Shown in pieces: positions 1 to 64,000 of a stretch of 64,000 bases of DNA. The notes beneath the pieces were generated by a model. It was given only the letters and a program-made list of their open reading frames with translations, was not told the origin of the DNA and ran no database searches. The DNA is from an uncultured Chitinophaga sp. (GTDB taxonomy: Bacteria; Bacteroidota; Bacteroidia; Chitinophagales; LD1), in NCBI GenBank assembly GCA_964423405.1, contig CAYREY010000001.1, positions 86,175 through 150,174 of the forward strand, read 5' to 3'. How positions within the stretch are numbered: position 1 is the first letter of the stretch; every line of letters begins with the position of its first letter. The position numbers and the translations under genes were made by a program.

Positions 1-168
1 ATAGGCATTATAGAAGAAGTGATAGAAAACCCGGCGCAAATACTGTTGCAGGTAAACCGCAATGGCAACGAGGTGCTGATACCACTGGTAGATGATTTTG
101 TAGTAGAAATAAACGAAGCTGAAAAGGAGATACTATTAACCCTGCCCGAAGGGCTGCTTGATTTGTAG
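1..168 (+). CDS. rimM: 16S rRNA processing protein RimM, C-terminal part (5'-truncated by window)
   Basis: Frame 1 reads IGIIEEVIENPAQILLQVNRNGNEVLIPLVDDFVVEINEAEKEILLTLPEGLLDL*, a PRC-barrel end typical of RimM; sits directly upstream of trmD-rplS. Confidence 0.9.
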   Translation: MGIIEEVIENPAQILLQVNRNGNEVLIPLVDDFVVEINEAEKEILLTLPEGLLDL

Positions 169-177
169 ATAAAACCA

Positions 178-867
178 ATGCCACCCATGCATATAGATGT
201 AATAACCGTACTACCCGAACTGCTGGTAAGCCCGTTTAACCACTCCATACTTAAGCGCGCCAAAGACAAGGGCCTGCTTAGAATAAACCTGGTAAACCTG
301 CGCGACTTTAGTACCAGTAAACAAAAACAGGTAGATGACTACCAGTATGGTGGCGGTGCAGGTATGGTAATGATGTGTGAGCCTATCAGCAACTGTATAG
401 AACACCTGAAAAAAGAACGCAGCTACGACGATATAATATACATGACACCCGATGGAGAACAGATGAACCAACGGATGATGAACAGTTTCTCACTAAAACA
501 AAACCTGATAATACTGTGCGGGCACTATAAAGGTATAGACGAGCGGATACGCCAGTTGTACATTACCCGCGAGGTTAGCATAGGCGACTATGTGCTGAGC
601 GGCGGCGAACTGGCAGCGGCTGTTTTTGTAGATGCGGTGGGTCGCCTGTTACCCGGTGTGCTCAACGATGAAACATCGGCCCTGTTCGATTCTTTTCAGG
701 ATAATTTGCTTTCGCCGCCGGTATACACCCGCCCCGAAACATTTATGGATTTGAAAGTACCCGAGGTACTATTAAGTGGACACGAACGCAACATACGCGA
801 GTGGCGGCACGAACAGGCACTGGAACGCACCCGCCTACGCAGGCCCGATCTGCTTGATAATGAATAA
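178..867 (+). CDS. trmD: tRNA (guanine37-N1)-methyltransferase
   Basis: Motifs [53 protein letters not shown]; rimM-trmD-rplS synteny. Confidence 0.98.
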
Positions 868-965
868 GTAATATCAACAATGCTGATTTCAGTTGGCCTT
901 GCTGTAATTGTTGGCAACTAATACAGGAATAATACAAAGGGACTTTCTTTTTCGGTAAACTTTAC

Positions 966-973
966 TATTTTTG
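966..973 (+). promoter_or_regulatory. Candidate Bacteroidota sigmaA -7 element (TATTTTTG) for rplS
   Basis: Matches TAnnTTTG consensus 37 bp upstream of the rplS ATG. Confidence 0.5.
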
Positions 974-1010
974 CGTGCCTTTTTAGAAAATACATAAAAG
1001 TTATAAAGCC

Positions 1011-1388
1011 ATGAACTTAAAAATTAAAGCTGTAAACGACGCCCTGTACGCTGCCAACAAACATCCGCAATTTGGCCCCGGCGATAACATTACCGTATCT
1101 TATAAAATTACCGAAGGTAACAAAGAGCGTATCCAGGAGTTCCGTGGAGACGTGATTCAGGTTCGTGGCGAAGGCGCTACCAAAATGTTTACCGTTCGTA
1201 AAATGAGCAATGGTGTAGGTGTAGAGCGTGTATTCCCTCTGCTTTCTCCATTTGTAGATAGCATTACTGTAAACAAAATTGGCCGTGTACGCCGTGCTAA
1301 ACTGTTCTACCAGCGTAAGCGTAGTGGTAAAGCAAGCCGTATTCAGGAAAAACGTATGGCTGAAGAAACTACAACTGCTGCTGAATAA
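1011..1388 (+). CDS. rplS: 50S ribosomal protein L19
   Basis: PQFGPGDNITVSYKITEGNKERIQEFRG...FTVRKMSNGVGVERVFPLLSP...GRVRRAKLFY. Confidence 0.98.
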   Translation: MNLKIKAVNDALYAANKHPQFGPGDNITVSYKITEGNKERIQEFRGDVIQVRGEGATKMFTVRKMSNGVGVERVFPLLSPFVDSITVNKIGRVRRAKLFYQRKRSGKASRIQEKRMAEETTTAAE

Positions 1389-1410
1389 GCAATATCTGTA
1401 TATGACTTAT

Positions 1411-1443
1411 AAAAAAGCTCCGTTCAATGAACGGAGCTTTTTG
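1411..1443. terminator. Bidirectional intrinsic terminator
   Basis: AAAAAAGCTCCGTT-caatg-AACGGAGCTTTTT between convergent genes. Confidence 0.9.
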
Positions 1444-1463
1444 TTTTTATGACTTACAATCAA

Positions 1464-2219
1464 TTATCTGCTACCAAGATTGTGTTCTTTAATATCAAAG
1501 TAGCAACCAGAGCAAACCAGTTTTATTTTAGCAAATGCCTCTGACCTATCATTCCATTCACCTTCTTTCAACCTCTCGACTTCGCAGTCATTACACCATG
1601 CCTGAAAGCTATCGCCAGGCTCCAATAACATATCAGGTGATGAATCAAAAGCCTCGTTAAACCCATTTTTTGTATGCGTATTTAAGTGCTGACAAATAAA
1701 TGAGGCCCACCCTGCACTATGAGTATTGCACTCTACTACGTTCTCTATCATTAAATTTGCATACTGTTCACTAACTTCCTCTAACAGCAACATATATGTA
1801 TGCAGGTTATCAGAAGAAACTCTATATGCAGCTTTCGCATGAAGAAGTTTTGCAGCTATAGCCGTAAAATTCCATCCCATGTATTCATCGGCTTGTAAAA
1901 GCCCGGTACATAGTTCATCTATCTTGTTATCGTGACCAAATTGCTGCACTTTATGCACAGGTAACTTTACTCTTGCAGAAATATTAGGGTTATCCCACGA
2001 CCATTTCCAAGTATTACTTCTGGTTGAAAAAGTACCTACAAGCAGGTAGTTAAAATATAGCTTAGCATTACCCTTTTGTAAGTAAAATACACCTGCATCC
2101 TGTACTTGGTGCCAGTCTTCATACCAATCTAATCCGTAGTTCAGCTTAAACCTATCCTGAAGTATTTCCAGTTCCTCACAACACTTATCTGCAAACGTAC
2201 GGTACTCGTTAACTGTCAT
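1464..2219 (-). CDS. Uncharacterised protein, DUF6882-like N-terminal region plus Cys/His-rich C-terminal region
   Basis: VGTFSTRSNTWKWSWDNP resembles DUF6882; C-terminal CNTH..FICQHL..WCNDCE..CSGCY suggests Zn binding. Confidence 0.6.
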   Translation of the reverse strand: MTVNEYRTFADKCCEELEILQDRFKLNYGLDWYEDWHQVQDAGVFYLQKGNAKLYFNYLLVGTFSTRSNTWKWSWDNPNISARVKLPVHKVQQFGHDNKIDELCTGLLQADEYMGWNFTAIAAKLLHAKAAYRVSSDNLHTYMLLLEEVSEQYANLMIENVVECNTHSAGWASFICQHLNTHTKNGFNEAFDSSPDMLLEPGDSFQAWCNDCEVERLKEGEWNDRSEAFAKIKLVCSGCYFDIKEHNLGSR

Positions 2220-2237
2220 TATAAGTGGCTGATTTGA

Positions 2238-2654
2238 TTATAAAAAGTCTCTGGTCCTTAATTTTCTTTCGCCTTTCTTTTGTGAGTGCAGGCGTTTGTT
2301 TTTGCGTATATCTTCCTTAATTGCTTTAGGCACGGTGGTGGGTATACGCTTCTTTTCAGGTTCAAAGGCCTTTTGCAGCATGGTATAAAACTTGGCAATT
2401 ACATGCTCTTTATTAGCACCCTGCGAGCGGTGCTGGCTGCTACACAGGCTGAATATACCGTCATCGTTAATACGGTTAACCCATTTTTTAGCAAACTTCT
2501 CCTTTTCAGCATCGGTTAGTATGGCCGATTTATGTACATCAAAAAGCAGTTCTACCTTCGTTTCGGTTTTGTTTACATGCTGCCCTCCTGCCCCACCGCT
2601 ACGCGATGTGCGGAAGGTCATTTCACTCTCCAGATTTCTTTTCTTCAGGTTCAT
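2238..2654 (-). CDS. arfB: Alternative ribosome rescue peptidyl-tRNA hydrolase ArfB (YaeJ)
   Basis: RSGGAGGQHVNK (GGQ motif), RSQGANKE, basic C-terminal tail; start moved to ATG at 2654. Confidence 0.93.
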   Translation of the reverse strand: MNLKKRNLESEMTFRTSRSGGAGGQHVNKTETKVELLFDVHKSAILTDAEKEKFAKKWVNRINDDGIFSLCSSQHRSQGANKEHVIAKFYTMLQKAFEPEKKRIPTTVPKAIKEDIRKNKRLHSQKKGERKLRTRDFL

Positions 2655-2827
2655 TCCGCAAAGATTATGAAAATAAACGGAGCATACCTTGTTAGCATTA
2701 TCATGTGTTGCAACGGGTAACTCAAACAATAAAATTTGCTATTGTTTTGCAAGACAAAAAACAACCTCTATTTTACGGTCTCTTTTCAACCCCGGCAGTT
2801 TTATCACACTTTAAACAGTTTTAGTAA

Positions 2828-4591
2828 ATGGCAAAAAAATTACTTGCTGCTGTATTGGTATTTATAGCAACTTACACACAAGCACAGTATTGTGGTAACT
2901 CGGGAACGTATCAGTGTACTACATCGGCACTGGCACAGCCCTGGCTTACCCCTCACCCCGATTCGCTACCGGCCTTTGTAAACGGGCAGCCGGCCAACAC
3001 CACTATTTTCTTTAAAAATTTCAACACCGTATATTTTGGCGGAGGGTATTACACTGTAAACTCGCTGCGTATAGACACGGTAGATAACCTGCCACCCGGA
3101 CTATGCTGGGCCAGCAACAAACCCAACAATACCTACGCTAACCAGGAGAGCGGCTGTATACAGGTAAGCGGTGTACCCTGTGGCCCTACCGGCCAATACA
3201 AAATGCGGATAATTGTAACCGTTGACCTGGGTTTTGGTAATGCGCAGGTAGATGCCGACCAGGCAGGATTAAAGTATTATGTACGCCTTAAAAACAGCAG
3301 CGATGCCGATACACCGGTAGATAGTACACAAACTGCAGCCAATGCCTTTATACCGTATGGCGGTAGTTGCGGCACACTACCGCTTAACGCATTTATTGGC
3401 AATAACACCAGCGTGTGCAGCGGCAGTATAGCCACCCTGCAACCCGCAGTAAGCGGCGGTACGGCACCTTATACATATGCATGGAGCGCAACAGGTAACA
3501 CCCTTAGCTGCAACAACTGCGCTAACCCATGGGCTACTATTACCCAAAACAGCAGCTTTACCGTTACTGTAACCGATGCCAATAACAATACTGTAACCGA
3601 TACCATTAGCTACACGGTAACAGGTGGGGCCAACAACTTTGTGGTAACTGCCGGTGGCGCTACTACTTTTTGCCAGGGCAGTACCGTACAGCTAAGTGGT
3701 AGCAGTGGCGGTTCATACAGTTACCAATGGCTGAAAGATAATGCAAACATTGCCGGGGCAACCAGCCTGCAACTTACCGCCGGCAGCGGTGGCAACTACC
3801 GGTTGCTGTATTACAACAACCTGTGCTATGCTACCAGCAATATTGTAAACATTACTACCCTGCAGGCACCCAATGCTGTAGCAACAGCACAGCCTGCCAC
3901 TGCCTGCACCGGTGATACCATTACACTTAGCGCACAGGCCGACACCACTATTAACCAGTACCAGTGGTTATTTAATAATAGTACAGCCGGCACTAACAAC
4001 ACGTTTGATGCTACCGCTGCCGGTGTGTATAAACTGGTGCTAAAAAACACGTCCGATTGCTATGATACTACTACTATAACTATTGCATTTAAAGCACTGC
4101 CACAGGTAAGCCTTAGTGGCAATGCCGATACAGCCTGTACTAACAGTAGTATAATAGCACTAAGTGGTGGTGTACCAGCAGGCGGTACATACAGCGGACC
4201 CGGGGTAACCGGCAGTTCTTTTAACGCAGCACAAGCCGGTGCAGGCATACATGCTATTACCTACGCTTACACCGACACTGCCGGTTGTAGCAACAATGCT
4301 AACGAAACAATAGTGGTAGATGTATGTGCCGGCATTAACGATTTAGCGGCTCAGCAGCTATTGCTGTATCCTAACCCTGCCACTACACTGGTAACCATAA
4401 CAGGTAACGCCATTAACAATACGGCTACGCTGCAGGTTGCTGATGCCACAGGAAAAACGGTAAGCGTACCTTACACTATAACCGACACATTAATTACTGC
4501 CGATGTACAACTACTTGCCAAAGGACTATATTACTTAACCATAAAAACAAACTACACTACTACACAAACAGTTTTGATGAAAGCCAATTGA
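2828..4591 (+). CDS. Secreted Ig-like/SprB-repeat protein with T9SS type A C-terminal sorting domain
   Basis: Signal peptide ending TQA-Q; Thr/Ser/Gly-rich beta repeats (SGGTAPYTYAW, YQWLKD); C-terminal LYPNPATTLV...LAKGLYYLTI. Confidence 0.88.
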   Translation: MAKKLLAAVLVFIATYTQAQYCGNSGTYQCTTSALAQPWLTPHPDSLPAFVNGQPANTTIFFKNFNTVYFGGGYYTVNSLRIDTVDNLPPGLCWASNKPNNTYANQESGCIQVSGVPCGPTGQYKMRIIVTVDLGFGNAQVDADQAGLKYYVRLKNSSDADTPVDSTQTAANAFIPYGGSCGTLPLNAFIGNNTSVCSGSIATLQPAVSGGTAPYTYAWSATGNTLSCNNCANPWATITQNSSFTVTVTDANNNTVTDTISYTVTGGANNFVVTAGGATTFCQGSTVQLSGSSGGSYSYQWLKDNANIAGATSLQLTAGSGGNYRLLYYNNLCYATSNIVNITTLQAPNAVATAQPATACTGDTITLSAQADTTINQYQWLFNNSTAGTNNTFDATAAGVYKLVLKNTSDCYDTTTITIAFKALPQVSLSGNADTACTNSSIIALSGGVPAGGTYSGPGVTGSSFNAAQAGAGIHAITYAYTDTAGCSNNANETIVVDVCAGINDLAAQQLLLYPNPATTLVTITGNAINNTATLQVADATGKTVSVPYTITDTLITADVQLLAKGLYYLTIKTNYTTTQTVLMKAN

Positions 4592-4705
4592 CCCTAGTGA
4601 AATACACAACCAGCCGGATGCAGCTGCGGGCATACTACATGCATACCCTCCGTTACTGCAAACAGGTTGCGTACATTAAATTACTTACACCACCAAACTA
4701 CAAAC

Positions 4706-5026
4706 ATGATTACCAAACAAATTTTACTACCCTTGCTGGTGCTTTGTTTTGCATTGGAAGACTGCAATAAACTAAGCAAATGCAAACGCTATGTAGGCGA
4801 TTATAACGACCGCAACCAGGTACTATCTATTAAATACGATGGGGTAAACTTTACGCTGGAAGAAGCTGGCCAGGTGATACCCTGTAGCTGCACCAACGAA
4901 GGCACCCTACAGCTAAAAGGTACGGTAAGTACAATTATTTATCTTAGTGAAGACAGCACCGGGCGTAAGCGTTTTTGCTTTGCACAAGACACACTAAAAG
5001 AAGATTGTATTTATGCCCGCAAGTAA
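4706..5026 (+). CDS. Small Cys-rich exported protein/lipoprotein of unknown function
   Basis: Hydrophobic N-terminus followed by Cys (LEDC), five further Cys; followed by a terminator; start moved to ATG 4706. Confidence 0.6.
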   Translation: MITKQILLPLLVLCFALEDCNKLSKCKRYVGDYNDRNQVLSIKYDGVNFTLEEAGQVIPCSCTNEGTLQLKGTVSTIIYLSEDSTGRKRFCFAQDTLKEDCIYARK

Positions 5027-5042
5027 TAAAGGCATACCAACT

Positions 5043-5080
5043 AAAACAAAACGGGCCCCGATGGGGCCCGTTTTGTTTTT
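5043..5080. terminator. Bidirectional intrinsic terminator
   Basis: AAAACAAAACGGGCCCC-gat-GGGGCCCGTTTTGTTTT between convergent genes. Confidence 0.92.
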
Positions 5081-5094
5081 ATAAAAAGTATGAC

Positions 5095-8000
5095 TTATCT
5101 GACTAATGTAACGTTGCCCGACTTTTGAATAGAGCTGCCGTTAGAGCAAATTCCACTAACTACATAAACGTAGGTGGCTACGTCGGCCGATTTGCCGTAA
5201 GGGCCATTACCATCCCAGCCATCGTTCAGGTTAGCGGTTTCAAAAACCAGTTTACCCCAACGGTCGTAAACACGGAAGAAATCGAGCTTACGAAGGCCTA
5301 TACCGCGAACTAAAAGAACATCGTTCAATCCATCGCCATTAGGTGTAAACGTGTTAGGTATGTATATCGATTCCGGATCGCAATCTATTACCCGTATTTT
5401 TACCGAGTCTACCCCTGGGCAGCCATACTGGTTGGTAGCGGTTACATATACTATTTGATTTTGCGTAGCTGTAAGGTATGGCCTGCGGCAGTCAACACAG
5501 TTCATAGAATCTACCGGAGTCCACAGGTACGATACATCATCGGGCGAAGAAGCATACAACTGTATCCGGGTGCCCGGTGTTACCGTTTGATCATCGCCGG
5601 CCTGCACTACAGGGTTTGGTGCAATTGTTAGGTGCAATACTTCTGTATCGGGTATACAGGTAGAGCTACGTATAATAACAGTGTAGGTATAATCGCCCGG
5701 TGGCGGTGCCACTACAGGGTCCTGGATATTAGGTGCGTTCAGGAAAGTGGGCGGGGTCCAGGTATAAGAGGTATCGTTGTAAGAGGCCTGGTATACCGAC
5801 AGATCGAGCGGCAACACACCTGCTTCGCACAACAGCGTGTCTGTTATGTTCAACTCAGCCTCTACCTTATCAATTACATATACACGTACCTGCCGCGATA
5901 TTGTACATCCGGTGCTGTTACCACCGGTAACACGATAAACAGCACTATCGGGCGGAAATACCTTGGGGTTAACCGAGTTGGTATCGTCTATAAACAGGTT
6001 TGGGGTCCATGTAGCAGCAGTTACGTTAGGCCCGGCACTTAATTGCAGGGTATCGCCCAAACAAATACGGAACGAAATACCCGGGAATATAGGAGGCAGC
6101 TTATCTACATTCACCCGAATTGTATCGCTGGCCACACAACCAATATTGGTAGTAGCAGTTACATATAAAGTAAGCGTATCGGGTGCTGAGCAGATTACAC
6201 TTTTGCAGGTATCGCAATCGAGGTAGGTAGGTGATGGTGACGAGGTCCAGGTAAAATGATCGCCAAACTCAGACTCCAGCCTTACATAGTTTCCTTTACA
6301 AACGGTAGTATCATCTGGTAGGTTAGGATAAGGAATAATACCCACCACAATAGTATCTACCGGGTACGATACCACACAGCCCACGCTATCGGTAAGTGTA
6401 AACACCGGATAATAGTTACCGGCCAGGGTGTACTCATGGCTTAAGTTAACCGTATCATTCAGTACCATACCATCACCCAGATCGAGCGTACTGCTAACGG
6501 TAGATTGTGTAGTACCGCTTATAGAAATGGTAAGGGGCACACAACCACTATCGGGCGTGGCAGTAAAGTTACCAATTGGACCACGCACACGTATCATGTC
6601 TATATAAGTTGTTGTATCGCGGCAGCCTGACGAATCATAGGCAATAAGTGTAACATCATAATCGCCGGGGAAAAAGTAAACATGCAGCGGCTGAAAAGCT
6701 GTACTGGTATCGCCATCGCCAAAGTGCCACTCCCACATCAAATCGGTACGGTTAGTACTATTAAAAAACTGAACCGGGAAAGGTGGGCAAGGAGCAAAAC
6801 TGGTGGTTACAAAAAAGTCGGCTGACGGTGTATCTACATTCACAGCATTAACCAACGTAAATGTATCGGGACAGTTAGTAGCATACGTGTACACAATAAG
6901 TGTTACTGTATAGCTACCAGAAGCTGCATAGGCATGCGAAGGATTTTGCAGGGTGCTGGTGGTTCCATCGCCAAAATCCCAGAAAGCTGTATTGGCAGGT
7001 GTAACGTTGGTAAATTGCAGCGACTCGCCCGGACAGGCTATCGAATCAACTGTAAAGAAGGCATCCGGACGTTGTACGTTTATATCCACATTATCGAAAT
7101 CGGTGCAACCATGATTATCGGTTAGTGTAAGTACCGCGGAATAAATACCCGGATTGACGTATGTATATGTTGGAGTGGCTACGCTATCTATGTCGCCGGT
7201 ACCAAAATCCCAGCTCCAGCTAACTATGGTACCCATAAAAACGGTACTAGTATCTCTTAAATTTACAGTCAGCGGATCGCAACCTACATATGGGTCGGCT
7301 ACCGCAGCGGCGATAATACCGTAGGCAGTAATGTAGGCTGTTTTAACCAGTGTATCGGGGCATTGGCCGCCGGGGTTGGTTATAAGGGTAACATCGTACA
7401 AGCCGGGTACCGTGTAAGTGTGTACAGGGTTTTGGGTGGTTGCAAAACTACCATCGCCAAACTCCCATCGCCAGCCTTGTGCCAGTGCCGACTCATCGGT
7501 AAAGGTTACCGCAAAAGCCGTACAGCCCACCGTGGTATCGGCGCTGAATGCTGTGCCTGCCGAACCAACCGGAATGCTTTGTTTCATGGAATCGACACAA
7601 CCGGTGGTAGCATTGGTTACAACCAGGGTAATCTCATACACGTCAGTGCTGGGGAATACGTGTAAAGGGCTTTGCTGGGTACTGGAAGTCCCATCGCCAA
7701 AATCCCAGAACCAGGTTTCGGCCCCCTGCGAGGTATCGTTAAACTGTATAGTAGTGGGCAAAGTACAGTCGTAATCGAAATAAAACTGTGCCTTGGGCAC
7801 TACTATCAATATATAATCTATCCGTTCGGTATCGGTACGGCAGCCTTCGTTTATTACTGTAAGGGTAACTGTGTACACACCAGTATCGGAGTAAGCATGT
7901 GTAGGGTCTTGCAACGTACTATTTACACCATCACCAAATTCCCACAGCCATAACGTGTTGTTATCAAAACCTTGTGTGTTATTAGTAAAGTTAACCGGCT

Positions 8001-9609
8001 GGTTTACGCACTGTACCAATGGGTCGCCCACAAAATCGGGAATAAGGGCATTACCCACCACTATATCATCACTCAGTACGGCACTATCAACACAACCACT
8101 GGCATCGGTTATTACCAATGTGGGCAGATAAGTACCTGAAACGGTGTAGTTGTGTTGCGGATTAGCACCACCGGCAATAGGCGAGTTATCACCAAAGTTC
8201 CATTGATACGATACGATAGGTACATCGGATGAACTGTTATTGGTAAACCGTACGAGCATCGGCGTGCAACCTTCAAACGAATCGACGGTAAAAGCTGCAT
8301 TAATTTGCCCTACACCAATATAATTGGTTTGTGTAACTACGTTGGTACAGCCCTGTCCGTTGGCAATAGACAAACTAACTGTGTAATTACCGGGTGTGTT
8401 GTAAGTATGTGAGGGATTGGCAAGTGTAGATGAATCGCCATCGCCGAAATACCACATGTAACTTACACCACCCATAGCCGTGTTAGAAAAGTTTACTGAA
8501 AGCGGGGCCGAGCAACTGGATGTATCGCTGGCGGCAAAAGTATAGTTGATAGGGGTTGTAATATTAATGGGAACCAGCTGGGTATAGGTATTTGAACAGT
8601 TGTTGTAAGTAGCGGTAAGCGATACGGTATAATTACCGGGTGCGCTATAGCTGTGAGTAGGGTTTTGAAGTGTAGAAGTTCCTCCATCACCAAAATCCCA
8701 ACTCCATGATGTAGCATAGTTTGAACTGTCGTAAAACTGAATAGGCAGGCCTGCACAGCCGCTGTTGCTTTCGGCCACAAAATCGGCCTGCATTACGGTT
8801 ACCTCTATCAGGCCGGTATCGGTAGCCTGGCAACCAAAGGCATCGGTTACAATTAAGATGGGGTTCCAGATACCGTTTGCGTAGCTATTGTTGGGATTTT
8901 GCAATGCCGAGGTATTACCATCGCCAAAAAACCAGGCAAAGGATACTGCACCGTTAGGCGACGACCCTGCACCTGTAAAGCTTACGTTAAGCGGCGCTGT
9001 ACACGACTGAGAAGGATTGGCGGTAAGTGTAGCCGTGGGGCCGGGGCCAATAGTTACAAAATTAGGTATAGTACGGCTGGTTTGACAACCGTTCTGATCG
9101 CGGGCTATAAGGGTAATAGCAAAAGTACCTATGTTGGGAAAACAGTGCGACACGTTATAGCCAGACTGTGGCAAGCTACCATCGCCAAAATCCCATACAT
9201 ACTCAGCTACCGGGCTTTCGCCGGGTATGGTTTGGTTAATAAAGTTAACGGTGTGGCAGGGCGAGGCACAACCATTGGTGCTGTTAGCAGCCGTAAAGTT
9301 AGGCGCTGCCGGTTGAAACACCCTAATCTGCTGGGTTTGCGTATCGCACTGGCTGCCGTTACATGCCGTTAGCAGCACGTTATATATACCGGGCTGCGAA
9401 AATGTGGCGGTAGGGTTAGCCAGCGTAGAAGTGTTGCTGTTATCGAACTCCCAGTTATAGGTGGTTGCACCCGTAGACTGGTTAGTAAACGACACCACCA
9501 ATGGGGGACAGCCAAACAGCAGCGATGGTGTAAACTGTGCTGTAACCTGCGCCATGGCCCCTTCATGCCACAGAAACAGGATTGCTAAAAGAGTAATAAT
9601 CCTTCTCAC
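5095..9609 (-). CDS. Large PKD-repeat surface protein (about 13 PKD domains) with gliding-motility-associated (T9SS type B, CHU_C) C-terminal domain
   Basis: 12 W-x-F-(G/D)-x-(G/N/S)-type motifs plus one degenerate LDLGDG; C-terminal IYIPNTFTPNGDGLNDVL...W DGNG..ADVATYVYVV; GTG start with signal peptide. Confidence 0.92.
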   Translation of the reverse strand: MRRIITLLAILFLWHEGAMAQVTAQFTPSLLFGCPPLVVSFTNQSTGATTYNWEFDNSNTSTLANPTATFSQPGIYNVLLTACNGSQCDTQTQQIRVFQPAAPNFTAANSTNGCASPCHTVNFINQTIPGESPVAEYVWDFGDGSLPQSGYNVSHCFPNIGTFAITLIARDQNGCQTSRTIPNFVTIGPGPTATLTANPSQSCTAPLNVSFTGAGSSPNGAVSFAWFFGDGNTSALQNPNNSYANGIWNPILIVTDAFGCQATDTGLIEVTVMQADFVAESNSGCAGLPIQFYDSSNYATSWSWDFGDGGTSTLQNPTHSYSAPGNYTVSLTATYNNCSNTYTQLVPINITTPINYTFAASDTSSCSAPLSVNFSNTAMGGVSYMWYFGDGDSSTLANPSHTYNTPGNYTVSLSIANGQGCTNVVTQTNYIGVGQINAAFTVDSFEGCTPMLVRFTNNSSSDVPIVSYQWNFGDNSPIAGGANPQHNYTVSGTYLPTLVITDASGCVDSAVLSDDIVVGNALIPDFVGDPLVQCVNQPVNFTNNTQGFDNNTLWLWEFGDGVNSTLQDPTHAYSDTGVYTVTLTVINEGCRTDTERIDYILIVVPKAQFYFDYDCTLPTTIQFNDTSQGAETWFWDFGDGTSSTQQSPLHVFPSTDVYEITLVVTNATTGCVDSMKQSIPVGSAGTAFSADTTVGCTAFAVTFTDESALAQGWRWEFGDGSFATTQNPVHTYTVPGLYDVTLITNPGGQCPDTLVKTAYITAYGIIAAAVADPYVGCDPLTVNLRDTSTVFMGTIVSWSWDFGTGDIDSVATPTYTYVNPGIYSAVLTLTDNHGCTDFDNVDINVQRPDAFFTVDSIACPGESLQFTNVTPANTAFWDFGDGTTSTLQNPSHAYAASGSYTVTLIVYTYATNCPDTFTLVNAVNVDTPSADFFVTTSFAPCPPFPVQFFNSTNRTDLMWEWHFGDGDTSTAFQPLHVYFFPGDYDVTLIAYDSSGCRDTTTYIDMIRVRGPIGNFTATPDSGCVPLTISISGTTQSTVSSTLDLGDGMVLNDTVNLSHEYTLAGNYYPVFTLTDSVGCVVSYPVDTIVVGIIPYPNLPDDTTVCKGNYVRLESEFGDHFTWTSSPSPTYLDCDTCKSVICSAPDTLTLYVTATTNIGCVASDTIRVNVDKLPPIFPGISFRICLGDTLQLSAGPNVTAATWTPNLFIDDTNSVNPKVFPPDSAVYRVTGGNSTGCTISRQVRVYVIDKVEAELNITDTLLCEAGVLPLDLSVYQASYNDTSYTWTPPTFLNAPNIQDPVVAPPPGDYTYTVIIRSSTCIPDTEVLHLTIAPNPVVQAGDDQTVTPGTRIQLYASSPDDVSYLWTPVDSMNCVDCRRPYLTATQNQIVYVTATNQYGCPGVDSVKIRVIDCDPESIYIPNTFTPNGDGLNDVLLVRGIGLRKLDFFRVYDRWGKLVFETANLNDGWDGNGPYGKSADVATYVYVVSGICSNGSSIQKSGNVTLVR

Positions 9610-9988
9610 GTTAAGTTTGTTCGTTTTTAATGTAGATGCGGCACGCTATTGCATCTGTTGCATCTACGGTAAAACAATTCCTTCGGTTCCATTGTAATTA
9701 AACTGTACAAACATTCAAAATGTTTCACCAAATGCAGCTTGTATTAGGGTAAAAAACAGGGAATAATTTGTACAACAACCACCTCACATAATAGCTACAT
9801 GCAAGGTAACATAAACGCTGCAAAACAGGCGGCGAAGTAGTAGCCTTTTACTAACATCAACCACTAGTATGTATAGCCAGATAAATAACCGGCACCGGCT
9901 GTTTGCCCCAACATTAATAACATAAACCTACAAATGCGGCTCAAAAACGTATATTAGCTATATTGCAGTAGCATATATTTAAACACTT

Positions 9989-10411
9989 ATGAGCAAATTA
10001 ACAATTACTATAGCCGCCGTACTGGGGCTTACTTTTAACGTACTGGCCGGCGACGGCCCGGCTGCTGCCGAAAAAGCACTGGCGGCTACCTACCCCAAAG
10101 CAGAAGATATTGTTTGGAGCAAGGAAAGCGCCAACAACTACCAGGCAGCCTTTTTATACAGTGGCGTATATATGTGGGTTAATTATAACGAGGACGGCAA
10201 ATGGCTTCAAACTAAAACAGCTATTTCACCTTCACAATTACCCAACCCGGTTACCGATTATGTGAAGAAAAACTACGGCACCAACGATATACTAACAGCA
10301 AAAAAAATTGAAAGGCCGGAAGCCGATATTTTGCTGTACGAACTGGAGGTAAATTCAGCCAAGGCTAAAGTGAAAGTTATAGTAAACGAGCGCGGGGTAC
10401 TGGTTAAATAA
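9989..10411 (+). CDS. Periplasmic PepSY-like (beta-lactamase-inhibitor-like) domain protein
   Basis: Signal peptide; YPKAEDIVWSKE..YQAAF...YNEDGKWLQTKTAI...LPNPVTDYVKKNY pattern. Confidence 0.8.
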   Translation: MSKLTITIAAVLGLTFNVLAGDGPAAAEKALAATYPKAEDIVWSKESANNYQAAFLYSGVYMWVNYNEDGKWLQTKTAISPSQLPNPVTDYVKKNYGTNDILTAKKIERPEADILLYELEVNSAKAKVKVIVNERGVLVK

Positions 10412-10425
10412 AATACACCAGTTTA

Positions 10426-12993
10426 TTACCTTAATACGGTAAGCGCCAGCGCTATGCGGCCACCGTAGTAATCTTCATTTTTATGTGAGCCGAACCCGGC
10501 TACAAAATCTACGCGCAGTACTTTAAGAATGTTGGCAATACCTACATCTACCTGTAGCCATTGCTGGCGGGTGGGTGTGTACAGAAAATGGAAACCCACC
10601 ACTTCATCCAGCTTTAGCTTACGTATGCCGGGTATTTTGTTGAACAGAAAACCACCAAAGTGATGCTCTATATGGCCCTCGGCAAAATAGCGGGTAGTAC
10701 TGTGGCGGTAATAGCGTAGTAAAAAGAAACCAAGCAGGTCGGTTGTGCCCTGCGTAAAGAAGTTGCCGTAAAAATGCTTGTAGTCGGGGTAGGTTATATT
10801 TTTTACATACGGAAAACCGCCGCCGCCAAAGCGGTAAAAAGTAGTACCAAGTATATTGGTAGGTATGTTACCCTCCAGTTGAGCCTCCAGAAAATCGTAG
10901 TTAAGATCGCTATAGCCTTTAATTGGTATAGCCCGCTTGTAGGTAACCAATAATTCGGGCCACTTAGAGCCGGTACGGAAACGGGCATCGGGACGGGTAA
11001 TATATTTTTGACCAAACACGAAACGCATTTTCACTTCTACCCGCAGTATGTTATGCTCCTGTATATTATAGTTAACCGAGTTGGTTTCGGGCAACTCCAT
11101 ACCATTGCGCGAGTACGAGCCATGTACGCTTTTAAAAAAATAGAAGTGGCTCATGTTCTCCAGCGGCATGCGGTGGGCAGCATGCACTATAAATGTGCCG
11201 GTGATACCGTTGTACAACTCGCGCGAGTAGCTTACCCGCCCAAAATACTGCTCAAACAGTTTCATGCGGTTTTGCTTAAACAGCAGGCTTTGCCAGGTGT
11301 TGCCAAACTCGGGCTGTGGCTGCACCTCGTTAAACTGGCTTACATACTTACCACCCGAGATGGTGATAAACTCCTCGTGTATCTGGTTGGTGCGTATGGT
11401 AAACTTAGCCATACTATTAAAGTGCCGGTTACTTAAGCCATAACGGAACCAGGGTTCAAACACCAGCCGTACATCCTTTTCTTTCCATTCTTTGCGTATA
11501 GCAAACTTCATTTGAAAAGTTACCCCCTCTACGGTGTTGTAGTTTACCAGATTAAGTAATGATGGAAAATCTACCTGAATGCGTTTGTACTGTTTACGGA
11601 AACTGTAGCCTGTTAGTATAGAAAAGAAACCCGGCTTATTCAGGTCTTTATCGGTGCTATCTTTAAATTCTTTCGACTCGCGGATAACCTGTATGCTATC
11701 CTTTAACTGGTAGTCGGAAACTTCGAGTTCGGTAAGCGGTACGGGGCGGATGCTGTCCCAATAGGCCTCTTCGCGTTTGTTGGCTTTCTCCTCTACTTTC
11801 AATACCTCTTCGCTAAAAATCAGTTTCTCGGCCTGTTGTTCGGCTTTCTTTATCTGTTTAGCATACTTTTTAGGTGCTTTTACCGAATCGGCTTTTACTA
11901 TAGCAGCCCTGGCAGCTACCGGAATCATACCATTTATATCGTTTACAATGTAGTTTTTAAAAATACCCAGGTAGTAGCCATCGCCTTTTATACCCAGCGC
12001 ACCACCGTTGGCATCGTAGCGCTGTTGGGTAGGCAGCCAAATATCGCCAGCCACCGGTACAAAGTACTGGGTTACTTTTAGTGTATCTATATACTGTATG
12101 CCGTTGGCTTTAGTAAGGGTCAACTCTAGCGAGTGTATGTTCCAGTTGTTTTCAATAATACTGAGCACACCGGTAAAGCATGGGTCTGATTTACGCTTTG
12201 GTGTAACCAGTATTTTGTTTACAAGGTACTCTCCCTCTTTATATGCACCCAGCATACGGAAATTGTAATAGAAAAAAGTGTTTTCGGCCAGTGGCGAAAT
12301 AAATGGGCGCTGCGCTATGAACGGTATGGTAATGTTGCGCTCGTAAAAGTTAAAGTAAAAATTCTGGGCAGAGTTAAATGTAAAACCATTGGCACGGCCA
12401 CTTACCTTAGATGAATACACTACCTCGCGGAACTTGTTAGGCTTTTTGTAGTACAGTTTAGACTGCGACTCGCTGAGGTACAGGATACCCGAATTTTTAG
12501 GCCCGCTAAGCAGGCCACCGGTATTCAGTTTACGGCCCAGTATACGGTCGGGTGCCTCCAGTATGCGCTGCATGCCTTTTACGTAGGCATCGCAGCTGTA
12601 GCTTTCTACTACGTTTAAAAAGTATTTACGCTTTTGTATGGCTTTGCGGATAACTTCCAGCGCAGGGTCTTCGCTGGCGTTTACCACCACATCGCGTATT
12701 TCGTACTGCTGCTCCTCCAGCGTTACATTCAGTTCCAGATCTGCTTTTATGGTTACCGTTTCGGTGTGCTGCTTATAGCCCAGGTGCTGAAAAACCAACT
12801 CGTAGGTACCGGCGGGCAGGTCGAACTGGTATTGGCCGGCGCCGTTGGCCGAGGTACCATTGCTGGTACCTTTTACATAAATATTGGCATAGCCTATACC
12901 TAACTTATTGGGTCCGTACACCACACCGTGCACATTAAATGCCCATGCCAGATAAGCCATCGCCACAAAAACCCCGGTTAACAGAAAACGCAT
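10426..12993 (-). CDS. Carboxypeptidase-regulatory-like domain plus DUF5686 outer-membrane protein
   Basis: N-terminal IGYANIYVKGTSNGTSAN..G.Y...L.F..LGY; YEIRDVVV...AIQKRK; long beta-barrel-like C-terminus; start moved to ATG 12993. Confidence 0.85.
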   Translation of the reverse strand: MRFLLTGVFVAMAYLAWAFNVHGVVYGPNKLGIGYANIYVKGTSNGTSANGAGQYQFDLPAGTYELVFQHLGYKQHTETVTIKADLELNVTLEEQQYEIRDVVVNASEDPALEVIRKAIQKRKYFLNVVESYSCDAYVKGMQRILEAPDRILGRKLNTGGLLSGPKNSGILYLSESQSKLYYKKPNKFREVVYSSKVSGRANGFTFNSAQNFYFNFYERNITIPFIAQRPFISPLAENTFFYYNFRMLGAYKEGEYLVNKILVTPKRKSDPCFTGVLSIIENNWNIHSLELTLTKANGIQYIDTLKVTQYFVPVAGDIWLPTQQRYDANGGALGIKGDGYYLGIFKNYIVNDINGMIPVAARAAIVKADSVKAPKKYAKQIKKAEQQAEKLIFSEEVLKVEEKANKREEAYWDSIRPVPLTELEVSDYQLKDSIQVIRESKEFKDSTDKDLNKPGFFSILTGYSFRKQYKRIQVDFPSLLNLVNYNTVEGVTFQMKFAIRKEWKEKDVRLVFEPWFRYGLSNRHFNSMAKFTIRTNQIHEEFITISGGKYVSQFNEVQPQPEFGNTWQSLLFKQNRMKLFEQYFGRVSYSRELYNGITGTFIVHAAHRMPLENMSHFYFFKSVHGSYSRNGMELPETNSVNYNIQEHNILRVEVKMRFVFGQKYITRPDARFRTGSKWPELLVTYKRAIPIKGYSDLNYDFLEAQLEGNIPTNILGTTFYRFGGGGFPYVKNITYPDYKHFYGNFFTQGTTDLLGFFLLRYYRHSTTRYFAEGHIEHHFGGFLFNKIPGIRKLKLDEVVGFHFLYTPTRQQWLQVDVGIANILKVLRVDFVAGFGSHKNEDYYGGRIALALTVLR

Positions 12994-13379
12994 GCAGCGA
13001 TGAAAATAAGAAAATAATGATAGCATGGATTGGTGCAGGTGTGTGGTTGGTTGAAAGTACAACAACAGGGGGCCGGGTTTGGTTCAGGCAAATAGTAATG
13101 AGCAAAACATTATATAAAAAAAGCAATAAGCATACCTGCCCTCAATTGAACTACCACCCTATGCAAACCGGATACCTAAGCTGTAATGAGTGCTTAGCAA
13201 TTTACAATTCAGCATATTTTTATCAGCTTACTCAATATGCTAAATACACATTAAATAATATTAAAATAAATAAACCGGGTTAACTAAAACAGGGGTAGGG
13301 GTGTTAACATTGATTTTTATAATACACTGAAAATAAACAAGTTAAATAAGCAGGGTATTAACATGGTTTTTAAAAGCCC

Positions 13380-15053
13380 CTAATTTGTGTTCACCTCTAT
13401 ATACTGTAAATCGGTACGTACTTTAAAGTCCGTTTCTTTCTTTAGTTTAAGTGTAGTTGTCTGGCCCATAGTAGTAGCGGGCAGTTGCATGGTTTTATTG
13501 CCGGTAGTACTAACAATAACCGGCATGGCAAAACCGGTGGCATCGGCCTGCCAGTAATAGGTTAACTCATACTCGCCCCTGCGTACCTTTTTAAGCTTGT
13601 AATGAAATACGGGTATAGCAGGGTGCTTCAGGTATTGGGCAAATACGGTGCTTAGCTCTTTACCTGTTTTTTGATTGAAGTACGCCAGCACATCGGTATA
13701 GCCAATGTTCTTCATTTTAAAGGTAGTATCGCACATGCCTTTAATTAAACCCCACCAGCGGGTATCATCGTTTACAATGCTGCGGATGGTATTAAGAAAC
13801 AAAGCACCTTTAGCATACATATCGCCATCGCCCTCTTCGTTTACACCATAGGGGCCTACTATGGGTTCTTTATTACCAATATGTGCCTTGTGTGCGTTGA
13901 TGTATTTAATGGCAGTGTCTTTACCAAACATACACTCTACATAAATACTCTCGGTATAGGTACAGAAACTTTCATGTATCCACATATCGGCAATATCGTT
14001 GCAGCTTACACTATTACCCCACCACTCGTGGCCGGTTTCGTGGATAATGATGTAATCAAAATCGAGCCCGATGCGCGAGTAATCGGTACCGGCATAACCG
14101 GTCAGGTATTTATTGCCATACGCAATAGCCCCCTGATGCTCCATACCTAAGTAGGGGGTTTCTACCAGTGCATAACCATCGTTCCAGAAAGGGTATTTAC
14201 CCAGGTATTTTTCATAGCACTTCAACATAGGTTTTACCTGCATAAAATGCAGGCGGGCTTTATCCAGGTTATAGCGCATTACATAATAGTTAAGCGGCAG
14301 TTTTGTTTTATCATCAGCTATATACTCATCGCTAAACTCTACATAATCGCCAATGTTAAGTGTAACGTTATAGCTGTTAATGGGGTAGCTTACCAACCAG
14401 TTATAAGTGGTAGTGCCATCTTCTTTTTCACTTGCAGGTTCTTCGCGGCCGTTGCTTACGCAACGCAAACCACCGGGTACATTACAATGTATGCGCATAC
14501 TGTCGGGTTCATCGCCCAGCCAGTCTTTACAGGGCCACCAGCTACTGGCACCCATACCCTCGCAGCTAACACCAATCCAGGTATGGCCGTTACGGTCATA
14601 GCTCCAGCTAAAGCCGCCATCCCAGGGGGCACGTTTAGCAACGGTAGGTACGCCGAAATAGTTAACCAGCAACTCGCCGGTGGTACCGGCTTTAACAGTT
14701 TCAGGCATCTCCACAAAAATGGCGTTGTACTCGCGGCGATAGCGAAGCTCTTTACCGCCGGCGGTAATGGCAATCACTTTCATATTATCAAACAAATCCA
14801 ATTGCAGGGTAGTGAAGTCTTCTACCGCTTTATACACAATACGGTTGCTGCCGGTAACCGAGCGTTTAACAGTATCTACTTTTACATCCAGTTCGTAGTA
14901 GGTAACATCGTAGCAGGTGCGCTCGGGGCGCAATGAGCCGCGCAGGGTATCGGCACGGGTATATTCCTTTTTCTGATTAATGAGCGACTGGCCCTGTAAG
15001 GTCAGCACGCCCAACATACAACTTACTATTACTAACAAACTTTGCTTTATCAT
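13380..15053 (-). CDS. M1 family zinc aminopeptidase, secreted
   Basis: GMEHQ (GAMEN-like) exopeptidase motif, HETGHEWWGN plus downstream HESF, signal peptide. Confidence 0.93.
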   Translation of the reverse strand: MIKQSLLVIVSCMLGVLTLQGQSLINQKKEYTRADTLRGSLRPERTCYDVTYYELDVKVDTVKRSVTGSNRIVYKAVEDFTTLQLDLFDNMKVIAITAGGKELRYRREYNAIFVEMPETVKAGTTGELLVNYFGVPTVAKRAPWDGGFSWSYDRNGHTWIGVSCEGMGASSWWPCKDWLGDEPDSMRIHCNVPGGLRCVSNGREEPASEKEDGTTTYNWLVSYPINSYNVTLNIGDYVEFSDEYIADDKTKLPLNYYVMRYNLDKARLHFMQVKPMLKCYEKYLGKYPFWNDGYALVETPYLGMEHQGAIAYGNKYLTGYAGTDYSRIGLDFDYIIIHETGHEWWGNSVSCNDIADMWIHESFCTYTESIYVECMFGKDTAIKYINAHKAHIGNKEPIVGPYGVNEEGDGDMYAKGALFLNTIRSIVNDDTRWWGLIKGMCDTTFKMKNIGYTDVLAYFNQKTGKELSTVFAQYLKHPAIPVFHYKLKKVRRGEYELTYYWQADATGFAMPVIVSTTGNKTMQLPATTMGQTTTLKLKKETDFKVRTDLQYIEVNTN

Positions 15054-15141
15054 AAACTATGTGTTGGCTATAATTGTTTAATAATCCGAAATTGAAATAA
15101 ATTGCCGACTTATTCGTGTTAAGGTAAACTGAATTGACAAC

Positions 15142-16374
15142 ATGTTGAAGCCAATCATCTTTTTTAGTATTGTTTTAACCATCTACAGCGCTATAGAGTA
15201 CTACGGGTGGCAGGCCATCCGTACGGCGTTTCAACCGCAAAATATCAACCGAGCCAAGTGGCTGTACTGGGGTATCAGCATCGCGCTTTTTTTATTGTTT
15301 ACCACCTACCGGCCTTTTTTATATAAGGTAATGCCCAAAACACTGGCTACGTATTTTGGCGTGCTATTCATCACTATATTTTTGGCCAAGCTGGTTGTAA
15401 TGCTGTTTCTGTTTCCCGAAGATATTTCAAGGTTCTTTAAATTTTTATCGGGTAAACTATCGGGTACGCCAAGCGATGCGGCGGGAATGTCGCGCAATGA
15501 GTTTTTGAGCAAGCTGGCGCTGGGCGCGGCTACCATACCGGCTGTAACCATGTTGTATGGTGTAGTGGCTAATGCATATAATTATCAGTTTCGCAGGGTA
15601 ACCATTAAGTTTCCCAACCTGCCCGATGCCTTTAATGGTTTTAAGATTATACAGCTATCGGATATACACAGCGGCAGCTTTACCAAAACCGAGCCGATAG
15701 AAAAAGTAATTAAACAGATAAACGCTGCCAATGCCGACCTGATATTATTTACCGGCGACCTGGTAAACAATGTAGCCAGCGAGATGGAGCCGTTTATGAA
15801 TGTGTTCAACAAGCTGGAGGCAAAGCATGGTGTAATGTCGGTAACCGGTAACCACGATTATGGCGACTATGTAACCTGGGATAATGACGATGAGAAAAAA
15901 GAAAACTTTAAGCGCTTTATAGCCACACATAAAGAACTTGGCTGGGACCTGTTGTTGAACGAGCACCGGGTAATTGAACGCAATGGACAGAAGATTGCCG
16001 TAATAGGTATAGAAAACTGGGGCGGGGGTAATTTTTCGAAGTATGGTAAGTTTGAAGAGGCCTACAAAAATACAGGCGATATACCGTTTAAGATACTGAT
16101 GAGCCATGACCCCAGCAGTTGGGATAAACGCGTAAAACAGGAATACCCCGATACCGACCTTACCTTTAGCGGGCACACCCACGGGGCACAATTTGGTGTA
16201 GAAAACAAATGGCTGAAATGGAGCCCATCGCAATACATTTACAAGCAATGGGCGGGGCTGTATAATGATGGCAAGCAGTACCTGTATGTAAACCGCGGAT
16301 TTGGTTTTCTGTTTTACCCGGGCCGTATAGGTATACTACCCGAGGTGGCAGAGATAACACTGGTGAAGGGGTAA
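15142..16374 (+). CDS. Membrane-anchored metallophosphoesterase (YkuE-like)
   Basis: N-terminal TM helices; SDIH, GDLVN, GNHDY, SHDP, GHTHG motifs. Confidence 0.93.
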   Translation: MLKPIIFFSIVLTIYSAIEYYGWQAIRTAFQPQNINRAKWLYWGISIALFLLFTTYRPFLYKVMPKTLATYFGVLFITIFLAKLVVMLFLFPEDISRFFKFLSGKLSGTPSDAAGMSRNEFLSKLALGAATIPAVTMLYGVVANAYNYQFRRVTIKFPNLPDAFNGFKIIQLSDIHSGSFTKTEPIEKVIKQINAANADLILFTGDLVNNVASEMEPFMNVFNKLEAKHGVMSVTGNHDYGDYVTWDNDDEKKENFKRFIATHKELGWDLLLNEHRVIERNGQKIAVIGIENWGGGNFSKYGKFEEAYKNTGDIPFKILMSHDPSSWDKRVKQEYPDTDLTFSGHTHGAQFGVENKWLKWSPSQYIYKQWAGLYNDGKQYLYVNRGFGFLFYPGRIGILPEVAEITLVKG

Positions 16375-16396
16375 ACTGCCATTACTTTAAGTTAAG

Positions 16397-16468
16397 CACC
16401 ACCTCGTCTCGCTTCGCTCGACCACCTCCTCCTTAAAATGCCGCCGTGTTGCGGCGAAGGAGGAGAGC
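16397..16468. repeat. Short palindromic intergenic element (REP/MITE-like)
   Basis: Nested inverted repeats CTCCTCCTT/AAGGAGGAG around CGCCG-tgttg-CGGCG, preceded by CTCGTCTCGCTTCGCTCG. Confidence 0.55.
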
Positions 16469-16547
16469 TAAAAACCAAATACAGCTTAACTTAACGTTAT
16501 TGCGTAAAAGTGAGACATTAACGGACAAAGCCAACAACAATAAACAG

Positions 16548-17210
16548 ATGAAAATAAGAGCAATAATAACCGGCACCACCGGCATGGTGGGCGAAGGTGT
16601 AATGCACGAATGCCTTAACAACCCGAATGTAGAAGAGGTGCTTATAATTAACCGCAGGCCATCGGGTTTTAGCCACCCTAAGCTTAAAGAGGTAGTGCAC
16701 GCCAACTTTATGGACCTTAGCCCTGTAGCAACGCAACTGAAAGGGTACAACGCCTGCTATTTTTGCCTGGGTGTATCATCGGTAGGTATGAGCGATGAAG
16801 ACTACTACCGCAACACCTATGAACTAACCATACACTTTGCGCAAACAGTGCTTAAACAAAACCCGGAGGGCGTAACGTTTTGTTACGTATCGGGTTCAGG
16901 TACCGATAGTACAGAGAAAGGCCGCCTGGGCTGGGCCAGGGTAAAAGGCAAAACCGAAAATGAACTGTTGCGCATGGGCTTTAAGCAGGCGTTTATGTTC
17001 CGCCCCGGTTATATGCAGCCTACACCGGGATTGAAAAATGCTTTATCGGGTTACAAATACATAGGCTGGCTGTACCCGGTACTGAAAGTAATAGCCCCCA
17101 ACAGTGTGTCTACACTTAAAGTAGTGGGCGATGCTATGATTAATGTAACGTTACGCGGCTTTGCTAAAAACATACTGGAGGTAGCCGATATTAAGGCAGC
17201 CGGTAAGTAA
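16548..17210 (+). CDS. NAD(P)-binding epimerase/dehydratase-like (atypical SDR) protein
   Basis: IITGTTGMVGEGV Rossmann motif, CYFCLGVSS, WARVKGKTENEL; start moved to ATG 16548. Confidence 0.9.
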   Translation: MKIRAIITGTTGMVGEGVMHECLNNPNVEEVLIINRRPSGFSHPKLKEVVHANFMDLSPVATQLKGYNACYFCLGVSSVGMSDEDYYRNTYELTIHFAQTVLKQNPEGVTFCYVSGSGTDSTEKGRLGWARVKGKTENELLRMGFKQAFMFRPGYMQPTPGLKNALSGYKYIGWLYPVLKVIAPNSVSTLKVVGDAMINVTLRGFAKNILEVADIKAAGK

Positions 17211-17243
17211 CATTGCCTTACTTTTACCATCTTCGCGCGCGGT

Positions 17244-18134
17244 TTGAAAAACGTGCCACTACCCTTTACTGCCGGTATCCGTTACATGCTGCTAAGCACC
17301 CTAAGCTTTGCAGTAATGAATGTGTTTATTAAAAAGGTGAGCAACATACCTGCTATGGAGGTAGTTTTCTTCCGCTGTACGGTATCTATGCTGATGTGCT
17401 TTTACATTATATGGCAGGATAAGGCCGACTGGAAAGGCAGCAACCGCAAGCTACTGTTAGCCCGTGGTATATTTGGCACCATAGCCCTTTACACGTTTTT
17501 TATTACGCTACAGCAAATACCGCTGGGTACAGCAGTTACCATACAGTACCTCTCTCCTATCTTTACTACTATCATAGCTATATTCTGGTTGCAGGAGAAA
17601 GTAAAGCCGCTGCAATGGTTGTTCTTTTTATTATCGTTTGCCGGCGTGCTGGTTATTAAAGGGTTCGATAGCCGGATATCGTTGAGTATGCTGGCAGTAG
17701 GTATTACATCGGCGCTGGCATCGGGCTTTGCCTATAATATGGTGCGCAGCCTTAAAGCGAAAGAACATACTATGGTGGTGGTGCTGCACTTTCAGTTAAT
17801 TGGTGCAGCTACCGGTTTGGTGTTTACACTGTTTAACTGGAAAACCCCACAGGGTTGGGAGTGGTTTTATCTGATAATGATTGGCGTGTGTACACAACTG
17901 GGGCAGGTTAACCTGACCAAGGCGTTGCAGAGCGAAAAAATGGCCAACGTAACTATCTTCAACTACCTGGGCATACTATATGCACTGGGCTTTGGCTTTA
18001 TACTGTTTGGCGAGCACTACGGCGGGCTTACCCTTTGGGGTATAGCATTGGTTTTGGCAGGTGTGCTATTAAACTATTTTTACCAGCAGAAAGAACACCA
18101 AGCCGAAGAAGACTTAACTACTGTAGAAGAATGA
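17244..18134 (+). CDS. DMT/EamA family transporter
   Basis: About 10 TM helices, two EamA repeats, YLSPIFT..AIFWLQEK motif; TTG start. Confidence 0.92.
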   Translation: MKNVPLPFTAGIRYMLLSTLSFAVMNVFIKKVSNIPAMEVVFFRCTVSMLMCFYIIWQDKADWKGSNRKLLLARGIFGTIALYTFFITLQQIPLGTAVTIQYLSPIFTTIIAIFWLQEKVKPLQWLFFLLSFAGVLVIKGFDSRISLSMLAVGITSALASGFAYNMVRSLKAKEHTMVVVLHFQLIGAATGLVFTLFNWKTPQGWEWFYLIMIGVCTQLGQVNLTKALQSEKMANVTIFNYLGILYALGFGFILFGEHYGGLTLWGIALVLAGVLLNYFYQQKEHQAEEDLTTVEE

Positions 18135-19465
18135 GCCAGCCGCACACCTACCCCGAAGCATTTTTGCACCGCCTTAAAAATATACTGGGCGATAGCTTTG
18201 ATGCTTTTATAGAAAGTCTGAACGGGGCCTCTCCTACCTCGGTGCGCTTAAACCCTTACAAACCTGCCGGTGTATTTAGCAATGAAGAACCGGTAAGCTG
18301 GTGCAGCAACGGGCGCTACCTGGCCGAGCGGCCTTCGTTTACCTTCGACCCGTTGTTTCACGCAGGGGCCTATTATGTGCAGGAGGCCAGCAGTATGTTT
18401 GTAGAGCAGGCCTGGCTAGCTACCGGTGCCGGCAACCAACCGGTGCGCGTGCTTGATTTATGTGCAGCCCCGGGCGGCAAATCTACCCACCTGTTATCGT
18501 TGATGAGCAGCGACAGCCTGCTGGTGTGTAACGAAATAATACCTAACCGCAATAAAATATTGCAGCAGAATATAGTAAAGTGGGGTACGGCCAATTGCGT
18601 TATCACCCAAAACAAACCGGCAGATTTTGCAGCCCTTGCCAACTGGTTTGATATAGTGCTGGTAGATGCGCCGTGCAGTGGCGAAGGACTTTTTAGAAAA
18701 GATAAAGATGCCATAGATGAATGGAGCGAACGCAATGTAGAGTTATGCGCTACCCGACAAACCGAGATACTGGAATATGCTACCATGGCACTAAAGCCGG
18801 GTGGTTATTTAATATACAGCACCTGCACCTACGAACCGGCTGAAAACGACAACCAGATTGGCCGGTTGGGTATGAGAACAATAGAATTAAACGCGGGGGT
18901 ATTAGAGGCTGGAGTTACTAAAACAGAATACGGCTACCAATTTTATCCGCACAAAACCAAAGGCGAAGGGTTCTATCTATCGCTGCAACAAAAACAAGGA
19001 GCCGATAGCCCGTACCGGCAACCGGTAGCTGCTGCGGCAAAAACCAATAAGCAATATGCCGATATACTGGAGCAATACCTGGAGCAGCCCGAAGCCTTTA
19101 CCCCTTATGTAAAAAACGATATGTTGTTTGCGCTGCCGCTGCATATAGCCAACGATTTTGATTATATGCAGAAGAATTTTTACCTGCGCCACTCGGGTAT
19201 ATTTATGGGCACGCTAAAGGGAAAAGATTTTTTACCATCGCACGATTTGGCCCTGAGCATACACCTGAAAAAAGGTTTACCAACGGTGGAAGTAATACAC
19301 GATGAAGCCATAGCTTACCTGCGCTGCGAAACACCTAAACTACCCACCACGCAAACCGGCTGGATGCTGGTAACACACCAGCAACACCCACTGGGCTGGA
19401 TAAAAGCTATGCCCGGCAGGTATAACAATTACTTTCCCAAAGAGTGGAGAATACTAAAGAGATAA
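18131..19465 (+). CDS. rsmF: RsmF/RsmB (NOL1/NOP2/Sun) rRNA cytosine-C5 methyltransferase
   Basis: YYVQEASS, VLDLCAAPGGKSTH, DAPCSGEG, YSTCT; C-terminal PUA-like region; ATGA overlap with upstream gene. Confidence 0.88.
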   Translation: MSQPHTYPEAFLHRLKNILGDSFDAFIESLNGASPTSVRLNPYKPAGVFSNEEPVSWCSNGRYLAERPSFTFDPLFHAGAYYVQEASSMFVEQAWLATGAGNQPVRVLDLCAAPGGKSTHLLSLMSSDSLLVCNEIIPNRNKILQQNIVKWGTANCVITQNKPADFAALANWFDIVLVDAPCSGEGLFRKDKDAIDEWSERNVELCATRQTEILEYATMALKPGGYLIYSTCTYEPAENDNQIGRLGMRTIELNAGVLEAGVTKTEYGYQFYPHKTKGEGFYLSLQQKQGADSPYRQPVAAAAKTNKQYADILEQYLEQPEAFTPYVKNDMLFALPLHIANDFDYMQKNFYLRHSGIFMGTLKGKDFLPSHDLALSIHLKKGLPTVEVIHDEAIAYLRCETPKLPTTQTGWMLVTHQQHPLGWIKAMPGRYNNYFPKEWRILKR

Positions 19466-19472
19466 ATACCGG

Positions 19473-19517
19473 CCTCACCCTAAATGCCTCTCCAAAAGAG
19501 AGGGACTTTAACAGCCA
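19473..19517. repeat. Short dispersed palindromic element, copy 1
   Basis: CCTCACCCTAAATG-CCTCTC-caaaa-GAGAGG-GACTTTAACAGCCA; similar to 20777-20820. Confidence 0.6.
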
Positions 19518-19559
19518 ATACAATAAATTTCACTAACCTTTGCCCATTAAATACAAGCT

Positions 19560-20768
19560 ATGTCGAAGTACCCGGCCCTTATACTGCATAAAAACAAAAC
19601 ACAAGCCGTTAAACGTTTTCACCCCTGGGTGTTTTCGGGGGCGGTAAAACAACGGGAAGGCAACCCTAACCAGGGCGATGTGGTAGAGATATACTCAGAA
19701 ACAGGTGAATACCTGGGCATAGGCCACTTTGGTACCGGCAGTGTGAGCGCGCGTATTTTTTCGTTTGAAAAAGTAACCTCGCTGGAAGAACTGTGGCGGC
19801 AGAAACTGATGAATGCCTTTATGTTGCGCCGCAACATAGGCCTTACCGAAAGCAAAACAACCAATGCCTACCGGCTGGTAAATGCCGAGGGCGATGGGCT
19901 GCCGGGACTGATAATAGACTGGTATAACGGCACGGCTGTAATACAATGCCACAGCAAAGCCATGCACGCCGAAAAGGATAAGTTTGTAGAGATATTGAAA
20001 AAAGGCTACGGCGACCGGATACATGCAGTGTATGATAAAAGTACCGCCTCTATGCACCACAAACCCGGCAGCGAGGGCGATGCTGCTGCCGGTGCCAAAC
20101 AAACCGATGGCTACCTGTGGGGCACACCACAGGAAAGGGTGGCGCTGGAAAACAACCACAAGTTTGCCATTGACTGGGTACAGGGCCAGAAAACAGGTTT
20201 CTTTATAGACCAGCGCGATAACCGGCAACTGCTTAGCCAGTACGCGCATGGCAAAAAGGTATTAAACACGTTTTGCTACTCGGGCGGGTTTTCGGTATAT
20301 GCCTTGCAGGCAGGGGCCAGCCTGGTGCACTCGGTAGATAGTTCGGCCAAAGCTATAGACCTGACAAATGAAAACGTTAAACTAAACCAGTTGACGGGCA
20401 CACATCAAGCCTATGCCGAAGATGTGTTTGACTTTATGCGCGCCTCAGATGAAGCGTATGATGTAGTGGTATTAGACCCGCCGGCATTTGCCAAGGGGCA
20501 ATCGGCCAGGCACCATGCCATACAGGCGTATACCAGGCTTAACCAGGCAGCTTTCCGCAAAATCAAGAAAGGGGGTATTGTGTTTACATTCTCCTGCTCG
20601 CAGGTGGTGGACCGCGAAATGTTTACCGGCGCTGTTACTTCGGCCGCTATCGAATCTAAACGCAACATAAAGGTGCTGCACCACCTATCGCAGCCGGCCG
20701 ACCACCCGGTAAGTATATTTAACCCTGAAGGTTTGTACCTGAAAGGAATGGTAGTGTATGTAGAATAG
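19560..20768 (+). CDS. rlmI: RlmI-family 23S rRNA cytosine-C5 methyltransferase
   Basis: N-terminal PUA (HPWVFSG), RLVNAEGDGLPGLIID, GQKTGFFIDQRDNR, VVLDPPAF, FSCS. Confidence 0.88.
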   Translation: MSKYPALILHKNKTQAVKRFHPWVFSGAVKQREGNPNQGDVVEIYSETGEYLGIGHFGTGSVSARIFSFEKVTSLEELWRQKLMNAFMLRRNIGLTESKTTNAYRLVNAEGDGLPGLIIDWYNGTAVIQCHSKAMHAEKDKFVEILKKGYGDRIHAVYDKSTASMHHKPGSEGDAAAGAKQTDGYLWGTPQERVALENNHKFAIDWVQGQKTGFFIDQRDNRQLLSQYAHGKKVLNTFCYSGGFSVYALQAGASLVHSVDSSAKAIDLTNENVKLNQLTGTHQAYAEDVFDFMRASDEAYDVVVLDPPAFAKGQSARHHAIQAYTRLNQAAFRKIKKGGIVFTFSCSQVVDREMFTGAVTSAAIESKRNIKVLHHLSQPADHPVSIFNPEGLYLKGMVVYVE

Positions 20769-20776
20769 TAGTAGCG

Positions 20777-20820
20777 CCCCCTCCTAAAATCCTCCCCGAA
20801 AGGGAGGACTTAAACAGCCA
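20777..20820. repeat. Short dispersed palindromic element, copy 2
   Basis: CCCCCTCCTAAAAT-CCTCCC-cgaaa-GGGAGG-ACTTAAACAGCCA; similar to 19473-19517. Confidence 0.6.
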
Positions 20821-20990
20821 TAAAACACAACAGGTGAGTTAAATACTTTTAAAGCCTTAGTATTGTTGCAACGGCTTACGTAGAAAAGATAACTACCAAT
20901 GGTTAAGATATTTTAACGGCGGGCCGGTTGGCACGTTATTAGCCTGTTAACAGAATTAGCATACATTTGGCAGCGCATTAAACCAAAACT

Positions 20991-22481
20991 ATGAAGAGAA
21001 AGATTGCTACAACCCTATTAGCTTTTCTTACCCTGGCGGTAGCCTTTGCAGGCACCAACAAAACCCCGATGAACATTAAAATAGCTGTGAAGGGGCTTGA
21101 AAATTCTACCATGATACTGGCCAACTACTATGGCGACAAACAGTATGTAAAAGACACCCTGCAGTTTGACAAGAAAGGGGTAATAACCCTTAAGCAGGAT
21201 ACCACCTACCCGGGCGGGGTGTATCTGGCTGTGTTTCCTGCATTGGGTAACCGTTATTTTGAGTTTATCATCAGCGAATCGGCTTTTAGCATAGAAACCG
21301 ATACCAATGACCTGACTGCCCACATTAAAGTTAGCAACTCGGTAGAGAACAGTCTGTTTTACGACGACATGAAGTTCCTGTCGAAAATGAAACATGCTTC
21401 TGACTCGCTGAGCGGTTTATGGAAAGGTGCCAAAGACCCTAAGGAAAAAGAAAAATACCTGAACGAGCTTAAAAAGCTTGATACCGAGGTAAAGGCAAAA
21501 CGTAACGATGTTACAACCAAATACCCTACCCTGTTTTATGCCAAGCTGCTAAAATCGATGAAAGATATTGATGTACCGGAGCCACCGCGCAACCCCGATG
21601 GTAGCATGAAGGATTCTGCTTTCCAATGGCGTTTTTACAAAGCCCACTACTGGGATTATGTGGACCTGGGCGATGAGCGCCTGCTGCGCACACCGGTGTT
21701 CCACAATAAGCTTAAAACCTTCATGAACCAGACAATTGTTCAGATACCTGATTCGATAATAGCTGGAAGCGAAGAATTACTATCTAAAACAGATAAAAAG
21801 AACGAGGTGTACCGCTATATACTTACGTACATTTTTAATGAAATGGCCAACAGTAAGATAATGGGCTACGATGGGGTATACCAATACCTTGGCGAAAAAT
21901 ATTTCTGCGTACAGTCCCTTACCCCATGGATAGACTCTGTAAAACGCTTTAAAATATGCGACCGGGCTACCCGCCTTAAGCCGGTAATGATAGGTAAGCC
22001 AGCGCAACGCCTGATATTACCTACCGACAGCACCGAGATGCAATGGCGCTCGCTACAGGATATAAAAGCCAAATACACCATTGTTGCATTCTGGGACCCG
22101 GATTGTGGCCACTGCAAAAAAGAAATACCAGTACTGGTAGAAGCATACCACAACCTTAAAAAGAAAGGTATAGATGTACAAACCTACAGCCCGGCTATTA
22201 TGGAAATGGAGAACTACAAAGACTGGCTGGAGTTTATACAGAAAAACAACCTTGACTGGATAAACGTGTGCGATGCCAAGCGCCACAGCAATTTCCGCTT
22301 TGAGTGGGATATACAAAGCACGCCACAGATATACATACTGGATAAAGACAAAATTATACGTGCCCGCCGTATAGGCGCCGACCAGGTGGAAGACTGGATA
22401 CTGCACATGGAAGACCCAACCTACAAAGGCAAACTACCAACCAAAGTTAACGACAACGATAAACAGGAAGGCACTGAATAA
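20991..22481 (+). CDS. DUF4369/DUF5106 plus TlpA-like thioredoxin domain periplasmic protein
   Basis: Signal peptide; HYWDYVDLGDERLLRTP (DUF5106-like); FWDPDCGHCKK CxxC thioredoxin motif. Confidence 0.85.
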   Translation: MKRKIATTLLAFLTLAVAFAGTNKTPMNIKIAVKGLENSTMILANYYGDKQYVKDTLQFDKKGVITLKQDTTYPGGVYLAVFPALGNRYFEFIISESAFSIETDTNDLTAHIKVSNSVENSLFYDDMKFLSKMKHASDSLSGLWKGAKDPKEKEKYLNELKKLDTEVKAKRNDVTTKYPTLFYAKLLKSMKDIDVPEPPRNPDGSMKDSAFQWRFYKAHYWDYVDLGDERLLRTPVFHNKLKTFMNQTIVQIPDSIIAGSEELLSKTDKKNEVYRYILTYIFNEMANSKIMGYDGVYQYLGEKYFCVQSLTPWIDSVKRFKICDRATRLKPVMIGKPAQRLILPTDSTEMQWRSLQDIKAKYTIVAFWDPDCGHCKKEIPVLVEAYHNLKKKGIDVQTYSPAIMEMENYKDWLEFIQKNNLDWINVCDAKRHSNFRFEWDIQSTPQIYILDKDKIIRARRIGADQVEDWILHMEDPTYKGKLPTKVNDNDKQEGTE

Positions 22482-22506
22482 GCTGGATGTAATGCAGAAT
22501 ATAAAT

Positions 22507-22535
22507 AAAACGGGAACCTTAAGGTTCCCGTTTTT
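22507..22535. terminator. Intrinsic terminator
   Basis: AAAACGGGAACCTTAAGGTTCCCGTTTT perfect inverted repeat followed by T tract. Confidence 0.85.
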
Positions 22536-22564
22536 GTTTTGCAAATACTATACATTTGAACCGG

Positions 22565-23182
22565 ATGGAAGAGCATACACCCGAAAAGAAAAACAGCCTG
22601 TTATACAAAGCCTCTCTGGCAATTTCTACCATTGGCAACCCGCTGATAACATTCTCTGTATTTGTACTGTTTATTACCCTTAAAACAATGGATGGGATGT
22701 CGGCAGCCTTGTTATCGTTGCTGGTAATAGGCTGTGTTACAATCCCCATTAGTATAAACAACTATGTAAAAACCAAAAATGGCAAATACACCAACTACGA
22801 CGTTAGCGACCGCGAACAACGTCAGGGGTTTTATCATTTTCTGTTGTTATTAATAGGCGGCGTTACCGGCATACTATACCTTACAAACCAGCCGGCAGCT
22901 TTCAGGCACGGCAGCCTGGTGTTTTTGGTAATGGTAATAGTATCGTACGTAATTAACTACCGGCTCAAGGTATCTATGCACACCTCTATTTCTGTTTACC
23001 TGGGTATTACCTTGTTGCTTGTAAACTTTAACGCCGGACTGGCCATGCTGGTGTTTGCAGTGCTTATTGGCTTAAGCCGGCTGGTACTAAAAAGACACTC
23101 CGTTGCTGAGGTAGTAGCCGGACTGGCTGTTGGTTTTGTATTTGGTGCGGCCAATTATTGGGTGCAGTTAAATATTGGTTAA
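22565..23182 (+). CDS. PAP2-like membrane protein (degenerate phosphatase motifs)
   Basis: Six TM helices; KVSMHTS and SRLVLKRHSVAEV resemble PAP2 motifs 2 and 3; motif 1 not evident. Confidence 0.7.
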   Translation: MEEHTPEKKNSLLYKASLAISTIGNPLITFSVFVLFITLKTMDGMSAALLSLLVIGCVTIPISINNYVKTKNGKYTNYDVSDREQRQGFYHFLLLLIGGVTGILYLTNQPAAFRHGSLVFLVMVIVSYVINYRLKVSMHTSISVYLGITLLLVNFNAGLAMLVFAVLIGLSRLVLKRHSVAEVVAGLAVGFVFGAANYWVQLNIG

Positions 23183-23241
23183 CGTTGCTATACGTTAATC
23201 AACCTATATAATTTATTCAGCTGAGGTCCGTTCAATATGCA

Positions 23242-23958
23242 GTGAAGACCATACCACGCATCCTACACCTGCTCCTCTCCTGTTTTGTTTTGCTGCTTTT
23301 ATTTACAGGTTTTGCACCTGTAAATAGAATAGACACCTACATAGTAAACCCGCAGCAACAGCACCTGCAAATGTTTTACAAGAATGGCACCAGCGCATAC
23401 CGCAGTATTGCCAATCTTAAAAAAAAAATACAGCAGCAAAAACAAACTCTGCTATTTGCCATGAATGGAGGCATGTACCAGACCGACAACTCGCCATTAG
23501 GGCTGTACATAGAAAATGGCGAGCAGATTACCGGCATAAACAAGCGCAGCGGAAGCGGAAATTTTTATATGGAACCGAATGGTGTGCTCTACATTACAAC
23601 AGCTGGCAAAGCAGCCATTTGCCCAACCAATAGCTACCCCGGAAATAGTAACGTAAAATATGCCACCCAATCGGGGCCTATGCTGGTAATTGACGATAGT
23701 ATTAACCCGCTGTTTAAATCGGGCTCGGCTAACCTGAATATACGTAACGGGGTGGGCTTATTGCCGGGCAACAAACTGCTGTTTGCCATTAGCGCACAGC
23801 CTATCAACTTTTATGATTTTGCCGATTTTTATAAAAAGGCCGGATGCCGCAATGCCCTTTACCTGGATGGGTATGTATCGAGGGCATATATCCCCGAAAA
23901 GGGCCGTTATGACGAAGATGGAGATTTTGGGGTACTGATAGCTGTAACCAAACCATGA
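23242..23958 (+). CDS. Phosphodiester glycosidase family (NAGPA/YigE-like) protein
   Basis: FAMNGGMY, PNGV, ATQSGPML, IRNGVG, ALYLDG. Confidence 0.87.
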   Translation: MKTIPRILHLLLSCFVLLLLFTGFAPVNRIDTYIVNPQQQHLQMFYKNGTSAYRSIANLKKKIQQQKQTLLFAMNGGMYQTDNSPLGLYIENGEQITGINKRSGSGNFYMEPNGVLYITTAGKAAICPTNSYPGNSNVKYATQSGPMLVIDDSINPLFKSGSANLNIRNGVGLLPGNKLLFAISAQPINFYDFADFYKKAGCRNALYLDGYVSRAYIPEKGRYDEDGDFGVLIAVTKP

Positions 23959-23996
23959 AAATATAAACCACATCTACCTCACCTAAAATAACCATT

Positions 23997-24920
23997 ATGA
24001 AACCTGTAATAAGTATGCTGGCACTTGCCGGCTTAGTAGTATTTATATTTACTCGTTGCAGCAGCAACCACAAAAGAGAAAGAACCAGCACCGAAACAAA
24101 AGCTGAAGTAGAGAAGAGTAACAACTCATCGCTACCGGTATCATCTGCGGCAGCAGTAGCTACAACCAGCGATACTTCGCTACACTTTATACGTACTGCC
24201 GACATAAAGTTTCAGGTAAACGATGTAGCGCAGGCCACCTATGCTATTGAAGATGCTGTAAGCGAGCAGGGTGGCTACGTAGCGTATACCAACCTGCAAA
24301 GCCGCATAGATGATAAAAACAACATACCGGTATCAGCCGATTCAATGCTGGTGGTAACGCACTACCAGGTAACCAATACGATAACACTAAGAGTGCCTAA
24401 TAACCGCTTAGATACCACACTTAAAAAGATTGCCGGCCAGGTAAGCTATCTGGATTACCGCGTAATACGTGCCGATGATGTAGCCCTGCAACTGTTAGGT
24501 AATAAACTAAAACAACAACGTTTGGCCAAACACGAACAACGCCTGACGGCCGCTATAGATAACCGGGGGCGTAAACTTGAGCAGGTTACCGAGGCAGAAA
24601 ACGACCTGCTTAATAAACAGGAGCAGGCAGATGATGCCGTTATAAGCAACCTGAGCACGGCTAACCAAATGAAGTATAGTACTATAACCCTGGACATATA
24701 CCAGCCTGCCGGTACTACCCACCACCTGATAGCAAACGAAAAAAATATACACGCTTACCAGCCCGGCCTGGGCTTACGCTTAAAAGAAGCAGCACAAACC
24801 GGCTGGGAAGCAATGACCGATGTACTGGTGGCAATTGTACAAGTATGGTGGTTGATAGTGCTGGCTATACTGGCACTTATACTTTATAAAAAAGCAAAAC
24901 CAATACTGTATAACAATTAA
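23997..24920 (+). CDS. DUF4349 domain lipoprotein with C-terminal TM anchor
   Basis: Lipobox-like FTRC; IRTADIKFQV, ITLRVP, YSTITLDIYQ, C-terminal hydrophobic helix. Confidence 0.85.
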   Translation: MKPVISMLALAGLVVFIFTRCSSNHKRERTSTETKAEVEKSNNSSLPVSSAAAVATTSDTSLHFIRTADIKFQVNDVAQATYAIEDAVSEQGGYVAYTNLQSRIDDKNNIPVSADSMLVVTHYQVTNTITLRVPNNRLDTTLKKIAGQVSYLDYRVIRADDVALQLLGNKLKQQRLAKHEQRLTAAIDNRGRKLEQVTEAENDLLNKQEQADDAVISNLSTANQMKYSTITLDIYQPAGTTHHLIANEKNIHAYQPGLGLRLKEAAQTGWEAMTDVLVAIVQVWWLIVLAILALILYKKAKPILYNN

Positions 24921-25474
24921 TACCGGGTTTTAGCCAGTTGCCCGGTTGCAATAACAGCCTTTACCTCTTCGGCCGATGGCTCCTGTAAGGTATATACCTT
25001 AACACCGGTTATTTCCATCTCATCCAGTATGTTTACCATGCTGCTGTAATGCGAACCGGATAATAACTTAATAAGGCAAACCATCTGCCGTGGTTTGCCA
25101 CTTATATCGGGCGGGCACGATGCACGTACCTCCGTGGCTTTTTCCATTAAAACCTGCCTGATACCATCCTCGGGATTTAAAGAAGTTTCTTTCAGGTTTT
25201 CCATTGCCAGACCTTCGTAGGTGTATATACGGTCGGCAGAATCTATAAGCACTTGCAGTACCTGACAATCGCCAATTGGGGCAGTAACACCGCCATCTGG
25301 CATGGCAAGGTCCATTTGGCGCGATTCTGTAATAACAACCGTAAGCATGAAAAAAGAAATCAATAAAAAGGCCAGATCTACCATGGGGGTAAGATCTACC
25401 CTAAGTGATTGCTTTCGTGAGCGGGGTTTGTTTCCGGAACCGGCTGTCCGTTCGGTATTGCTAATGTCTTCCAT
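24917..25474 (-). CDS. exbD: Biopolymer transporter ExbD/TolR family protein
   Basis: VDLTPMVDLAFLLISFFML TM motif with conserved Asp; Y..MVNILDEM. Confidence 0.88.
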   Translation of the reverse strand: MEDISNTERTAGSGNKPRSRKQSLRVDLTPMVDLAFLLISFFMLTVVITESRQMDLAMPDGGVTAPIGDCQVLQVLIDSADRIYTYEGLAMENLKETSLNPEDGIRQVLMEKATEVRASCPPDISGKPRQMVCLIKLLSGSHYSSMVNILDEMEITGVKVYTLQEPSAEEVKAVIATGQLAKTRY

Positions 25475-25541
25475 AGGTTATAGGTTTTTATAACAGGATG
25501 CAGCTACCGCTATATTTCCATAAGACACATCAACAGGCAAT

Positions 25542-25577
25542 AACAAAAACAGCCGGACGATACCGGCTGTTTTTGTT
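25542..25577. terminator. Intrinsic terminator
   Basis: AACAAAAACAGCCGG-acgata-CCGGCTGTTTTTGTT. Confidence 0.85.
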
Positions 25578-25592
25578 CAGGCTAAACATAAT

Positions 25593-26756
25593 TTAGCGTT
25601 GCAATACTTTACCAAACACATCCTTAATAATATCGCTGGTTTGGCCGGCAGGGTCTTTACGTATTTTTGCTTCCTCCTGGGCTACCATGTAAAACAAACC
25701 ATCTATAGCTTTACGGGTAACATAATCGGGCAGGTCGGTACTAATAGGGCTAACCAATGGTATTTTGTTGTAGTATGTAGTAATATCTTTCCAGTACTTG
25801 GTGGCAAGGGTTTTATCCAGTGCAGTTTTAATAGTTGGCTTAAAAGATGTAACCAGGCTTTCGGTGGTTGTGCGCTTTAAAAACTGAGTAGCGGCATCGG
25901 GTTGTTGGTTGCTTACAATGTTTACCGCATCGGTTACGGTCATCTGCTTAATGCTATTTATAAAAATAGGCCCTGCCTGTTTTGCTGCATCCTCTGCTGC
26001 ACGGTTCATGCTTAACACCATATTATCGGCCAGGCTGCCCATGCCCATACTGCGCAGGGTACTTTCTGCCTGCCTTACCTGAGTTGGAAAAGGAATTTTA
26101 ATAGCCGTGTTTTTAAAAAAGCCATCGGTTACCGATACTTTATCTACGCCAACTTGTATGCCTTTCATCAGGGCTTCTTTAATAGCGCTGGTGGCATCAC
26201 CATCGGTAATAGTATTGATGATGCTGCCGGGAGTTGTTTGGGTATTCGTGTTGGTATTGTTACCCGAGCCCTTTGTCCCAATATTTGTTTGCTGTTGTGT
26301 GCCGGTATTGGTTTGGGTGTTGTTGCCCGATTGTTGAGTGGTATTGTTATCTGTGGATGTTCCACTACCTGTTGCTGTACCGGGCCTCTCTAAAGTGCCT
26401 GTTTTTATGGTTTTGGTAGTTGTACCGCCATTTATGGTTTGAGGTGTATTTGTAGTGGTTTTAGAGGTGCCACTGCTGCTAGTACCTGCCGGTGTGGTTT
26501 TGGTGGTACTGGTTGTTTTACTACTGCCTGTTTTGGTAGTAGTAGTTTTAGAAGGGGTAGGTTTAACTGTAGTAGTTGACTTACCTGTAGCTGATTTTGC
26601 AGTAGAGGTGGTTTTAGTTACAGTAGATTTTGCTTTGCTTACAGACTGAGTTGGCAATTTCTTCACTGTTGTTGTGGTGGTAGTTGTCTGAGCCTGCGTG
26701 CTAACTGCCAGTAAAGTGGCAAATGCTGTGGTTAGCAACGGTTTAATCATCTTCAT
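25593..26756 (-). CDS. DUF4197 domain protein with long N-terminal Thr/Lys/Ser/Gly-rich low-complexity region
   Basis: C-terminal AIKEALMKG...IKIPFP...LSMNRAAEDAA...YVTRKAIDGLFYMVAQEEAKIRKDP; about 155 aa low-complexity segment after the signal peptide. Confidence 0.9.
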   Translation of the reverse strand: MKMIKPLLTTAFATLLAVSTQAQTTTTTTTVKKLPTQSVSKAKSTVTKTTSTAKSATGKSTTTVKPTPSKTTTTKTGSSKTTSTTKTTPAGTSSSGTSKTTTNTPQTINGGTTTKTIKTGTLERPGTATGSGTSTDNNTTQQSGNNTQTNTGTQQQTNIGTKGSGNNTNTNTQTTPGSIINTITDGDATSAIKEALMKGIQVGVDKVSVTDGFFKNTAIKIPFPTQVRQAESTLRSMGMGSLADNMVLSMNRAAEDAAKQAGPIFINSIKQMTVTDAVNIVSNQQPDAATQFLKRTTTESLVTSFKPTIKTALDKTLATKYWKDITTYYNKIPLVSPISTDLPDYVTRKAIDGLFYMVAQEEAKIRKDPAGQTSDIIKDVFGKVLQR

Positions 26757-26924
26757 GTGCGTGTTTTTTGAATTAAATATCCAAATGTGGTGCCAATCTA
26801 CGCTTTAATAAGCAAAACAACCTAAAAGCGTGTTTAAGGGTGCATTGTTTTCTGAATGTTAAGACATTTTTTTTACAGTAACAACCCAGTTACCAAAGCA
26901 GAAACCACATTTTAGCCTCCAAAA

Positions 26925-26946
26925 CTTAACATTGGCTTAACATTGT
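26925..26946 (+). promoter_or_regulatory. Tandem 11-bp direct repeat, Pho-box-like operator candidate
   Basis: CTTAACATTGG-CTTAACATTGT 44 bp upstream of the DUF47-PiT operon. Confidence 0.5.
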
Positions 26947-26989
26947 AAATATACTTTCGCATTAACAATTAAAAACAAAAACAAGCATT

Positions 26990-27634
26990 ATGGCTTTAGG
27001 AAAAATTTTTTCATTCCTGGTTCCAAAAGACAAAAATTTCTTTCAACTGTTTACCCAATCATCGGGTAACCTGGTAGAAATTTCAAAAGTATTTTCAGAG
27101 ATGGCCAACGCACCAGCCAGCAGACGACATGAGTTGCAGAAAAAGATATCGGACCTGGAACATGTAGGAGATGAAATAACCCACCAGATTTTTACAGAAC
27201 TAAGCACCAATTTTATAACCCCGTTCGACCGTGAAGATATATCGTACCTGGCATCATCGCTGGATGATATTGTTGACTATATACACGGATCGGCCAAAAG
27301 GCTGGATACCTATAAGATAGATGAGATATCGCCAGCCATGAAAAAGCTTTGCGAAATAATAGAGCACAGCGCTAAAGAAATACATGTAGCCGTAAGCAAC
27401 ATGAAAGACATGAACAACGCGGTGCGCATACGCGAAGCTATTGTACGCATTAACAGCCTGGAGAACCATGCCGATGATGTGTTTGATACAGCTATTGCCG
27501 AGCTATTTGAAAACGAAAAAGACGCTATCAAAATTATTAAGCTGAAAGAAATTCTTTCGAACATGGAAACTGCTACAGATAAATGTGAAGACGTAGCGAA
27601 TGTGATTGAAACTATAATTGTGAAGAACTCATAA
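26990..27634 (+). CDS. DUF47 family phosphate transport regulator (PhoU-like)
   Basis: LEHVGDEITH, FITPFDREDI, LENHADDVF, ATDKCEDVANVIE; adjacent to PiT. Confidence 0.95.
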   Translation: MALGKIFSFLVPKDKNFFQLFTQSSGNLVEISKVFSEMANAPASRRHELQKKISDLEHVGDEITHQIFTELSTNFITPFDREDISYLASSLDDIVDYIHGSAKRLDTYKIDEISPAMKKLCEIIEHSAKEIHVAVSNMKDMNNAVRIREAIVRINSLENHADDVFDTAIAELFENEKDAIKIIKLKEILSNMETATDKCEDVANVIETIIVKNS

Positions 27635-27700
27635 TTGCAGTTTGAATGGCCGAAGCCCAGCAACAGAGCAACGCCATTTAACCCTTAAACTAATAATAAC

Positions 27701-28747
27701 ATGTTTGAAATTTTAGCAATAATAATTGTACTGGCCCTTGTTTTTGATTTCATCAACGGCTTTCACGATTCGGCAAACTCTATTGCCACCATTGTTTCTA
27801 CCCGGGTGCTTACACCATTTCAGGCGGTAGTATGGGCCGCATTTTTTAACGTAGTAGCATACTGGATATCTGAATTTAAAGTAGCCGATACAGTGGCAAA
27901 AACTGTAAAACCCGAATCGATTACACTGGCTGTTATTATGGCCGGATTGATTGCTGCCATTTTCTGGAACCTGCTTACCTGGTATCTGGGCATACCATCC
28001 AGTTCATCGCACACACTAATGGGTGGCTTTGCCGGTGCAGCTATAGCACATGCCGGTTTTGATGTAGTAAATATGGACAAGGTAGTAAAAACACTTTCGT
28101 TTATTGTACTGGCACCGCTTATAGGACTACTACTCTCCTACTTCATATCGGTAATACTGCTCTGGGCCTGCTCTAAAACCAACCCGTATAAAATGAACGA
28201 CTGGTTTAAACGCCTGCAATTACTTTCATCGGCATTGTTTAGTATAGGCCATGGTGGCAACGATGCCCAGAAAGTAATGGGTATTATAGCAGCCACATTA
28301 ATTGTATATGTAAACAAAGCAGGAATAGATGCGAACAGCATACCCGACTGGCTGAATGTAGTACAGGTAGATGGTAAAATTAAACACATACCACACTGGA
28401 TAGTGCTTTCCTGCTACTCGGCCATAGGACTGGGCACCCTGATGGGTGGCTGGAGAATTGTAAAAACAATGGGTAGTAAAATAACCAAAATGACCCCATT
28501 TGAAGGTGTAGCAGCAGAAACTGCCGGTGCTATTACGCTGTTTGCAACCGAAAAGCTTGGCATACCTGTTTCTACCACACACACCATTACCGGTTCTATT
28601 ATTGGTGTAGGCTTAACCAAGCGTATTTCGGCGGTGCGCTGGGGTGTTACATTTAATATTATATGGGCCTGGATATTGACAATACCTGTATCGGGGTCGC
28701 TGGGTGCCGTTTTATACTACGTGCTTAAAAATTTTATTGGCGAATAA
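27701..28747 (+). CDS. pit: Inorganic phosphate transporter, PiT family
   Basis: FINGFHDSANSIAT, HGGNDAQKVMG, GIPVSTTH signature motifs. Confidence 0.95.
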   Translation: MFEILAIIIVLALVFDFINGFHDSANSIATIVSTRVLTPFQAVVWAAFFNVVAYWISEFKVADTVAKTVKPESITLAVIMAGLIAAIFWNLLTWYLGIPSSSSHTLMGGFAGAAIAHAGFDVVNMDKVVKTLSFIVLAPLIGLLLSYFISVILLWACSKTNPYKMNDWFKRLQLLSSALFSIGHGGNDAQKVMGIIAATLIVYVNKAGIDANSIPDWLNVVQVDGKIKHIPHWIVLSCYSAIGLGTLMGGWRIVKTMGSKITKMTPFEGVAAETAGAITLFATEKLGIPVSTTHTITGSIIGVGLTKRISAVRWGVTFNIIWAWILTIPVSGSLGAVLYYVLKNFIGE

Positions 28748-28760
28748 TTGCTTAACCGCT

Positions 28761-28807
28761 AAAAAACAGAAAGGGCAGCTATACTATAGCTGCCCTTTCT
28801 GTTTTTT
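28761..28807. terminator. Bidirectional intrinsic terminator
   Basis: AAAAAACAGAAAGGGCAGCTATA-c-TATAGCTGCCCTTTCTGTTTTTT. Confidence 0.92.
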
Positions 28808-29390
28808 ATAACCTGAATGTAAAACCAATATTGGCAATACTTTTTCCAAAACCAATTTCGCCGTTTACTGCTACTCGTGGCACAAAGTAATACCTTATAC
28901 CTGCCTGCACGCCACCAAATGCAATTGGTACAGCTCTTACCACATCGGGGTAGTAAGTAAATGCCACCCCGCTGCCTGCATTAATGCCGGCATATATATC
29001 CAGCTTATCGGCATGTATATTACGGCTGGCGTTATCGGCAATTAACTGATAGAAGTGAAAGTTTGCTATAAGCCCTACAGGTATATTTAACTCGCCCAGA
29101 TAATTGCGGTTAACAGGGCCGCGTCCACCAATACCAGTAGTAAAGCCCAGCCCTACATACTTGTGTACACCAAACTCGCCCTGAAAGTTAAACTGACCTG
29201 TAACCGGCCAGTAGTACAGGCGGGGAACAGGTGCATCTGTATAGTAATACCTATCTAAATGTATGTATTGCGATGGGCCAATACCCAACGACAATACATT
29301 GGTGTGCCTGCCCCAGGCCTGAGCTTGCACATACTGTGTTACACCTATTGCTATCCATAGCATCATCAGGTTACGCATTAACTTTTTCAT
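28806..29390 (-). CDS. Outer-membrane beta-barrel protein
   Basis: Signal peptide; alternating beta pattern; ends GIRYYF...NGEIGFG...IGFTFRL; start moved to ATG 29390. Confidence 0.75.
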   Translation of the reverse strand: MKKLMRNLMMLWIAIGVTQYVQAQAWGRHTNVLSLGIGPSQYIHLDRYYYTDAPVPRLYYWPVTGQFNFQGEFGVHKYVGLGFTTGIGGRGPVNRNYLGELNIPVGLIANFHFYQLIADNASRNIHADKLDIYAGINAGSGVAFTYYPDVVRAVPIAFGGVQAGIRYYFVPRVAVNGEIGFGKSIANIGFTFRL

Positions 29391-29577
29391 ACTTTGTTTT
29401 TTAAATAGTGAACAATGTTGTGATTGATTCCATACATACCAGTTCAATTTTCCTGCCACCCTGTTTTGGGGATTGGTTTCCCCATTTTATACCCAAACAA
29501 GTGGGTAAAGTGCATGGCACAGTATTAGAACTACCACAAACAGGAACAACATTGCTTAACCACTAAAATTGAAAACA

Positions 29578-29733
29578 ATGGACAATCTGCTATATGTAAT
29601 CGCTCTTATCCTTGTTATAGGCTGGGCGATAGGCTTGTTTGCCTACCATGCACCAGGCATTATTCACATGCTGCTTGTAATAGCGGTAATAGCCATACTA
29701 CTACGTGTGATAAAAGGTAAAGAGCCGGTTTAA
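29578..29733 (+). CDS. lmo0937-family (DUF5670-like) small membrane protein, absent from the ORF track
   Basis: My translation: MDNLLYVIALILVIGWAIGLFAYHAPGIIHMLLVIAVIAILLRVIKGKEPV*. Confidence 0.88.
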   Translation: MDNLLYVIALILVIGWAIGLFAYHAPGIIHMLLVIAVIAILLRVIKGKEPV

Positions 29734-29781
29734 ACAATTCTCTATCATTTACTATTAACTAACCAATTAAAACTACGTGTT

Positions 29782-29982
29782 ATGAAAAAAATAATTTTTG
29801 TAGCCATTGCAGGCTTACTATTTACAGCGGGTTTATCATCGTGCAAACAGTGCCAGGTGTGTACTAAAGATTCGAGCCCTGAAATAAGAATATGTGAACG
29901 GGATTACTCATCGGCCACAGAATATGGCTTTGCCATAGATGTGCAAGAGTCGCAGGGCTATGAGTGCAAGGGAGCAATATAG
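29782..29982 (+). CDS. Small Cys-rich lipoprotein (paralog of 56319-56519)
   Basis: Lipobox LSSC; C-x2-C-x2-C-x10-C-x23-C ending GYEC. Confidence 0.8.
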   Translation: MKKIIFVAIAGLLFTAGLSSCKQCQVCTKDSSPEIRICERDYSSATEYGFAIDVQESQGYECKGAI

Positions 29983-29998
29983 TTAGTGTGGGTGTTGC

Positions 29999-30030
29999 GG
30001 CGGGTGCACCAGGTGCACCCGCCTTTTTTT
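29999..30030 (+). terminator. Intrinsic terminator
   Basis: GGCGGGTGCACC-a-GGTGCACCCGCC followed by T7. Confidence 0.9.
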
Positions 30031-30053
30031 GTTTAACAATTAAACACTGAATT

Positions 30054-30272
30054 ATGAGAAAAGCAGGATTGATACTGATAATAATAGGTGTAGTGATTAC
30101 CCTACTGGCAGGTGCTACCTTTATAACAAAAAAGAAGGTGTTAGATATAGGTAAACTTGAAATTACAAAAGAACAAGAACACCAGCTACCATGGACACCC
30201 GTGGCAGGTATTATAGTAATAGTAGCCGGTATTGCCATATTAATAATCAATAATGGAAAGAGCAACACATAA
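30054..30272 (+). CDS. Small two-TM membrane protein (DUF3185-like)
   Basis: TM-[TKKKVLDIGKLEITKEQEH]-TM architecture. Confidence 0.7.
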   Translation: MRKAGLILIIIGVVITLLAGATFITKKKVLDIGKLEITKEQEHQLPWTPVAGIIVIVAGIAILIINNGKSNT

Positions 30273-30365
30273 TTACGGTTGTTAGAATATATGTTAATAT
30301 ATAAACAGTACAAGTCAGGCATATAAATTTATTGGCGGGTCTTGCGTTTAATAAAAAAAACACTC

Positions 30366-31085
30366 ATGCTGCTAATAATATTTACTGTATTTGCCCTGTG
30401 CTTTATTATAGAACGACTGAACCCGGGATGGAAACTCCCCAAAGTACCTACCTGGACAATTCGAGTGTTGGCTGTAAACTTTGTACAACTAAGCGTGGTG
30501 TTACTGGCCGGAGTAACCTGGGAAAAATGGAGTTCCGGCCATTCTGTTTTTAATATCTCGTCGCATATAGGGCCGGTAGCCGGCGGTATGCTGGCATATT
30601 TTATTGCTACTTTTATTTTTTACTGGTGGCACCGCTGGCGCCATACAGTAGATTTTTTGTGGACACATTTTCACCAGATACACCATAGCCCACAACGCAT
30701 TGAAGTAATTACCTCTTTTTATAAACATCCGTTGGAGATGATAGTTAACTCAATAATAGGCAGTCTGCTGGTGTATGTATCATTGGGGCTAAATGCCGAA
30801 GCAGGGGCTATATATACCTTATGCACGGCATTAGGTGAGTTTTTTTACCATACCAATATTAAAACACCGCAATGGATTGGCTATATATTTCAACGACCTG
30901 AGATGCACCGAATACACCACGAGTACAACAAGCACACTAATAACTATGGAGATATAGTATGGTGGGATATGCTATTTGGCACGTACCAAAACCCCAAAGA
31001 ATTTACTACCAGTTGTGGGTTTGACAACGAAAAAGAACAACGCCTGACAGATATGCTACAATTTAAAGATGTGCACAAAAAATAG
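30366..31085 (+). CDS. Sterol desaturase/fatty acid hydroxylase family protein
   Basis: His boxes YWWHRWRH, HQIHHS, FYHTN, HRIHH; start moved to ATG 30366. Confidence 0.9.
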   Translation: MLLIIFTVFALCFIIERLNPGWKLPKVPTWTIRVLAVNFVQLSVVLLAGVTWEKWSSGHSVFNISSHIGPVAGGMLAYFIATFIFYWWHRWRHTVDFLWTHFHQIHHSPQRIEVITSFYKHPLEMIVNSIIGSLLVYVSLGLNAEAGAIYTLCTALGEFFYHTNIKTPQWIGYIFQRPEMHRIHHEYNKHTNNYGDIVWWDMLFGTYQNPKEFTTSCGFDNEKEQRLTDMLQFKDVHKK

Positions 31086-31135
31086 CAACAAAACCTACCT
31101 GAAGATAATAATAAAGTTCGCTTACTTTACCGCGT

Positions 31136-31744
31136 ATGGTAAGGCAACGTATTAAACGCGGGTTAAGGGTATCGCGATATATAATTTATAAAGAAACGCT
31201 GGTAGATTTCAGGGAGCACTTATGGTCGTTTATAGGTGCTTTTGTGGGCATAGGTATTATAGCCTGGTTTCAGAGCCATGCGCTTAGCCGGTACGAGAAC
31301 ATTTTTCTTATAGGTTCTTTTGGAGCATCCAGTGTACTGGTATATGGTGCTATACAAAGCCCGCTGGCACAACCACGCAACCTGGTGGGTGGCCATGTTA
31401 TATCGGCACTAATAGGTGTTACAGTATATAATATATTACCGGATATACTTTGGCTTACCGCCCCGCTGGCCGTAGCCCTATCGATAGTATTAATGCAAAT
31501 TACCAAAACACTACACCCACCCGGAGGTGCCACCGCATTAATTGCAGTTATAGGTACAGAGAAAATAAAGGCATTGGGGTATGTATATGTATTATCGCCG
31601 GTGCTAAGCGGTTCATTGATACTATTAGTTACTGCAATGGTGTTTAATAATATAACCAAACACCGCCTCTACCCTACCGATAAGTATTTCACCAACTCGC
31701 TGCGGCGAATGTTCATACGCAAAACAGCTGGCGAGGCCGAATAA
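31136..31744 (+). CDS. HPP family membrane protein
   Basis: SFGASSVLVY, SPLAQPRN, HPPGGATA. Confidence 0.93.
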   Translation: MVRQRIKRGLRVSRYIIYKETLVDFREHLWSFIGAFVGIGIIAWFQSHALSRYENIFLIGSFGASSVLVYGAIQSPLAQPRNLVGGHVISALIGVTVYNILPDILWLTAPLAVALSIVLMQITKTLHPPGGATALIAVIGTEKIKALGYVYVLSPVLSGSLILLVTAMVFNNITKHRLYPTDKYFTNSLRRMFIRKTAGEAE

Positions 31745-32217
31745 GCCAACTACACAACAGGTACGTTGTTATACACTACATACACTTTAACTATTGCTTA
31801 ATATAATAAAGGATAGTGCAGGCAAAATCTGTTTATAAACGCGCTATTTCACAAGCTGAAGATTGAAAAAGGGGCAACTTCAATGGCTGCCTTTACAACC
31901 ACAATACCGGCTGTGTTTTTCTCAAAGCCAAAACCAAAACATTTTGTTGGTCAAACAGGTATTATATAACATAACACGCACTTATAACCCACGAGTATGA
32001 AAGCAAAAGTTTTACAATCCGATTTATTCCTCTACCAATTTGTTTCTAAGCTATTAGTTGCGCTGGCAGCCTACCAATATGCCATGCTGTATATATTCAA
32101 AAGATTTGCCTGATACCTTTCTGCGCCGGTGTTTTTAGATAGATCTGATGGTGGTTAATTGGTTTCTATCGTTTGTTTCCACCGGCTAATCAGGCATGTT
32201 GTTGATGTTGTTTAAAG

Positions 32218-32248
32218 AAAACGCCCTCTGCAAGCAGAAGGCGTTTTT
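32218..32248. terminator. Intrinsic terminator
   Basis: AAAACGCCCTCTGC-aa-GCAGAAGGCGTTTT (one mismatch). Confidence 0.75.
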
Positions 32249-32275
32249 CTTTTTTAAGAAATACCAACAAAAAAA

Positions 32276-32911
32276 CTATTTCAACACCAGGTTGCTGGCC
32301 TGGGCAAAACCATTCTCGAAAGACAATGCTACCACCGACTGGCCTTTTGCATCGCCAATCTGTTTATTTACTGCTAACAAATCGCTGTTGCGCTCAAGTT
32401 TTGCAGCACGCAGTTTTTTCTGTCCGTTAGTAATTTGCTTTTGGGTTTCAATAATAGCGGCAGTATGTGCTATAGCAGCGTTGTTACCTTTCATAAGGTC
32501 AGCATCCAGGTTACGGCGTTCGGCCAGTAGCACCCGTTGTTGTGCGCGTACATTACTTTTATGCGCAGCAACATGTGCCTTGTGCTGTAGCTTCAGGCTT
32601 GATTTATCTGCTTTTAAATAGTCACGTTCGCGTTTCAAATCGGCCTGTGCTTTAGATAAGCTGGTTATGGTAGCCTTTGAAACGGTACCGTTGGCACGCT
32701 CCTGTTTACGCTTTTCTTTAATAGCATCCACACGCTGTTGCTGATACTTAACACGCGAAACATCGTTAGTTATCGCATCTTTCTGATGTTTTATACTCAG
32801 GCTGTAATCTACGGATGGGGTTTGTGCCATTGTTGTATAATTAAAGCCTAGTACACCGGTAAGGGTTACGCAAGCGGTAACCAATACCTTTTTTACTGTT
32901 GCATTTTTCAT
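32276..32911 (-). CDS. Secreted basic coiled-coil protein of unknown function
   Basis: Signal peptide (MKNATVKK...TTMA-Q); helical K/R/D/Q-rich repeats; start moved to ATG 32911. Confidence 0.7.
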   Translation of the reverse strand: MKNATVKKVLVTACVTLTGVLGFNYTTMAQTPSVDYSLSIKHQKDAITNDVSRVKYQQQRVDAIKEKRKQERANGTVSKATITSLSKAQADLKRERDYLKADKSSLKLQHKAHVAAHKSNVRAQQRVLLAERRNLDADLMKGNNAAIAHTAAIIETQKQITNGQKKLRAAKLERNSDLLAVNKQIGDAKGQSVVALSFENGFAQASNLVLK

Positions 32912-33191
32912 AACTACTGATTTTAGGTTAACAATACAGTTGAGATTATTCAAACGCTGTACCGGCTTGGTTTATCAGTAAAAAACAGCCGGACTGCTTT
33001 GTTTTAACAGAATTACAACTGTGGCAATGTGTACTTTATTGCCTACCTGTGTATCATGTTCCCCTGTATTAAAAAATGCAGGTGATACTATTGACGCGGT
33101 AGGTTTGACATTACCAATTAATATACAAGCAATTGTAGCTACAGATTAACCGCGCAAAGCAAAACTGCATAGTTGTTGCAGCAAACAACCT

Positions 33192-33644
33192 ATGCAACAT
33201 ATACAGCATATTTTCCTGGCAGATGATGACTCCGATGACAGGGTATTGTTTTACGAAGCCATCAGGCTTTGCGTGCCTACTGCCCATTGCAGCATTGCCA
33301 ATAATGGAATGGAATTAATGGAGCATTTACAGGAATCGCTGAAGAGTGACCACCGATTAATTTTCCTGGATCTGAACATGCCTTTGAAAAACGGGCATGA
33401 ATGCCTGACCGAGATAAGAAACCATCCTGATTTCAATAACATTCCGGTATTTATTTACTCTACCTCCATCAATCCTGCAGATATTGACGAATCGCTGGCC
33501 AGAGGGGCTGACTTTTACATCCATAAGCCCGACTCGTTCAACTATTTGCTGGATATTGTAAAGCACATAATTTCACTTGACCGCTGGCAACACCAAAAGC
33601 CAGCGCCCGAAGATTTTGTATTAAGAGCCGTGGCCGGAGCATAA
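33192..33644 (+). CDS. Single-domain response regulator receiver
   Basis: IFLADDDSDD, IFLDLNMP (phospho-Asp), FIYSTS, YIHKP. Confidence 0.92.
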   Translation: MQHIQHIFLADDDSDDRVLFYEAIRLCVPTAHCSIANNGMELMEHLQESLKSDHRLIFLDLNMPLKNGHECLTEIRNHPDFNNIPVFIYSTSINPADIDESLARGADFYIHKPDSFNYLLDIVKHIISLDRWQHQKPAPEDFVLRAVAGA

Positions 33645-33837
33645 AAAAGAGGCTTACCTTTCCCAGATTAAGCCTCCTGTTACAAGGCCAGCAAACAGAT
33701 ACCCTGCATACCTTAACAACACAAAATGAGTGCCTGTGGTTGATTTTAAACGCTTTTTTAACGCTTGTTATTATTTAAAAAACTGTAAAAAACTGCAGGG
33801 TTTCATTTTTGTTTAGATATAATCTAAATTCGCCCCT

Positions 33838-34161
33838 GTGAGCGAAGTATTAACCGAAGAAACTATTAAGAACGGCATTATAGAGGTGCTAAAGACGGTA
33901 TTTGACCCTGAGATACCTGTAAATATTTACGACCTTGGCCTTATTTACGAGATAAACGTTTTTCCCGACCATAATGTGGAGGTGGTAATGACCCTTACCT
34001 CGCCTAACTGCCCGGTGGCCGGTACCTTGCCCGGCGATGTGGAGCAGAAGGTAAAATCGGTAAACGGGGTAAACGATGTAACCATTGAGCTGGTATTTGA
34101 ACCGGCATGGAACCAGGAAATGATGAGCGAAGAGGCTAAACTTGAACTTGGCTTTTTATAA
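33838..34161 (+). CDS. DUF59/MIP18-family Fe-S cluster assembly factor (SufT-like)
   Basis: DPEIPVNIYDLGLIY, MTLTSPNCP, FEPAWNQEMMSEEA; GTG start. Confidence 0.93.
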   Translation: MSEVLTEETIKNGIIEVLKTVFDPEIPVNIYDLGLIYEINVFPDHNVEVVMTLTSPNCPVAGTLPGDVEQKVKSVNGVNDVTIELVFEPAWNQEMMSEEAKLELGFL

Positions 34162-34238
34162 CATTAGTATTGTATTTAAACAGGTATTTGTATTTCTGTA
34201 TTCAAACCAAAATCAAAAAAATCTAAAATTAAATTCTT

Positions 34239-34655
34239 ATGTATCCAGCAGAACTAGTAGCACCTATGAAAGCCGATTTGACCTCGGTAGGTTTTCAGGA
34301 ACTGACCACACCCGCCGATGTTGATATTGCTTTAACCCAAACCCCAGGCACTGTGTTTTTGGTATTTAACTCGGTATGCGGTTGCGCAGCAGGTGCTGCC
34401 CGCCCGGCCATAAAAGAAGCAGTAACCAACAGCAGCAAACTACCCAACAAAATGGTAACCGTATTTGCCGGTGTAGATAAAGAAGCGGTGAACAAAGCAC
34501 GCGAGTACACATTGCCTTACCCTCCATCATCGCCAAGCATGGCCTTGTTTAAAGATGGTAAACTGGTACATTTTGTAGAGCGCCACCAGATAGAAGGCAA
34601 CAATGCACAAACTATCAGCGAGCACCTGAAAAAAGTGTTTGAGCATTTCTGCTAG
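34239..34655 (+). CDS. BrxA/BrxB family bacilliredoxin (YphP/YqiW)
   Basis: NSVCGCAAGAARP CGC motif, TVFAGVD, PPSSPSMALFKDG. Confidence 0.93.
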   Translation: MYPAELVAPMKADLTSVGFQELTTPADVDIALTQTPGTVFLVFNSVCGCAAGAARPAIKEAVTNSSKLPNKMVTVFAGVDKEAVNKAREYTLPYPPSSPSMALFKDGKLVHFVERHQIEGNNAQTISEHLKKVFEHFC

Positions 34656-34672
34656 TAAAACAGGCCCGCAAC

Positions 34673-34709
34673 AAAAAGCCCGCATAGTAGTTACTATGCG
34701 GGCTTTTTT
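34673..34709. terminator. Bidirectional intrinsic terminator
   Basis: AAAAAGCCCGCATAGTA-gt-TACTATGCGGGCTTTTT. Confidence 0.9.
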
Positions 34710-34725
34710 ATTTAGAGAAAGAAGG

Positions 34726-35199
34726 CTAATCGCCGTTGGCATTAATACCGCTTTCGTAGCCGGTATCTACCAGCAAATTACCGCCATCGGCGGCAGTGGT
34801 AGCAAGTACATCGCAGCGTTCGTTATAGGGGTGATCGTTATGGCCGCGCACCCATTTCATTTTTACATTGTGCTTGGGGTATATGGCTAAAAAGCGGCGC
34901 CACAAATCGGGGTTCTTCTTATCCTTAAAGCCTTTTTTCTGCCAGCCAAATACCCAGCGTTGCTCAATGGCATCTACCACATATTTCGAGTCGGAGTAAA
35001 TAACCACATCCAGTCCGGGGCGGGTAAGAGTTTCCAGAGCTACAATAACCGCAAGCAGTTCCATGCGGTTATTGGTAGTTAAGCGGTAGCCCTGCGAAAG
35101 CTCTTTTTCGGTTGGGCCATATTTAAGTATAGCACCATAACCACCACGACCGGGGTTACCACGCGCTGCACCATCGGTATATATTTCAACAACTGCCAT
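34726..35199 (-). CDS. rnhA: Ribonuclease HI
   Basis: IYTDGAARGNPG, TTNNRMEL, SDSKYV, WVRGH, NERCD; start moved to ATG 35199. Confidence 0.96.
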   Translation of the reverse strand: MAVVEIYTDGAARGNPGRGGYGAILKYGPTEKELSQGYRLTTNNRMELLAVIVALETLTRPGLDVVIYSDSKYVVDAIEQRWVFGWQKKGFKDKKNPDLWRRFLAIYPKHNVKMKWVRGHNDHPYNERCDVLATTAADGGNLLVDTGYESGINANGD

Positions 35200-35265
35200 G
35201 CGGGCGAAAGTAAATCTTTGCCGGATATAGCAAACAGGTACCGCTAATTTTACAGATATTGCGTT

Positions 35266-35688
35266 GTGAAACAACAGGAGATTTCGATAACTGATATAAG
35301 CGAACTGCCCAGCGTAGCCAGTGCTATATTACAGTTTGCCAAAGGCTGTAAGGTGTTTACATTTTATGCCGATATGGGGGCCGGTAAAACCACCCTGATA
35401 AAAGAGTTATGTAAACAACTTGGCTCGCACGATAATTTTTCGAGCCCCACCTACAGTATTGTAAACGAGTACACAGTACCTACCGGTAAAATTTATCACA
35501 TGGATTGTTACCGGCTTAAAAACGCCAATGAGGCACTGGACATTGGTATAGAAGATTACCTGAACGGCGATAACTACTGTTTTATTGAATGGCCGGAGTT
35601 GATTGAACAGTTTCTACCGGCCGATGTTATTAAAATCTCTATCCGCACCGAGGGAAATATCCGGAATGTATCTATATTTAAGGACTGA
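35266..35688 (+). CDS. tsaE: tRNA t6A biosynthesis ATPase TsaE
   Basis: DMGAGKTT P-loop, SSPTYSIVNEY, YHMDCYRL, FIEWPE. Confidence 0.95.
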   Translation: MKQQEISITDISELPSVASAILQFAKGCKVFTFYADMGAGKTTLIKELCKQLGSHDNFSSPTYSIVNEYTVPTGKIYHMDCYRLKNANEALDIGIEDYLNGDNYCFIEWPELIEQFLPADVIKISIRTEGNIRNVSIFKD

Positions 35689-35794
35689 TAATAATGCCTG
35701 TTGCTCCTTCAACGGCTTTGGTATCAGTAACATTTAACCTTGTATTGGGTATTATCAAAATACTCAATACCAACTACTCAATACTTCATAAAGT

Positions 35795-37018
35795 ATGTCG
35801 GAAAAGAAGAAGGATTTTGAAGGCCTGGCCAGTAAATTAGGCCTGCAACCAATGGAGCAACCCAGCATGGTAGCCACACGCAGGGCCAAATTGTTTATTG
35901 GCATCCCCAAAGAACGTAGTTTTCAGGAACACCGGATAGGCTTAACGCCCGAATCGGTAAAAACGCTGGTAGCCAACGGGCACCGCATAGTAATAGAGCG
36001 CGGTGCGGGTATTGAATCGAGTTTTAGCGATAACGATTACTCCGAAGCGGGTGCCGATATATCGGACAGTATACAGGAAGTATTTAGCGCCGACATAGTA
36101 ATTAAAATTGCACCACCGCAACTGGATGAGATAGAGATGCTGCAAAGCGGTGCTACGCTTATATCGCCCATACACCTGCCTACGCTTAAAAAGGAATACA
36201 TACAGATGCTGATGAAAAAGAAAATAACAGCATTGGCGTATGAATATACCAACGACGAGGCCGGTCGTTTTCCGTTTGTACGGGCCATGAGCGAGATAGC
36301 CGGCAATAGTGTAATACTACTGGCTGCCGAATACCTGAGCAATGCTAATGAAGGCAAGGGAATATTACTGGGTGGCATATCGGGTGTACCACCGGCCAAA
36401 GTGGTAATACTGGGTGCCGGAGTGGTAGGTGTATTTGCTGCGCGTGCCGCTATAGGATTGGGTGCATTGGTATCGGTATTTGACAACAACGTATTTAAAC
36501 TGCAACGCCTGCAGGATAAAATAAATGCCCGTGTGTTTACATCTACTATTTCGCCGGGGATACTGGAGCAGGAACTGAAAACTGCCGATGTGGCCATAGG
36601 TGCCATACACAGCAAACAGGGCCGCACACCGGTAATAGTAACCGAAGATATGGTGAGCAAAATGAAACCGGGCAGCGTTCTGATTGATGTTAGTATAGAC
36701 CAGGGTGGCTGCTTCGAAACATCGAAGGTTACCAGCCATGCCGAGCCTACGTTTACCTGCTACGATGTAACCCACTACTGTGTGCCGAATATACCATCGC
36801 GTGTATCGCGTACGGCTTCGCATGCATTTTCAAACATACTTACGCCTATACTGTTACGCTGCGGCGAGTTGAGCGGTATTAAAAACCTGATATACGACGA
36901 CGGTGGCATCCGCAACGGTATTTACCTGTACAAAGGTAACCTTACCAACGAACACCTGTCGAACCGGTTTGGTATAAAAAACAGCAACCTCGATTTGCTG
37001 TTTGCTACTAACCTGTAG
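35795..37018 (+). CDS. ald: Alanine dehydrogenase (AlaDH/PNT family)
   Basis: IGIPKE..EHRIGLTP, VVILGAGVVG, IDVSIDQGGCFETS, HYCVPNIPSRV. Confidence 0.88.
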   Translation: MSEKKKDFEGLASKLGLQPMEQPSMVATRRAKLFIGIPKERSFQEHRIGLTPESVKTLVANGHRIVIERGAGIESSFSDNDYSEAGADISDSIQEVFSADIVIKIAPPQLDEIEMLQSGATLISPIHLPTLKKEYIQMLMKKKITALAYEYTNDEAGRFPFVRAMSEIAGNSVILLAAEYLSNANEGKGILLGGISGVPPAKVVILGAGVVGVFAARAAIGLGALVSVFDNNVFKLQRLQDKINARVFTSTISPGILEQELKTADVAIGAIHSKQGRTPVIVTEDMVSKMKPGSVLIDVSIDQGGCFETSKVTSHAEPTFTCYDVTHYCVPNIPSRVSRTASHAFSNILTPILLRCGELSGIKNLIYDDGGIRNGIYLYKGNLTNEHLSNRFGIKNSNLDLLFATNL

Positions 37019-37169
37019 TTTCATATTCTCGCAGAACGCACAGACAACACAGAAAAAATACATCGCTAATCATTTCGATGTATTCTGTTAAGTATACGGG
37101 CGCTATCATTTCATTCACATTTATTTGTTCCGTATTACGGATTTGACTGTTATTTTCGCGCAAAACAGA

Positions 37170-37544
37170 ATGATGGGAAGCTACGTAGATAATAACCTTA
37201 TACGCGACGAACATGTGGTATACGAAACCAAATACCACTGGAAAATATACTTTACCCTACAGGGTTTGTTTACCCTGTTTATTGTACCGGCGTTAAAGCA
37301 GTGGAGCGATGAGTTTGTGGTAACCAATAAACGTATTATAGTTAAAACGGGCATCTTTTCCCGCCGTACGCTGGAGATGAACCTGAACAAAATAGAGAGT
37401 GTAAATGTTGATCAGGGGATAGTGGGCCGCATGCTTGGCTATGGTACTATTACCATTATAGGCACCGGTGGCACCCGCGAATCGTTTCCGGATATAGCCA
37501 ATGCAGTTGAGTTCCGTAAACGTTTCCAGGAAGTATCTTCGTAA
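37170..37544 (+). CDS. Bacterial PH domain (bPH_2) membrane protein
   Basis: TM then EFVVTNKRIIVKTG..EMNLNKIESVNVDQG..GRMLGYGTITI. Confidence 0.85.
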   Translation: MMGSYVDNNLIRDEHVVYETKYHWKIYFTLQGLFTLFIVPALKQWSDEFVVTNKRIIVKTGIFSRRTLEMNLNKIESVNVDQGIVGRMLGYGTITIIGTGGTRESFPDIANAVEFRKRFQEVSS

Positions 37545-37546
37545 TG

Positions 37547-37641
37547 CGGATTTTGGATTGGGGATTTTGGATTAAATACCAATACAGAGCCTGATATTTT
37601 AGAATTTAGATTTTAGATTTCGGATTAAATACCAATGCAGA
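37547..37641. repeat. Two 42-bp units, each four heptamers (NRGATTT-like) plus anchor AATACCAATRCAGA
   Basis: CGGATTT-TGGATTG-GGGATTT-TGGATTA-AATACCAATACAGA and TAGAATT-TAGATTT-TAGATTT-CGGATTA-AATACCAATGCAGA. Confidence 0.75.
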
Positions 37642-37673
37642 AATAAAGAGTTAATACAGAGTTGGAGTAAGCC

Positions 37674-38084
37674 ATGGGTAAGAAGAAGAAAAATAAGGCA
37701 CAAGCAGGTAACACCAGCGGTATACCGGGTTTCGACCCCGAGTTGCTGCGCCAGTACCTGATGGGTGCTACCAACCCCGGCTTTAGCAACAAAATAGAGA
37801 TGCGCGAAGAAGTAGTAGACCTGCACCTGGAGAAAATAGAAGCAGGCCGCGCCGGCGTACCGGCACAGGATGCCCTTTTTTACCAGATGGATGAATTTGA
37901 AAAGGCACTGGACCGGGCTATTGCAGCCGGTAAAATGGAACTGCGTATAGTGCACGGGCTGGGCAAAGGCAAGCTAAAGGCCGAGATATGCAAATACCTG
38001 GATAAACACCCGCATGTAAGCAGCTACAACCACGATTACAGCACCCGCTACGGGTATGGCAGCACTGTTGTATACTTTTACTGA
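37674..38084 (+). CDS. Smr domain protein
   Basis: VDLHLEKI, LRIVHGLGKGKLK, YGYGST. Confidence 0.9.
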   Translation: MGKKKKNKAQAGNTSGIPGFDPELLRQYLMGATNPGFSNKIEMREEVVDLHLEKIEAGRAGVPAQDALFYQMDEFEKALDRAIAAGKMELRIVHGLGKGKLKAEICKYLDKHPHVSSYNHDYSTRYGYGSTVVYFY

Positions 38085-38136
38085 CAGTAAACATTTTAGT
38101 GTGCAAGCGGGTGGATAACCCTGATTTACTATGGCG

Positions 38137-38144
38137 TACCTTTG
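38137..38144 (+). promoter_or_regulatory. Candidate sigmaA -7 element (TACCTTTG)
   Basis: TAnnTTTG consensus 17 bp before ATG 38162. Confidence 0.5.
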
Positions 38145-38161
38145 TGGATAAATAAGAAACC

Positions 38162-38563
38162 ATGAAGAAAGTACTTAAAGCCATGAGCTGCGTGATGATG
38201 CTGACCCTTTTTGCAACCGTAGCTTCGGCGCAAAATGAAGTAGCAGTGAATGTACCTAAAGCCACCGCTATAGTAGAAAACCCCACCGCCCCTGCTGCCA
38301 ACACGGCCAGTAAAGAAGTAACCATAGTATTGCGCAACGGTGCCGAAAAATCGGTAGCGGTGTTTGCCGGCCCTAAAGACCAGCTGAAAGAACCTAAGAT
38401 TACCGTAGTAGGTGGCCTTAGCAAAAACAACCTGTACCTGAAAGAAAATGATGCCGTTTGCTTAATGACCGTTGACAAACGCCCCGTAGCCTGCACCATT
38501 ATTAAACCCGGTGTAACTACCGTAGAGGTTAACGCCTCAGCCAATGGCATTACCAGCAAATAA
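38162..38563 (+). CDS. Secreted protein of unknown function
   Basis: Signal peptide ending ASA-Q, Ala/Pro/Thr linker, small beta domain with two Cys. Confidence 0.75.
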   Translation: MKKVLKAMSCVMMLTLFATVASAQNEVAVNVPKATAIVENPTAPAANTASKEVTIVLRNGAEKSVAVFAGPKDQLKEPKITVVGGLSKNNLYLKENDAVCLMTVDKRPVACTIIKPGVTTVEVNASANGITSK

Positions 38564-38596
38564 GCTGCTATAACTTTTTTAGTTTTTGTGTATGAA

Positions 38597-38626
38597 TAAA
38601 ATAGCCGGGAGGAACCCGGCTATTTT
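38597..38626. terminator. Bidirectional intrinsic terminator overlapping the DUF1801 stop codon
   Basis: AAAATAGCCGGG-aggaa-CCCGGCTATTTT. Confidence 0.8.
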
Positions 38627-39018
38627 ATTTTACGTTTGGCCTTAGCGGCTTTCTTTTTCAGCGCTTTAGCTTCGTTCTCTTTTACCCTGAACTTTACGAT
38701 ATCGGCAATCAGCTTTAGCGGCAGCTTTTGGCTTAAGGGAAACTGTATGGTGCCTTTGCTGGTGTTATACTTTGCCAGCTTATCGCTAAAGCAACTTACA
38801 CCAACCGATGCAGGATAAAAACCGATATGTTCTTTCCATGCAGCAAAATACACCAGTATTCCGTTTTGCTTATAGGCAGGCATCTGGTAGCTGATTACTT
38901 CCTCGGCATTGGGGGCTGCTTTTTTAATAGTCTGCCTTAATTGCTGTAACACAGGCTGCACTGCCGCAGGTTGCGTAGCTATATAACTATCTACATTTAG
39001 TGGCGCTTCTGCTTTCAT
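38620..39018 (-). CDS. DUF1801 (YdhG-like) protein
   Basis: VDSYIA..LQQLRQTIKKAAPNAEEVISYQMPAY..HIGFYP..SKGTIQFP. Confidence 0.9.
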   Translation of the reverse strand: MKAEAPLNVDSYIATQPAAVQPVLQQLRQTIKKAAPNAEEVISYQMPAYKQNGILVYFAAWKEHIGFYPASVGVSCFSDKLAKYNTSKGTIQFPLSQKLPLKLIADIVKFRVKENEAKALKKKAAKAKRKIK

Positions 39019-39039
39019 AATATCGTAGTGGCTACTTCC

Positions 39040-39570
39040 CTATTTCTCCAGTACGTTTTTCAGGTTGCTTAATCCGGCCAGCATATCTTTACCCAGCATG
39101 TTTTTAAACACCGGTGTAAGTATGCTAAAAGGAAACTGCGTAGGCCCCTCAAAAACCCAGGTAACCGTACTTTGGTTGCCGGTAGCAGTTACACGCATAA
39201 TGGTAGTAGCGGTGTTTTTCATCGGACGTTCAAAGCGCAACTGACAGGTTATACTTTCGCTTTGCTTAATGGCGGTAATTTCCTGCGCACCGGCACCGGT
39301 GTTTTTGTTATCGCTATCCCAGGTGTAAATAAAACCAACTGTACCATCGGTACCGGTAGTAGTTACGCGTTTATTAGGGTCGCTCATATTCCATACACTA
39401 TAACTATCCTGATTGCGGATAAGTTTTATGTATTCGAACACAGCATTGGCTGGTCGGTTAATAACTATGCTTTGCTCTATCTGCATCTGTTTGGGAGCCA
39501 ACAAAGCTGCAATAATCACTATAGCAAGTATTACTGCAGCAATTATTAGTATTAGGGCTAATGTGCTCAT
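39040..39570 (-). CDS. SRPBCC (polyketide cyclase-like) family protein, N-terminal anchor
   Basis: IEQSIVINRPANAVFEYI..WNMSDPN..GTVGFIYTWDS..LSNLKNVLE. Confidence 0.88.
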   Translation of the reverse strand: MSTLALILIIAAVILAIVIIAALLAPKQMQIEQSIVINRPANAVFEYIKLIRNQDSYSVWNMSDPNKRVTTTGTDGTVGFIYTWDSDNKNTGAGAQEITAIKQSESITCQLRFERPMKNTATTIMRVTATGNQSTVTWVFEGPTQFPFSILTPVFKNMLGKDMLAGLSNLKNVLEK

Positions 39571-39573
39571 GTG

Positions 39574-39999
39574 TTATTTGTTTATGTGTTGTGCTTCGTC
39601 GTAATGCAGCAGCCATTGCTGGCCGTATTTATCTATCAGGTCGCCGAACAGGGCTCCCCAAAAGCTAATCTCCAGCGTATGGGTGGCACGTCCGCCGGCA
39701 ACAAGCGCAGCATAGTAACGGCGTATATCCTCCTCGCTACTGCAATCAAGCATCAGCGATACATTATTGCCTTTGGTTAATCCATCATCACCAATCATAT
39801 CGCTGCCCATTAATACCAGGTTGCCATTGCTAAGCCTGCTATGCAATATAAGGTCTTTCATTTGCGGCGGTAGCTTATCGGCTAACGGCGATTCGCCAAC
39901 GGTTTGTAACTGCAACTCTCCCCCCAGGCATTGCTGATAAAAAGCCATCGCCTCGCGGCAGTTGCCATTAAAAGTAAGGTACGATTGTATGGTGGGCAT
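39574..39999 (-). CDS. VOC family protein (PhnB-like)
   Basis: YLTFNGNCREAMAFY, ILHSRL, LMGSD, FWGALFGDLIDKYG. Confidence 0.9.
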   Translation of the reverse strand: MPTIQSYLTFNGNCREAMAFYQQCLGGELQLQTVGESPLADKLPPQMKDLILHSRLSNGNLVLMGSDMIGDDGLTKGNNVSLMLDCSSEEDIRRYYAALVAGGRATHTLEISFWGALFGDLIDKYGQQWLLHYDEAQHINK

Positions 40000-40000
40000 G

Positions 40001-40477
40001 TTATGCTTTTAAAAGAGTTTCTATATCCAGCTTTTTCATTTTTAAGAAAGCAGCTGTAACATGTGGTGCTTTCACAGGGTCGCTCATTAGCTGGCTTAGT
40101 ACTTCGGGTACTATTTGCCAGGTTAAACCAAATTTATCGGTTAACCAGCCGCATTGCACCTCCTCTCCGCCTTCGGTTAACCGGCTCCAGAAATGATCTA
40201 TTTCTGCCTGGTCTTTACACATTACCTGTAGCGATGCCGCCCAGTTAAACTTAACACCCGGAGGGGCAGCATTGAGTGCGGTAAACTCAAGCCCATCTAA
40301 TGTAAACTGTACGGCCATTACACTACCTACAGGCTGCTGGTGTAGTTCCAGCCCCTCTTTACTATACCTGTTTATATTACCTATAGATGAGTTTTTGAAA
40401 ATGGAAGTATAAAACTGTGCAGCTTCTTCTGCCCCGTTTTCGAACCACAGGCAGGGTACTATTTTATTTGTAATCAT
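40001..40477 (-). CDS. VOC family protein (3-demethylubiquinone-9 3-methyltransferase-like/PhnB)
   Basis: IVPCLWF..AEEAAQFY, QCGWLTDKFGLTWQIVP, MKKLDI. Confidence 0.9.
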   Translation of the reverse strand: MITNKIVPCLWFENGAEEAAQFYTSIFKNSSIGNINRYSKEGLELHQQPVGSVMAVQFTLDGLEFTALNAAPPGVKFNWAASLQVMCKDQAEIDHFWSRLTEGGEEVQCGWLTDKFGLTWQIVPEVLSQLMSDPVKAPHVTAAFLKMKKLDIETLLKA

Positions 40478-40547
40478 TGTTATTGTGTTTAGGTTAAATA
40501 CAGAGCTTGTATAACTATTGTATTCTTTGCTTGCTTAACATTGCAGA

Positions 40548-40970
40548 CTAATTCTGCTCCACGTATTTCTTAAAGTTATCCAGTATAGCTTGCCAGCCTG
40601 CGCGCTGCATCTCTACGGGGTTCTGGTTCTCAGCATCAAAGGTTTCGGTTACAGTAGTGTTGCTACCGTTGCTTTCGAACACTACGCGCACTTTGCGATT
40701 ATCGCCCAACGTATAAGCTATTACTTTATGTATTTCTACCTCATCGTACACACCGCCAAAATCGAAACCAAAGCTGCCATCTTTAGCTTCCATGCGACTG
40801 CTGAACGAACCACCTATACGCAAATCGTTTTCGGCACGCGGGGTGTGCCAATCGGGGCTGGCGTTATTCCAGTTCATAATATCGGCCGGGGTGGTCCATT
40901 GTTTCCATACTTTATCTACCGGTGCATTAATTACTGCGCTGATAGTTACCTGTGGTGTTGCGTTTTCCAT
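40548..40970 (-). CDS. SRPBCC/AHSA1 family protein
   Basis: WNNASPDWHTPRAENDLRIGG, GFDFGG, QRAGWQAILDNFK. Confidence 0.9.
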   Translation of the reverse strand: MENATPQVTISAVINAPVDKVWKQWTTPADIMNWNNASPDWHTPRAENDLRIGGSFSSRMEAKDGSFGFDFGGVYDEVEIHKVIAYTLGDNRKVRVVFESNGSNTTVTETFDAENQNPVEMQRAGWQAILDNFKKYVEQN

Positions 40971-41102
40971 TGTTTGTTGTTTTAGGGGGATGTAATAATT
41001 AGTTAATGACGCAAATATGATACCTATTAATTAGTTGTGTAATGCGCAAAAACGACATACTGAGGGGTTGATTGCGACAGATACTACGTTTATATTCACC
41101 CT

Positions 41103-42080
41103 ATGAAAAATGTATCGATACTGGTGCCCGAGACGGCGGTAATAGAGGCTATAGCCGACCCACACTATATGTTTAAGGCTGTAAACCAGTTTCTTATATC
41201 GCAAGGCAAGCAACCGCTGTTTAATGTGCAACTGGTGGGGCTAACCCGCGAAGTAAAGCTGGAGAACAGTCTTTACTCGGTACATACCGAAAAGCTGATT
41301 GATGAGGTGGATAAGGCGGATATGATATTTATACCGGCCATTAGCGGCGATATACCCACCGCCTTAAAGCTGAATAAAGATTTTGTGCCCTGGCTGAGAA
41401 ATCAATACGAGGCCGGTGCCGAACTGGCATCGTTGTGCATTGGTTCGTTTCTGCTGGCCTCTACCGGTTTGCTGAACGGCAAGAAATGTTCTTCGCACTG
41501 GAATTCATCTACCGAGTTTAGAAATATGTTTCCGGATGTTGAGTTGATAGATGGCAGTATTATAACCGAAGACCAGGGCATATACAGCAGCGGTGGCGCA
41601 AATTCGTACTGGAGCTTGCTATTGTACCTGGTAGAAAAATACACCGACCGCGATACGGCCATACTGGCATCGAAATTTTTTGCTGTGGATATAGACCGCG
41701 ATAGCCAGGCGCAGTTTATGATGTTTAAAGGCCTGAAAGAACACAGCGATACCGATATACTTAAAGTACAGGAGTATATAGAAGAACACTATGCCGATAA
41801 AATACCGGTAGAAGAACTGGCCGATAAACATGCCATTGGCCGACGTAGTATAGAGCGGCGTTTTAAAAAAGCTACCGGCCATACCATAGTTGAGTACATA
41901 CAGCGTGTAAAGATTGAAGCCGCCAAACGCAGTTTTGAATCGAGCCGCAAAAACATTAACGAAGTAATGTACGATGTGGGCTATACCGACACGAAGGCAT
42001 TCCGCCAGTTGTTTAAAAAAATTACCGGGCTAACGCCCATAGAGTACCGCAATAAATACAACAAGCAGGCGATGGGCTAA
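41103..42080 (+). CDS. GlxA-family transcriptional regulator (DJ-1/PfpI plus AraC HTH)
   Basis: SLCIGSFLLASTGLLNGK, SSGGANS, RRSIERRFKK, VGYTDTKAFRQLFKKITGLTPIEYR. Confidence 0.94.
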   Translation: MKNVSILVPETAVIEAIADPHYMFKAVNQFLISQGKQPLFNVQLVGLTREVKLENSLYSVHTEKLIDEVDKADMIFIPAISGDIPTALKLNKDFVPWLRNQYEAGAELASLCIGSFLLASTGLLNGKKCSSHWNSSTEFRNMFPDVELIDGSIITEDQGIYSSGGANSYWSLLLYLVEKYTDRDTAILASKFFAVDIDRDSQAQFMMFKGLKEHSDTDILKVQEYIEEHYADKIPVEELADKHAIGRRSIERRFKKATGHTIVEYIQRVKIEAAKRSFESSRKNINEVMYDVGYTDTKAFRQLFKKITGLTPIEYRNKYNKQAMG

Positions 42081-42092
42081 TATGCACTACTA

Positions 42093-43247
42093 TTAATGCT
42101 GTACACGTGCTTTTAGCTGTTTAAGTACCTCTTCAACAATTACAGCCAGGTCTTCGGTATGGTCGTCGTTAACGGTGTTAAGGCTATGGTGCCCAAGCCG
42201 CACTATTACTGCATTGTAATCGGGTATAGAAATAATATACTGACCCAATATACCCCACTGAAAAAACACGCGGGTACCACCCGAATTATACAACCAGAAC
42301 GAATATCCGTAATACGGAGCCAGTGTTGGCGCTGTAGCCATTTTTACAAACGATGAATCGAGAATCTGAGTGCCATTCCAGTTGCCCTGATGCAACATTA
42401 GTTTACCAAAGCGGGCAAAATCGCGGGCATTGCTGTTAAAGCAGCAGTAAGCCATTTCCACACCTTTTTCGTCGGTATGCCAGTAGGCATCATTCTCTGC
42501 CTGCATAGGCTGCCACAGCCACTCAGATGATAGCTGCGATAACGATTTACCAGTGGCTTTAATAAGGCACATACCCAATAACTGTGTAGAGCCACTCTGA
42601 TAATTGAAGAACTTGCCGGGTTTATCTTTTATGGGCAGGTCTATCATTAGCTTATCTATATCGTTACCATAATAGGCCTCGGCTGTAACGCAAAACGGGT
42701 TGGTATATGCTTCATCCCAATCCAGCCCCGAGCTCATAGTACTTAAGTGCCATAACTCAAGTTCATCGGCGTAAGGGCCTTTAAGGCCGGGCAGCAATGT
42801 TTTTACTTTCTGGTTCCAGCCCTTTAGCGCGCCTTTTTGTATAGCTACCTGTGCCAGCAGCGTGGTAATACTTTTAGCCATAGAAAATGAGTTGGAGTGC
42901 GAACTATCGCTATAGCTATCCCAGTAATGCTCGGTCAATATACTATCGTTTTGCACCACCAGCAGTGCCACGCTTTCGGTTTGTTTAAGTACGGCCTGTA
43001 GTCTATCTGATAACGGAGCCTTATTATAATCGTTGTGTAGTGGCCAGCTTTGTTTAGCCGGTCCGGCTGCCGGTATGGGATTGGTTTTGAAAAACTGTGC
43101 ATCGTCTATTGATGCTGAGTTGGTACCATGCAGGTACGAGGCACGAAGGCCTTTAAGCAGGTAACCGTTACCGGTTACCACTGCCAATAACACCAACAGG
43201 CAAAGCGTAACAACTATGCCTGCCAATACTTTCACTAACTTTTTCAT
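42093..43247 (-). CDS. Serine hydrolase, beta-lactamase/transpeptidase-like family
   Basis: SFSMAKS (SxxK), FNYQSG (YxS), N-terminal membrane anchor; start moved to ATG 43247. Confidence 0.88.
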   Translation of the reverse strand: MKKLVKVLAGIVVTLCLLVLLAVVTGNGYLLKGLRASYLHGTNSASIDDAQFFKTNPIPAAGPAKQSWPLHNDYNKAPLSDRLQAVLKQTESVALLVVQNDSILTEHYWDSYSDSSHSNSFSMAKSITTLLAQVAIQKGALKGWNQKVKTLLPGLKGPYADELELWHLSTMSSGLDWDEAYTNPFCVTAEAYYGNDIDKLMIDLPIKDKPGKFFNYQSGSTQLLGMCLIKATGKSLSQLSSEWLWQPMQAENDAYWHTDEKGVEMAYCCFNSNARDFARFGKLMLHQGNWNGTQILDSSFVKMATAPTLAPYYGYSFWLYNSGGTRVFFQWGILGQYIISIPDYNAVIVRLGHHSLNTVNDDHTEDLAVIVEEVLKQLKARVQH

Positions 43248-43310
43248 GGTGGGTAGATTGATTACCAAATGTAACCAAACCACCTGTTTGTTCAAACCTT
43301 TAGCCGTTTG

Positions 43311-44051
43311 CTATTTAACCCGCTTTGCTACTACCAGCCAGTCCCACGGGCAGGGTGCTGTAAGCCATTTAGGAGGATTGTTGAACTCAGTAGCCCAGGT
43401 ATATTCTACCTTTTGCGCCTCTACCACTTCAAAGCCAGAGTGCTGTAACATAAAATACAACTCCTCTTTCAGGTAATGTTTGGTAGGTGTAGTATCCAAA
43501 TGTATAATACCAGCAAAAGGGTCGCCTTGTTTCATAGCTTCCTTGCTCACTTTTTTACCAGCCTTGCGGTCGCGCTCGTTCCATTGGGTAAGTATAAACT
43601 CGCTGTACAAGGCCGACTCCAGCGCTGGTACTACCAGCACCAGGTAACCGTTCTTGGCTACTGCTTTAATTACAGTTTCGTAAGCGGCGTTTCGGCTTTT
43701 GCTATTAGGCGTTAGCAGGGTATTGATACATACCACCATATCGGCAGTAAGTTTGGTTTTTAGTTTACCCAGGTCGGCATGTATATACTCTATATTGGGC
43801 AGGTGCATATTTTTCTCCTGTGCCAGGTTGATATAATGACGGGCAATATCTACCGCATATACTTTTTTAAATGCGCCCGACAACATAGGCAGCCAGTTGC
43901 CAATGGCACAACCTAAATCCATAGCAGTTTTATCGGGCGAGGCATACTTCAATATGTTTTTATGAATTACCTGCTGACGGTCGTTACTGTATACATCAAA
44001 AATTTTATCGTCGTGCACCAGTGCTACATCTTCCCAATATTTCCTGTCCAT
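43311..44051 (-). CDS. Class I SAM-dependent methyltransferase
   Basis: MDLGCAIG motif I, VYAVDIA, IHADL. Confidence 0.85.
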   Translation of the reverse strand: MDRKYWEDVALVHDDKIFDVYSNDRQQVIHKNILKYASPDKTAMDLGCAIGNWLPMLSGAFKKVYAVDIARHYINLAQEKNMHLPNIEYIHADLGKLKTKLTADMVVCINTLLTPNSKSRNAAYETVIKAVAKNGYLVLVVPALESALYSEFILTQWNERDRKAGKKVSKEAMKQGDPFAGIIHLDTTPTKHYLKEELYFMLQHSGFEVVEAQKVEYTWATEFNNPPKWLTAPCPWDWLVVAKRVK

Positions 44052-44216
44052 AGTTTTTTGTTTACCTGCAATAAAGCAGTAAATACATTAGCTGCGAAAT
44101 GATTTTTTCAACAAGCCACACCGCTTAATGACATAAATCCCCCAAACAGGTGATAACTGTTAGTTGTGTATGCCCGTTTAGTTAACTACATTCGTAATAT
44201 CAAAAAACAACAAGAC

Positions 44217-44684
44217 ATGAAAAAACTATTGAGCATTTTATTCGTAGCTTTTGCATTTGCAGCGTTTGCGCAGGAGACCACCGAGCAATACGATAAAATA
44301 GAAAAGTTTAACCAGGGCGTAGCCTTAGTATGGAAAAACGGTAAATGCGGCCTAATTAACCAGGACGGCAAAGTGATTATTAAACCGCAATACGATAAGA
44401 TATCGGGCTTTGGCCGCGATGGAATAGCCTACACTACCAAAAAGGGATTGATGGGCCTGATAAACATGACCGGTAAGGTGATAGTGGACAATATATATGG
44501 CGACATTGGCCGCTTTAATGGCTTTTGGGCTATAACCCGTAAAAATGGTTTGGCCGGCATGATAAACAAACAGGGCAAGGTGCTGATTGAAAACAAATAC
44601 GAAACCATACGTGTAGAGAAAGGTGGCATTATACGCGCGGTGATAGAAGGTAAAGAAGTAATACTAAACCTGAAAGACGAATAA
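44217..44684 (+). CDS. WG-repeat secreted protein
   Basis: Repeats GKCGLINQDGKVII, GLMGLINMTGKVIV, GLAGMINKQGKVLI; start moved to ATG 44217. Confidence 0.88.
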   Translation: MKKLLSILFVAFAFAAFAQETTEQYDKIEKFNQGVALVWKNGKCGLINQDGKVIIKPQYDKISGFGRDGIAYTTKKGLMGLINMTGKVIVDNIYGDIGRFNGFWAITRKNGLAGMINKQGKVLIENKYETIRVEKGGIIRAVIEGKEVILNLKDE

Positions 44685-44702
44685 TAGTTCGATACTACCT
44701 AT

Positions 44703-44742
44703 AAAACAAAAACCCGCAACCATGGTTGCGGGTTTTTGTTTT
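44703..44742. terminator. Bidirectional intrinsic terminator
   Basis: AAAACAAAAACCCGCAACC-at-GGTTGCGGGTTTTTGTTTT. Confidence 0.92.
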
Positions 44743-44750
44743 ATGGTATA

Positions 44751-45932
44751 TCAGGCCTTGCGCTGCTTTAAGCGCCACACCAGCAGGTAGGTAACCAACC
44801 AGGTAACTACTGCCACCATAGCTGCCAGTATAAAACTACCTACTACATATTGCAGGGCGTTTTTACCTATTGTTTCTGGTTTAAAATTTTCGGCTATGCT
44901 AAGGCTCATATTGTTGCCGCCATAAACTAACCTGCCGGCCTGGTAGCTACCAAATACAATAAAAGGTATCATAGGGGGTACGCTGATGTTAGAGGCCAAC
45001 ACCGCCAGTGCTTTGTTTAGTTTAAATACCCAGGCAAAAAACAATACAAACCAAATTTGAAAACCCCAGAAAGGAGTAATACCAAAGAATACCCCCACAG
45101 CCATGCTCCAGGCTTTAACCGCTGGCGTTTCGTGACTGCGGATAAGGTGCTGCTCTAACAGCGTGCGCCAATCGTTTTTAATAATGTGGCGCACAAAATC
45201 GCGGGGCTTTATCCACGCAAATGTCCAGAACACAAGTACAGTATTGAGCACACTGATACGCGAAAAATCTTTGAACGGACGAAAATGCGTTATACGCTCC
45301 TCAGCCGGTGGGTAATATACTTTTACCGGTACTGCCATTACATTAATACCTGCCCAGGCTGCGCGCACTATTACCTCAATTTCAAACTCGTATTTATAGG
45401 TAAAAAAGCGCATACCCTCCAGCGCTTTTATAGGATACAGGCGATAACCGGATTGCGTATCGGGTACAGTTATACCCGTTTCGAGCGTAAACCAAAAGTT
45501 GCTGAACTTATTGCCAAAACTGCTTTTGCCGGGCACGCTGCTCTGGTTCATATTGCGCGCACCTATAATAATTGCATGGCGGTTATCCTGTAGCGCATCG
45601 AGCATGGTGGGCAGGTCATCGGCAAAATGCTGGCCATCGCTATCCAGCGTAATAGCATAATTATACCCCTGGCTGCGGGCAAACTTAAAGCCCTGGCGCA
45701 AGGCCCAGCCTTTGCCCTGATTTTGGGGATAGCTATGCAGTTTTATCTGCGGAAACTGTGCGAGAACTTCGAGCGTATTATCGGTAGAGCCATCGTTTAC
45801 TACACATACATCATCGCAGTATTGCAGCACATCGGCCAGCACGCCTGCTATGGTGGTGCTGTTGTTATAAGTAGGTATCAGCACACAGCAGTTTAATTGT
45901 TTAAACCGGCCTTTATGTGTGCTTTTATCCAT
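44751..45932 (-). CDS. GT2 glycosyltransferase fused to DUF2062 membrane domain (aryl-polyene/flexirubin cluster type)
   Basis: LIPTYNN, VVNDGSTD, TLDSDGQH, DTQSGYRLYP; C-terminal AVGVFFGITP..NISVPPMIP. Confidence 0.9.
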   Translation of the reverse strand: MDKSTHKGRFKQLNCCVLIPTYNNSTTIAGVLADVLQYCDDVCVVNDGSTDNTLEVLAQFPQIKLHSYPQNQGKGWALRQGFKFARSQGYNYAITLDSDGQHFADDLPTMLDALQDNRHAIIIGARNMNQSSVPGKSSFGNKFSNFWFTLETGITVPDTQSGYRLYPIKALEGMRFFTYKYEFEIEVIVRAAWAGINVMAVPVKVYYPPAEERITHFRPFKDFSRISVLNTVLVFWTFAWIKPRDFVRHIIKNDWRTLLEQHLIRSHETPAVKAWSMAVGVFFGITPFWGFQIWFVLFFAWVFKLNKALAVLASNISVPPMIPFIVFGSYQAGRLVYGGNNMSLSIAENFKPETIGKNALQYVVGSFILAAMVAVVTWLVTYLLVWRLKQRKA

Positions 45933-46293
45933 TTACAAATTCGCCTTTAAATCTGAAAAATACTTCTGCAGGGCTAGAATAAGCAGCACTCACCCACAGA
46001 CTATCACCTTCTTGCTTTTCTATTTTAATATCCATATCCAGCAGGTTATCTTTTACCGGGTTAAGCAGTGCCAGAAACTTAATGTGGCTTGCTACTTTCA
46101 TGTGTACCGGGCGTTGTAGCAAATACTCCAGTGCTTCTACCAGCATCTGGGTTTGGCATACTCCTGGTACTACAGGCAACTCGGGAAAATGCCCTTTAAA
46201 TATATCGTGTGCGGCATTAAATTGAATCTTCATCTTAAAGGTATTACCCTCGCCCGACGATTCTTTAATGGTGTAAAAATTGCCCTTGAGCAT
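45925..46293 (-). CDS. 3-hydroxyacyl-ACP dehydratase, FabZ/ApeI-like
   Basis: HDIFKGHFPELPVVPGV, IKFLALLNP; start moved to ATG 46293. Confidence 0.88.
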   Translation of the reverse strand: MLKGNFYTIKESSGEGNTFKMKIQFNAAHDIFKGHFPELPVVPGVCQTQMLVEALEYLLQRPVHMKVASHIKFLALLNPVKDNLLDMDIKIEKQEGDSLWVSAAYSSPAEVFFRFKGEFVNG

Positions 46294-46415
46294 GCTATTG
46301 GTACGGTAGTTTGGTGCTGCGAAGTAATACAAATTAACGAAACGTGCAGGTATAAATTAGCTTAAACAACCAGATGGCCGAATAGTTTAGAATACATAAG
46401 GCTTTGATTAAAAAC

Positions 46416-46451
46416 AATACCGCCGGCACTTATGTAAGCACCGGCGGTATT
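46416..46451. terminator. Hairpin (probable terminator) inside the lipid/PKS cluster
   Basis: AATACCGCCGG-N14-CCGGCGGTATT. Confidence 0.7.
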
Positions 46452-46467
46452 ATTATAAAAAGAAAGC

Positions 46468-47748
46468 TTATTGTACTTCGCTATTCAGTTCGCTTTCTTC
46501 CAGGTCTTTTAGCTTTTTACCTACGTTGATAAGCCGCACCATGCGTTTAAGATAAGTAGCGTGGTTTTTAACGTAAGGGTTCTCAAGGTCCCAAACATAG
46601 CCGGCCAGTACCGAGCATATCTGACGTATAACCTCCTGATTACGTTCTTCTGCAAAGAATATTTTTTGCAGGGTACCATCGTACCAGGCTACCACATACG
46701 AGCGGAATGTATCAACACCCTGCATCATTACATCCGTGTATTCTTTTTGCCAATCTACATTTTCGCCACCCAACTGGCGTACTACCTGGTTAGCTGCTAA
46801 ATGAGATGAGGTAACTGCCAGGGTTACGCCCGAAGAAAATACCGGATCGAGAAACTCGGTAACGTTACCGGTTAGTACAAAGCCATCGCCCCAGAATTTA
46901 TCGGTAGAAACCGACCAGGCCTGAAGCGTGCGGGGTTCAAATACAAACTCGGCATCTTTAAAGCGGTCGGCAATACTCCATTCGGTAGCAATAATATCGC
47001 GCAGTTGCTGCTCGGGTGTTCCGCCGGCAAATGGCTCGAAGAAACCCGGTTCGCTTACAAAACCGCACGAAGTAATACCATTGCTGAAAGGAATACACCA
47101 GGCCCACACACCGGGCTTGTGGTCAACAATTAATATACGGTTTGGCTCTACGTAATCGTTACGTTTGGTATCGCGAATGTGAGTAAAAAGTGTTTTGCGT
47201 GGGGGCAGGTTGCTGGGCTTATCCAGTTTAAACAGGCGCGGTATTACGCGACCATAGCCCGAAGCATCAACAATAAAACGGGCGTTGATGTGACGCTCTT
47301 CACCGGTTTTATCTACTACCGTTGTGGTAGAGTTGGTGCCATCGAATTTGATAGCTGTAACAGTAGTTTCATACTCTACCGGTACGCCCATGCGCTCTAC
47401 TTCCTGCGCCAGCACCTGATCGAAATTGGCGCGGGGCACCTGCCAGGTCCAGGTCCAGCCTTTGGTAAACTGGTCGCTGAAGTTAAAGTCCATCACATGC
47501 CTGTCTTCATTAACAAATTTGGCCCCAAACTTTTGCTGATAGCCCTGCTTTTCGAGCACCGGTAAAAAACCGGCAGCATCCAACGCTTCCATGCACTTAG
47601 GCAACAGGCTTTCGCCTATTACGAAACGGGGGAATTTTTCGCGTTCAACAATTTTAACCTTATAACCGGCTTTGTTGATGATAGAGGCAGCTACAGTACC
47701 CGATGGGCCTGCACCTATTACCAGAACATCTACATTTTCAGTTGTCAT
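46468..47748 (-). CDS. FAD-dependent oxidoreductase with flavin-dependent halogenase signature
   Basis: VIGAGPSG, FPRFVIGESLLP, QKFGA Lys, WAWCIP (WxWxIP), FLDPVFSSGV. Confidence 0.85.
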   Translation of the reverse strand: MTTENVDVLVIGAGPSGTVAASIINKAGYKVKIVEREKFPRFVIGESLLPKCMEALDAAGFLPVLEKQGYQQKFGAKFVNEDRHVMDFNFSDQFTKGWTWTWQVPRANFDQVLAQEVERMGVPVEYETTVTAIKFDGTNSTTTVVDKTGEERHINARFIVDASGYGRVIPRLFKLDKPSNLPPRKTLFTHIRDTKRNDYVEPNRILIVDHKPGVWAWCIPFSNGITSCGFVSEPGFFEPFAGGTPEQQLRDIIATEWSIADRFKDAEFVFEPRTLQAWSVSTDKFWGDGFVLTGNVTEFLDPVFSSGVTLAVTSSHLAANQVVRQLGGENVDWQKEYTDVMMQGVDTFRSYVVAWYDGTLQKIFFAEERNQEVIRQICSVLAGYVWDLENPYVKNHATYLKRMVRLINVGKKLKDLEESELNSEVQ

Positions 47749-47801
47749 AAATCTGTATTTGTTGTTTATGTGGCGCCCGCAACAATCTGTTTAGTATATT
47801 G

Positions 47802-48926
47802 TTACGTAAGCGAATATATAACAGCTGCGTTGCAGCCACCAAATCCGGAGGCTGTTTTTAACGCATGATTTTTATTACTGGTTTGTAAACACTTGCTAAC
47901 ATTAACCGGCTTCGACACACCGCTTTCGGTATAATTGGCACTGGGCAGTACCTCGTGTTGCAACAGCGAGGTGTAACTAAGCACCGACTCTAACACCCCT
48001 GCCGCACCTAATGTGTGGCCAAAATGCGGTTTTAGGCTATGCACCGGTACCGCCGCCACACCGGCCAGGTTAAATGCTTTGGCTTCCATTTCATCGTTAA
48101 ACACAGTGGCAGTGCCATGTGCCGATACAAATGAAACATCGGTGGCCCCTACCCCACTCTGCTGCATGGCTGTGCTGGCAGCGTAAGCCAGCTCGGCACC
48201 GGTACGCGAAGGGCCCGAAATATGGTTAGCATCGTTAGTGCTGCTACCCCCGTTTACCGCCACCCCTTTCGACAGGCTGCTGTCGGTAGTAAGTATTACT
48301 GTAGCGGCACACTCACCCAGGTTAATACCATCGCGGGTGTTATCGAATGGTTTGCAGGGGTTGGCGCTCATAGCATTAAGCGACTGGAAGCCAGTGATAA
48401 TAAACCGCGATAACACATCGGCACCAATTATTACCACATGCTTATATAGCCCTTGTTGCATTAACCGTTTAGCCATTACTATTGCCAACACACCCGATAT
48501 GCAGGCATTGCTTAGTACCAGCGGCTTAACCGACGAACCAAAATGCCCTGCAATACGCTTAGCGGTATTAAACAGCGATACGCGTTGCTGCACTTCTTCA
48601 TTTACTTCGCCCTGCTCAATCAACTCAATATTACCTTTGGTAGTAGATAACATAAAAAGCGTATCGGGAGATGCAACATTAATGGTAGTGTTAGCCAGCG
48701 CTTCAGTAACCGATGCGATGCACAGATTTTCGAAACGGGTATATGCCGGGTTAGTATTTAACACCCCGTGGACAAACATAGCTGCGTAAAACGGTACCGG
48801 CGAAAGGTGGGTATCGTTTATCTGCCTGATAGCGGTAGCTCCGCTACGTACCGCATCGTAGTTCTGCCGGGTAGTGCTACCCAGTGGCGATGTGATATTA
48901 TCGGCTGCTATGTAAACCGGTATCAT
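47802..48926 (-). CDS. Beta-ketoacyl-ACP synthase (FabF/FabB-like)
   Basis: SNACISG catalytic Cys, SAHGTAT, KPHFGHTLGA, SGFGG. Confidence 0.9.
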   Translation of the reverse strand: MIPVYIAADNITSPLGSTTRQNYDAVRSGATAIRQINDTHLSPVPFYAAMFVHGVLNTNPAYTRFENLCIASVTEALANTTINVASPDTLFMLSTTKGNIELIEQGEVNEEVQQRVSLFNTAKRIAGHFGSSVKPLVLSNACISGVLAIVMAKRLMQQGLYKHVVIIGADVLSRFIITGFQSLNAMSANPCKPFDNTRDGINLGECAATVILTTDSSLSKGVAVNGGSSTNDANHISGPSRTGAELAYAASTAMQQSGVGATDVSFVSAHGTATVFNDEMEAKAFNLAGVAAVPVHSLKPHFGHTLGAAGVLESVLSYTSLLQHEVLPSANYTESGVSKPVNVSKCLQTSNKNHALKTASGFGGCNAAVIYSLT

Positions 48927-48927
48927 A

Positions 48928-49368
48928 TTATAACAATCCGTTTTGTTTTTTCCATCGGGCTATCGGCTCGGGTACTACCAACGATAACTCCATGGTAGTA
49001 CTGCTTACAAATACCTGCGTAGTGGTTCCTTTGCAAATTAGCTCACCGTCTTTTTCGGCACGTATCACATAATCGAAAATAAGCTTGGCTGCATGGGTAT
49101 TACGCAGGGTAGTTTCTACCAGCGCCACATCGCTGTACTGCATGGTGCGCTTAAAATCGGTACTCATGTGCACTATTGGTGTAGCTACACCCAATCGGTA
49201 TAACTCCAGATAATCGAGCTTATGCGTGCGGCCAAACTCCTCGCGCCCCTCATGAAAATAATTGGCATAGTTACCATGCCATACTATACCCAATGGGTCG
49301 CACTCGTTAAAGCGCACCCTTATACGGGCAACGGCTGTAAGCACCGGTGTATGTGTATCTACCATCAT
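48928..49368 (-). CDS. Acyl-CoA/ACP thioesterase (YbgC/FadM 4HBT family)
   Basis: VRFNECDPLGIVWHGNY, P I V hotdog fold pattern. Confidence 0.9.
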   Translation of the reverse strand: MMVDTHTPVLTAVARIRVRFNECDPLGIVWHGNYANYFHEGREEFGRTHKLDYLELYRLGVATPIVHMSTDFKRTMQYSDVALVETTLRNTHAAKLIFDYVIRAEKDGELICKGTTTQVFVSSTTMELSLVVPEPIARWKKQNGLL

Positions 49369-49814
49369 ACCGCCTGCACCTGTGGTTTTTCTTCAGGTTC
49401 TACAAATATTTTCATTTTGCAGGTAGCAATCTGCTCTCCATTCAGCTTAACCGAACCGGTAATAATACTTACATCGAACACCTGGTGGTTAATTACTATT
49501 TCAGTTTCAATTTCTTCGCCGGCTTTAGGCAGGCGGGTGTAGGTAAAATCGCGTACATCGCCAATAAAACCCACCGGTATTTTTTTGCCTAACAAATCGC
49601 ATTCGTAGCCCATTTTGGCGGCTGCGGTTTGTGCTATGTTTTCCATAAGGCCGGCTACAGTAAGGTTGCCGCCCTGACAAAGTACATGGTTACTATCAAA
49701 ATTAAACGTAGTAACAGAGTTGCTTTCGGTAACCGTTTGCAACGTGCTGATAAGTACAAAAGGTGGCTTTTGTGGTATCAGGTCTATCAATTTCTCTCCG
49801 GCTACTGGTAACAT
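49365..49814 (-). CDS. Hotdog-fold 3-hydroxyacyl-ACP dehydratase (ApeP-like)
   Basis: LIPQKPPFVLI, GLMENIAQTAA, GFIG; start moved to ATG 49814. Confidence 0.85.
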   Translation of the reverse strand: MLPVAGEKLIDLIPQKPPFVLISTLQTVTESNSVTTFNFDSNHVLCQGGNLTVAGLMENIAQTAAAKMGYECDLLGKKIPVGFIGDVRDFTYTRLPKAGEEIETEIVINHQVFDVSIITGSVKLNGEQIATCKMKIFVEPEEKPQVQAV

Positions 49815-49904
49815 GCTTCTGTTTTTCAATTATCAATGTTCAATTTACAAATAATACCGAACTACTCACTACACACCTGTTGGCATGTAAAACCAATAAT
49901 ACCT

Positions 49905-50780
49905 TTATTCTTTCTTCCAGAAATCGTAATAATTAAACCACTGGTCGGGTGTTTCACGTACCATTGCTTCCAGGTCGCGTGCATAATCCTCCATTATCAT
50001 ATCTAAGGTTGTTTCTTTAGTAACCGTGCGGTGCGGCCTGCAATAAAAATTGTAGTGCGTAGCACTGCGCTTTATACCATATACAAACGAATAATTAGCC
50101 CTGAAAGTTTTGATGATTTGAAATATCCCCATTGGGAAACGGGCCTCTTCGCCCAAAAACTTTACCGAACGGGTTTTACCATCGGCCAGAAAACGATCGG
50201 CAGTAGTGGCTATAATTTCGTTACGGCCCAGCGCCTCGCCTATTTCATAAATATGCGACAGGTCATCTTTTATGGGTATCAGCTTAAATTTGCGTCCACC
50301 GGTTACATTCTCCAGGTATTCTTTAATCTGTTCATGCTCACGGTCATACACCAGTATGTTAATAGTATCGCCGTAATTCATCAGGTAATGGCCGGCTATT
50401 TCCCAGTTGCCCAGGTGTGCACCAAGCAGTATGCCGCCTTTGTTTCCGGCTACAATGGCCCGCAGGTTTTCGGCACCGAAAGACTGTGAGGTAAACTTAT
50501 CTTTCATGCCCGACATGATCATTACCTTATCTATCAGCATTTGCCCCAACCGGTAGTAGCTGATATATATTTTAAAAACCGATTTAACTTTACTGTAGCC
50601 AATGCGCTTACTGAAGAAATAATAAATGTGGCGCGATGTTTCGGGAGAAAAGAAGAAGTAATACAGTACAACGAAATACAATACAAAGTAGGCCGGGTAA
50701 ACACCAAAGTTTTTAAACAGGAAAACAAAAATACTGTAGCCCAGTTTGTTGCCCCGCGACTTACCCTTCCACTCTGCCAT
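49905..50780 (-). CDS. LpxL-like lysophospholipid/lipid A acyltransferase (aryl-polyene cluster type)
   Basis: W.GKSRG start, GAHLGNWE, ADRF, FLGEEARFPMG, QWFNYYDFW. Confidence 0.9.
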   Translation of the reverse strand: MAEWKGKSRGNKLGYSIFVFLFKNFGVYPAYFVLYFVVLYYFFFSPETSRHIYYFFSKRIGYSKVKSVFKIYISYYRLGQMLIDKVMIMSGMKDKFTSQSFGAENLRAIVAGNKGGILLGAHLGNWEIAGHYLMNYGDTINILVYDREHEQIKEYLENVTGGRKFKLIPIKDDLSHIYEIGEALGRNEIIATTADRFLADGKTRSVKFLGEEARFPMGIFQIIKTFRANYSFVYGIKRSATHYNFYCRPHRTVTKETTLDMIMEDYARDLEAMVRETPDQWFNYYDFWKKE

Positions 50781-50782
50781 GG

Positions 50783-51034
50783 TTATACCTTAGCGGCCGT
50801 TTTGCTTATAACGTAATCGTACAGGTTCTGAAACGTGCGGATAGAGGTAAAATCTTCTTGTTTAACTTTTATGCCAAAGTTACCCTCAATAATAACTACC
50901 AGGTCCACATAATCCAGCGAATCCAGCTCCAGTGTTTCCTTAAGCGGCGCATCGGGGGTAATAGCATCACCCTCTACTTCAAATTCCTCTATCAGGAAAC
51001 CGTTGATTTGTGAAATTATTTCGTCGTTCGTCAT
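50783..51034 (-). CDS. Acyl carrier protein
   Basis: LELDSLDYVDL phosphopantetheine Ser motif; 83 aa acidic. Confidence 0.95.
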   Translation of the reverse strand: MTNDEIISQINGFLIEEFEVEGDAITPDAPLKETLELDSLDYVDLVVIIEGNFGIKVKQEDFTSIRTFQNLYDYVISKTAAKV

Positions 51035-51052
51035 AGTTAGTAGGGTTGGGTT

Positions 51053-52276
51053 TTACAACGCCCATTTGCGCACCACCAAACTTGAGTTGGTTCCGCCAAA
51101 ACCGAAAGAATTAGACAAAAATACGTCTATTTTCTTCTCTTTGGTAGTGGTCGCAATGTTAAGGCGTGCCGAGTGTTCGTCGGGGTTTTCGAAATTTATG
51201 TTGGGGGCAACAAAGTTATTATGCATCATTAGCAGCGAGTAAACAATCTCGCTGGCACCGGCCATCCAGCATTCGTGCCCGGTCATAGATTTTGTACTGC
51301 TTACCAGGGGTTTGTAGGCACCAAACACAGCAGCTATGGCCTGGGCCTCGCTGGCATCGCCCTGTGGCGTACTGGTGGCATGGGCGTTTATATAATCAAT
51401 CTCATCGGGCTTAATGTTGGCATCGCGCAGGCTCATCATCAGCGAGCGCACCGGCCCATCTACCGTAGGGTTAGATATGTGGCCTCCGTTAGATGAAAAG
51501 CCATAACCCACCACCTCGCCTAAAATAGGTGCACCGCGCTTTACAGCGCTTTCGTACGATTCAAGTATAACCGTAGCCGCACCACCGCTGGGTATAAGCC
51601 CATCGCGGTCGCGGTCGAAAGGACGTGAAGCTTTTGTAGGTTCGCTTTCGCGTACCGAAAACGCAGCCAGGGCATCGAAAGTGCCCATTGAGAAGATGTT
51701 TAACTCCTGCGCACCGCCGCATACTACACGGTCCTGATAGCCGTGGCGGATTAGAAAGTAGCCCAAACCTATGGAGTGTGATCCACTGGCGCAGGCCGCG
51801 CTTACAGTAAAGTTGATGCCTTTTAACTTAAAAATGGTGGCCAGGTTCATGTTAACCGTGCTGTTCATGGTTTGAAACACTGCACCGCTACCTGCAAACT
51901 GGGTATTCTTCTTCTCGCGCATTATATCGGTACTTTCTACCACCGCCTGTGCGGTGCTGTCGTTGCCGTAAATAATGCCGGTTTCGTGGTGATCGAGAAA
52001 GTCCTGGTCCATTTTAGCCTGTTCCAACGCCTGTAGGGTAGCCATGTAGGCGTATTCGCCGGGTTCTGATAACATGATGCGCGAGCGGCGGTCCAGCAGG
52101 CCTTTTAGCTGCGGGGTTTCGCAGGTACCAGTAAGCCCCGAACGGTAGCCAAACTCCTTACGGGCAGGGTCGAGTACAATACCTGACTTGCCTTTGTAAA
52201 GCGAATCGCGAACTTCGTCGACGTTTTTACCAATACACGACCATATACCTATGCCCGTAATCACCACACGATTCAT
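51053..52276 (-). CDS. Beta-ketoacyl-ACP synthase (FabF/FabB-like)
   Basis: SAACASG, INAHATST, KSMTGHE, SNSFGFGG. Confidence 0.94.
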   Translation of the reverse strand: MNRVVITGIGIWSCIGKNVDEVRDSLYKGKSGIVLDPARKEFGYRSGLTGTCETPQLKGLLDRRSRIMLSEPGEYAYMATLQALEQAKMDQDFLDHHETGIIYGNDSTAQAVVESTDIMREKKNTQFAGSGAVFQTMNSTVNMNLATIFKLKGINFTVSAACASGSHSIGLGYFLIRHGYQDRVVCGGAQELNIFSMGTFDALAAFSVRESEPTKASRPFDRDRDGLIPSGGAATVILESYESAVKRGAPILGEVVGYGFSSNGGHISNPTVDGPVRSLMMSLRDANIKPDEIDYINAHATSTPQGDASEAQAIAAVFGAYKPLVSSTKSMTGHECWMAGASEIVYSLLMMHNNFVAPNINFENPDEHSARLNIATTTKEKKIDVFLSNSFGFGGTNSSLVVRKWAL

Positions 52277-52352
52277 AACTCAATAATATTACTTTGTGTT
52301 TTCTGATACAATAAAACTACCAGGGGATGGTAAGAACTATTGAAATTTGGGT

Positions 52353-53222
52353 TTAAAAACCATACCCATCAAAATCTTCGGTAAACTCATCGGCTTTAAA
52401 AGCAGGGTTTACTACCAGATTAGTGAACGAGTACCTTTCAAACAAGCCTTTATCATCACTCACCTCCTGATAGATAGGAAAGTTATTTTCCTTATCGATA
52501 TACATGATGGTTTTTTTAGCGTATGAAGTAGGTATTTTAAGTGTTTTACCACCCAGGTCTTCCTCAAAGTTTTTAACGCCGCTGTTTTCTACCATGCTAT
52601 ACTCAGGCACTAAAAACTTAAGCGCTATGGTGTACATGGTTTCGCCTTTCTGAGCTTTGTAGGTAGTGTAAGCCCAGGTAGGGTCTTCTATCACCAGTTT
52701 GTAACAGGTACGGCCGTTCCAGGTAACATCGCCGGCCAGCTTAAATACTTCGTCAAATTTACCCTGCTCGTCGGCACGTTTAGCGCCCTGCTGTACAATT
52801 TTGGCTATAATACCAAAACCCGATGAAAGGATAGTGTGGTGCTGATCTTTGGTAAGCAAACTACTGTAAGGATTAAGTTTTAAGGTAGGCAGCATTTTAC
52901 CGGGGTTAACCACTGCTTTGCCGTTATTCTGCCCCTCAATGTAAAGAATCTCGGTACCCTTGTTAGGGTCTTCAATCATTTTAAGGTATATCTTTTTAGG
53001 GCTTACGTTTATCTTATTCTGTATTAAACCACCGCGCAGGCCCTTAATACCAATAATACGCTCTTCGCTGCGCATGTTAAAAGAGCAGCCCTTGTGGCTG
53101 TTAATAGCTGCCAGCATTTTATTTACAACTGTCCGTGTCTGACTTTCGGGGGCTTTGATACCCGATATGTTTAAACAACCTACCGCTACTAACAGTGCTA
53201 TAACTACAAAGCTTTTTTTCAT
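52353..53222 (-). CDS. DUF1571-like (LolA-like fold) secreted protein with internal LysM-like insertion
   Basis: Signal peptide; IYLK...GTEILY...HHTILSSGF; YKAQKGETMYTIA...GKTLKIP LysM pattern. Confidence 0.72.
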   Translation of the reverse strand: MKKSFVVIALLVAVGCLNISGIKAPESQTRTVVNKMLAAINSHKGCSFNMRSEERIIGIKGLRGGLIQNKINVSPKKIYLKMIEDPNKGTEILYIEGQNNGKAVVNPGKMLPTLKLNPYSSLLTKDQHHTILSSGFGIIAKIVQQGAKRADEQGKFDEVFKLAGDVTWNGRTCYKLVIEDPTWAYTTYKAQKGETMYTIALKFLVPEYSMVENSGVKNFEEDLGGKTLKIPTSYAKKTIMYIDKENNFPIYQEVSDDKGLFERYSFTNLVVNPAFKADEFTEDFDGYGF

Positions 53223-53278
53223 ATTAATGTGAGGGGTTAATAATTTATATTAAAATAAATACCTGTGTACAGGCTGTA

Positions 53279-53743
53279 TTACATGCCTATACCCAGCTTG
53301 TTGTAAATGAAGCTCATTATCCAGGCCGGGCCTACTAGCAAAAACTGAAGATCTTTAAGAAACGATGGTTTTTTGCCTTCTATTTTATGCCCGTAGAACT
53401 GGGCTATCCAGGCCAGTACAAATATTACTATGCTTACCAGCCATACGGGCAGGCCAGCCTGCTCCAATCCGTAACAGGCAGCAATGCAGGCTAAGGCATA
53501 TAAAGCCATACCCAGCGCCAGTGTAATGGAAAGAGAAACATAATAAACCGTAACAAAAGCCAGCATTAGTATGGCAAAGTTCAACTTAAAGCCGGCAGCC
53601 AGTTCCAGCGGCAGCTTAATTTCGTAAAACAGACCTACAATGCTGAAAAAAATAAGCGGTACACAAATCCAGTGAATGGCCTTGTTAGTGGCGTTTTGGT
53701 GGCTAGACCCATACTCATCAAGAAGCAGTTGTACTTTTGTCAT
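53279..53743 (-). CDS. DUF962/Mpo1-like membrane protein
   Basis: YGSSHQNATNKAIHWICVP, AQFYGHKIEGKKPSF, LLVGP; start moved to ATG 53743. Confidence 0.9.
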   Translation of the reverse strand: MTKVQLLLDEYGSSHQNATNKAIHWICVPLIFFSIVGLFYEIKLPLELAAGFKLNFAILMLAFVTVYYVSLSITLALGMALYALACIAACYGLEQAGLPVWLVSIVIFVLAWIAQFYGHKIEGKKPSFLKDLQFLLVGPAWIMSFIYNKLGIGM

Positions 53744-53808
53744 GGTTGTTAAATTTTTTAGGTGTGCGAAAATACATTTTATAGGTGGATATAGCAACAC
53801 AGCCCATG

Positions 53809-53827
53809 TTGGCAATTATGGTGCCAA
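53809..53827. promoter_or_regulatory. Palindrome TTGGCA-N7-TGCCAA containing a sigma54-type consensus on the minus strand
   Basis: Minus strand reads TGGCAC-CATAA-TTGC about 70 bp upstream of the DUF962 ATG. Confidence 0.4.
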
Positions 53828-53944
53828 TTGGCCGTTATACCAAATGAAGGTGTGTTGCAGGCCGGTGTACGTATAAACAGCCGGAATAAACTATTTCTGT
53901 AAATTGTATGTGGCTTTACCTGCGTTGAAAAAACAACAAGTGTA

Positions 53945-54919
53945 TTACCCGCCAAACAGGCTGCCGAAAAGATCGAGCTGCTGCATTTCGGGTTCTTTTT
54001 TCTTTTTGGCTGTTTTCCCCTGTGTGGTTTCGGTTACCTCGTTACCATCCTGGCGGCTGGCAACAATATGCACGGTATAGCCAGTAACTACTACCTCGCC
54101 AAACTCGTTCATTTTACGGGCTTTCTCCAGTTGGCATTTAATACGGGTGCCGTGTTTAAAAGCTACCCCATTTTTAACTACCTCGGCCTTAAAAGCCTCG
54201 TCTTTCATGGCAAAGCTGATGGTTTTCTGCTCCTGTACGTATATACCTTTCCACTTGTAATTTCCCTCGGTTAGCACCGGCGATACTACATCTATTTCTG
54301 CCTCTTCGTCGGTTTCGGGTTTCAGTACATCGGCCTTTAAAATAAAGGTATTAAACAGGGTACTTTCTACCGTTGCCGGCGGGCCCAGGGCATGGCCTTC
54401 TTCGCCATCAAACAGTTGTACCGATACTTTTACCACTTTATCGTACCCGGCCAGCTGCTTATAAAAATTAGATTTCAGCTTGTTTATTTTCAGGTTGTGC
54501 TCAAAAATATGGAGCACGTTTTCCATATCCACCTCGGCGTTTTCATCGCGCTCGGCCTGGCGAAGCTCGCGGCGCAGGGTATCTATACGTTCTTTGGTTT
54601 CGTCCTTGTCTTCTTCATTTACTGTTTTATCCAGGTCAATCTCCAGCGGCAGCATATCGTAAAACAGGCCGGCTGCAAAGTTCTGGTAGTAGGGGCTACG
54701 GCCTTTCAGCACAAAGCGTTCGGATAAACCACCCTTGCGGTTAGGGTATGGCTCTGTTTCTACCTGTAAACGAGCATTGAGGATAGATGAAATTTCTTTA
54801 AACATGGCCAGCAGACTGCTCTCGCACTTATTGCGTATCTGCGCATTCATGCTGTGCGACTCATCTGAAAAGTAATAGTGTATTTCTACCTTACCTGCTA
54901 TTTGCTGCTCTGCTGCCAT
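53945..54919 (-). CDS. Uncharacterised acidic cytoplasmic protein ending in a beta-clamp-binding-like motif
   Basis: 324-aa ORF with normal codon style; central charged helix; C-terminus KKKKEPEMQQLDLFGSLFGG. Confidence 0.8.
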   Translation of the reverse strand: MAAEQQIAGKVEIHYYFSDESHSMNAQIRNKCESSLLAMFKEISSILNARLQVETEPYPNRKGGLSERFVLKGRSPYYQNFAAGLFYDMLPLEIDLDKTVNEEDKDETKERIDTLRRELRQAERDENAEVDMENVLHIFEHNLKINKLKSNFYKQLAGYDKVVKVSVQLFDGEEGHALGPPATVESTLFNTFILKADVLKPETDEEAEIDVVSPVLTEGNYKWKGIYVQEQKTISFAMKDEAFKAEVVKNGVAFKHGTRIKCQLEKARKMNEFGEVVVTGYTVHIVASRQDGNEVTETTQGKTAKKKKEPEMQQLDLFGSLFGG

Positions 54920-55013
54920 ATTGTTTTAAAAACTAAAGGGGCACGAATGTAATTTTTTACCCTCAAGGTGCAAAGCACTTTTAATATAGCTTAATAAATA
55001 ACCCGCTGTGGCG

Positions 55014-56126
55014 CTAAAACAATTTAAGCTGTGGCTTATGGTTACCCTGCTCCAGAATAATAGCATTGCGGGTTTCTTCATAAAGGCTGTAGTTGCGTGC
55101 AGGCCATTGGCGGCCCTGTAAGTATTTTTGTCTGGCCAATGCAAACTGTGCGCGTATCAGCTCGGCAAATTTACCCTCGCCGCGCATGCGGCGACCATAC
55201 TGGCTATCGTTCAGTTTACCGCCATGCATGGTTTTTATCTGGTTAATTACTTTGTTGGCCCGGTCGGGAAAATTACGCCGCACCCAATCTTCGAATATAG
55301 TGCCGTTGTGGCCATTAAGCCTTACCACAATGTAGCTTACACTCAGCGCACCGGCATCGGCCACAGCCTGCACGGTACTAAAAATACCTTCATCGTTCAG
55401 GGCAGGTATTATGGGGGCTACATTAACATTAACCGGCACCCCTGCCGCAGTAAGGCGCTTAACAGTACGCAACACACTGTGCGCCGAAGAAGTACGTGGT
55501 TCCATTACCCGCTTTAGTTTTTCATCCAGTGTGGTTAAACTCATGGTAACCGATACCAATTGCAGGCTTGCCAGTTGTGCCAGTATATCCAGGTCGCGCT
55601 CTATCAGGCTGTTTTTGGTAATAATACCCACGGGGTGCTTAAACTTATAAAACACCTCCAGCAATTTACGGGTAATACCCAACCTGCGTTCGGCGGGCTG
55701 GTAACAATCTGTATTGCCCGATAGCATAATGCCATCAGCTTTCCATTTGCGGCTTAGCAATGCATCATTTAACAACTGCGGGGCATTGCGCTTTACCAGT
55801 ATATTCTGCTCAAATTCGGCACCAGCACTGTACCCCCAGTACTCGTGTGTGCCACGTGCATAGCAGTAAATACAGCCATGTTCGCAGCCCTGGTAGGGGT
55901 TCATGCTCCAGGTAAGGCCCAAGTCGGGGCTATCTACCTTATTAAGTATAGTTTTGGGGGCAACATCAATGTATTTTGTTTTAGGGTTTTCTGTCAGCAG
56001 TTCTTCCCTCTCCTGCTGGGTAGCCAGGTCATCGACATATAGCTGCTTATCGCTGTTTTTAAGAAACCTGTTGGCCGGGTTAAGCTGCGAACCGCGACCC
56101 TTTATATACGTATTTTCATGTTTCAT
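55014..56126 (-). CDS. PA0069/Rv2578c-family radical SAM protein (SplB-like, putative DNA repair)
   Basis: KGRG..NP.NRF start, SMNPYQGCEHGCIYCYAR (CxxxCxxC), SGNTDCYQP.E, MEPRTS, APIIPALND; ends PQLKLF; start moved to ATG 56126. Confidence 0.93.
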   Translation of the reverse strand: MKHENTYIKGRGSQLNPANRFLKNSDKQLYVDDLATQQEREELLTENPKTKYIDVAPKTILNKVDSPDLGLTWSMNPYQGCEHGCIYCYARGTHEYWGYSAGAEFEQNILVKRNAPQLLNDALLSRKWKADGIMLSGNTDCYQPAERRLGITRKLLEVFYKFKHPVGIITKNSLIERDLDILAQLASLQLVSVTMSLTTLDEKLKRVMEPRTSSAHSVLRTVKRLTAAGVPVNVNVAPIIPALNDEGIFSTVQAVADAGALSVSYIVVRLNGHNGTIFEDWVRRNFPDRANKVINQIKTMHGGKLNDSQYGRRMRGEGKFAELIRAQFALARQKYLQGRQWPARNYSLYEETRNAIILEQGNHKPQLKLF

Positions 56127-56140
56127 AGCCAACAATAATA

Positions 56141-56153
56141 CTAATATTATTAG
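56141..56153. promoter_or_regulatory. CTAA-N5-TTAG palindrome, candidate Bacteroidota SOS (non-canonical LexA) box
   Basis: CTAA-TATTA-TTAG 15-27 bp upstream of the radical SAM ATG; matches the motif as I recall it for Bacteroidota SOS repressors. Confidence 0.65.
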
Positions 56154-56224
56154 CTTTTATTTTAGCAAAATTCAATAATTATATAAACAATAGCTTGTTT
56201 TTAGAATCGCAGAAAGTTACCAAC

Positions 56225-56257
56225 AAAAATACCCCGGCGATAAACACCACCGGGGTA
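56225..56257 (-). terminator. Intrinsic terminator for the small lipoprotein gene
   Basis: A-run then TACCCCGG-N12-CCGGGGTA; separates the lipoprotein gene from the radical SAM promoter. Confidence 0.65.
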
Positions 56258-56318
56258 CTACTATAGGATAGAACATCCGGCCAGGCCAGATGCCATTAAT
56301 AAATGATAGAGGCCATAC

Positions 56319-56519
56319 CTACTTCGCTGTACACTCGTAACCACGCTCTTCGTAAGCATCAATGGTCATTTGCAGACCTTCGGATTTATCCGGAAAATCT
56401 TTTGAGCAGAACTCGCGCACATCGTCGTTACCAAAATCGCAGGTATAGCATTTACTGCATGATGAAGCAGAAAAAGAAAGTAATGTTGCTACAAATAAAA
56501 AGAGTGAAAAACGTTTCAT
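56319..56519 (-). CDS. Small Cys-rich lipoprotein (paralog of 29782-29982)
   Basis: Lipobox ASSC; C-x2-C-x2-C-x10-C-x24-C ending GYEC. Confidence 0.8.
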   Translation of the reverse strand: MKRFSLFLFVATLLSFSASSCSKCYTCDFGNDDVREFCSKDFPDKSEGLQMTIDAYEERGYECTAK

Positions 56520-56578
56520 GTTTAGAATTTAAGACGAACAAATTTGAAAGAAAGAATTGTATTTCCAAAATTTGCGTC

Positions 56579-58423
56579 ATGACATACCTTTATAAACCGT
56601 TTGCTACGGTTATAATGCTTTGCATACTACTTGCAGGCAAAGCACAAGATGCCCCCATAGAAAAAAAGCTGGACAACCAGGTACACTTATCAAAAAACCT
56701 TAACGGCATGAATGTGCTGGCACAGGTAAACAGCAACTATAACAATGTAGAGGTTATCCTGTATGTAAAAACCGGACCGGTTTACGAAAACGATTCATTT
56801 AGCGGTATATCGTACATTACCCAAAGTCTGCTGGCAGAAAAACTTGCTACATACCTTCGGAAGGGTAAACCTGGCTTATCTTTTCAAAATACATCCCTCA
56901 GTTCATACATAACCACCGAACTGAGTATTTTTCAGTTAACCACCTCTCCGGTAAGCTACCCGCAGGCACTACAACTACTACACGACTCGGTACTCGCAAC
57001 TCAAATTTATGAAAGTGACCTGAAACAAACCCTTGAAACGGTTAGAAAAGAGATAAGCGATGGTAAAAGTAATTACAAATCTATATATGAGACAAAAATG
57101 CTTACCAAACTATTTCGTAAAGATGCAGGCAGGCAAATACTGGTGGGTGATACCTCTGGCCTATACAAAAGAATAGATATTGACCAGGTAAAAAGATATT
57201 ACACCCGCTACTATGTACCGAATAACTGTATTATCAACGGATATGGCAACTTTAACTTGTTCCAGTTTCAGGACCGTGTAACAGCTACCTTTAAAGATCT
57301 GGTAAAATCTAAGTTTGACCCGGAAACAATAGTTAAGATTATTGATTTTAAGGGTATGGTATACAGCACTCAATATACAGTTAATGCCCCTGTAGAGCAG
57401 CCACAAATTGAAATTATATGGCAGTTTCCGGGCACGCGTAGTAATGTAAAAAGCAGCTACCACGCCTTTTTACTTAGTGCCATGCTTAACGATCCCAATA
57501 ATTACATACAAGTAAAAGCACGCAAACTAGGGTGCCGTAAACTTACTGCAACATATGATGCCCGTAACTTTAGCGGCATTTTTAAAATAAGCATGCTGCC
57601 CGACAAAAACCGCCTGTATGAGACCTACCAAATGGTACTTAAAGAAATGCAACGAATAGACGAAACCCTGGTAAATGAAAGTATGATGAAAGTGGGGATG
57701 TTGAATTTTCAGAAAGAGTACAACAACATAAAGGCCAGTAAAGATTATATACAGTGGCTAACCAAATATTATGTATACAACGATGAAACATATTTCCCTG
57801 CGCTGAAAGACAGCGTATTTTTACTGGGTGAACGCCGTATGCGTAAATTTGTAATTGAGTATATTAAACAAAGCCCGCACATAACTGCGCTGATGATTAA
57901 CGAAAGTGACAGGGTTATATTAAAGATAGACTCGCTGATGCCCGAACTAGATATTGATGTAAACAATTATATATTTACCTACCGGCCTAATATAGCCGAC
58001 CTTGAGGGCCCTGAAAACCTGCACAAATTAAATAATCTACTGCAATGGCTTACCATAAACCCCGATATGGTAGTACAGGTAAACGGTTTTGCCGACAAGG
58101 GTGAGTTTGGCAAAGCAAAAGATGATAGTATTAAATTATTTATTGACTCGATACCTACCTTTAAAAAGGTGCGGGAAGAATGGATTAAAACCGGATCGAT
58201 ACGAATAGAGATGATGCGGGCCATGAAAATTATTAAATACCTGAGCGACCATGGCATAGAAATGGAAAGGCTGAAAGGTACCAGTATGCCGTTCAGTTCT
58301 AAAAACAAAGAAGAAGAGCTGGCTAATATGAAATGTACCCTCACTATTGAGAAAATTCGTAAATCGCCATCGGTTTACGAATACCATTACGGAAAGAAAA
58401 AAGAAAACGAACAACATGAATAG
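56579..58423 (+). CDS. Secreted M16 (insulinase)-fold protein lacking HxxEH, fused to a C-terminal OmpA-like domain
   Basis: LNGMNVL..LYVKTGPVYE..GISYITQSLL, YYTRYYVPNNCIINGYGNF (M16 fold); NPDMVVQVNGFADKGE..RAMKIIKYLSDHGIEMERL (OmpA-like); start moved to ATG 56579. Confidence 0.78.
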   Translation: MTYLYKPFATVIMLCILLAGKAQDAPIEKKLDNQVHLSKNLNGMNVLAQVNSNYNNVEVILYVKTGPVYENDSFSGISYITQSLLAEKLATYLRKGKPGLSFQNTSLSSYITTELSIFQLTTSPVSYPQALQLLHDSVLATQIYESDLKQTLETVRKEISDGKSNYKSIYETKMLTKLFRKDAGRQILVGDTSGLYKRIDIDQVKRYYTRYYVPNNCIINGYGNFNLFQFQDRVTATFKDLVKSKFDPETIVKIIDFKGMVYSTQYTVNAPVEQPQIEIIWQFPGTRSNVKSSYHAFLLSAMLNDPNNYIQVKARKLGCRKLTATYDARNFSGIFKISMLPDKNRLYETYQMVLKEMQRIDETLVNESMMKVGMLNFQKEYNNIKASKDYIQWLTKYYVYNDETYFPALKDSVFLLGERRMRKFVIEYIKQSPHITALMINESDRVILKIDSLMPELDIDVNNYIFTYRPNIADLEGPENLHKLNNLLQWLTINPDMVVQVNGFADKGEFGKAKDDSIKLFIDSIPTFKKVREEWIKTGSIRIEMMRAMKIIKYLSDHGIEMERLKGTSMPFSSKNKEEELANMKCTLTIEKIRKSPSVYEYHYGKKKENEQHE

Positions 58424-58940
58424 CAAAACACCTAAGGACTCGACGATAATAATGACCGAAATAGTGTTACCCAACGATACCAATGCACTGGGTAACCTTA
58501 GGGGAGGTAAAATACTGCACTGGATGGATATAGCCAGTGCCATAGCGGCCGGTAAACACTCTAATGCGGTGGTGGTAACCGCATCGGTAGATAATGTATC
58601 GTTTGAAAACCCTATAAAGCTAGGCGATGTAGTAACTATAACTGCCAAAGTTACGCGTGTGTTTAACACCAGTATGGAAACACACATAGAGGTATGGGCC
58701 GAAAACCTGCCTTCGCAAACACGCTATAAGTGTAACGAGGCATACTACACCTTTGTAGCACTTGACAGCAATGGCAAGCCCAAAAAATCGATAGCACTGG
58801 TACCGGAAACAGAAGCTGAAAAGAAAATGTATGATACAGCACTGGCGCGCCGCGAACTGCGCCTGGTACTGGCTGGCCGCCTTAAAATGAACGACAGTAA
58901 AGAGCTGAAAAAACTATTTACCGAAACAAGCACAGGTTAA
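58416..58940 (+). CDS. Acyl-CoA thioesterase (hotdog, YciA-like)
   Basis: IVLPNDTNALGNLRGG, VVVTASVDNVSF, YTFVALD; overlaps upstream stop by 8 bp. Confidence 0.92.
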   Translation: MNSKTPKDSTIIMTEIVLPNDTNALGNLRGGKILHWMDIASAIAAGKHSNAVVVTASVDNVSFENPIKLGDVVTITAKVTRVFNTSMETHIEVWAENLPSQTRYKCNEAYYTFVALDSNGKPKKSIALVPETEAEKKMYDTALARRELRLVLAGRLKMNDSKELKKLFTETSTG

Positions 58941-58951
58941 ACCTGCCGGCT

Positions 58952-59512
58952 TTACTCCGGTTCTTCTATTTTGCCCTCAAAATCAGCTTCGTAATCAGGA
59001 TAATTTTCTGCTTTGTAAGCATCAGTTGCATAATAGTACAGCACTGGCTCTAAAAAATAGGCCTGCTGGTAGCCATTACGGGTACTAAGCACCTGCCCAT
59101 TTTCGGCAATGAATGTAATTGCCGGGTACGAGAGTTTACCGTTTAATATGTAGCGGGCAAAATCGTGTGCCAGGCGGTTCTCATCCTGGATATATTCATA
59201 CCGGATACCCTTGTAAGTAACAGGTTCTTTACTTTCGGCATTAAACTTAACCGGGTAGTAGTTATCGTTAATATACGCAGCTATTTCGGGGTTGTGGTAA
59301 GTTAGCGAGTCCTGCAATTTGCACCAGCGGCACCATTTGGCGTATACGTGCAGCAGTATTTTCTTTGGGTTTGTTTTCTGTGCAGCTTCAGCTTCCTCTA
59401 TAGTCATCCATTTAATAGCAGGCACTGGCCTGACAGTGGCTTGTGGGTTATTATCCTGTGCATTTAAAAAGCACACGGCCAGTAGAAAAAGTATAGTGGG
59501 GGTAACTTTCAC
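58952..59512 (-). CDS. DUF255/thioredoxin-family periplasmic protein
   Basis: KKILLHVYAKWCRWCK, YYPVKFNAE, LSYPAITF; GTG start with signal peptide. Confidence 0.9.
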   Translation of the reverse strand: MKVTPTILFLLAVCFLNAQDNNPQATVRPVPAIKWMTIEEAEAAQKTNPKKILLHVYAKWCRWCKLQDSLTYHNPEIAAYINDNYYPVKFNAESKEPVTYKGIRYEYIQDENRLAHDFARYILNGKLSYPAITFIAENGQVLSTRNGYQQAYFLEPVLYYYATDAYKAENYPDYEADFEGKIEEPE

Positions 59513-59660
59513 TTAGCTGAGTTTTAGTTATACCAATATAGCTAAAAAACACCGGCTATTGCAAATAATGTGTGCTAATAAAAACAGGGTTAAAACTGTT
59601 ACCCCCACCGCTGAGCAACATCATTTTGCCAACAATGCACTAAAACGCTTTATTTACAAT

Positions 59661-60725
59661 ATGAAACCAATGCCTACCAGGTATACCATTGTATTGGCCC
59701 TTATACTGCTTTTTACCACCCAGTGCAAAAAAGACAAGGATAAGAACAATAACAACAACCAATACACTACACTTGAAAACACTTATGGCTATGGAGTGTT
59801 AAACAAGATAAAAGGTATATGGAGCGGACCGGTAAGTTCTACCACCATGCTGGGCAGCTATCCGCTATGGATTGTTGATTTCAGGCCGGTGGCCGAAAAC
59901 CAGATTTCGGCGAAAAATGAACTGGACCCGATGAACGATATACACATGTCGTTTTTTATAACCAAATACAAAGGTGAGTACCGGGTAGCTTTCCGTAACG
60001 GTGGTGCTTTTGCCGGCATGACCCGCGTATCGTACTTTGTGGCCGATAGCGTGGCAGAAACAACAGATTACAGTTACTACCGGTTTGCCGAGGCGGTGAA
60101 AGGAATTAGCCGCGCCTACACCGAAGTGCTTTTTCGCAACGATAGCGTGCTACTTAGTTCGTACACCAATAAGTACAATACCCAAAGCGGGGCCACCCTG
60201 CATATGCGCTGGAGCGCCGGCCTGCTGGATACCACCAGTTGCCAGGCGGCTGTAGCGCATTTTGGGTTTCCGAAAAAAACACTTGCAAAAGATTTTTCTA
60301 CGGCATTTGACGGGCGCGAAGAAGCAATTTACTATTCGGCCACCGGTGGCGGCGACCCTTACCCGGAGGCAGACCAACCTTACCTGGGCAAGGCCAACAT
60401 TACCTACACCTATGCCGGTGTAACACCTGCAGCTGGCAAAAAAACATTTTTGATTATTACCACACAGCCGCTTATAAACGGTTTTAGCCTTAACTATGCC
60501 AACCTGCGTTTCAGGTCGCGGTATGTAATGCTGGATGCCACCGATACAGATTTTACCTTTAACTATATGCACCCCGGCACTTACTACCTGTATGCACTTT
60601 ATGATACGGATGGCAATCAGAATTTCAGCAGTGGCGATTATGTAAGTACCACTAATGCTACCTTTACACTACCCGAAAAAGGGAATGTAAATGCCGCAAC
60701 ACAGATTAACTTTATGATACCATAG
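59661..60725 (+). CDS. Lipoprotein of unknown function, two-domain
   Basis: Lipobox TTQC followed by KKDKDK; C-terminal PGTYYLYALYDTDGNQNF resembles DUF2141-type beta-sandwich; start moved to ATG 59661. Confidence 0.75.
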   Translation: MKPMPTRYTIVLALILLFTTQCKKDKDKNNNNNQYTTLENTYGYGVLNKIKGIWSGPVSSTTMLGSYPLWIVDFRPVAENQISAKNELDPMNDIHMSFFITKYKGEYRVAFRNGGAFAGMTRVSYFVADSVAETTDYSYYRFAEAVKGISRAYTEVLFRNDSVLLSSYTNKYNTQSGATLHMRWSAGLLDTTSCQAAVAHFGFPKKTLAKDFSTAFDGREEAIYYSATGGGDPYPEADQPYLGKANITYTYAGVTPAAGKKTFLIITTQPLINGFSLNYANLRFRSRYVMLDATDTDFTFNYMHPGTYYLYALYDTDGNQNFSSGDYVSTTNATFTLPEKGNVNAATQINFMIP

Positions 60726-60762
60726 CTACAATAAGTATTATTATGTAAACGTGTTACATAGT

Positions 60763-61185
60763 ATGATACCACCCTGCCACACCCCACCACCAGATAAACA
60801 GGATTACCTTACCCAATTGGGGCGCAGCCTGGTTAAACGGTACGGTAAAAAGAAATACTATAAACCTAAAGAGGTTAAAAAAGCCAACAAAGATACCGAC
60901 TATAGCAATTACGATTTTGATTGTTGGGGCCTGAGCGTATTTTCATCGCGCGAAGACTTTACTACCTACCACCAAAACACAGGTGAAGATTGCGATTACA
61001 GCGCCATGCGCACCACCATGCTATCGGATATTGCCGGCACTTCATTTGACAGCACCAGCTTTCCGGATATTGACCTGGATACTTCGTGGCTGGATTTTGA
61101 CAATGTGCTGGAAGGTGTAGGCGATTTTTTTAGCCGTATATGGGAGTCGCTACCCGATATGGATTTTGATTTTGATAACGACTAG
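60763..61185 (+). CDS. DUF6559-like protein with acidic C-terminal tail
   Basis: LGRSLVKRYGKKKYYKPKEV pattern; Asp/Phe-rich tail. Confidence 0.55.
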   Translation: MIPPCHTPPPDKQDYLTQLGRSLVKRYGKKKYYKPKEVKKANKDTDYSNYDFDCWGLSVFSSREDFTTYHQNTGEDCDYSAMRTTMLSDIAGTSFDSTSFPDIDLDTSWLDFDNVLEGVGDFFSRIWESLPDMDFDFDND

Positions 61186-61260
61186 CGCATAAGTTAAAAA
61201 GTAACAAATAAACAGCGCATATTGGGGGCGGGTATTAACTATTTGTTCCCTTTACCGCGT

Positions 61261-62100
61261 ATGAAAAAACAGTTGCTAATTGCCATTTGCTACCTGGTGG
61301 TAACCACCACCGTAACAGCCCAGGATGATGCCAGCAAAGCCTTGTGGCCCACCGAAACACCCGCCATAGATGGCCAGATAAACGACTGGCCGACCCCGTT
61401 TAACCTGTATGACGGAGCCACCGGTGCGCTGTTTGCCATTGCCAACGATAGCGCCAACCTATACCTGTGCGTAACCGCTGCCGATAATTATAAAGTGGCC
61501 AAAATGATGCAGTACGGCTGGGAAATTGTGTTAAGCTGTAAGGATAAGAACCGTAAGGTAAATGCCGAAATTGCGTTCCCTACCATGCAACAAACCGAGA
61601 ATAACCCGAACACTGCACCCGGGCTACAACGTAACATAAACGCCCAGGTAAGCCTTTACCGTGCACAGTTTGCCACCGTAAAAGCCAATGGTTTCCGTAC
61701 ACAAAACGGCATACTTAACGTTACCGGCACTACCGGTATTAAAATACAAACCGGTGTAGATAGTGTACAGGGGCTGGTGTATGAAATAGCCATACCGTTG
61801 GCCGAACTGATGGACCCTAAATTTATTACCCTGAACGAACAATTCGTTTTAACACTTAGCGTTATTGGGGTGCAGCTAAAAGCAGTGCCGGCCGATAACA
61901 GTGGCTGGGATAACGGCGGCACCAACATACGGCAAAGTACTACCGGCAGTATGAACCGGATAGACGCTATGAATGGTGTGAACCAAAACCCCAACGACCT
62001 GTCATCGCCGGGTGCCGATGATGGCCGTGTTACCACCCGTGCGGTAACAGACCGCACCACGCTGAAACAAAAATTCAGGTTAGTAGCCGGCAAGCAATAA
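61261..62100 (+). CDS. Secreted protein, CBM9/DOMON-like fold suspected
   Basis: Signal peptide; PAIDGQINDW...ANDSANLYL...YEIAIPL pattern; start moved to ATG 61261. Confidence 0.6.
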   Translation: MKKQLLIAICYLVVTTTVTAQDDASKALWPTETPAIDGQINDWPTPFNLYDGATGALFAIANDSANLYLCVTAADNYKVAKMMQYGWEIVLSCKDKNRKVNAEIAFPTMQQTENNPNTAPGLQRNINAQVSLYRAQFATVKANGFRTQNGILNVTGTTGIKIQTGVDSVQGLVYEIAIPLAELMDPKFITLNEQFVLTLSVIGVQLKAVPADNSGWDNGGTNIRQSTTGSMNRIDAMNGVNQNPNDLSSPGADDGRVTTRAVTDRTTLKQKFRLVAGKQ

Positions 62101-62118
62101 CAAAAAAACGAAGCATTA

Positions 62119-62850
62119 ATGCAGACAAAAAAACTACGGATAACAATTATAGCCGGTGTGCTGGTTAGCCTGCTTACAGCCAGCCAGGGCTGCCAGAAAG
62201 AAGATACAACCTTTTCGGGAGCCAAGGTTGTAAGCGAAACCAACCTGCGGCAGGGCTTTACCGATACTTACACCTACAATGCCAACGGCGATGTTGCACA
62301 GATAAACAACAGTTCGGGCGATGTGGTAGTGTTTACCTACAGCGGCGATACCGTAACCAGGCAAACGCTGTCGCAAGGCACAGTAGTATCGAGTGCTGTA
62401 GTATATCTGCTGGGGGGCGATAAATATACCGACACCTCATACGGCTTGTACCAGGCACAAAACAGCAGCAGCAGCTATGTGTATGATGGCAACGGGCAGC
62501 TAACACGGCAAACCAATTACTCGTACGGTAATGTTACCACCACCAATGCGTACACCCTTACCGCCAAAAATGTTACCACCCTGCTAAGCACCACCGGCGG
62601 CACACAAACCCGCTATGAGTATAGCTATACCACTACCACTAATACAATAGGCGTACAGAATTTTGGTATGGGATTTATGGGGGTAGGCTCGCTGTACCTG
62701 CCGCAAACGCGGGTAAAACTTAACCAGAACGGCGATACACTGGAGGTACTTACCTACCGGTACGGGCTTGACGATAACTCGCAGGTGAAAATTAAAACCA
62801 GCTACAATGCAGCCGGTGCATTGGTAGATTCGATAGCCTACTCCTACTAA
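62119..62850 (+). CDS. Surface lipoprotein with YD-like beta repeats
   Basis: Lipobox SQGC-QKEDT; repeats TYTYNANGDV, YVYDGNGQLT, YRYGLDDN, YNAAGAL. Confidence 0.72.
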   Translation: MQTKKLRITIIAGVLVSLLTASQGCQKEDTTFSGAKVVSETNLRQGFTDTYTYNANGDVAQINNSSGDVVVFTYSGDTVTRQTLSQGTVVSSAVVYLLGGDKYTDTSYGLYQAQNSSSSYVYDGNGQLTRQTNYSYGNVTTTNAYTLTAKNVTTLLSTTGGTQTRYEYSYTTTTNTIGVQNFGMGFMGVGSLYLPQTRVKLNQNGDTLEVLTYRYGLDDNSQVKIKTSYNAAGALVDSIAYSY

Positions 62851-62862
62851 TCAATAAGTAGC

Positions 62863-63687
62863 TTAAACAGCTACGTTATTTTCGCGCAGGGCATCGTTAA
62901 GCGATGTTTTTTTATCGGTAGATTCTTTTCGCTGGCCTATGATAAGCGCACAAGGCACCTGGTATTCACCTGCCGGAAATTTTTTGGTGTAGCTACCTGG
63001 TATTACCACCGAACGGGCCGGTACTACACCTTTATACTCTACCGGTTCGGGGCCGGTTACATCAATTATTTTAGTGCTCATGGTTAGCACCACATTGGCA
63101 CCCAGCACGGCCTCCTGCTCTACCCGTACGCCCTCTACCACTATACAGCGCGAGCCAATAAAACAGTTATCTTCTATAATAACCGGTGCGGCCTGCACGG
63201 GCTCCAGTACGCCGCCTATTCCTACGCCACCGCTCAGGTGTACGTGCTTGCCTATTTGTGCGCAACTGCCCACGGTGGCCCAGGTATCTACCATGGTACC
63301 TTCATCTACATAAGCACCAATGTTTACGTAACTGGGCATCATTATTACACCTTTTGCAACAAAACTACCATAGCGGGCTATGGCATGGGGCACCACGCGC
63401 ACACCCAGCTCTTTATAATTCTTCTTCAGGGCTATTTTATCGTGAAACTCAAACGGCCCAACCTCTATAGTAGCCATTTGCTGTATAGGAAAATACATGA
63501 GCACCGCTTTCTTAATCCATTCGTTGATAGTCCAGCCGGCCAGATTTTTTTCGGCTATGCGTATAACGCCTTTATCCAGCAGTTCTACCACATCACGTAT
63601 GGTTTGCTGGGTTTTATCGTATTGCAGCAGGCTTCTGTCGAGCCATGCCTGTTCTATATCGTGTTGTAAATCGGCCAGGTTATGCAT
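62863..63687 (-). CDS. dapD: 2,3,4,5-tetrahydropyridine-2,6-dicarboxylate N-succinyltransferase
   Basis: EWIKKAVLMYF, RVVPHAIARYGS, MPSYVNIGAYVDEGTMVDTWATVGSCAQIGKHVHLSGGVGIGGVLEP; start moved to ATG 63687. Confidence 0.97.
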   Translation of the reverse strand: MHNLADLQHDIEQAWLDRSLLQYDKTQQTIRDVVELLDKGVIRIAEKNLAGWTINEWIKKAVLMYFPIQQMATIEVGPFEFHDKIALKKNYKELGVRVVPHAIARYGSFVAKGVIMMPSYVNIGAYVDEGTMVDTWATVGSCAQIGKHVHLSGGVGIGGVLEPVQAAPVIIEDNCFIGSRCIVVEGVRVEQEAVLGANVVLTMSTKIIDVTGPEPVEYKGVVPARSVVIPGSYTKKFPAGEYQVPCALIIGQRKESTDKKTSLNDALRENNVAV

Positions 63688-63796
63688 TTGAGTATTTTTT
63701 GAAACACGACAATTATAGGCTGTTTGTAACTGCTTTGAAAATTTTTGCCCCAACTTTTGTTTTATCCTACATTTGAAACGAGATAATACCACTACT

Positions 63797-64000
63797 ATGC
63801 GCGTACTTAAACTTTGCCTGATTGGTGGCCTGCTGATTGTAGCCGGCAGCACCCATGCCCAGATATTTATTAACACCGGCAACCCAAACCTGGATAAGTA
63901 CAAAAATGAAAACCCGAATGCGGTGATTTGGGAGAACGGCAAAACCGTGCCCATACCCCCCAATACCCCCGAAGAACCGGCTAAAGAAGCGCCTAAAAAG
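63797..64000 (+). CDS. Secreted protein, N-terminal part (3'-truncated by window)
   Basis: My translation: MRVLKLCLIGGLLIVAGSTHAQIFINTGNPNLDKYKNENPNAVIWENGKTVPIPPNTPEEPAKEAPKK, open to the window end. Confidence 0.65.
   Translation, partial: MRVLKLCLIGGLLIVAGSTHAQIFINTGNPNLDKYKNENPNAVIWENGKTVPIPPNTPEEPAKEAPKK

Follow-up and report, generated by a model that had tools for sequence, protein, structure and literature searches.

Two genes lie side by side on the minus strand of the window, that is, the whole 64-kb stretch of DNA analysed here, and are accompanied by a palindrome, a promoter-bearing spacer and two C-terminal motifs.

56141-56153: CTAATATTATTAG, an exact CTAA-N5-TTAG palindrome; probable operator of the non-canonical LexA of Bacteroidota
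55014-56126, minus strand: PA0069-family (COG1533, 'SplB-like') radical SAM gene; 370 aa, ATG at 56126
55017-55031, minus strand: QLKLF, encoded by the final five codons of the gene above; clamp-binding-type terminal motif (the protein ends PQLKLF)
54920-55013, minus strand: 94-nt spacer with the 324-aa gene's own promoter; TTTG (54971-54974), 19 nt, then TACATTCG (54944-54951)
53945-54919, minus strand: 324-aa gene of the PADLOC phage-defence candidate family PDC-S42, starting exactly 94 nt downstream of the radical SAM gene
53966-53980, minus strand: QLDLF, residues 314-318 of the 324-aa protein; clamp-binding-type motif in a disordered tail

The original prediction had described these elements from the sequence: a CTAA palindrome 15-27 bp before a PA0069/SplB-like radical SAM gene ending PQLKLF and, on the same strand and 94 bp on, a 324-aa open reading frame with the C-terminus QQLDLFGSLFGG. 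All of them are present, with CTAATATTATTAG occupying positions -15 to -27 relative to the radical SAM ATG at 56126. The sequence runs containing this DNA are of metagenomic DNA only, and no RNA runs were found.

Identity of the two proteins

The radical SAM protein scores 447.9 bits against the rSAM_PA0069 profile (NCBIfam NF033668, cut-off 360), with residues 9-352 aligned to model positions 1-338 of 348, and also matches Pfam Radical_SAM (PF04055, E 3e-18). Its cluster motif is C81-x3-C85-x2-C88, read C81-E-H-G-C85-I-Y-C88 in translation. Although it resembles Bacillus spore photoproduct lyase (SplB) in being a radical SAM protein with a CxxxCxxC cluster and a link to DNA damage, it is not a member of that family because its TIGR03886 score, 14.7 bits, lies far under the cut-off of 437.55. 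We accordingly rejected its identification as a true spore photoproduct lyase, and 'SplB-like' is used here as a COG label only. No relative with a solved structure was found by sequence.

The neighbouring protein had been taken to be undescribed, but it is a member of PDC-S42, matching the full length of the PADLOC profile (PDLC05016) at E 1.5e-92, with residues 5-318 on model positions 6-317 of 320. The family belongs to a set of 145 candidates for phage defence proposed by 'guilt by embedding' (bioRxiv 10.1101/2024.01.29.577857), and the clamp-type tail discussed below is not known to have been described for it. Our literature search on PDC-S42 or 'LAPAL' found no paper. The latter name belongs to NCBIfam NF053583 (LAPAL_fam), which aligns with residues 142-283 only and gives the 324-aa protein 48.4 bits against a cut-off of 60, the window's protein being the only member with a score listed in this comparison. 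All 17 sampled relatives of the protein also match NF053583, with a best E of 7.8e-20. Because the score falls under the curated cut-off, we place PDC-S42, on this profile evidence, as a sister family of LAPAL_fam and not within it. NF053583, which carries the name 'LAPAL motif-containing putative phage structural protein', is similar in length to PDC-S42 and homologous to it over the C-terminal half; the 'structural protein' label is unsupported by the genomic contexts examined.

The 324-aa protein starts with an alpha/beta domain, continues through a helical middle and a beta-rich C-terminal domain, and finishes in a Lys-rich tail predicted to be disordered; in the AF2 model the mean pLDDT is 79.7, and residues 301-324 fall below 50. 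Neither this protein nor any of the 17 members has a Pfam match, and no sequence match was found in the PDB. A fold search of the PDB returned no match below E 0.02, the OB/SSB-like matches being too weak for use, and the BFVD structure matches are uncharacterised phage proteins (E 2e-10).

A LexA-type box at the radical SAM gene

Damage control of PA0069-family radical SAM genes is already published knowledge. CTAA-N5-TTAG is the motif bound experimentally (EMSA) by the non-canonical LexA of Bacteroidota, to whose regulon splB/COG1533 belongs (PMC8565304), which bears out the original prediction on both the motif and the presence of SplB-like genes in the regulon. In P. aeruginosa, PA0069 is counted among 15 SOS genes in a preprint that cites Cirz 2006 (bioRxiv 10.1101/2022.03.14.484287). 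The window gene shows no difference in kind from these known SOS 'SplB-like' genes (PMC8565304; P. aeruginosa PA0069), with which it shares its family (NF033668 above cut-off) and its operator type, CTAA-N5-TTAG, and its genome the regulon company of recA, dinB, umuDC and a COG4277 radical SAM gene.

The box alone carries no significance, because exact matches in the 64-kb window (1 observed, 1.77 expected) are no more numerous than chance would give. What does carry significance is where the box stands: an exact copy within 150 nt upstream is found at only 15 of the genome's 3743 genes, recA and a further SOS-type radical SAM gene among them. Upstream of radical SAM orthologues the box is exact in 10 of 30 and present with at most one mismatch in 20 of 30, against background rates over all genes of the genome of 0.4% and 7.5%, respectively; the conservation that the original prediction had proposed to look for is thus found. 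Elsewhere in the same genome, a CTAA-N5-TTAG box stands at -56 of recA and two stand at the COG4277-like radical SAM gene, while umuD has two one-mismatch boxes. A lexA-like gene (261-aa ORF, C62:1888-2673), with a PF00717 (S24) match and an HTH-like N-terminus, has the one-mismatch box CTAAATATTTTAC at -41, common to it and the divergent dinB. These comparisons make it very probable that the box at the radical SAM gene is a genuine operator of the Bacteroidota LexA. We propose that the non-canonical LexA represses the gene by binding this operator, which would overlap the promoter, and that DNA damage would release the gene from repression.

Promoter, linkage and context of the 324-aa gene

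Whether such control would extend to the second gene bears on the broader claim of the original prediction, a two-gene, co-induced repair module. On that account the genes would form a damage-induced operon whose products, both docked to the clamp, work together in repair or damage tolerance at the replication fork. The arrangement in the window speaks for it: the genes lie on the same strand 94 nt apart, the LexA box is very probably functional and both proteins carry clamp-type tails. In addition, no terminator-like site was found in the 94-nt spacer, the RNA of which is no more stable than its shuffles (z 0.72). Since no terminator is predicted between the genes, damage-induced read-through into the 324-aa gene is possible in this organism.

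Against an operon stands, first, the spacer itself. Of 25 Chitinophagales orthologues of the 324-aa gene, which differ in their neighbours, 23 keep TTTG-N18/19-TAnnTTCG upstream, and the spacer of the closest relative, 195 nt long, is poorly conserved outside this promoter. A caveat attached to the original prediction, that the second gene might have a promoter of its own, proved apt, TACATTCG being the -7 box of this element. The surroundings of TACATTCG were also considered as a special regulatory site and rejected, as TAnnTTCG-(C)GCCC also precedes dapB, lepA, gcvP and prfC in the same genome. By its conservation and its resemblance to these sites, the 324-aa gene has its own, housekeeping-type promoter. 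No exact LexA box occurs in the 200 nt upstream of its Chitinophagales orthologues, and a match with one mismatch lies near the gene in L006 only. When five known LexA-type motifs were scanned upstream of 72 homologues, overall counts were at chance except in Colwelliaceae, where an AT-rich CTGT-N8-ACAG box precedes the gene at all 4 scanned loci (L044, L045, L047 and L049) and is exact at two of them. Homologues with canonical LexA boxes of their own indicate that SOS control of the 324-aa family occurs elsewhere, a point in favour of the operon.

Linkage argues against it more broadly. Of the 72 related loci fetched, just one, that of the 87%-identical relative L001, has a radical SAM gene next to the 324-aa gene, and none lies within reach of it in the other 70. 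Clustering of 752 ORFs from the 72 loci yielded no neighbour cluster present in more than 6 loci, and the neighbouring Pfam families are heterogeneous, so that no conserved partner of the 324-aa gene was found. The genus shows no dependence of one gene on the other, the radical SAM gene being present in 8 of 10 PDC-S42-positive and 7 of 9 PDC-S42-negative genomes; among the placements listed, they lie on separate contigs except in the window genome and in G248, whose PDC-S42 protein is 86% identical to the window's. The neighbourhood and co-occurrence analysis that the original prediction had itself named thus went against the module, adjacency being confined to the window and L001, and we regard the operon as very improbable.

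What, then, is the 324-aa gene? Its distribution is patchy: 14 of 301 genomes in the order (about 5%) and about half of the genus carry it, and its family extends over Bacteroidota, Gammaproteobacteria, Betaproteobacteria, Nitrospirota and Campylobacterota. In C. jejuni and H. bilis (L065, L072) a homologue sits between hsdS and hsdR, and at three further loci (L068, L066 and L070) one directly follows HsdR, Type ISP or Eco57I-like genes. Such distant homologues are embedded in Type I restriction-modification loci, as 'guilt by embedding' requires, whereas the window copy and the other Chitinophagales copies lie among housekeeping genes, outside defence islands. One locus has the homologue directly downstream of mutS, and LAPAL relatives adjoin integrase, RhuM, PIN and ATPase genes. 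A tblastn search of phage genomes with the 324-aa protein gave no match, and a plasmid search matched only chromids and one Parabacteroides replicon, all in ordinary contexts. A Vibrio copy considered as part of an integron cassette array was rejected, since no repeats were found.

It is conceivable that the 324-aa protein is an accessory factor of replication or repair, perhaps one that binds DNA, is tethered to the clamp and contains an OB-like beta domain, and that the restriction-modification context is incidental to a role outside defence. The housekeeping neighbourhoods and housekeeping-type promoter in Chitinophagales are in keeping with this, as are the LexA boxes in Colwelliaceae, the locus next to mutS and a clamp-type tail typical of replication and repair proteins; the SSB/OB fold matches that would point the same way are weak and non-significant, all of them above E 0.02. 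A repair factor of this kind fits poorly, however, with a gene in only about 5% of the order's genomes and about half of the genus, with the cross-phylum distribution, with the repeated placement inside or abutting restriction-modification systems, with the PDC-S42 match, and with closest structural relatives that are uncharacterised phage proteins. We consider it rather unlikely.

Terminal motifs and the sliding clamp

The beta-clamp (DnaN) is bound through short peptides of the consensus QL[SD]LF / QLxLxL, a consensus reportedly set out by Dalrymple in 2001. Clients with terminal clamp-binding motifs include Pol II, Pol IV, UmuC, Hda and MutS, and the clamp is also targeted by the SocB toxin and by TnsE of Tn7. 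The radical SAM and PDC-S42 proteins resemble such clients in that a short Q-x-x-L-F or Q-L-x-L-x-F peptide ends a flexible tail, whereas their bodies have no sequence or fold relationship to those of the known clients.

In both families the tail is kept family-wide, as the check named in the original prediction called for. All 30 radical SAM orthologues of the same taxonomic family end in Q-[LMYF]-x-L-F; across the wider family, 36 of 91 full-length representatives have the strict motif and 53 the relaxed one, and the motif still forms the final residues in many representatives that share less than 50% identity. Among 144 distinct PDC-S42 members, Q-x-x-[LMI]-F falls within the last 16 residues in 135, or in 141 when the hexapeptide form is included. 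Over 145 sequences of the 324-aa family, conservation stands at 96% for Q314, 93% for L317 and 97% for F318, while the linker flanking the motif varies freely. Among the six true LAPAL members examined, a QLxLxF- or QxxLF-like motif closes the sequence in five; the exception is L112, with QLRLDE at its end. Since both tails are family-wide, clamp docking is plausible for each protein. Our searches found no paper on a radical SAM protein with a clamp-binding motif or on clamp binding by either family, and a family-wide clamp-docking tail in both looks to be unreported.

The motifs could instead serve another partner, folding or degradation, their similarity to clamp-binding peptides being coincidental. 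The motif is short, 3.45 tails of the form Q[LMFYIV]x[LMI]F are expected per proteome by chance (from shuffled tails), and the literature found holds no support for clamp binding by either family. Against a coincidence of this kind, Q, L and F are kept at 93-97% beside a freely varying linker, and every one of the 30 close radical SAM orthologues retains the terminal motif, as do many representatives with less than 50% identity. Known clamp partners, moreover, show the same penta- and hexapeptide variants. In this genome only 10 of 3854 ORFs end in the motif, and the other such proteins include RNase HII and the second SOS-boxed radical SAM enzyme. A function other than DnaN binding therefore seems unlikely to us, though not far-fetched.

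We favour, with a probability of about 0.78, two independent genes that are neighbours by happenstance in this lineage: an SOS radical SAM enzyme and a separately promoted candidate defence gene, both with probable DnaN-docking tails. Under this proposal, the invariant C-terminal QLxLF most likely docks the damage-released radical SAM enzyme to the DnaN sliding clamp, so that radical-based lesion processing would take place at clamp-loaded DNA that is damaged or gapped. The 324-aa gene, a member of the PDC-S42/LAPAL superfamily, would be an accessory gene that stands alone, is transcribed from its own TTTG-N19-TAnnTTCG promoter, appears to have spread horizontally and in distant taxa became embedded in restriction-modification loci. 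Its product would consist of a folded body, a disordered Lys-rich linker and a conserved QxDLF tip, most likely DnaN-docking, and once docked it may act at replication forks, probably against phage or other mobile DNA. Several observations weigh against this reading: side-by-side clamp-type tails are improbable a priori at 10 such ORFs in 3854, no terminator is predicted between the genes, Colwelliaceae homologues carry LexA boxes, Chitinophagales copies lie among housekeeping genes and the case for clamp binding is a short linear motif.

A more speculative extension, which we offer tentatively and hold to be possible rather than probable, is that PA0069-type radical SAM proteins and the PDC-S42/LAPAL superfamily represent two unrecognised classes of sliding-clamp client, one an enzyme that would process lesions by radical chemistry after delivery to damaged DNA by DnaN, and the other a horizontally mobile, clamp-docked defence effector that would sense or block foreign replication from the host clamp as its platform.

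The idea of two clamp binders in one SOS operon reflects a gene order particular to this lineage and ought not to be handed on as a module. For the radical SAM family the tail is of wider use: for about two decades PA0069/COG1533 genes have figured in lists of SOS regulons from several phyla, and a family-wide clamp-docking tail would point to where the enzyme works, namely clamp-loaded DNA. For PDC-S42 and its 'LAPAL' relatives, which are annotated as phage structural proteins, the conserved clamp motif on a disordered tail provides a concrete and falsifiable handle.

Linkage of the radical SAM gene and the 324-aa gene

The region around both genes was read on both strands of the window, and the genes, tails, spacer and box described in the original prediction are all present in its sequence.

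Features of the region
53945-54919, minus strand: ORF of 324 aa, C-terminus QQLDLFGSLFGG
54920-55013: intergenic spacer of exactly 94 nt between the 370-aa and 324-aa ORFs
54944-54951, minus strand: promoter element TACATTCG within the spacer, with TTTG at 54971-54974
55014-56126, minus strand: radical SAM ORF of 370 aa, ATG at 56126, C-terminus PQLKLF
56141-56153: CTAA-N5-TTAG box CTAATATTATTAG, 15-27 nt upstream of the radical SAM ATG

With 447.9 bits, the 370-aa protein clears the NCBIfam rSAM_PA0069 cut-off of 360, and it carries a Radical_SAM Pfam domain with the motif C81-x3-C85-x2-C88. A true spore photoproduct lyase is ruled out (14.7 bits vs 437.55 needed), and no solved structure related to the protein by sequence was found.

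Relatives of the 324-aa protein number 91 in the protein collection and occupy 72 loci in species-representative genomes. When these loci, most with about 6 kb on either side, were searched by tblastn with the radical SAM protein, its gene lay near the 324-aa gene in only one, that of the closest relative (L001, 87% identical). The spacer there is 195 nt long (140-334), vs 94 nt in the window, and conservation between the two is limited to the promoter part. No other conserved neighbour emerged: immediate neighbours gave a heterogeneous Pfam tally, and no cluster among 752 neighbouring ORFs occurred in more than six loci. Of 301 genomes of the order, 14 have the 324-aa gene, as do 10 of 19 in its own genus; the radical SAM protein is encoded by 41 of the 61 genomes of the taxonomic family. 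Within the genus, the radical SAM gene occurs in 8 of 10 carriers of the 324-aa gene and in 7 of 9 non-carriers. Among the placements listed, the two genes lie on different contigs except in the window's genome and in G248, another genome of the genus. Based on this isolated adjacency, the lack of a common neighbour cluster and a separate promoter for the 324-aa gene, we reject the two-gene repair module that had been proposed; the LexA-box motif and both conserved tails of that interpretation stand.

LexA-type operator and the promoter of the 324-aa gene

The identification of CTAA-N5-TTAG as a Bacteroidota LexA motif was correct: a non-canonical LexA of this phylum binds it in vitro, and splB/COG1533 is a named core member of the corresponding regulon (PMC8565304). 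The 64-kb window holds one exact box vs 1.77 expected by chance, so that the single site is uninformative alone and its context must decide. The organism's own genome (4.88 Mb in 168 contigs) contains 56 exact matches to the motif, of which 21 fall outside ORF calls. A box lies at -56 of recA, two exact boxes lie directly upstream of a COG4277-like radical SAM gene outside the window (C42:36511-37798, 417 aa), a one-mismatch box is common to the gene for a 261-aa HTH + S24 repressor and the divergently oriented dinB, and two one-mismatch boxes stand at umuD, which is followed by umuC. Among radical SAM orthologues of the same taxonomic family, 10/30 have an exact box within 150 nt upstream and 20/30 one with at most one mismatch, frequently as pairs about 19 nt apart; the background for all genes of the own genome is 0.4% and 7.5%, respectively. 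Because of these boxes at recA, dinB, umuD and other genes, and of conservation in orthologues above background, the operator at 56141-56153 is very probably real. PA0069 is itself given, in a passage of bioRxiv 10.1101/2022.03.14.484287 that cites Cirz 2006, as one of 15 SOS genes in P. aeruginosa; the probable LexA-type control of the PA0069-family enzyme in the window is a further case of a type already in the literature. Farther upstream, a strong terminator-like hairpin (56228-56259, minus strand; 14 pairs and a T-run) would terminate the gene for a 66-aa Cys-rich lipoprotein (56319-56519) and is predicted to insulate the radical SAM promoter from it.

The 324-aa gene has a promoter of its own. 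In 23 of 25 Chitinophagales orthologues, with differing neighbours, it is preceded by an element consisting of TTTG, 18-19 nt ending in an A-tract, TA-n-n-TTCG and then (C)GCCC. This fits the Bacteroidota primary-sigma pattern, TTTG / TAnnTTTG. The same TAnnTTCG-(C)GCCC variant also precedes dapB, lepA, gcvP, prfC and other genes of the own genome, from which we infer that the promoter is ordinary and probably constitutive. TAnnTTCG followed by CGCCC occurs at 24 sites in this genome (the textbook -7 box is TAnnTTTG), in front of housekeeping genes, for example upstream of C1:69723-70454 (dapB), C9:67527 (lepA), C22:10346 (gcvP) and C64:15050 (prfC). No exact LexA box was found in the 200 nt upstream of the Chitinophagales orthologues, and the only one-mismatch match near the gene is that of locus L006, at -46. 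Since neither a terminator-like site nor a stable hairpin was found in the 94-nt spacer, some damage-induced read-through into the 324-aa gene is possible in this organism.

The PDC-S42 family

The 324-aa protein has no Pfam match. PADLOC PDC-S42 covers its full length (E 1.5e-92), which by sequence places it in a catalogued defence-candidate family, one of 145 'phage defence candidates' proposed for their embedding in BREX, DISARM and Type I restriction-modification loci (bioRxiv 10.1101/2024.01.29.577857). Our literature search found no papers mentioning PDC-S42. Among distant homologues, those of Campylobacter jejuni and Helicobacter bilis are flanked by hsdS and hsdR, and in three Bacteroidota loci the gene directly follows HsdR, a Type ISP enzyme and an Eco57I-like enzyme, respectively, so that the embedding rationale is reproduced for those homologues. 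In a single case, a Gallionellaceae MAG (L048:3229-6945), the homologue begins 58 nt past mutS on the same strand.

NCBIfam 'LAPAL_fam' (putative phage structural protein) is matched by every sampled member; the one score listed, that of the window's protein, lies under its cut-off. True LAPAL genes adjoin integrase-, RhuM-, PIN- and ATPase-like genes, and the 'phage structural protein' label may be wrong. The six true LAPAL (NF053583) loci, L107-L112, have integrase-like or defence-island-like neighbours and no visible virion modules.

An AF2 model of the 324-aa protein (mean pLDDT 79.7) predicts an alpha/beta domain at the N-terminus, a helical central part, a beta-rich domain on the C-terminal side and, from residue 301 onward, a disordered tail. 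Its structural matches are uncharacterised phage proteins (E 2e-10), with no significant match in the PDB. The polar residues E12, H14, D19, H22, R29, N30 and E33 are invariant across the family; they group together in the N-terminal domain, where they may belong to an active or binding site.

An AT-rich CTGT-N8-ACAG box, exact in two cases, stands 35-84 nt before the homologue in each of the four Colwelliaceae loci scanned (L044, L045, L047, L049; Colwellia and Thalassotalea); examples of this canonical gammaproteobacterial LexA type are CTGTATACTTAGACAG and CTGTTAATATTTACAG. Since three of these four upstream regions are related to one another, the boxes represent one or two events. Such boxes are absent at homologues in other Gammaproteobacteria and in Betaproteobacteria, which suggests that damage control of the family is lineage-specific, confined to Colwelliaceae.

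Clamp-type tails

The clamp-binding consensus is QL[SD]LF or QLxLxL, and both tail forms agree with it. The predicted clamp-type tails hold up family-wide at the level of sequence motifs. Each of the 30 close radical SAM orthologues has Q-[LMYF]-x-L-F as its C-terminus; of the wide family's 91 full-length representatives, clustered at 50% identity, 36 have the strict and 53 the relaxed form at the very end. Among 144 distinct full-length PDC-S42 proteins, 135 carry Q-x-x-[LMI]-F in the last 16 residues, or 141 counting Q-x-x-[LMI]-x-[FLI], and the Lys-rich linker preceding the motif is freely variable. Five of the six true LAPAL proteins end in QLNIVF, QLTLDF, QLPLF or similar; the sixth (L112) ends in QLRLDE.

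In the own genome, 10 of 3854 ORFs have such a C-terminus vs 3.45 expected; among the 10 are both window genes, RNase HII and the other radical SAM enzyme with SOS boxes. The COG4277-like gene ends in QQLSIF, so that both radical SAM members of the SOS regulon carry a clamp-type tail.

Other strict Q-x-x-L-F C-termini in the own genome
C69:6134-6736: RNase HII, ends SQMELFKK (strict Q-x-x-L-F)
C99:101-928: MBL-fold hydrolase, ends EQLQLF
C3:23484-23921: 145-aa protein, strict Q-x-x-L-F end; also begins MQLQLF
C131:3902-4438: 178-aa protein, ends EQLKLF

A search of a literature collection with few subscription journals yielded no publication that connects radical SAM enzymes to a clamp-binding motif. 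The remaining value of these observations lies in two family-wide, putative clamp-type tails that appear to be unreported and are cheap to test.
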